A stretch of DNA of 24,000 bases from Halodesulfurarchaeum sp. (GTDB taxonomy: Archaea > Halobacteriota > Halobacteria > Halobacteriales > Halobacteriaceae), in NCBI GenBank assembly GCA_034520565.1, contig JAXHNL010000002.1:1127722-1151721 (forward strand), written 5' to 3'. How positions within the stretch are numbered: position 1 is the stretch's first letter; each line of letters begins with the position of its first letter. Positions 1 to 24,000 of the stretch are shown piece after piece. The position numbers and the translations under genes are program-made. The notes under the pieces are model-generated. The model was given only the letters and a program-made list of their open reading frames with translations, had not been told where the DNA came from and did no database searches.

Positions 1-218
1 GAACCGTCCGGAAAAACAGGGCGGAAACGACGAGAATCGCGAACACGAGGAGTCCCGTGCTGAGCGCGTGACCTGGGTAGGACCCGATGCGGGGAATGAG
101 CACGACTTCCCTGGAACCCGCCATTGAGCACCGCCAGTACCGCCATGAGAAGCCAGGCTCCGAGGGGATAGAGGAGTGCCGCAAGCCCGCTCGATTGTGC
201 GCCGATCGTCGAAGACAT
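1..218 (-). pseudogene. Small integral membrane protein, 5' part; the gene runs off the left edge and has an apparent frameshift near 112
   Basis: Reverse-strand ATG at 216-218. My hand translation gives MSSTIGAQSSGLAALLYPLGAWLLMAVLAVLNGGF. The hydrophobic reading then continues only in another frame: REVVLIPRIGSYPGHALSTGLLVFAILVVSALFFRTV to position 1. The original frame turns into Arg/Pro-rich nonsense. It is absent from the ORF track because it is truncated. No family recognised. Confidence 0.4.
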
Positions 219-327
219 CGTCTGAACCATTTCGGAATCGTGGCCGCCAGATCGCTTAAGGACATCTACATGTTCGCAACGGGTCTGTTCTGCCGACGAA
301 TCGAGCTGCTACCGCCGACGCCGTCGA

Positions 328-740
328 TCACGGAGTCGTCGAACCGGAGTGACTGGTCAATTCTGGTCGACTGCGGACGAAACCGAGGACCCCGCCCACC
401 AGTCCGAGGATGGCGGAAAGCCCGAGTGTAACGACGGCGCCAGCGTCGAGGATCATGAGGCCGACTCCGAACGAAAGGAGGAAGGCAAGACTGAACCCGG
501 CGGCACCCGTCGCGATTCGTCGTCGAAGTGATTCCTGAGACACCAGTCCGGCCGCCACGAACGCTGAAAGGATGACTCCCAAAAGCAATCCGGCGGGGAT
601 GCCGCGAGAAGAGCGAAAGAGCTTCGGATTCGGGGCTCGAGGATCGCGCTCACTGCGCCACCGACCAACACTGCCGTCGCGAAAAACGTGCCCGGAACGA
701 GGACGAGCAGCCGCCAGTTCACGTGCCCTGTTCCAGTCAT
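328..740 (-). pseudogene. Small multi-pass membrane protein (about 137 aa), split by a frameshift in a G4/C4 run near 595-598
   Basis: ORF 453..740 gives MTGTGHVNWRLLVLVPGTFFATAVLVGGAVSAILEPRIRSSFALLAA and then turns to nonsense. The hydrophobic sequence resumes in the frame of ORF 328..588 as IPAGLLLGVILSAFVAAGLV...GLMILDAGAVVTLGLSAILGLVGGVLGFV. It starts 9 nt after the stop of the upstream gene. Confidence 0.5.
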
Positions 741-749
741 CGGTGGGAC

Positions 750-1079
750 TTACTCCTGGGTGAGATCTTCGACGGGTCGCTCCTCGATCATCGGCTCGTC
801 CGTCGACTCCGCCGCCGTGTCGGTTTCGGGTTTAGCCCCGATCCGGAACCGGCGCCAGGCGATTACACCGGCTACCAGCCCAGTCGCGACGCCCGCGATG
901 CCGACGACCAGACGGGTGCTCGGGCGTCGACTGGACGAGGACGGTTCGCTCACGGGACTGTGTTCGTCGTGCTCCGATCCGCCCAGATCCATGTCGGGTG
1001 GTGTGTCAGCACCGATGCTGGCCGGGCCGATCTGTGCGCCGTCGAAGTGCGGTTCGAAAAGGGTGATTTTTGAAACCAT
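750..1079 (-). CDS. Small acidic protein (109 aa) with one C-terminal-half transmembrane helix; hypothetical
   Basis: Only the last 109 codons of track ORF 750..1838 look coding: MVSKITLFEPHFDGAQIGP...STRLVVGIAGVATGLVAGVIAWRRF...EERPVEDLTQE. The ATG is at 1077-1079. The rest of that ORF is the antisense shadow of the ABC ATPase gene. Confidence 0.6.
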   Translation of the reverse strand: MVSKITLFEPHFDGAQIGPASIGADTPPDMDLGGSEHDEHSPVSEPSSSSRRPSTRLVVGIAGVATGLVAGVIAWRRFRIGAKPETDTAAESTDEPMIEERPVEDLTQE

Positions 1080-1226
1080 ACTCGAAATAGGCGAGCAACG
1101 ATTATGGGGTAGAGTATGGTTCTCGCCGGCTGAGAACGACAACGCTGGTGGGTCGGTCTCACAGCCGCAGGCGTGACCTGTCAATCGGCGACACCGACAT
1201 AACCCGTCGGGTCCAACCTCCGGGTT

Positions 1227-2249
1227 ATGAGTTCTGAACCCGCCCACCGATCGGACTTCTCCCAGCGATCTCCCGCCGATTCGGCCAGGGAGTCCCCACC
1301 GGGGACTGACGTCGCCATCCAGACGAGTGGGCTGACGAAACGCTACGGCGACGCCGTCCTCGCCGTCGACGACCTCGACCTCACGGTCTACGCGGGCGAA
1401 ATTTTCGGCTTCCTCGGCCCGAACGGGGCGGGAAAGTCGACGACGATCGACGTGCTCATGGATTATAGCCGGCCGACGGCCGGCACCGCGACGGTACTCG
1501 GGATGGATAGCCAGCGGGAGACCCGAGACATCCACCGCCGCGTCGGCATTCTTCCTGACGGATACGGCCTCTACGACCGGCTTACCGGCCGGGAGCACCT
1601 CGAATATGCGATCGACCTCAAGGGCGCCGACGACGATCTCGACGACCTGCTCGACCGGGTCGGACTCGCTCCGGAGGCCGCCGCCCGGAAGACGGGTGGC
1701 TATTCGAAAGGGATGGGGCAGCGACTGGCCCTCGCGATCGCGCTCGTCGGGGATCCCGACCTGTTGATTCTCGACGAACCGTCCTCGGGGCTGGATCCGA
1801 ACGGGGTGCGGCTGGTCCGGGAGATCGCTCGCGACCACGCCGATCGGGGGAAGACGGTCTTCGGCTCGCGTCGATCAGGCCAGGTCGAGGCGGTCTGTGA
1901 TCGGGTCGCGATCCTCGATTCGGGTCAGCCGAGCTCGCCGTGGAGTCCATCGACGGCCTCCGGGAACTCGCTTGGGACTGGTTCGACGATGACGCTCACT
2001 GTCGAGGAGGTGCCGGCCGACCTGTCCTTGGATGCGCTGGCGGGGGTCAGCACCGTGAGCGTCGACGGCCGTCAGATACGTGTCACAGTCGACGAACCGG
2101 AGGCGAAGATCGCCGTCATCGACCGGGTCCGGGAGGCAGGGGCGACGCTCCTCGACATCTCGACCGACGAAGCGTCTCTGGAGGATCTGTTCGCCGCTTC
2201 GACCGGTGCTGGACGGTCTCGAACCGGGGAGACGGAGGGCGGGCGATGA
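1227..2249 (+). CDS. ABC transporter ATP-binding protein (ABC-2/NosF-like); the ORF is open but holds a locally out-of-frame 15-codon patch
   Basis: Walker A is GPNGAGKST, the signature is YSKGMGQRL and Walker B/D-loop is LLILDEPSSGLDP. Between about 1928 and 1973 the family-typical sequence AELAVESIDGLRELA is readable only in the neighbouring frame. No H-loop His codon exists in any frame of 1855-1890. The stop overlaps the permease start (ATGA at 2246-2249). Confidence 0.85.
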   Translation: MSSEPAHRSDFSQRSPADSARESPPGTDVAIQTSGLTKRYGDAVLAVDDLDLTVYAGEIFGFLGPNGAGKSTTIDVLMDYSRPTAGTATVLGMDSQRETRDIHRRVGILPDGYGLYDRLTGREHLEYAIDLKGADDDLDDLLDRVGLAPEAAARKTGGYSKGMGQRLALAIALVGDPDLLILDEPSSGLDPNGVRLVREIARDHADRGKTVFGSRRSGQVEAVCDRVAILDSGQPSSPWSPSTASGNSLGTGSTMTLTVEEVPADLSLDALAGVSTVSVDGRQIRVTVDEPEAKIAVIDRVREAGATLLDISTDEASLEDLFAASTGAGRSRTGETEGGR

Positions 2250-3073
2250 CCTGGTTCGTCATCGCCCGCAAGGAGTTCGAGGACGCGCTCCGATCGCGAA
2301 TGCTCTGGGCCATCGTCGTCCTCGATCGCGGCGATGACTTCGCTCGCCGCGGGTGTGATGGCGCCGATTCCCGGTGTGGATGGAGACCCGGTCTCGGCTA
2401 TCGGTGCGGCCTCCCAATTCGCGGCCATGCTGGTGCCGATCATGGCGCTGATCGCCGGTTACCTCGCGATCGCCGGGGAACGCGAGTCCGGGAGCCTGAA
2501 AATCCTCTTGGGACTGCCGCCCTCGCGCGGCGAGGTTCTCGCCGGGAAATTCCTCGGCCGGGCGGCCGTCGTCGGCATCGGCGTCGCGGCCGGATTTGCG
2601 ATTTCGGGCGTCGTCACCGCTGCGCTCTACGGGGTGCTCCGGTGATCGATTTCGTCGGCGTCACTGTCCTCTCGGCGGTGCTCGGGATAAGTTTCGTCGG
2701 AATCGCGGTCGGTATTTCGGCGACGACGGCGGTCAGATCCCGGGCGATGACCCTCGCCGTCACGGCGTATCTCGTCTTGACCCTCCTCTGGGACATCGTT
2801 CCCCAGGGTGTCCACCTGCTGGTCGCGGGTTCGATGCCCGGGCCGACCGTCCCCGGTTGGTTCCTCCTGCTCCAGGGAGCGAGTCCGTCGGGGGCATACA
2901 ACGCCCTCGTACAGCGGGTGCTCATGGACACGGATGCCGCGCTTTCGGCCCGGCTCGGTGGCGAGGTTCCGGCGTTTCTCGACGCCCCGGTCTTCGTCGG
3001 GATACTGCTTCTCTGGACGGCCCTACCGCTTGTGTTCGGGTACCTCCGCTTCCGACGGGCGGATCTGAGCTAA
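2246..3073 (+). pseudogene. ABC-2 type transporter permease (NosY-like), with two frame changes (about 2324 and 2640)
   Basis: The N-terminus MTWFVIARKEFEDALRSRMLWAIVVL is in frame 2. The middle, AAMTSLAAGVMAPIPG...LVPIMALIAGYLAIAGERESGSLKILLGLPPSRGEVLAGKFLGRAAVVG...ALYGVL, reads only in frame 3 (ORF 2334..2645). The C-terminus VIDFVGVTVLSAVLGISFVG...LPLVFGYLRFRRADLS is back in frame 2. Translationally coupled to the ATPase. Confidence 0.75.
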
Positions 3074-3074
3074 C

Positions 3075-5782
3075 TCAGTCGCCCTCGATGGCCTCGGTGA
3101 CCCGTTCGTGAAACGCCCGGAGCGCCGCGTCTTCGTCCTCGGCGAGCACGACGTCGCTCGCGGAGAGCGTGGCGAGCCCGAAGGAGAGGGGGCTGGGCGA
3201 GGAGAGCGTCTGGCTCCGGATGGCGATCGACCCGTCCTGAATGGCCTCGAGTATCTGCTCGATCCCCGCGAGGTCGAGTTTGTCCTCGATTATCTCGCGG
3301 TGGGTTTCCGCGAGCACGGCAAAATCCTCGAGGTTCTCGGCGAACCCGAGCAGCATTTCTGCTGAGACCTGTTGTCGGCTGGCGCTTTTCTCGTGGCCCT
3401 TGTACCGCTTGAGGATCATCAACGAACGCGTGGCGTTGATCCGGAAGTACCGCTCCCGGAGATCGGTGCCGTTGAGACTCGATTCGAGGAGATCCCGGGC
3501 CTCATCGGGGGTCGTGGATTCGAGTAGTCCGACCACGTCGACCTTGCGATTCAGCGGCATCGAGAGGGTAAAGCCCGAGTCGCCGACAGCGATCGTCACG
3601 TTGGCCGTGGCCTCGACGGCGATCTGGTGGGCGAGGATCCGCGAGAGTCCGTCGTTGAACCGCCGGCCGTACGGTCGAGTGAACGTAGTAGTCGGCGCTC
3701 GGTACTCGTCGTGGTCCGTGTCGCTCCTCGACGACGCAGTCGATCGGGTGTACTCACGCTCTCGGGACCGGCGTAGACGAGTTGCCGGTCGATCATCCGG
3801 GCCAGTGCCCTGACGCTTTCCTCGTCGATCGGCAACTCCCGAAGATGGACGCGGACCGCGCGGCCGCCCGCCATCGGCGATATCGAGGAGGCGTTCCTGA
3901 AACGCCGCAATCTCGACTCCGAGGTCGAAGGATCGGGGCAGGCGCTCGGAGTACCACGAGGGGACCGTCGCCCGCTCGCTCGTCCGGTCGACGTAGACCT
4001 TCGACCCGCGGCGGTAGCGGTACTCGTACCGTTCGCCGCCGAGGACGAAGACGTCTCCCGGCTCGAGGGTGTCGAGGTAGTCCTCGTCGAGGTCGCCGAC
4101 CCACTGGTCCTCCCCCCGGACGAAAACGTTGCAGGAAAAGGAATCCGGGATCGTCCCCACGTTCGTCATGTAGATGACGCGGGCGAGCCGGCCGCGTTTG
4201 CCGAGAAGCCGCGCTCCAACCGGATAGTCGGGATAGTGGTGTTCGCCATCGGGCGGGTCGTTCTCGTCGCGCCAGATCTTCGCGTAGACGTTCCGGTCCT
4301 CCATCCCCTCGTAGTCGGCGCGGAGGTAGCGGAGCAACTGCTCGAATTCCGCGTCGGTGTAGTTCCTGTAGGGATAGGCTCGACGGAGGATCGACTCGAC
4401 TTCCGCGAGCGGTCGGGGGCCGTTGATCGCCATTCCGTAGACCTGCTGGGCGGCGACGTCCTGTGCTCGTTCGGGGACGTAACACCCGATCGACGAACCC
4501 GGCCTCGGCCCGGTCGAGCATCGACGGTACACTCGACGAGTTCGTCCAGATCGAGCGCGAACACTCGGCCGGTGACGGTCTCACCGATTTGATGGCCGGC
4601 CCGCCCGACACGCTGGAGGAGCGCGGCGACGGACTTCGGGGAGCCCACTTGAACCACCAGGTCGATGTCTGGCATGTCGATTCCCAGTTCGAGACTCGTC
4701 GAAGTCGTCACCACGTCGAGGGCCCCGTCTTTCAATGCCTGCTCGACCTCCTGTCGTCGATCCTTGGAGAGGGACCCATGATGGGCCCCCGATTTCTCCT
4801 CCGCTACGTCATCGCGCTCCCGGAGGTTCTCCAGCACGCGTTCGGCCCCGGACCGGGTGTTCGTGAACACGAGCGTGCTGTCGTGTGTCTCGATCAGCTC
4901 GGCGAGCTGGTCGTAGAACCGCTCCTGTATCACCGTCCGCGGCGTTTCGATCAGGTCCGCGGTCGGCGTGACGAGTTCCATATCGTACTCCCGCATCGAA
5001 CTCGGGTGTCGACCTCGCTGCGGACCTCGTCTCGGTCGTCCGTCCTCGCGAGCCCGCCGAGAAACGTCCGCGATCGTCTCGAGGGGCTCGACCGTGGCCG
5101 AACAGCCGATTCGAGTGGGCTCGTCGTCCGCGAGGGCGGCGAGCCGCTCCAGGCTCACGGCGAGGTGGGTCCCGCGCTTGTTGTCAGCGAGGCTGTGGAT
5201 CTCGTCGACGATGACGTACTCGACCGTCCGGAGTTTCTCCTTGAACTTCGGGGAGTTGAGCAGGATGGCGAGCGTCTCCGGCGTCGTGTTGAGGATGTGT
5301 GGGGTCTCCTCGAGCATCGCCTGCCGGGTGGCCGAATCCGTGTCGCCGTGCCTGATCGCGTGACGGATCTCTTCGACGTCCTCGCCCCGGTCATCGAGGC
5401 GGTCGTAAATCCCGTCGAGTGGAGCTTCGAGGTTCCGATGGATATCGTTCGCGAGGGACTTCAGCGGGGAGACATAGAGGCAGTAGACCGTGTTCTCGAG
5501 CCCCTCGGCTCGCTCGCGAACGAACAGTTCGTTGATGATCGCGGTGAAGCTCGCCAGGGTCTTGCCGGATCCGGTGGGGCTCGCGATGAGGGTGTGATCG
5601 TCCTCGGCGATGTGTGGAATCGCCTCGCGCTGGGGCGGCGTGAAGTAGCCCCCATTTTCCGGGACGAACTCGCCGAACTGGTCCATCCACCACTCCCGGA
5701 CGGCCGGTTCCAGGGTTTCGAGGAGGTCGCCGTCGGGGACCGAGTCGGGATCGGGCGCCACCGCGGGTATCTCCGTACCCAT
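3075..5782 (-). pseudogene. lhr: Lhr-type (large helicase-related) DEAD/DEAH-box superfamily-2 helicase, about 900 aa, interrupted by at least 7 frame changes
   Basis: N-terminal core motifs are ASPTGSGKT (Walker A), VIVDEIHS (DExH), CSAT, TSTSLELGID and QRVGRAGH. The C-terminal Lhr-associated region is readable by hopping between track ORFs 4166..5953, 3793..4611, 3075..4532 and 3596..3910, e.g. ECTV|MLDRAEAGFVDRV|YVPERAQDVAAQQVYGMA and LLDIA|MAGGRAVRVHLRELPIDEESVRALARMIDRQLVYAG. The ATG at 5780-5782 gives MGTEIPAV. Confidence 0.85.
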
Positions 5783-5930
5783 TCGATACCGGATAGGACT
5801 TCCGGGGGGTTGTAGCTGTTGGCCGAGCCGGTTTCCGACCGGCCGCTCAACCATTGCGAGCGTCGGGCCGGACCGGGGCCGATTCGTGGCTGGCCACAAC
5901 CGTTTTCTCCAATCGATCCCGACACCCCCC

Positions 5931-6662
5931 ATGCAGCTGATTTTCCTCGGCACCGGTTCCGCGATGCCGACTGCCGACCGGGTCCAGTCCGGGCTCCTCC
6001 TCGAGGATGGTGATCGCCGACTCCTCGTCGACGCCGGGAGCGGGGTTCTTCACCGACTTGCAGCCACCGAAACGGGATACGAGGGTGTGGAGACGGTCCT
6101 ACTCACCCATCACCACCTCGATCACGTCGCCGATCTCATGCCACTCTTCAAAGCCAGGTGGCTGGCCGGCGAATCGTCGCTCACGGTTGTGGGTCCCCCG
6201 GGGACTGAAGCGCTCGTTGACGGCCTGCTCGAGGTCCACGACTACCTCCGGGGGCGGCTGTCGGTTGCCGTCAGGGAACTCGAACCCGGCCAGGCCACTG
6301 TCGCCGGATTTGCCGTCACCGCCATGGCGAATCGCCATTCGATGGAGGGCTTTGCCTACCGGTTCGACGACCGGCTCACGATCTCCGGTGACACCCGGGA
6401 GTTCCAGGCTCTGGTGGACTTCGCCGAGGTCGGATCAGTCCTCGTTCACGACTGCTCGTTCCCCGACGACGTGGACCTCGATACCCACACGACGCCGACG
6501 AAATTGAGCCGGGTCCTCGACGGCGCCGACCTCGACCGGGTCTACCTCACCCATCTCTACCCCCACACCGACGGGAAGCACGCGGCCATGGTCGAGACGA
6601 TCGAGTCCCGGTTCGATGGCGAGGTGCTGGTCGCCGAAGACGGCATGCAGATCGGCGTTTGA
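5931..6662 (+). CDS. MBL-fold metallo-hydrolase (beta-lactamase / RNase Z-like superfamily)
   Basis: [14 protein letters not shown] start and HxHxDH motif ([13 protein letters not shown]), with downstream conserved His/Asp ([15 protein letters not shown]). I prefer the internal ATG at 5931 over the track start at 5886, because the family typically begins at the beta-strand LIFLGTG. Confidence 0.85.
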
Positions 6663-6673
6663 GAGCTGCAGGA

Positions 6674-7739
6674 TCACTCGATCGGATACCGCAGCAACGC
6701 CGCCACACCGCCCAAATTTCGCAGTTGTTTCCCCGGATCGAACTCGTGGGAGAAGACGGTGATTTCCCCGCCCTGGTTTTCGACCTGCCGGATCAGGTCG
6801 TTCGCATCCAACTTCCAGTCGCCCTCGCCGGCCCGCTCCAGTCGGAGCCGCTCGTCGAGAATGAGGAGTTGCTCGACGGCCCCGTACTCGGTTGCCTGGG
6901 CGACGTCGTCGAGCCCGTAGGCGGCCGCCCCGTCGCCGCCTATCCGCTCTGTCAACTCGTCGATGGCCGCGCTTTCCTCGGCGATCCGGGTCTCGCGACG
7001 GACGTCGGCGACGGCCCCGCGCTTGAGCACCTCGTGGACGCCGCGACCCCCGACCGCGCTCGTGTCGACGACCGTGACGGTCTCGGTGATCTCGGGATGG
7101 GACTCGATATGTTCGAGGGCGTCCTGTTTGGTGAAGCCGGGACCGGCGAGGATGACGGCGTCGACGTCCAGGCGGCCGAGGCGCGTCCGCGAGTTCCTCG
7201 AAGAGTTCCTCGCGCCCGCCCGTGTACTCGCCCTTGCCGGTCGTATTCGTTAGCGAGACGTACTCGTCGACGCCGTACTGGGCGACGGTGTGGACGTGGG
7301 CCTCGCCCTCGCCGACGGTGGCAATGGCGACGGTGGGCTGGTCCGTGGCTTCCTCGGCCTCCTCGATGCGCTCGCGCTGGTCCGGTTGCCAGATCTTCTC
7401 GATCTCGATCGTGTCGTGTTCCTCGACGTTGATAGTGTGATGGAGGCCGAGCTGGTCCTCGCGGGAGCAGTCTTCGATGGTTCCTCCCACGCGGAGCCGG
7501 TTCGAGAACTTGTGGAACTCGACGTCCTCGACGGCGAGTGTGACGTGCATGTGCTCGCGTTCGCCGCCGGTGTCCCGCATGTTCTCCTCCTGGCGCTGGA
7601 TGCGACGATGGGTGTCCCCGGAGACGAAATCGCCGGGCTCGATGACGTAGGTGAGATGCCAGAGGTCGTCGAGACTTTCGGGGACGAGGCTCACCGCCTC
7701 GCGACCGCCCTCCCGTGCCGACCACTCCCTGACGTGCAT
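6674..7739 (-). pseudogene. pelA: Pelota (aPelota/Dom34 homologue, mRNA surveillance and ribosome rescue), broken by one frameshift near 7181
   Basis: The N-terminus MHVREW...[33 protein letters not shown]... is in the frame of ORF 6435..8072 up to [11 protein letters not shown]. The continuation [57 protein letters not shown]... reads only in the frame of ORF 6674..7030, which ends ...[29 protein letters not shown]. Total length is 1066 nt, i.e. 355 codons plus one extra base. Confidence 0.85.
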
Positions 7740-7779
7740 GGTGGTGCTTTGCCGCGTTCGCCTAAGTCGATTCCCTTTC

Positions 7780-9876
7780 TCACTCGGTGATCCGGCTCGT
7801 CCCCGGTGGCATGAACTTCTGAATCTCGTCCGGACTGGCGACCTTCCGGACGAACGAGGTGTCCGCAAAGCGCTCCCGGAACTCCCGATAGAGTCGCTTT
7901 GCCACGTCGCCCTGGGCGTAGCGACCGGGTTCGATTCGGATCGACGTCTCGGCCTGGGCCTCGATTGGTTCGGGTGGACCGCCGACGACCCGCGTTTCCG
8001 GCTCGCAGGCGATGCCCACTGCGGCCCCGACCGGGGTGTCCTCGAAGTAGGTGCGGTCGCCGCGGATGGCAAACCCGCCCTTTTCGAGGTACTCGCCGCT
8101 CTCCGGGGTTTTCGAGACCTGGTCGCCGTCGACCATGTAGACGTCCCCGCTGTACCGTTCGTCCTTCCAGACCGTGGAGAAGGTCACGGCGAACTGGGCG
8201 GCCTCCATGAGGCTTCGCTCGGGAACGTCGATGTCTTTTGTCGGCTCGCTCGGCTCGCTCGTTTTGAGGATCGTCGCCGGGCCGCCGTGGGCCTGTGTGT
8301 GGAAGAACCGATCTGCGTGTTCCATGTACTTCTCGACCAGCTCCTCGTTCTGATCGGCGTTCCGCCCACCCAGCACGAGAAAGCCGTCGCTCGTTCGGAA
8401 CCAGCGAAAGCGGTCGTACCACTTCTCGGGTTTCCTGATCGGGACTGATTTCCGGGCGAGCCAGTCCCTGGATGCCGGCTTCTCGTCTGCCCCGTCGTCT
8501 TCCGTGTCCCCCGCGACGAACTCCTCACGGCGCTTTTCGAGCGCGGCGAGCTCGGCACGGGTGTCCTCGAGGGCTTCGAGAGCCCCCTCGCGTTTTGCCT
8601 CGATTTCCTTCGCACCGGTGTACAGCCGATCGGCGTTCTTCTCCACGCCCGACCGGGGATCGAGCGAGATCTCCTGTCCGTCGACCTCGATCCGGACCCG
8701 TGCCTCGGATTCGTCGATCCCGGACACCGCCTCGGCAGCTTCGATCCCCTCCGCAGCTCCTTTCGCGAGTCGCTCTTCGATGTCTGTCCAGCCGTGTCCG
8801 GCCTCCCGTGCCGCCCTGACAGTCTCCAGGATCTCGTCGACGAGTTCGTAGTTCGCATAGAGGAGTTCGGCTTTCTCCCGCTCCGCATCAGCCTCGGCTT
8901 CGAAGTCCTCGATGGCCCGTTCCTGTTGTTCGATGATCCGCTCGCGGCGCTCGATTTCGGCGTCGAAGTTCGGCCCCGCCGAATCGCCCCCCGTTTCGGG
9001 CTCGCTCTCGCTTTCGGCGAGCGAGCGGAAGTAGGAATCGCAAGCCGCGTTGAACGAGTCGAAGGCCTCGCTTTCGAGGTGGCCGTACTCCTCGAGCGGG
9101 ACCGGCGTGACGTCGACCGGAGCACCATCCTCGCGGTACACTCGCGGATCGGTGTTGCCCTCGCGAAGCCGATCGAGCAAGTCGCGCATCTCCGCGTAGA
9201 GGCGGTCGAAATCCCCCTCGTCGGCGTCGGCGATGTCCTTCGTCTTCTCGACTCCAGCCCGGGTACAGAGTTCCTCGCCGTAGGTGCCACCGAGATTGAG
9301 CTGTGTGGCGAGGGTCCGGACGAGGTCGGTATCCGACTCGGCCATGGCCGTCCTGAACGTCTCCCGATCCATGTCGAGCGGGTTGATCCGGGTCTGGGGG
9401 AAGCCATACTGGGCCCCCGGCGCGACGGTTCGAGACTGGAGACGCACGGTCGAGAGCGATTCCACGACCGTGCCGCTCTCGTCGAGTACCGCCAGGTTCC
9501 CCTCGCCGAAGAGTTCGGCGACGACGGTGGTGTCTTCGTCGCCGCGTCGAAACTCGAACACGAGGATGCGGTCGAAGCCATGCTGGGAAACCGTCGCGAG
9601 GTCCGCGCCCGCGATACGGTTGCGGAGCATTTTCGCGAAGTTCGGCGGCCGGTCGGGGGCGGGCGGTACGAACTCCGGCTCGGTGACGTGGACGCGTTTT
9701 TGCTCGCCGACCTGCACCAGCAACTCGATACGGCCTCGATCGTAGTCCCGCATCTTGAGACGGACGAGATCGTCCGGGTAGAGATAGGCCTTGTCGACGG
9801 TCGCGCCGGTGTAGGCCCCCAGCTCCCCCACAAGGGCGACCAGTCCGACGCTCGTGACTTCCCGCTTCGGGTCCAT
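7780..9876 (-). CDS. NFACT-family protein (archaeal Rqc2/NEMF/RqcH/FbpA homologue; predicted ribosome quality-control factor)
   Basis: Intact ORF of about 700 aa. NFACT-N-like N-terminus: [15 protein letters not shown]...VRLKMR...[16 protein letters not shown]. Long E/A/R-rich coiled-coil centre. DUF814/NFACT-R-like block: [49 protein letters not shown] prefer the start MDPKREVTS (9874-9876); the track start is 9897. Confidence 0.85.
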
Positions 9877-10112
9877 GGTCACATCCAAACGGACCATCGG
9901 GTTAGGCGCATCGGTCGAACGAGCGGCTGTGGATTCCGCGGCCCGAACGCGTGTGGCCCCGGACGAGGGTTTAAATCAGAACACCGGGCCAGAACGGGCT
10001 ATCCCACCTTCGAAAACCCGGCGCGGCATGCGGGAGTGCGGCCGACCGCGTCGGCGGTCAGGCCGCCTGTTCGCCCCCGGTTCCGCGATCGTCGTTCCGG
10101 TTTCTGCCCCGG

Positions 10113-11756
10113 TCAGTCGAGCTGCGTGCTGACGTACGGACCGTCCCGCTCGTAGCCCAGCTCCTGTCGGTAGTACTCCCGGGCCCCCACCCCGGCGATG
10201 ACGACGAGTTTCCCGTAGCCCGCCTCGGCAGCCATCGACTCGGCCTCCCGGACGAGCGTGCGCCCGTAGCCCTGGTGCTGGAACTCTTCACCGGTCTCCC
10301 CCAGCCCCACTTCGTTGCCGTAGACGTGGAGTTCCCGAATCAGGGCCGCCCCCTGCAACTCCTCGCGGCGTGACTCCCCCGGGAACCGGAGCCTGAGGAA
10401 GCCGATTAACAAGCCCTGTTCGGGCGCTTCGAAACTGACGAAGTGCTCCGTTCCGTCACCGGCTTCGTAGGTCCGCACGTTCATCTCGATCTCCGATGGC
10501 TCCTCGTCGTTCATTCCGACCTCCCGACAGCGGATGCAGTCACAGCTCCAGCCGTGCTCGTCCATCCGCTCGCGAGCCAACTGCCGCAGGTTGGACTTCC
10601 AGACGCCGGCGTCGATGAAGTCCGCCGGAATGTCCCGCTGGACCCGCTGGAGCCTGACGTAGGGCGGGAGGTCGGCCTTGATCTCCGCGACGAGTTCGGC
10701 CGCCTGCTCGTTGGTGAGCGGCTCGTACTCGTCCCGACGCCACATGTCGTAGATCCTGGTCCCACGGACCACGAGCGTGGGGTAGATCTTGAGGTAGTCC
10801 GGACGCCACCGGGCGTCTTCGAAGAGTCGACGGCCGTCCTCCCTGGCCATGGCCACGGACGTCCCGGGCTGGCCCGGCATCAGGTGGAAGCCCACCTTGA
10901 AGCCCGCGTCGCGCAGGCGTCGGCCGGCATCGATGGCGTCTTGGATGCCGTGACCGCGATGCATCTCGCGATTGATTCCCTCGAACGTCGTCTGCACGCC
11001 GACCTCGACCTTCGTTACGCCGAGGCGCAACATCCGGTCGATCTGGTCGGGCCCACACCAGTCCGGCTTCGTTTCGAAGGTCGTCGCGACGTTCCGCACG
11101 TCGGCGGTCTCGTTTGTCCGGAGGACTTCCTCGATCGATCGGTCGATGACCTGCTCGGGTTCCTGGGCGAAACTCTCGCCCTCGGTTGGCGCGGGCGGAT
11201 CGTCAGGGTCGAACTCGTTCATCGCCTGCACGGCCCGCCGGACGAACCACTCCTGGTACGCCGGGTCCCGGGCCGTCATCGTCCCGCCCATCACGATGAG
11301 CTCGACCTTGTCGACCGGATGTCCGATGTGTCGAAGCTGGGCCAGCCTGAGTCGAACCTGTCCGTAGGGATCGTAGTCGTTTTGCCCCCCACGGGCGGCG
11401 GCCGGCTCGTGTCCGGTGTAACTCTGTGCGGAGGAGAACTCCGAGGCCGGGCCCCCGGGACAGTACAGGCACTTCCCGTGCGGGCACGGCTCGGGGCTGG
11501 TCATCACCGCGACCGGCGTCACTCCCGAGGCGGTCCGAACCGGTTTGCGTCTAAGGATCGGTTCGACCTGCTCCCGTTTGTCGTCCGGGGCGGCCTGCAG
11601 CAGCTCCCCGTTCGTCGGTACCTTCGGCGAGGCGTGCTCGCCACAGGCTGCCAGTTTCGCCTGCTCCAGATTGTCGCGGTCCACCTCGCCGTCGAAAATA
11701 CGGGTGAGTACGTCTGCACACGCCGCTTCGAAGCGTCGCTCACCCGTCGCGTCCAT
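10113..11756 (-). CDS. elp3: Elp3-family radical SAM / GNAT acetyltransferase (tRNA wobble-uridine modification)
   Basis: Radical-SAM cluster motif CPHGKCLYCPGGP. TIM-barrel region: VELIVMGGTMT, KVEVGVQT. C-terminal GNAT motif: QHQGYGRTLVREAESMAAEAGY. Start chosen at MDATGERRFEAAC (ATG 11754-11756); the upstream part of the track ORF is Ser/Pro/Arg-rich and overlaps the previous gene. Confidence 0.9.
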   Translation of the reverse strand: MDATGERRFEAACADVLTRIFDGEVDRDNLEQAKLAACGEHASPKVPTNGELLQAAPDDKREQVEPILRRKPVRTASGVTPVAVMTSPEPCPHGKCLYCPGGPASEFSSAQSYTGHEPAAARGGQNDYDPYGQVRLRLAQLRHIGHPVDKVELIVMGGTMTARDPAYQEWFVRRAVQAMNEFDPDDPPAPTEGESFAQEPEQVIDRSIEEVLRTNETADVRNVATTFETKPDWCGPDQIDRMLRLGVTKVEVGVQTTFEGINREMHRGHGIQDAIDAGRRLRDAGFKVGFHLMPGQPGTSVAMAREDGRRLFEDARWRPDYLKIYPTLVVRGTRIYDMWRRDEYEPLTNEQAAELVAEIKADLPPYVRLQRVQRDIPADFIDAGVWKSNLRQLARERMDEHGWSCDCIRCREVGMNDEEPSEIEMNVRTYEAGDGTEHFVSFEAPEQGLLIGFLRLRFPGESRREELQGAALIRELHVYGNEVGLGETGEEFQHQGYGRTLVREAESMAAEAGYGKLVVIAGVGAREYYRQELGYERDGPYVSTQLD

Positions 11757-11793
11757 ACAGAAGCCTGCGGAGAGCCGCCAAAAAGGGTGTCGT

Positions 11794-13902
11794 TCAGCCC
11801 AGCCAGGCCGACACTTCCTCGATGACGGCCTCCAGCACGTCGTCCCGCCGCCCGGAGAGGAACTCGATGCGGCCGTCACGGCCACCGCGCGGGGTAACGC
11901 CCCCGCCCTCGACGCGGTCGGCGACGGCTTCGCCGATGGCGCGCACGTCCAGGGCGGTCGAGCGCTCGAGGAAGAGTTCGTCCTCGTCGAGCGCGATCGT
12001 CACCGTTGCACCCGCCTCGGCGGTCTCTCGCCGGTGAAGTTCCGCGAGCAGGAGGTCCGTCGGCGGGAAGTCATAGCGATGGGTGTAGGCGGCCACGTCG
12101 AGGACGTCGATCTGGACGCCGTTCTCGCTCCGGCGCTCGAGATGAGGCCGTGCGGTCTCGACTTCGGTCTCGAGTTTCGTTTCGAACTGCTCGCTGAGCG
12201 GCGTCGCGAGTGCGGCGTTGCCGTCGTCCCAGAAGAGGTCCGCGATGAGTTCGCGCTTGTCCTCGTAGGACTGGTAGAAGGCCTCGAGAGCCACCGCGTT
12301 CCGGATGTCCTCGATCGTCCCCATCTCGTAGCCGCTCTCGGTCGCGAGGTCGGCGTACTGTGCTGGTACCTCGGTCCAGAAACTCGTCGCGGGCAAGTGA
12401 GCCAGATCAGCACGAACGTCGTCGTTCACGAGGGCCGCGAGGTGGGTGCCCAGCACGCCAGTCGACACTGGACCACCGCCTGCGGCGGTCGGACTGACGA
12501 GAACGTTTGCCGTCTCAGCCGCGTCGGTGTCGGCGTAACCGCCGTCGACGATCACGGTCCCCGCGTCGTAAATCGAGAGTAGATCCAGCCCGTCAGCGGA
12601 TTCCCGGGTCGAGCCGGCGTCGACGAGCACGAAGAGGGGGTGTGTCTCGTCGTGTCGATCCGCGGCCTCGAGCATACTCGTCACGTCGCTCGTCGCGGCT
12701 TCGACGTCGTAAATCGGATCGTCGAGGGGCCGTCGGTCGACGTAATGGTATTCTGCGCCCGATTCGGCGTGTTCCTCGCGGATCAGTGGCAACAGTGCCC
12801 GTTCCAGGGCTGCGCCACCGACGTACCCTTCGAGCGTCGCCGTGTGCCGGATGATGACCGGCCTGGATTCGATGACGGCCCGGCGAATCGTCGTCGCCGC
12901 GTCCAGGAGATCGTCCTGCACCGGCTCGATCGACGGATCCGAGACGAAAAGATCCGTTTCCCCTGGCTCGGCCCGTTCGGCGACAGCGTTTTCTCGTCGC
13001 TCCGTGACCGCTTCGGCAGCGTCATCTGCGAGCACCGTGAGTTCCTGTGTTTCGACCTGGACCGCTCCTCGATGCTCTTCGACGATGCCGATGAGGCGGA
13101 CTGCCTCACCCGTTTCTACCTCCGGGTAGGCCCTGACGCCGGCCTCTTCGAAGGCCGCACAGTCGACGGTCCCGGTTTCGTCTTCGACCTCGAAGATCGT
13201 CGGTCCTGCCGTCTGGCGAATGCCCCGGACCGTCCCTTCGAGGGCGACCGTCTCCCCGAGCGCCGATTCGAGGGCGTCGACCTGGAGCCGTTCGATTTCG
13301 GTCGGCTTGGCAGCCGTCGTGGATTCCCTGTCCGTTTCGGGTTCGAATTCGGACCCGTCGGGCGATTCGGTCGGTCCGTTCGATTCGGCCGTGGTCGTCC
13401 CGCCGTCGGTCGAACTGGTGTCTTTCGGGTCCCGCTCGACGGCCGAGGGGCTGCCAACCTCGGATTCCGCTGTCGGCTCCGGCTCGGTCGAGTCGTCCCC
13501 GGATCCGTCACCGTCGGCGTGCTCGGGCAATACCGGCTTGCCGATCTCCGGGTCGTCGATAAGGCGCCCGCGGAACTCGCGTTCCCGTTGTCGGAGCGAC
13601 CAGCCGAGGTCAATGTTCCCGTTGTCGTGTACCTCGAGGACCTGGACGAAGACCGTCTCGCCCGGGTCCCAGTCGAGGGACTCGAGTCGCTTTGGGATCT
13701 CGCTTCGATGCAACAGGCCGGTTACGGGGCCCACGTCGACGAAGACGCCGAATTCCGCGAATCCGTCGACGCTGCCGCGGTAATACCGGTCCGCGGTGAG
13801 CTGGTTCGATCTGGTGCCACGAAACTCGAAGAACACGTCCTCCTCGTGCGTGCCACAAACGTCGCCGTCAGCGGGTGAGCCACAGATAACACACGTACCC
13901 AT
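11794..13902 (-). CDS. RecJ-like DHH-superfamily protein with N-terminal Cys cluster, S1 domain and OB-fold; catalytic DHH motifs degenerate
   Basis: Intact 702 aa. N-terminus MGTCVICGSPADGDVCGTH. S1-like region: YRGSVDGFAEFGVFVDVGPVTGLLHRSEI...FVQVLEVHDNGNIDLG. Acidic linker. OB-like region: VALEGTVRGIRQTAGPTIFEVEDETGTVDCAAFE. DHH-like core: IIRHTATLEGYVGGAAL, LFVLVDAGST, TVIVDGGYAD. Confidence 0.7.
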   Translation of the reverse strand: MGTCVICGSPADGDVCGTHEEDVFFEFRGTRSNQLTADRYYRGSVDGFAEFGVFVDVGPVTGLLHRSEIPKRLESLDWDPGETVFVQVLEVHDNGNIDLGWSLRQREREFRGRLIDDPEIGKPVLPEHADGDGSGDDSTEPEPTAESEVGSPSAVERDPKDTSSTDGGTTTAESNGPTESPDGSEFEPETDRESTTAAKPTEIERLQVDALESALGETVALEGTVRGIRQTAGPTIFEVEDETGTVDCAAFEEAGVRAYPEVETGEAVRLIGIVEEHRGAVQVETQELTVLADDAAEAVTERRENAVAERAEPGETDLFVSDPSIEPVQDDLLDAATTIRRAVIESRPVIIRHTATLEGYVGGAALERALLPLIREEHAESGAEYHYVDRRPLDDPIYDVEAATSDVTSMLEAADRHDETHPLFVLVDAGSTRESADGLDLLSIYDAGTVIVDGGYADTDAAETANVLVSPTAAGGGPVSTGVLGTHLAALVNDDVRADLAHLPATSFWTEVPAQYADLATESGYEMGTIEDIRNAVALEAFYQSYEDKRELIADLFWDDGNAALATPLSEQFETKLETEVETARPHLERRSENGVQIDVLDVAAYTHRYDFPPTDLLLAELHRRETAEAGATVTIALDEDELFLERSTALDVRAIGEAVADRVEGGGVTPRGGRDGRIEFLSGRRDDVLEAVIEEVSAWLG

Positions 13903-13952
13903 TTCTAGTATGGGAAAGCCGCCGGACTCCTAAACGCTTGTCGAAAGCTCGC

Positions 13953-14540
13953 TCAGTCCCGCCTGACCTCGTGGCAGTTCCGACATCGGGCCTCGTAGGA
14001 CTCCTCGGCCCCGACCACGATGGTCGGCTCGTCCACGTGGGCGGGTTCGCCGTCGACGAGTCGCTGGTTGCGCGTCGCCGGCTCGCCACAGACCGCACAG
14101 ATGGCCCGGAGCTTGTCGACGTACTCGGCGTTGGCCATCAACTGCCCGAGGGGCTCGAAGGGTTCGCCACGAAACGTCTGGTCGGTGCCGCTGACGATCA
14201 CCCGTCGACCCTCGTTTGCGAGGTCGTCGACGACCGCGACGAGTTCGACCGGGAAGAAATTCGCCTCGTCGATCGCGACGACCGACTCCCCGTCCAACAG
14301 GTCGGGAATGGAGCGGACGCCCTCAGGCGTGTTGTCGACGACGGTCGCCTCCCAGGTGTGTCCGGCGTGGGAGCCCAGTTCGGCTTCCCCATAGCGGTCG
14401 TCGATGGCGGGCGTAAACGCCGCGACGGTCTGGCCCGCGATTTCGGTCCGCCGGAGCCGCCGGAGGAGTTCCTCGGTCTTCCCGGAGAACATCGAGCCCG
14501 AGATGACCTCGACCCAGCCGTTCTCCCTGATCGCGCGCAT
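13953..14540 (-). CDS. tdk: Thymidine kinase
   Basis: 195 aa. P-loop SGSMFSGKTEELLRR, motif AIDEANFF, and C-terminal zinc ligands CAVCGEPA...CRNCH. Only the last 195 codons of track ORF 13953..15527 look coding; the ATG is at 14538-14540. Confidence 0.9.
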   Translation of the reverse strand: MRAIRENGWVEVISGSMFSGKTEELLRRLRRTEIAGQTVAAFTPAIDDRYGEAELGSHAGHTWEATVVDNTPEGVRSIPDLLDGESVVAIDEANFFPVELVAVVDDLANEGRRVIVSGTDQTFRGEPFEPLGQLMANAEYVDKLRAICAVCGEPATRNQRLVDGEPAHVDEPTIVVGAEESYEARCRNCHEVRRD

Positions 14541-14569
14541 ATCTCGAACGGGGACCTCCGCCACTAAAA

Positions 14570-15157
14570 TCAGTCCGATTCCTCGTCGTGTGCGCCGACG
14601 TTGTGTCGCCCCTCGAAGCTGATCGGATCCGGCTCGATGAAGGCGTACTCGACGATCCGCTGCCCGAGCGTCTCGAGGCGGTTCTCCAGATCCGGATCGG
14701 TGATCTGCCCGGCCGTGACTGCCTCGCCCGAGTCCGGTATCGCCGCCTGGAACGGCAGCACCCAGGCGTCGAGTGCCCGAAGGACGCCCCGGAGGTGATC
14801 GAGGGCAGGGAGGGGGAATCCACCTCCGGCGACTGCGAGCAGGCCGACAGTGGTATTTTCGAACTCGTCGAAGCCACAGTAATCGAGGGCGTTCTTGAGA
14901 GGGGCCGAATAGGAGCCGTGATAGACCGGGGTTCCGAGCAGAACCGCGTCGAGGTTCCGGATCTCGGTCCTGAATTCCGGGGCGTCGCCGGCATCCCTGT
15001 CGTCCGCGTCGTAGACTGGCAGGTCGTACTCCCTGAGATCGATCAGATCGGCCGTCCCGCCGTGGTCCTCGACGGACGCAAGCGCCCGCTGTAGTCCGAC
15101 TCGCGTCACGCTTTCCTCGCGCAAGCTGCCGACGATCGCACCGATGGTGGGTGACAT
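14570..15157 (-). CDS. NAD(P)H-dependent FMN reductase family oxidoreductase
   Basis: 195 aa. IGAIVGSLREESVTR near the N-terminus and LLGTPVYHGSYSAPLKNALDY are typical of the flavodoxin-like FMN_red fold. Confidence 0.8.
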   Translation of the reverse strand: MSPTIGAIVGSLREESVTRVGLQRALASVEDHGGTADLIDLREYDLPVYDADDRDAGDAPEFRTEIRNLDAVLLGTPVYHGSYSAPLKNALDYCGFDEFENTTVGLLAVAGGGFPLPALDHLRGVLRALDAWVLPFQAAIPDSGEAVTAGQITDPDLENRLETLGQRIVEYAFIEPDPISFEGRHNVGAHDEESD

Positions 15158-15226
15158 ACGAGAACGGTTGTGGCGTTCGGTACGTAAAGTGGTGGGCGGA
15201 GCGAGGGAGCCGGTTCCGCCGGCGGG

Positions 15227-16140
15227 TCACTCCCGGAGCCGCACAGTCGGGGGGTCGGATTCCTTCTCGACGGCGACCAACCCGTCCGCCTCGAGGTCTG
15301 CAAGCAGTCCGTCGAACCACTCTCGCCCGTGCTCTCCCGTCGGTGTATAGTCCACGCGAACCCGGTGGCCCAGATCGTCGATCGGCAATTCCCCGTGCTC
15401 GCCAAGCGTGCGGACGATCTGTCCCCTGAACTGTCTCCGGCTCCCCTCGAAGGCGGGCTGGGTCGGGACGTCCGGCGCGGTGAAATCTCCGGTTTCGTAG
15501 GCGTGACACCACTCCCGCCACGGGCAATTTGCCCCGTCACAGCGCGGTGTCTTCGAACAGGCGACCCCGCCGAGTTCCATGATGGCGTTGTTCCACCGGC
15601 CGGGCGCGTCCGGTGGTACCAGTTCATCGGCTGCTGACTCGAAGACAACCTCGTCGTCCGGAACGCCGAACGCGCGGTGGAGCACTCGCTTCACGTTCGT
15701 GTCGACCACGGCGCCGCCGGTGTCGAAGGCAAAGGAGGCGACGGCCGTGGCGGTGTAGGGACCGACGCCCATGAGCGTTTCCAACTGGTCGGGTTCGGTG
15801 GGTAACTCGCCGCCGAACTCCGAAACCACCTGCTGGGCTGCCTCGTGGAGGTATTTCGCCCGGTTGTTGTAACCGAGGCTGTGGGCACTCCAGAAGGCGA
15901 CCACGTCGCTTCGGTCGGCGTCGGCGAGTGCATCGATCGTCGGCCAGCGCTCGATAAACGCGTTCCAGGGCTCGACGATTCGATCGAGCTGGGTCTGCTG
16001 GCTCATCACCTCGGAAACCAGGATCTCGTAGGGGTCGCCGGTTTCCCGCCACGGGAACGACCGGTGGTCGGCCTCGTACCACGACAGGAGTGCCGCCCGA
16101 ATCGCGTCCAGTCTGCGTCGAAGTCGAGTGAACCGGCCAT
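15227..16140 (-). pseudogene. mutY: A/G-specific adenine DNA glycosylase (MutY, HhH-GPD/FCL family), with an apparent frameshift about 10 codons after the start
   Basis: Main frame reads LDAIRAALLSWYEADHRSFPWRETGDPYEILVSEVMSQQTQLDRIV...LMGVGPYTATAVASFAF...VVDTNVKRV...CSKTPRCDGANCPWREWC (4Fe-4S). That frame has no ATG/GTG/TTG upstream of VMSQQ. An ATG at 16138-16140 (MAGSLDFDAD) lies in a neighbouring frame and joins at about 16112. Length is 914 nt, i.e. 305 codons minus one base. Confidence 0.8.
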
Positions 16141-16286
16141 TGCGAGTAGTCGGCGTGAATTTGACCGCCGGGGTCCTTACAAGCGTGGTGATGGCGAACG
16201 TTCGCGATTGTAGCTCGGCAGCCTTTCTCGAATACGAATCTTATTCGTCCGAAACGGGTTTTTCCGTGGGTCCGCGACGGTGTTCC

Positions 16287-16607
16287 ATGAGTCTCGACGA
16301 ACTCACCGACGCCGTCGAAAGCTCCTATAGCGACCTCGACGGAACCGAATTGACGCTCGACCACGAAAGCCGGCTGGAACTCGCCATGTTGCAAGCGGCC
16401 TTCGAGGAGGACGACCCCGCATCGCTCGTCTCGCGAGCCATTCACGTGCTCTTCCAGTCGACGGCCGAAACGGGAAAGCTCGATTTCCACCTCCGGGGGC
16501 GGTATGACGTAACCTACGACGAGTATCTCTCCGGGATGACCTACGACGACATGCCCGGGATGGGCGATTTTTCCGGCGGGGACGACGAGCGACGGTACCA
16601 GTTCTGA
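16287..16607 (+). CDS. Small acidic cytoplasmic protein (106 aa), hypothetical
   Basis: MSLDELTDAVESSYSDLDGTELTLDHESRLELAMLQAAFEEDDPASLVSRAIHVLF...DDERRYQF has strongly acidic, halophile-type composition. I prefer the internal ATG at 16287; the first 53 codons of the track ORF overlap the mutY 5' end and look non-coding. Confidence 0.6.
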   Translation: MSLDELTDAVESSYSDLDGTELTLDHESRLELAMLQAAFEEDDPASLVSRAIHVLFQSTAETGKLDFHLRGRYDVTYDEYLSGMTYDDMPGMGDFSGGDDERRYQF

Positions 16608-16689
16608 CCTGATGCGGCTGCCCGTCGGGTGCCCGGAGGCAGTCAGCTTCGGCCCATGAGGTTTTTACTGCGCCGCCCGTGGGTCGAGT

Positions 16690-17856
16690 ATGGCTCGAAT
16701 TGGACGGCTCGATCGCGATCGCATCGGGTGGTGGGCGATCGCGTTTGCGCTCGGGGCGCTGGTGCTCTATCTGCTGTACTCGTTTCTTGGCACCTTCGTG
16801 TTCGGCATCTTCGTCTATTATGCGACCCGGCCGATTTACCGGCGGCTCAAACTGGTGATCCATAACGCTTCGCTGGCCGCGGCCACCTCGCTCCTGGCCC
16901 TCGTGTTGCCGGCCATCCTACTCGCGTTCTACACGATCGCGATCGCATTACAGGAGTTGAACAAGTTCATCGACCAACGGGACGTGGGCTATCAGCCCCT
17001 GGAATCGCTTCTTGCGCCCTACTTCGACGTTTCCGCGGTGATTGCCGACCCGCTTTCGCTGCTTTCGGGGCCGGATACGCTGGAGGCGATCCGGACGGTG
17101 CTTCAGGAGGCAAGCACCTATCTCGGCTTTTTCGGCCTCGGGGCGTTGCACCTGTTCGTCGTCATCGTCCTTGCCTTCTATCTGCTCCGGGACGATCATC
17201 GACTCGCGGGCTGGTGGCGCCGCCGATTTTCCGACGACGAGGGCGTCATGGAGGCCTACATGACCCGGGTGGATCGGGACTTCTCGAACATCTTCTTCGG
17301 GAACATCCTCAACGCGGCGATTACGGCCATCATCGGGGCTGCGGCGTACTCGACGCTCAACATGCTTTCACCGGCCGGAATCGCGCTCCCGTATCCCGCG
17401 CTCCTCGGGCTGCTCACCGGCATCGCGAGCCTGATTCCGGTCATCGGGATCAAGATCGTCTACGTGCCCGGAGCGATCTACCTCTTCGTCGTCTCGGGCG
17501 GGGAGCCGTCGCTTTTCTGGTTTCCCGTCCTCTTCGTCGTGGTCTCCTTTCTCATCGTTGATGTCATTCCGGACCTCGTGCTGCGACCCTACGTTTCGGG
17601 GCGCAACCTCCACCTCGGGATGGTGATGCTCGCCTACATCTTCGGGCCGCTGCTCTTTGGCTGGTACGGCCTCTTCTTCGGGCCGATGCTGCTGGTATTG
17701 CTCGTTCACTTCGTCGCGCTGGTGCTTCCGGAACTCCTCGCGGGGGCCCCGATCCAGCCGGAGACGATCGCCGATCCGATGACCGTGGATAGCGTCTCCG
17801 AGAGCACGGGGGCCGGGAGCGAGTCGGATCAGTTGGGGGCCGGGAGCGAAGAATAG
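16690..17856 (+). CDS. AI-2E family transporter (PerM/UPF0118-type permease)
   Basis: 388 aa with about 8 hydrophobic helices. Typical layout: N-terminal helices, a long helical loop, then FFGNILNAAITAIIG...LLTGIASLIPVIG...VDVIPDLVLRP. Acidic C-terminal tail. Confidence 0.8.
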   Translation: MARIGRLDRDRIGWWAIAFALGALVLYLLYSFLGTFVFGIFVYYATRPIYRRLKLVIHNASLAAATSLLALVLPAILLAFYTIAIALQELNKFIDQRDVGYQPLESLLAPYFDVSAVIADPLSLLSGPDTLEAIRTVLQEASTYLGFFGLGALHLFVVIVLAFYLLRDDHRLAGWWRRRFSDDEGVMEAYMTRVDRDFSNIFFGNILNAAITAIIGAAAYSTLNMLSPAGIALPYPALLGLLTGIASLIPVIGIKIVYVPGAIYLFVVSGGEPSLFWFPVLFVVVSFLIVDVIPDLVLRPYVSGRNLHLGMVMLAYIFGPLLFGWYGLFFGPMLLVLLVHFVALVLPELLAGAPIQPETIADPMTVDSVSESTGAGSESDQLGAGSEE

Positions 17857-17919
17857 CTAGCTCGAAGACTGGGCGACCCGGAGATTCAGGGAGCCATGTC
17901 TTGTGGAGGGGAATTCCGG

Positions 17920-18198
17920 TCAGTCGAGATCGACGTAATCGACTTCCCAGTCCCGCCGGGCTTCTATTTCCCGTCGTCCGCGACGGGTGACGGTGTAGAA
18001 GTTCGTCCGCTGATCGCGTTCGCCCTTGTCTATGAGCCCTTTATCGACGAGCGTGTCGAGATTGGGGTAGAGCCGTCCGTGGTGGATCTCCGATTCGTAA
18101 TACTTCTCGAGTTCCTCCTTGATTGCGAGTCCGTGTGGCTCATCGAGACCCGCGACGACGTAGAGGAGATCCCGTTGAAAGCCTGTGAGGTCATACAT
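17920..18198 (-). CDS. PadR-family winged-helix transcriptional regulator
   Basis: MYDLTGFQRDLLYVVAGLDEPHGLAIKEELEKYYESEIHHGRLYPNLDTLVDKGLIDKGERDQRTNFYTVTRRGRREI is the classic PadR wHTH pattern. Start chosen at ATG 18196-18198. GC content is lower than in neighbouring genes. Confidence 0.85.
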   Translation of the reverse strand: MYDLTGFQRDLLYVVAGLDEPHGLAIKEELEKYYESEIHHGRLYPNLDTLVDKGLIDKGERDQRTNFYTVTRRGRREIEARRDWEVDYVDLD

Positions 18199-18217
18199 GT
18201 GTGAACCCTGATACAGG

Positions 18218-18223
18218 ATATTT
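18218..18223 (-). promoter_or_regulatory. TATA-like box (AAATAT on the minus strand) about 20-25 nt upstream of the padR ATG; implies a leaderless mRNA
   Basis: The minus strand reads ...GGCAAATATCCTGTATCAGGGTTCACAC-ATG. Archaeal TATA boxes sit about 25-27 nt upstream of the transcription start. Confidence 0.35.
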
Positions 18224-18430
18224 GCCAAGTAACCATAAGTATATTGGCTTGTGAGTGTCTCGGATGGAGGGTAGCGGGGTGACCGCGATCTGAAACGTCA
18301 TCCGAGTAAACAGCCAGGTTTTTGCTTTTGGGGGCGGTCGTTTCGAAATGGAGAGGCGTTTTTTCGTTCGCACGACGGCTTTGCCACTTGCCCCGTTGCC
18401 ATGATGGCATTGCGACTCGGAATTCAGTTG

Positions 18431-18462
18431 TAAAAGGAAGCGGGATCGGAACCCGATCCCGC
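18431..18462 (-). terminator. Perfect 10-bp GC-rich hairpin followed by a T-rich run on the minus strand, downstream of the DUF1028 gene
   Basis: GCGGGATCGG (18440-18449) pairs with CCGATCCCGC (18453-18462) across a 3-nt loop. On the minus strand it is followed by CTTCCTTTTA (18440-18431). A second 10-bp hairpin lies at 18486-18516: TGACGCTTCG, an 11-nt loop, then CGAAGCGTCA. Confidence 0.45.
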
Positions 18463-18580
18463 TGCCGCCCTGAGTTGGTCCCCGCTGACGCTTCGGCCCT
18501 CCAAAGCGAAGCGTCACTTGAAGCAAACGGATCCGGCGTCTTAAATCTACCGTCACCATCAACACTTCCCCCGGGTCCGG

Positions 18581-19507
18581 TCAGGCCCGGTCGAGTCGCG
18601 AGAGCCCCTGCCAGATGGCGTTGACGAGTTTCGTCTCCCCCGTCCCCTCGGCGTCGTCCCAGCCCCGGGCGAGGGCGTCTTCGAGCACTTCCAGCGAGTG
18701 GTTCTCGAAGTTGTTCACGCCGCGGAACGTCTCCAGGGCCTCTCGCTCGTCCGCAGCGAACGTCGCCGTCGGCGATCCGTCGTAGTGGCCGAGGCCGGCG
18801 AGGGCCTCGAGGACTGACGCCGCGGTGGGGCCGGAGAGCTCTCGCACGTCCTCGGGTGTCTCGCGTTCGAGCAGCGTCACGTCGTAAATCCGGAAGACCC
18901 GCTCGAGTTCCGCGATCGGGGACTCGTGGTCGTCGACCCTGACGTCGATCCAGCGATCGTTTCGGCCGTCATAGCCGCCCTCGGGCTTGACGACGTACAT
19001 GGCGGCTGACTGTTCGCCCCGTCGATCCCCGCCCGCTTCGTTTCCGGCCTCGAGGGCCGCGAGCAGCCGCTCCGGAAGGCCACCGTCGGTCGTCTCGTAG
19101 GCGTCGGCCATTGCCTCGATAGTATCTGGCCCTTCGAGGATGTTTCCCTGTATGGTGTACTGGTCCCCCTGGCGATCGCCCGCGTGATCGAGACATTCTT
19201 CGCCTGTGTACGCCGCGACGGAGCCGTCCGTTCCGACGACGCCAATCTGCCGGCTCTCGGCGTCCTCGTCAGCGGCGGTCAGTTCTTCGATCACCGTTTC
19301 CGCGTCGGCTCCCTCTCGAAGCAGTTCCAACCCATCTGGGCCGTAGGCCACGTTGGCGTAGCTCTGTGTGGCGATCGCTCCCGCGTCGGCCGCGGCGAAC
19401 GGCACGACCGACCCGACGCTCACGAACTTCGACTGCACGGCGACGCCGAGTGCCTCCTGTTCCGGGTCCCGTGCCACGATCGAGAACGTTGCCGGCCTGA
19501 CTGGCAT
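18581..19507 (-). CDS. DUF1028 family protein (Ntn-hydrolase-like fold) with C-terminal helical extension
   Basis: 308 aa. The N-terminus PATFSIVARDPEQEALGVAVQSKFVSVGSVVPFAAADAGAIATQSYAN is the characteristic DUF1028 start, followed by GDRRGEQSAAMYVV. Confidence 0.8.
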   Translation of the reverse strand: MPVRPATFSIVARDPEQEALGVAVQSKFVSVGSVVPFAAADAGAIATQSYANVAYGPDGLELLREGADAETVIEELTAADEDAESRQIGVVGTDGSVAAYTGEECLDHAGDRQGDQYTIQGNILEGPDTIEAMADAYETTDGGLPERLLAALEAGNEAGGDRRGEQSAAMYVVKPEGGYDGRNDRWIDVRVDDHESPIAELERVFRIYDVTLLERETPEDVRELSGPTAASVLEALAGLGHYDGSPTATFAADEREALETFRGVNNFENHSLEVLEDALARGWDDAEGTGETKLVNAIWQGLSRLDRA

Positions 19508-19593
19508 ACCGTCGCCTTTCGCCGGAGGAGCAAAAGGTTTGACCCGCCCGTGGCACCACGAGGCCTTTGGTCCCCGGGCGCGAAGCTTTCTTC

Positions 19594-20313
19594 ATGGAGG
19601 TTCGGGGAGAACGGGAGTGCAAGAACTGTGGCACCCGGTGGTCCTACTACGAGACGGGGAGCCCTGCCTGTCCGGAATGCGGGAGTCTGCAGAGCGTCGG
19701 CCTCGGCGAGCGACGACTCCACACCGACCGCCCCGCCGAACTCGACCTGGATCTGGCCATTGACGCGCTGTCCGAGGGGCGGTATCGAGCGGCCGGAGAG
19801 GCCGCCGACGAGACCGCCCGCGAATACGTCCGCCGCCGGGGATTTATCAACGCCGGTGAACTTCGGTCCCTGACGGATCAGTACCTTCTCGCAGCCGAGA
19901 TTCGCCACGTGGCCCAGCTCTTGCGGCTCGTCACCCCTTCGCTGATCGACGACGGTGACATCGACCTCGAGTACGTCCGGACGCTGTTCGAGGCTGCGGC
20001 GACGGATGACCGTCCAGCGGCCGTGGACGTTCCGGATAGTATGGCCGGGCCGCGGGGACTGGGGGTTGCAGACGCGGTCGAGGCCTACCACGACGCGCTC
20101 AAACACTGGGTGGACGCCTCGGACGCCGAAGTGGCGGCTGGTGGGTTACTGGATCGATTGGACAGCCACGTCCGCCGGGTCAACGCCCTCGAGGGGACGA
20201 TTGATCCCCAGGAGGCCGAGAAACTCGTCGCTGTGGCTCGCTCGCTGGGGACGTACGTGCGGACCGGCTCCGAACGGGCGGCGGTCGAACGGGCACTGGA
20301 TTCACTCGAGTGA
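19594..20313 (+). CDS. Zinc-ribbon protein with a long helical acidic C-terminal domain; conserved hypothetical
   Basis: MEVRGERECKNCGTRWSYYETGSPACPECGS (CxxC...CxxC), then about 200 aa of Ala/Glu/Leu-rich sequence. I prefer the internal ATG at 19594 over the track start at 19567. Confidence 0.65.
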   Translation: MEVRGERECKNCGTRWSYYETGSPACPECGSLQSVGLGERRLHTDRPAELDLDLAIDALSEGRYRAAGEAADETAREYVRRRGFINAGELRSLTDQYLLAAEIRHVAQLLRLVTPSLIDDGDIDLEYVRTLFEAAATDDRPAAVDVPDSMAGPRGLGVADAVEAYHDALKHWVDASDAEVAAGGLLDRLDSHVRRVNALEGTIDPQEAEKLVAVARSLGTYVRTGSERAAVERALDSLE

Positions 20314-20357
20314 CCGGCGACCATCCGATCGGGCGACGAATCAGTTTCGCTGCAGGG

Positions 20358-21605
20358 TCACTTGTAGAGGGGGTGCTCGTCGGTCAGTCGGTCGACTTCC
20401 TCGCTGACTTCGGTCAGCACGCTCTCGTCGTCGATGTTGTCGAGGACGCGGCCGATGAGCTGGCCGACCTCCCGCATCTCCGCCTCGTCGAACCCGCGGG
20501 TTGTGAGCGCCGGCGAGCCGATGCGGATGCCCGATGGCTCCTTGGCCGATCGAGTCTCGCCCGGAACGGTGTTGGCGTTGAGAACGATCCCGGTCTCTTC
20601 GAGGGCCTCCGCGGCGTCGTTCCCGGTGACCTCCGGATGGGAATCCCGCAGATCGACGAGGATCAGGTGGGTGTCCGTTCCGCCCGAGACGAGGGTGAAG
20701 CCCTGCTCTTGCATGGACTCTCCAAGCGCGCGAGCGTTGTCGACGACCTGCTCGATGTACTCGTCGAACTCGGGTTCGAGCGCTTCGCCGAAGCCGACCG
20801 CCTTTCCGGCGATGTTGTGCATCAGCGGGCCGCCCTGGATGCCCGGGAAGACGGTTCGGTCGATCACGTCGGCGTGTTCCTCGTCCGTCAGGATCATGCC
20901 CCCGCGCCCGGCCCGGATCGTCTTGTGTGTCGAGCCGGTGACGAAGTCCGCGATACCGACGGGATTGTCGTGAGCGCCTGCCGCGACGAGGCCGGTGATG
21001 TGAGCCATGTCGGCGAGGTGGTAGGCGCCCACGGCGTCGGCGGTTTCCTGGACGCGTTCCCAGTCGACCACTCGCGGGTACGCCGAGTAGCCCGAGACGA
21101 TGATGTCTGGCTCGAACTCGCGGGCGTGTTCGTCCAACCCTTCGTAGTCGATGCGGCCGGTCTCGGCGTCCATCTCGTACTGCTCGACCTCGTAGAGCGT
21201 TCCCGAGAAGTTGACCGGATGGCCGTGGCTGAGATGACCCCCGTGTTCTAAGTCCAGCGAGAGGATCTTGTCGCCTGGCTCGAGGACGCTGAAGTACACC
21301 GCCATGTTCGCCTGGGTTCCGCTGTGTGGCTGAACGTTGGCGTGGTCCGCGCCCCAGAGTTCTTTGGCTCGCTGGCGGGCCAGTTCCTCGACCGTATCCG
21401 CGTTCTCACACCCGCCGTAGTAGCGGGCCCCGGGATATCCCTCCGCGTACTTGTTCGTGAGCGCGCTGCCCTGGGCTGCGAGGACGGCCTCGGAAACGTG
21501 GTTCTCGCTCGCGATCATCGCCAGCGTGTCCTCCTGCCGTGTCGTCTCGCCTTCGAGGGCCTCGGCAACCGCCGGATCACTCGACTGTACCGGGTCGAAG
21601 TCCAT
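20358..21605 (-). CDS. glyA: Serine hydroxymethyltransferase
   Basis: 415 aa. MIASENHVSEAVLAAQGSALTNKYAEGYPGARYYGGCE, HLSHGHPVNFSG, and the PLP-lysine motif VTGSTHKTIRAGRGGMIL. Confidence 0.95.
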   Translation of the reverse strand: MDFDPVQSSDPAVAEALEGETTRQEDTLAMIASENHVSEAVLAAQGSALTNKYAEGYPGARYYGGCENADTVEELARQRAKELWGADHANVQPHSGTQANMAVYFSVLEPGDKILSLDLEHGGHLSHGHPVNFSGTLYEVEQYEMDAETGRIDYEGLDEHAREFEPDIIVSGYSAYPRVVDWERVQETADAVGAYHLADMAHITGLVAAGAHDNPVGIADFVTGSTHKTIRAGRGGMILTDEEHADVIDRTVFPGIQGGPLMHNIAGKAVGFGEALEPEFDEYIEQVVDNARALGESMQEQGFTLVSGGTDTHLILVDLRDSHPEVTGNDAAEALEETGIVLNANTVPGETRSAKEPSGIRIGSPALTTRGFDEAEMREVGQLIGRVLDNIDDESVLTEVSEEVDRLTDEHPLYK

Positions 21606-21627
21606 ACCTCATGTGGGAACGGGGCTC

Positions 21628-21634
21628 TTTGTAA
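21628..21634 (-). promoter_or_regulatory. TATA-like box (TTACAAA on the minus strand) about 23-29 nt upstream of the glyA ATG
   Basis: The minus strand reads ACTTACAAAGAGCCCCGTTCCCACATGAGGT-ATG. The spacing fits a leaderless or near-leaderless haloarchaeal transcript. Confidence 0.3.
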
Positions 21635-21729
21635 GTCTGTCTACCCCTGAAAAATCCGCGACCGGGACCCGCTATCCTTTTGGCGCTGGTCCCGGTTGCA
21701 ACGGCCATGCACGAAGGATGGGAGGACCA

Positions 21730-23472
21730 ATGGCCGTCGTACTGATCGGCGAGGGACCGGCTGTCGAATCCGCCGAGGCGATGCTCGAGGATTCGGACGT
21801 GGCAGTTACCCGGGGGAGCCTCGCGGACATCCCGGCGGCCGACCTGGCCATCGTGGTCGGGCTCGCCGGAAGCGAGGGGTTCGAGACCGCGAACCAGCGG
21901 GCGATCGAATCCGAAACGCCCTGGATCGCCGTCGAACTCGGGGGGATCGGTGGCGTGCCAGTGGCCGGACTGTCGGCTGCGGTCACCACCCTTCAGCCCG
22001 GCTACGTTTGCTATCAATGTCTCCGCTCGCGCGTTGCGGCAAACGGGGTCGACGGGGCCGACGAGGCGAGTGCCGAACGTCCGGCCGCACGACTCGCCGG
22101 CTCGTACGCCGGGCTCCAGGCGATTCGGGCGTTTTCTGGCGCGGAGGTCGCCGGCGTGGTCATCGAGGTCCCCTACGGAGAGCACTCCCTGCTTCCGGTA
22201 CCGAACTGCCAGCATGCACCGGCCAGCGACCGCTCGCTCTCGCTTTCCGAGCACGATCGCACCCTCGAGAAGGCCATCGAGGCGGCCGAACGAGCCGTGG
22301 GCGGTCGGCTGGGAATCGTGCCCGCAATCGGCGAACACGATTCGTTTCCGCTCCCCTACTATCTCGCGACGGTGACCGACACGTCCGGGTTTAGCGACGC
22401 CGTCGCTCCCGATCGGGCGGCAGGCGTTGCGCCCACGTGGGACGGCGCGTTCATGAAGGCGCTCGGCGAGGCCCTCGAACGCTACAGTGCGGCTGTTTAC
22501 CGGACCGACGACCTCAAGAGGGTGGCTCCGGCGGCGATCGACGGTCCCAAACTGGAGTCGTACGTCAGCGTCGGCAACGCTGCTGTTGGAACTGAAACTG
22601 GTGCTGACACCGACGCCGGCGCGGACGACTCGGGTGGGACGATTCCGGTCGTCGGCGGCATGGACCTCCACACCGAGAACCCGGTCGAGCTTCCCGCTGA
22701 CCTCGTGTTTTACCCACCACCGGACGGCGAGCACGGCATGGCGATCACGACCGGTCTCGGACTCGGGAGTGGCGGGGTCGGGGCAGTGCTGTCCGGCCTG
22801 TATGAGGTGATCGAGCGGGACGCCACCATGCTCGCCTGGTACTCCACGTTCGAGCCGCTGGGACTGGACGTGAGCGACGCGACCTTCGAGACGATGGTCG
22901 ACCGGGTCCGGGGAAACGACCTCTCGGTTACCCCGCTGCTGGTTACCCAGGACGTCGACGTGCCGGTCATCTCAGTTGCCGTCCATCGCGAGGAGTACCC
23001 CCGATTTGCGCTCGGCTCGGCCGCGGACCTCGACGCCGAAACCGCGGCCGTTGACGCCCTTTCGGAGGCAATCCAGAACTGGATGGAATTGCGGGATCTC
23101 GGACCCGACGAAGCGGCGGATGTCGGCGGCGAGATCGGCAGCTACGCCGAGGATCCGGGCGTCGCCGAATCGATGCTGGAACCCGCGGAGACCGTTCCGG
23201 CTGCCGCCGTCGGTCCCGAGGCCGTTCCCGAGGGCCGGGCCGAACTCGACGCGGTGCTCGATCGGATGGCCGACGCCGACCTCGACGCCTTTGCGGCGTC
23301 AGTAACACCACGCGACGTCGAGCGGCTTGGATTCACCGCCGTCCGCGTGCTGTCGCCCTCGGCCCAGCCGCTTTTCGTCGACGAACCGATCTTCGGTGAG
23401 CGGGCTCGGACCGTTCCCGCCGACCTCGGGTTCGAACCCCGGCTCGACCGGGCGTTTCACCCCTATCCCTGA
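21730..23472 (+). CDS. ycaO: YcaO-domain protein fused to an N-terminal ThiF/E1-like (cyclodehydratase C-type) domain
   Basis: About 580 aa. N-terminal Rossmann-like MAVVLIGEGPAVES and LQPGYVCYQCLRSRV (compare the PCYRC motif of ThiF/MoeB). YcaO core: PLPYYLATV...AAGVAPTWDGAFMKALGEALERYSA, AITTGLGLG, LSGLYEVIERDA. The extreme C-terminus is ...RAFHPYP. A GGAGG lies 4 nt upstream of ATG 21730; an alternative ATG is at 21718. The track ORF start at 21451 overlaps glyA and is not credible. Confidence 0.85.
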   Translation: MAVVLIGEGPAVESAEAMLEDSDVAVTRGSLADIPAADLAIVVGLAGSEGFETANQRAIESETPWIAVELGGIGGVPVAGLSAAVTTLQPGYVCYQCLRSRVAANGVDGADEASAERPAARLAGSYAGLQAIRAFSGAEVAGVVIEVPYGEHSLLPVPNCQHAPASDRSLSLSEHDRTLEKAIEAAERAVGGRLGIVPAIGEHDSFPLPYYLATVTDTSGFSDAVAPDRAAGVAPTWDGAFMKALGEALERYSAAVYRTDDLKRVAPAAIDGPKLESYVSVGNAAVGTETGADTDAGADDSGGTIPVVGGMDLHTENPVELPADLVFYPPPDGEHGMAITTGLGLGSGGVGAVLSGLYEVIERDATMLAWYSTFEPLGLDVSDATFETMVDRVRGNDLSVTPLLVTQDVDVPVISVAVHREEYPRFALGSAADLDAETAAVDALSEAIQNWMELRDLGPDEAADVGGEIGSYAEDPGVAESMLEPAETVPAAAVGPEAVPEGRAELDAVLDRMADADLDAFAASVTPRDVERLGFTAVRVLSPSAQPLFVDEPIFGERARTVPADLGFEPRLDRAFHPYP

Positions 23473-23526
23473 TGTCGTTGCTCGGGCGTGGGTTTGAATC
23501 CTCTCGCTGATAGAATCGACCGGTTC

Positions 23527-24000
23527 TTAGACGCCGAAGGTCGCTCGGAGCATGTCCCGGGTTCCCGGGCCGAGTCCGACGGCGACGACCGCGATCAACA
23601 GGAGCGTGCTGAAGCGTGGACTTTCGACGATCATTTGCCGATCGAAAAGCCCCGTCACGATCACTGCGGCCGCGATTTTCAACACCAGGAATCCCCAGGC
23701 GACCCCGATGACCGCGGTGACTCCCTCGGGCACGACGCTTATCGTGAGTTCGATGATCCACCGGTTGACCGGGTGTTTCGGAACCATGTCGGCGACGAGT
23801 CCGAGTTCGGCACCCCAGTCGATGGCCAGGACGTTCGCCAGTCCATCGACCGAATGGGCCCAGAGGATCAACCCGCCGAGAATCGGTGTTCCGCTGGCAA
23901 CTTCTGGAACGTATCGTCGGATCGCCCACCAGCCCACGCCAGCGATGAGCGTCGCGCCGCCGATCGTCAGGACCGTGAAACTCGGATGAAATTCGACTTC
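23527..24000 (-). CDS. DUF63-family archaeal integral membrane protein, 3' part; the start lies beyond the right edge
   Basis: The frame is open from the window edge. ...FHPSFTVLTIGGATLIAGVGWWAIRRYVPEVASGTPILGGLILWAHSVDGLANVLAIDWG...VPKHPVNRWIIE...LLIAVVAVGLGPGTRDMLRATFGV is multi-pass hydrophobic. The family call is from memory of DUF63 sequences. Confidence 0.65.
   Translation of the reverse strand, partial: EVEFHPSFTVLTIGGATLIAGVGWWAIRRYVPEVASGTPILGGLILWAHSVDGLANVLAIDWGAELGLVADMVPKHPVNRWIIELTISVVPEGVTAVIGVAWGFLVLKIAAAVIVTGLFDRQMIVESPRFSTLLLIAVVAVGLGPGTRDMLRATFGV

Follow-up and report, generated by a model that had tools for sequence, protein, structure and literature searches.

The closest described relatives of the gene examined here form a family that Cox, Doroghazi & Mitchell (2015) defined as the "haloazolisin" cyclodehydratase, reporting that about 200 amino acids are absent at the N-terminus of its proteins, predicting 31 Ser-rich precursors near some of its members, and doubting that a TOMM is made (PMC4603692). 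According to Costa 2023 (PMC9953058), ycaO occurs in all haloarchaea, near the serine hydroxymethyltransferase (SHMT) gene and without a credible cluster, while the precursors predicted in Haloferax overlap folD and hold stop codons in sister species. The same study found that the gene is transcribed in Haloferax mediterranei, and that a ΔycaO mutant is viable, grows normally, keeps its antimicrobial activity and shows altered 'lipid' bands in FTIR. The orphan haloarchaeal ycaO is thus already published. The first-pass annotation of the window (the whole stretch of 24,000 nucleotides from Halodesulfurarchaeum sp. analysed here) had called the gene the best candidate for an uncharacterised system, a label that needs qualifying, since the family has been described and even knocked out. 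No substrate for the family was reported in the literature searched, and in this respect the earlier reading of an enzyme without an assigned substrate stands. Of the neighbouring genes, HVO_2859 encodes AliA, which was described in 2025 as the enzyme that lipidates archaeal lipoproteins (PMC12462473), and HVO_2861 encodes TbsP (PMC11023807), so the ycaO gene of H. volcanii is presumably HVO_2860.

Outside this family, the LynD/TruD/PatD enzymes (PDB 4v1t, 4bs9) are E1-like/YcaO fusions with a patchy distribution, encoded together with a precursor, a protease and other cluster genes. MusD (PDB 7u58) has the same two-domain fold and belongs to a RiPP cluster, where it is an ATP-dependent peptidase. 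In canonical TOMM operons with discrete C, D and B proteins, the E1-like protein has a gene of its own, and a SagB-type nitroreductase and Cys-rich precursors are encoded as well. Few YcaO proteins have a cellular protein, and not an antibiotic precursor, as their substrate; the established case is the thioglycine of McrA in methanogens. The YcaO–TfuA enzymes that thioamidate this glycine (MJ1094, Methanopyrus kandleri YcaO) are archaeal and chromosomally conserved, and are by analogy the strongest precedent for a housekeeping function. To our knowledge, Halobacteria have no MCR.

The ycaO open reading frame of the window is uninterrupted up to its stop codon at 23470-23472 (Table 1), and its product is 100% identical to the 580-aa NCBI protein P0001, 'YcaO-like family protein [Halodesulfurarchaeum sp.]'. 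JGI annotates this enzyme with a RimO-accessory name, which looks like COG-level propagation. The frame had been placed at 21718-23472 in the first-pass annotation; its integrity and its stop are as given there, and its start is more likely the ATG at 21730, because P0001 has 580 residues, homologues open with M-x-V at this point, and a GGAGG sequence (21721-21725) lies 4 nt upstream. The alternative ATG at 21718 is possible and would add MGGP. Judged by its sequence, the product is an orthologue of the haloarchaeal haloazolisin-type cyclodehydratase (presumably HVO_2860), a truncated C-D fusion in which the C domain is barely recognisable. The published descriptions of this family (PMC4603692, PMC9953058) fit the window gene, which shares the glyA/aliA block with Haloferax but differs from its relatives in lacking tbsP directly upstream, with a spacer in its place, and in carrying an additional acidic loop.

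Table 1. Features of the ycaO locus (positions of the window, 5' to 3' on the forward strand).
Feature	Position	Strand	Basis and remarks
DUF7117 gene	19567..20313	+	PF23430 E=2.3e-80; conserved syntenic block
glyA (serine hydroxymethyltransferase)	20358..21605	-	Divergent; PF00464 E=3.7e-150; ancestral syntenic block
glyA/ycaO intergenic region	21606..21729		124 bp, contains GGAGG; usual position of tbsP in other genera
ycaO	21730..23472	+	580-aa E1-like/YcaO fusion; ORF and translation
Short E1-like (ThiF-like) Rossmann domain	21730..22194	+	aa 1-155; AF2 model, Foldseek, profile alignment
CxxC motif (C94, C97; CYQC)	22009..22020	+	Conservation in 59 sequences; LynD/TruD alignment
YcaO domain	22264..23469	+	aa 179-580; PF02624, three acidic ATP/Mg2+ motifs
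Acidic disordered loop	22579..22632	+	aa 284-301, ...TETGADTDAGADDSGG; lineage-specific; AF2 and alignment
C-terminal HPYP	23458..23469	+	PxP-COOH version of the Pro-rich end found in azoline-forming YcaOs
PF01889 membrane protein gene, 3' part	23527..24000	-	Convergent with ycaO; corresponds to AliA/HVO_2859

The motifs quoted in the first-pass annotation (VVLIGEGPAV, CYQC, ALGEALERYSA, GLYEVIERDA and the terminal FHPYP) are all present in the translation. Its claim of a ThiF/E1-like domain fused ahead of YcaO is borne out by the fold and not by profiles: among the Pfam and NCBIfam models, including those for the TOMM C domain and docking, no match covers aa 1-235, and the E1-like identity was therefore assigned by fold comparison. 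In the AF2 model a β-α-β pattern begins at residue 2, and the domain matches ThiF (1zkm, E=1e-6) and MccB (3h9q) in Foldseek, in addition to a superposition of the full-length protein on LynD. The winged-helix RRE, which binds the leader, is absent from both the AF2 model and the profile alignment, the first Rossmann strand starting at residue 2 and aa 9-116 aligning to LynD residues 124-225, that is, past the N-terminal domain of LynD. CYQC is matched by CWDC in LynD and by CWHC in TruD; in an alignment of 59 homologues, in which residue conservation was counted, C94 and C160 (22207-22209) are invariant and C97 is at least 90% conserved. From what is known of ThiF, MoeB and LynD, we presume that the CxxC pair together with C160 and the His or Cys at position 162 makes up a putative site for a structural Zn ion in the E1-like domain. 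At 50% identity, no more than about 46 clusters include this N-terminal domain, and other YcaO proteins match just residues ~177-580.

The YcaO domain is complete, as the first-pass annotation had proposed, and its placement in the superfamily is upheld by profile, motifs and fold. PF02624 is matched with E=2.9e-41 over profile positions 2-324 of 325, the score being 142.3 bits and the cutoff 25.7. Motif 1 (LGEALERYS; E247, E250, R251) and motif 2 (YEVIERDA; E359, E362, R363, D364) align with LCEAVERYSG and FMELVERDG of LynD, with CMEAIERFSA and LEIIERDA of MJ1094, and with the motifs of TruD; motif 3 (SEAIQNWME; E446, Q449, E453) aligns with the conserved TEV..Q segment of LynD, TruD and MJ1094. 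The key residues of all three ATP/Mg motifs, as well as G7, are invariant among the 59 homologues. The AF2 model of the protein (pLDDT 91.9, pTM 0.91) has its best fold matches in LynD (E=1.4e-29, TMq 0.71), MusD (E=6.5e-26) and TruD, and Foldseek matches every solved YcaO (4v1v, 7u58, 4bs9, 6peu, 6cib, 4q86, 6gri). Within the acidic loop pLDDT falls below 50, and the remaining homologues of the alignment are gapped there. At the C-terminus, H577, P578 and P580 are invariant, and the profile alignment reaches residue 770 of the 775 of LynD (...QMNP), at the start of its Pro-rich tail. The PxPxP-like tail suggested earlier is accordingly an invariant, Pro-containing H-P-Y-P-COOH end that has PxP only and falls short of a full PxPxP.

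The likeness to LynD/TruD/PatD therefore extends to the domain fusion, the fold, the CxxC, the ATP/Mg motifs and the Pro-containing C-terminus, whereas the window protein is about 200 aa shorter, lacks the RRE and is 18-20% identical in sequence. Its best sequence profile is the SagD-family model TIGR03604, matched at full length (1-377 of 377) with 200.5 bits against a trusted cutoff of 219.25; this is far above the thioamidation model TIGR03266 (63.3 bits, cutoff 365) and the E. coli-type model TIGR00702 (36.9 bits, cutoff 75.65), neither of which reaches its cutoff. The first-pass assignment to the fused C-D cyclodehydratase type is thus sound as regards the fusion, the LynD/TruD/MusD fold and the best profile, but the missing RRE, the PxP-COOH tail and a TIGR03604 score below cutoff leave membership of the azoline-forming class not established. 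MusD shows, moreover, that the fused architecture does not dictate an azoline, and the window protein could conceivably cleave peptide bonds. The methanogen enzymes match in YcaO fold and motifs; they lack the E1-like domain, while no TfuA accompanies the window gene. The closest YcaO-domain relatives outside the family (~100-120 bits, 32-35% identity) belong to canonical TOMM C-D-B operons, whose additional components are all missing from the window.

The two intergenic gaps that flank ycaO measure 124 bp and 54 bp. The divergent glyA was correctly named in the first-pass annotation; its convergent DUF63 neighbour is there too, under a name now superseded, since PF01889, formerly DUF63, is called AliA_AliB in newer Pfam and represents the characterised AliA/AliB family. 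Neither the window nor 80 orthologous loci across Halobacteria, compared by seeded tblastn, hold a precursor, SagB-type dehydrogenase, protease or exporter near ycaO, and TfuA is absent from the window and the annotated orthologous loci, which confirms what had been noted in the window at first reading. The small Cys/Ser/Thr-rich ORFs within 17-24 kb all overlap a real gene in another reading frame. The sole flavoprotein gene in the window, FMN_red (PF03358), is 6.5 kb away and is not of the nitroreductase/SagB type.

The protein has more than 1,500 homologues, and orthologues ~49-56% identical at full length occur across Halobacteria (49-52% for the proteins of several Haloferax loci), with a relative present in at least 512 species-level genomes. 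In the 80 loci compared, ycaO has housekeeping neighbours only (folD, glyA, tbsP, aliA, an IMPase-family gene), and no conserved small ORF lies beside it. The block shared with Haloferax is folD–glyA–(tbsP)–ycaO–aliA, in which the convergent ycaO–aliA pair is the most persistent feature: in 55 of 75 loci aliA lies next to ycaO in convergent orientation, and in 16 of these the two stops are about 20 bp or less apart. Among the 64 loci with enough flank, glyA is found upstream in 44, folD in 35 and the DUF7117 gene in 32, and the adjacency of glyA and ycaO is inherited synteny. As to the glyA–ycaO–DUF63 order, whose conservation had been put forward as a check, tbsP intervenes between glyA and ycaO in most genera (it is missing in Halodesulfurarchaeum and Halococcus), and Natrialbaceae loci have wholly different neighbours. 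Natrialbaceae (14 loci), Halorutilales and one further divergent lineage do not show the aliA pairing; in a divergent Salinarchaeum member (40% identity) it is kept, at a gap of 12 bp, while every other neighbour differs. A sister Halodesulfurarchaeum (80% identical) presents the same orphan picture over a 10-kb flank. A conserved 690-aa protein encoded upstream of ycaO in many genera has no Pfam or PDB sequence match. Two sets of apparent precursors were rejected: a 57-aa ORF just upstream of the Halorutilales ycaO is the N-terminal part of that YcaO protein itself, separated from the rest by masked sequence, and two small ORFs beside a divergent member encode Zn-ribbon-like and helix-rich proteins on the opposite strand. 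The most closely related YcaOs from outside the family served as a control: they are encoded in ThiF–YcaO–nitroreductase operons that have obvious Cys-rich precursors, for instance L087, with the tail ...CCCCCCCCC, and L088, which contains ...SPACCSAASST. The orphan status reported in the first-pass annotation is therefore real and not a failure of detection, and no orthologue among the 80 loci stands beside a precursor and a dehydrogenase.

These data are best explained by a catalytically competent enzyme that activates backbone amides and whose substrate is encoded elsewhere, probably as a conserved protein of the cell and not as a secreted RiPP, a reading that we favour with reasonable though limited confidence. 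Architecture, fold, motif conservation, orthology, synteny and the lack of partner genes are observed; catalysis, its chemistry and the kind of substrate are inferred from them. The gene encodes a vertically inherited YcaO enzyme of the haloazolisin family present across Halobacteria. Its E1-like domain is shortened, has lost the leader-binding RRE, presumably binds Zn and probably plays a structural part, either for dimerisation or for activation. The YcaO domain, in turn, most likely uses ATP/Mg2+ to phosphorylate a peptide or protein on a backbone amide oxygen; a nucleophile would then attack the activated amide, and where this is the side chain of an adjacent Cys, Ser or Thr, the product would be an azoline, which would stay unoxidised because no dehydrogenase is present. 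The precedent of MusD, an ATP-dependent peptidase on the same fused architecture, makes an azoline only the most likely outcome. That the substrate is most likely encoded elsewhere follows from class-wide conservation, chromosomal inheritance and the absence of precursor, dehydrogenase, protease and exporter genes. Given the normal growth of ΔycaO, any such modification is not essential under laboratory conditions. Against this reading stand the TIGR03604 score below cutoff, the PxP tail and the missing RRE, in whose absence the substrate would have to be engaged by some other route.

Among the alternatives, a genuine RiPP maturase, which would heterocyclise a small, distantly encoded Ser/Cys-rich precursor into a secreted natural product, seems unlikely, even though the D proteins of canonical TOMM operons are its closest relatives outside the family, SagD gives the best profile, and Ser-rich precursors were predicted near some members (PMC4603692). 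RiPP clusters are normally patchy, whereas this gene is chromosomal, class-wide and vertically inherited; the RRE and the partner genes are absent; the Cys/Ser/Thr-rich ORFs of the window are all alternative frames; and the Haloferax predictions collide with folD and with interrupting stop codons, while antagonistic activity is retained in ΔycaO (PMC9953058). The persistent pairing could instead reflect a functional coupling to the convergent AliA, with YcaO modifying, for example, AliA itself, a lipoprotein precursor or a membrane-biogenesis factor. The frequent adjacency with short gaps and the survival of the pair in Salinarchaeum amid otherwise changed neighbours speak for such a link, as do the listing of YcaO in AliA/AliB neighbourhoods (Hong 2025, PMC12462473) and the changed FTIR 'lipid' bands of ΔycaO (Costa 2023, PMC9953058). 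We nevertheless regard it as improbable: convergent genes do not share a transcript, the lineages named above lack the pair, AliA spans Euryarchaeota and DPANN while this YcaO is limited to Halobacteria, and no membrane or secretion features are predicted in the protein model. The FTIR change could also arise if the deletion acted on aliA in a polar manner, or the band near 1740 cm-1 could come from the ester carbonyl of polyhydroxyalkanoate in H. mediterranei.

A non-catalytic or accessory scaffold, comparable with the part that E. coli YcaO has been suggested to play when RimO methylthiolates ribosomal protein S12, appears very improbable. E. coli YcaO is among the fold matches, but at E=1e-13 it is much more distant than LynD/TruD (E=1e-29); the TIGR00702 score is about half its cutoff, rimO is absent from the neighbourhood in the window and the orthologous loci, and the strictly invariant ATP/Mg residues, on the evidence of the alignment, argue for catalysis. 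Least probable of all, and frankly speculative, is activation of a non-peptide amide, such as conversion of 5-formyl-tetrahydrofolate (5-formyl-THF) to 5,10-methenyl-tetrahydrofolate by an analogue of 5-formyl-THF cycloligase. The upstream glyA and folD would suit this idea, as SHMT is the known source of 5-formyl-THF, and the reaction is formally of the YcaO type by analogy (amide O-phosphorylation, nitrogen attack, phosphate loss). Both genes, however, lie on the opposite strand, with tbsP usually and the 690-aa gene sometimes in between, and the linkage is missing in Natrialbaceae, Halovenus and Salinarchaeum; the architecture and the C-terminal tail are those of peptide-modifying enzymes.

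Returning to the amide-activating enzyme with a cellular substrate, we tentatively propose, at a little under even confidence, a Halobacteria-specific, class-wide and RRE-independent backbone modification of a conserved cellular protein (an azoline, a thioamide or amidine, or ATP-dependent cleavage). The ycaO–aliA pairing is a hint that such a target might belong to membrane or lipoprotein biogenesis. Haloarchaea can be manipulated genetically and a deletion mutant is already available, which makes the substrate question directly testable. The window adds to the published picture a ycaO that stands alone in a further genus, even without the usual upstream tbsP, and with aliA as its most persistent neighbour. 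If this is indeed a second class-wide YcaO acting on a cellular protein, it would represent a new housekeeping protein modification and a case of substrate recognition free of an RRE.

The ycaO gene forms an unbroken plus-strand ORF whose translation contains all the motifs quoted in the first-pass annotation, and whose codon-position GC (GC3 0.77) is in line with the other real genes of the window. That annotation began the ORF at ATG 21718, a possible start codon, but ATG 21730 is the likelier one, because the identical NCBI protein P0001 (Halodesulfurarchaeum sp., "YcaO-like family protein") has 580 aa, homologues begin with M-x-V at the same position, and GGAGG lies at 21721-21725. Residue numbers refer to the 580-aa protein, except the Pfam span, which is given on the 584-aa translation from 21718. 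The intact ycaO differs in this respect from two other genes of the window. The gene for an Lhr-type helicase consists of two overlapping ORFs that are out of frame with each other, which suggests a frameshift that a pseudogene or a MAG assembly indel error could explain, and a Pelota/aRF1-like gene has its N-terminal part (MHVREW...) and its eRF1_2/eRF1_3 part in different frames; two broken genes within 24 kb hint at assembly indels.

Coordinates of the features discussed (L012 and L023, orthologous ycaO loci; L087 and L088, loci of the nearest out-of-family YcaOs)
Feature	Sequence	Coordinates	Strand	Remark
Lhr-type helicase	window	3075-5953	-	two ORFs
Lhr WH_Lhr + DEAD_assoc	window	3075-4532	-	
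Lhr DEAD + Helicase_C	window	4166-5953	-	
Pelota/aRF1-like gene	window	6674-7790	-	apparent frameshift near 7250
DUF1028 protein	window	18581-19507	-	
ycaO	window	21730-23472	+	stop codon 23470-23472
ycaO/aliA spacer	window	23473-23526	convergent	54 bp
~690-aa conserved protein	L012	4836-6911	+	
Small acidic protein	L023	9855-10397	-	
TOMM operon	L087	4491-8186		
YcaO–nitroreductase operon	L088	5069-8452		

Profile searches placed a YcaO domain at aa 236-549 (Pfam, E=2.9e-41), and the top NCBIfam model, the SagD family TIGR03604, was covered over its entire length at 200.5 bits, below its trusted cutoff of 219.25 bits; residues 1 to ~235 matched no profile in Pfam or NCBIfam. The McrA-thioamidation model (63 bits) and the E. 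coli-type model TIGR00702 (37 bits) fell well under their cutoffs, and the E. coli-type name that databases attach to homologues (RimO-dependent S12 methylthiolation accessory) is probably an over-propagated COG label, as TIGR00702 scores so low. An AlphaFold2 model built with 59 homologues as input (pLDDT 91.9, pTM 0.91) retrieved from the PDB with Foldseek the fused heterocyclases LynD (E=1.4e-29, TMq 0.71), MusD and TruD as top matches, followed by the YcaO-only MJ1094, M. kandleri YcaO, E. coli YcaO and McbD, while its N-domain separately matched ThiF (E=1e-6) and MccB; the proposed E1-like/YcaO fusion is therefore correct. Since the first Rossmann β-strand of the model starts at residue 2 and aa 9-116 align to LynD 124-225, the protein lacks the N-terminal leader-binding domain (RRE) of LynD, an absence already remarked for the family by Cox et al. 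(PMC4603692). Its C-terminal tail, which aligns where the Pro-rich C-terminus of LynD starts, reads PxP-COOH, not PxPxP.

The family has more than 1,500 homologues, the best 120 of which are all full-length, haloarchaeal and 50-100% identical; when each species was represented by one genome, at least 512 relatives were confirmed. Searching a library clustered at 50% identity gave only ~46 clusters with E below 1e-30. Beyond them, scores drop to ~100-120 bits and the proteins matched are stand-alone YcaOs of ~440 aa that align to residues ~177-580 only, a pattern that marks the short E1-like domain as family-specific. The named divergent members (Salinarchaeum, Halorutilales) remain within Halobacteria.

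The orphan status described by the first-pass annotation was borne out. The gaps flanking ycaO measure 124 and 54 bp, all Cys/Ser/Thr-rich small ORFs of the window arise from reading real genes in another frame, and a sister Halodesulfurarchaeum contig, annotated over ±10 kb, carries a LysW/Arg biosynthesis cluster past PF01889 and no nitroreductase, TfuA, protease or exporter. The YcaOs closest to the family but outside it served as a control: they belong to canonical TOMM operons (ThiF–YcaO–nitroreductase) with evident precursors, so the lack of partners for ycaO is real. The L087 operon encodes a precursor ending ...CCCCCCCCC (nine cysteines), then ThiF, YcaO and nitroreductase; in L088, YcaO and nitroreductase are accompanied by a 304-aa unknown protein and by an acidic peptide of 82 aa whose core reads ...SPACCSAASST. 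Because the L088 contig is haloarchaeon-like (haloarchaeal-type BAT/HTH_10 regulators, dodecin), some haloarchaea may own a genuine TOMM cluster beside the housekeeping YcaO.

The window holds housekeeping genes (ABC transporter, Lhr helicase, NFACT, Elp3, thymidine kinase, endonuclease III-like) together with DUF1028, DUF7117, glyA, ycaO and PF01889. Its DUF1028 protein ends in a "putative peptidoglycan binding" domain (PF08823); haloarchaea have no peptidoglycan. Across 80 orthologous loci, the recurrent block is DUF7117 → folD ← glyA ← (690-aa unknown →) tbsP → ycaO → ← PF01889 ← IMPase-family. Counting loci with sufficient flank, PF01889 is adjacent and convergent in 55/75, tbsP lies immediately upstream on the same strand in 48/76, and glyA and folD are nearby in 44/64 and 35/64, respectively. 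The 272-aa tbsP product (PF19138/PF23336) is a regulator characterised as HVO_2861 (PMC11023807); its gene is missing between glyA and ycaO in Halodesulfurarchaeum and Halococcus, which makes glyA and ycaO direct divergent neighbours in the window. All of these genes are missing around ycaO in 14 Natrialbaceae loci, where the neighbours are SPFH, Na+/H+ exchanger, RNA-binding, small Tat/lipobox-type, cupin, CMP kinase and IMPDH genes; more divergent members have still other contexts. Upstream of tbsP–ycaO in 21/64 loci (Haloarculaceae, Halorussus, other genera) lies a co-directional ~690-aa conserved protein that has no match in Pfam or PDB sequences, and whose candidate His...Cys dyad-like motifs (FVHYIGHC..., FFLNACGSY) are reminiscent of caspase/CHAT-type peptidases.

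The most persistent association is with PF01889, now named AliA_AliB. Archaeal lipoproteins need AliA (HVO_2859) and AliB for their thioether archaeol lipidation, and a YcaO and an IMPase-family gene are among the aliA/aliB neighbours (Hong et al. 2025, PMC12462473). Given that TbsP is HVO_2861, the ycaO gene presumably corresponds to HVO_2860, with AliA as the convergent neighbour. In L023 and 11 other Natrialbaceae loci, the convergent downstream gene is not aliA; its product is small and acidic, and is predicted to be a lipoprotein from its twin-arginine signal and lipobox-like LSGC (…RRTVLRTAGVAATIGLSGCTD…). Its position may be coincidence, though curious given the AliA pairing elsewhere.

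The family was named "haloazolisins" by Cox, Doroghazi & Mitchell 2015 (PMC4603692), who described ~100 clusters with truncated, very divergent fused cyclodehydratases without a peptide-binding region. Costa et al. 2023 (PMC9953058) placed ycaO and its surroundings, including SHMT, in all haloarchaeal genomes, found the Haloferax mediterranei gene transcribed and its deletion without effect on viability or anti-haloarchaeal activity, and proposed a non-RiPP role; lipid-assigned FTIR bands differed in the mutant. The stop-to-stop ycaO/aliA spacer has a median of ~145 bp over 55 loci and is about ≤20 bp in 16, so in many genomes the two genes must share part of their 3' ends or terminators, and deleting either gene may affect its partner; the FTIR phenotype could be a polar effect on aliA. 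A PHA ester carbonyl could instead explain it in H. mediterranei.

We consider it fairly probable that the protein is an amide-activating YcaO with an E1-like partner domain, acting on a substrate encoded elsewhere, probably a conserved cellular protein. By inferred chemistry, the YcaO domain would bind ATP/Mg2+, O-phosphorylate a backbone amide and promote nucleophilic attack, with the E1-like domain supporting it structurally or activating it, as happens in LynD; an azoline product would stay unoxidised, as no dehydrogenase is present. The same architecture can instead serve peptide cleavage, as MusD shows. The enzyme looks catalytically competent, because its conserved motifs line up with LynD, TruD and MJ1094 in profile alignment and are invariant in 59 sequences: E247/E250/R251, E359/E362/R363/D364 and E446/Q449/E453 (acidic ATP/Mg motifs), the C-terminal H-P-x-P, and the CxxC pair and C160 (except C97, ≥90%). 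A non-catalytic accessory role seems very improbable, and action on a non-peptide amide such as 5-formyl-THF more remote still.

A true RiPP maturase with a distant precursor is rather unlikely; the proposed Haloferax precursors overlap folD and have stop codons in sister species (Costa 2023, PMC9953058). Functional coupling to AliA, a minority hypothesis that we hold to be improbable, draws on the persistence of the pair, which Salinarchaeum (40% identity) retains with a 12-bp gap amid otherwise different neighbours, but against it stand the convergent orientation of the two genes, the loss of the pairing in several lineages, and a distribution of AliA much wider than that of the haloarchaeal YcaO. 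Taken together, the original observation is confirmed and its interpretation supported; in light of the Cox and Costa papers, the idea of an uncharacterised system is sound, though already published, and our search of the available library found no paper assigning a substrate. The substrate of the haloarchaeal YcaO is a legitimate, testable question.
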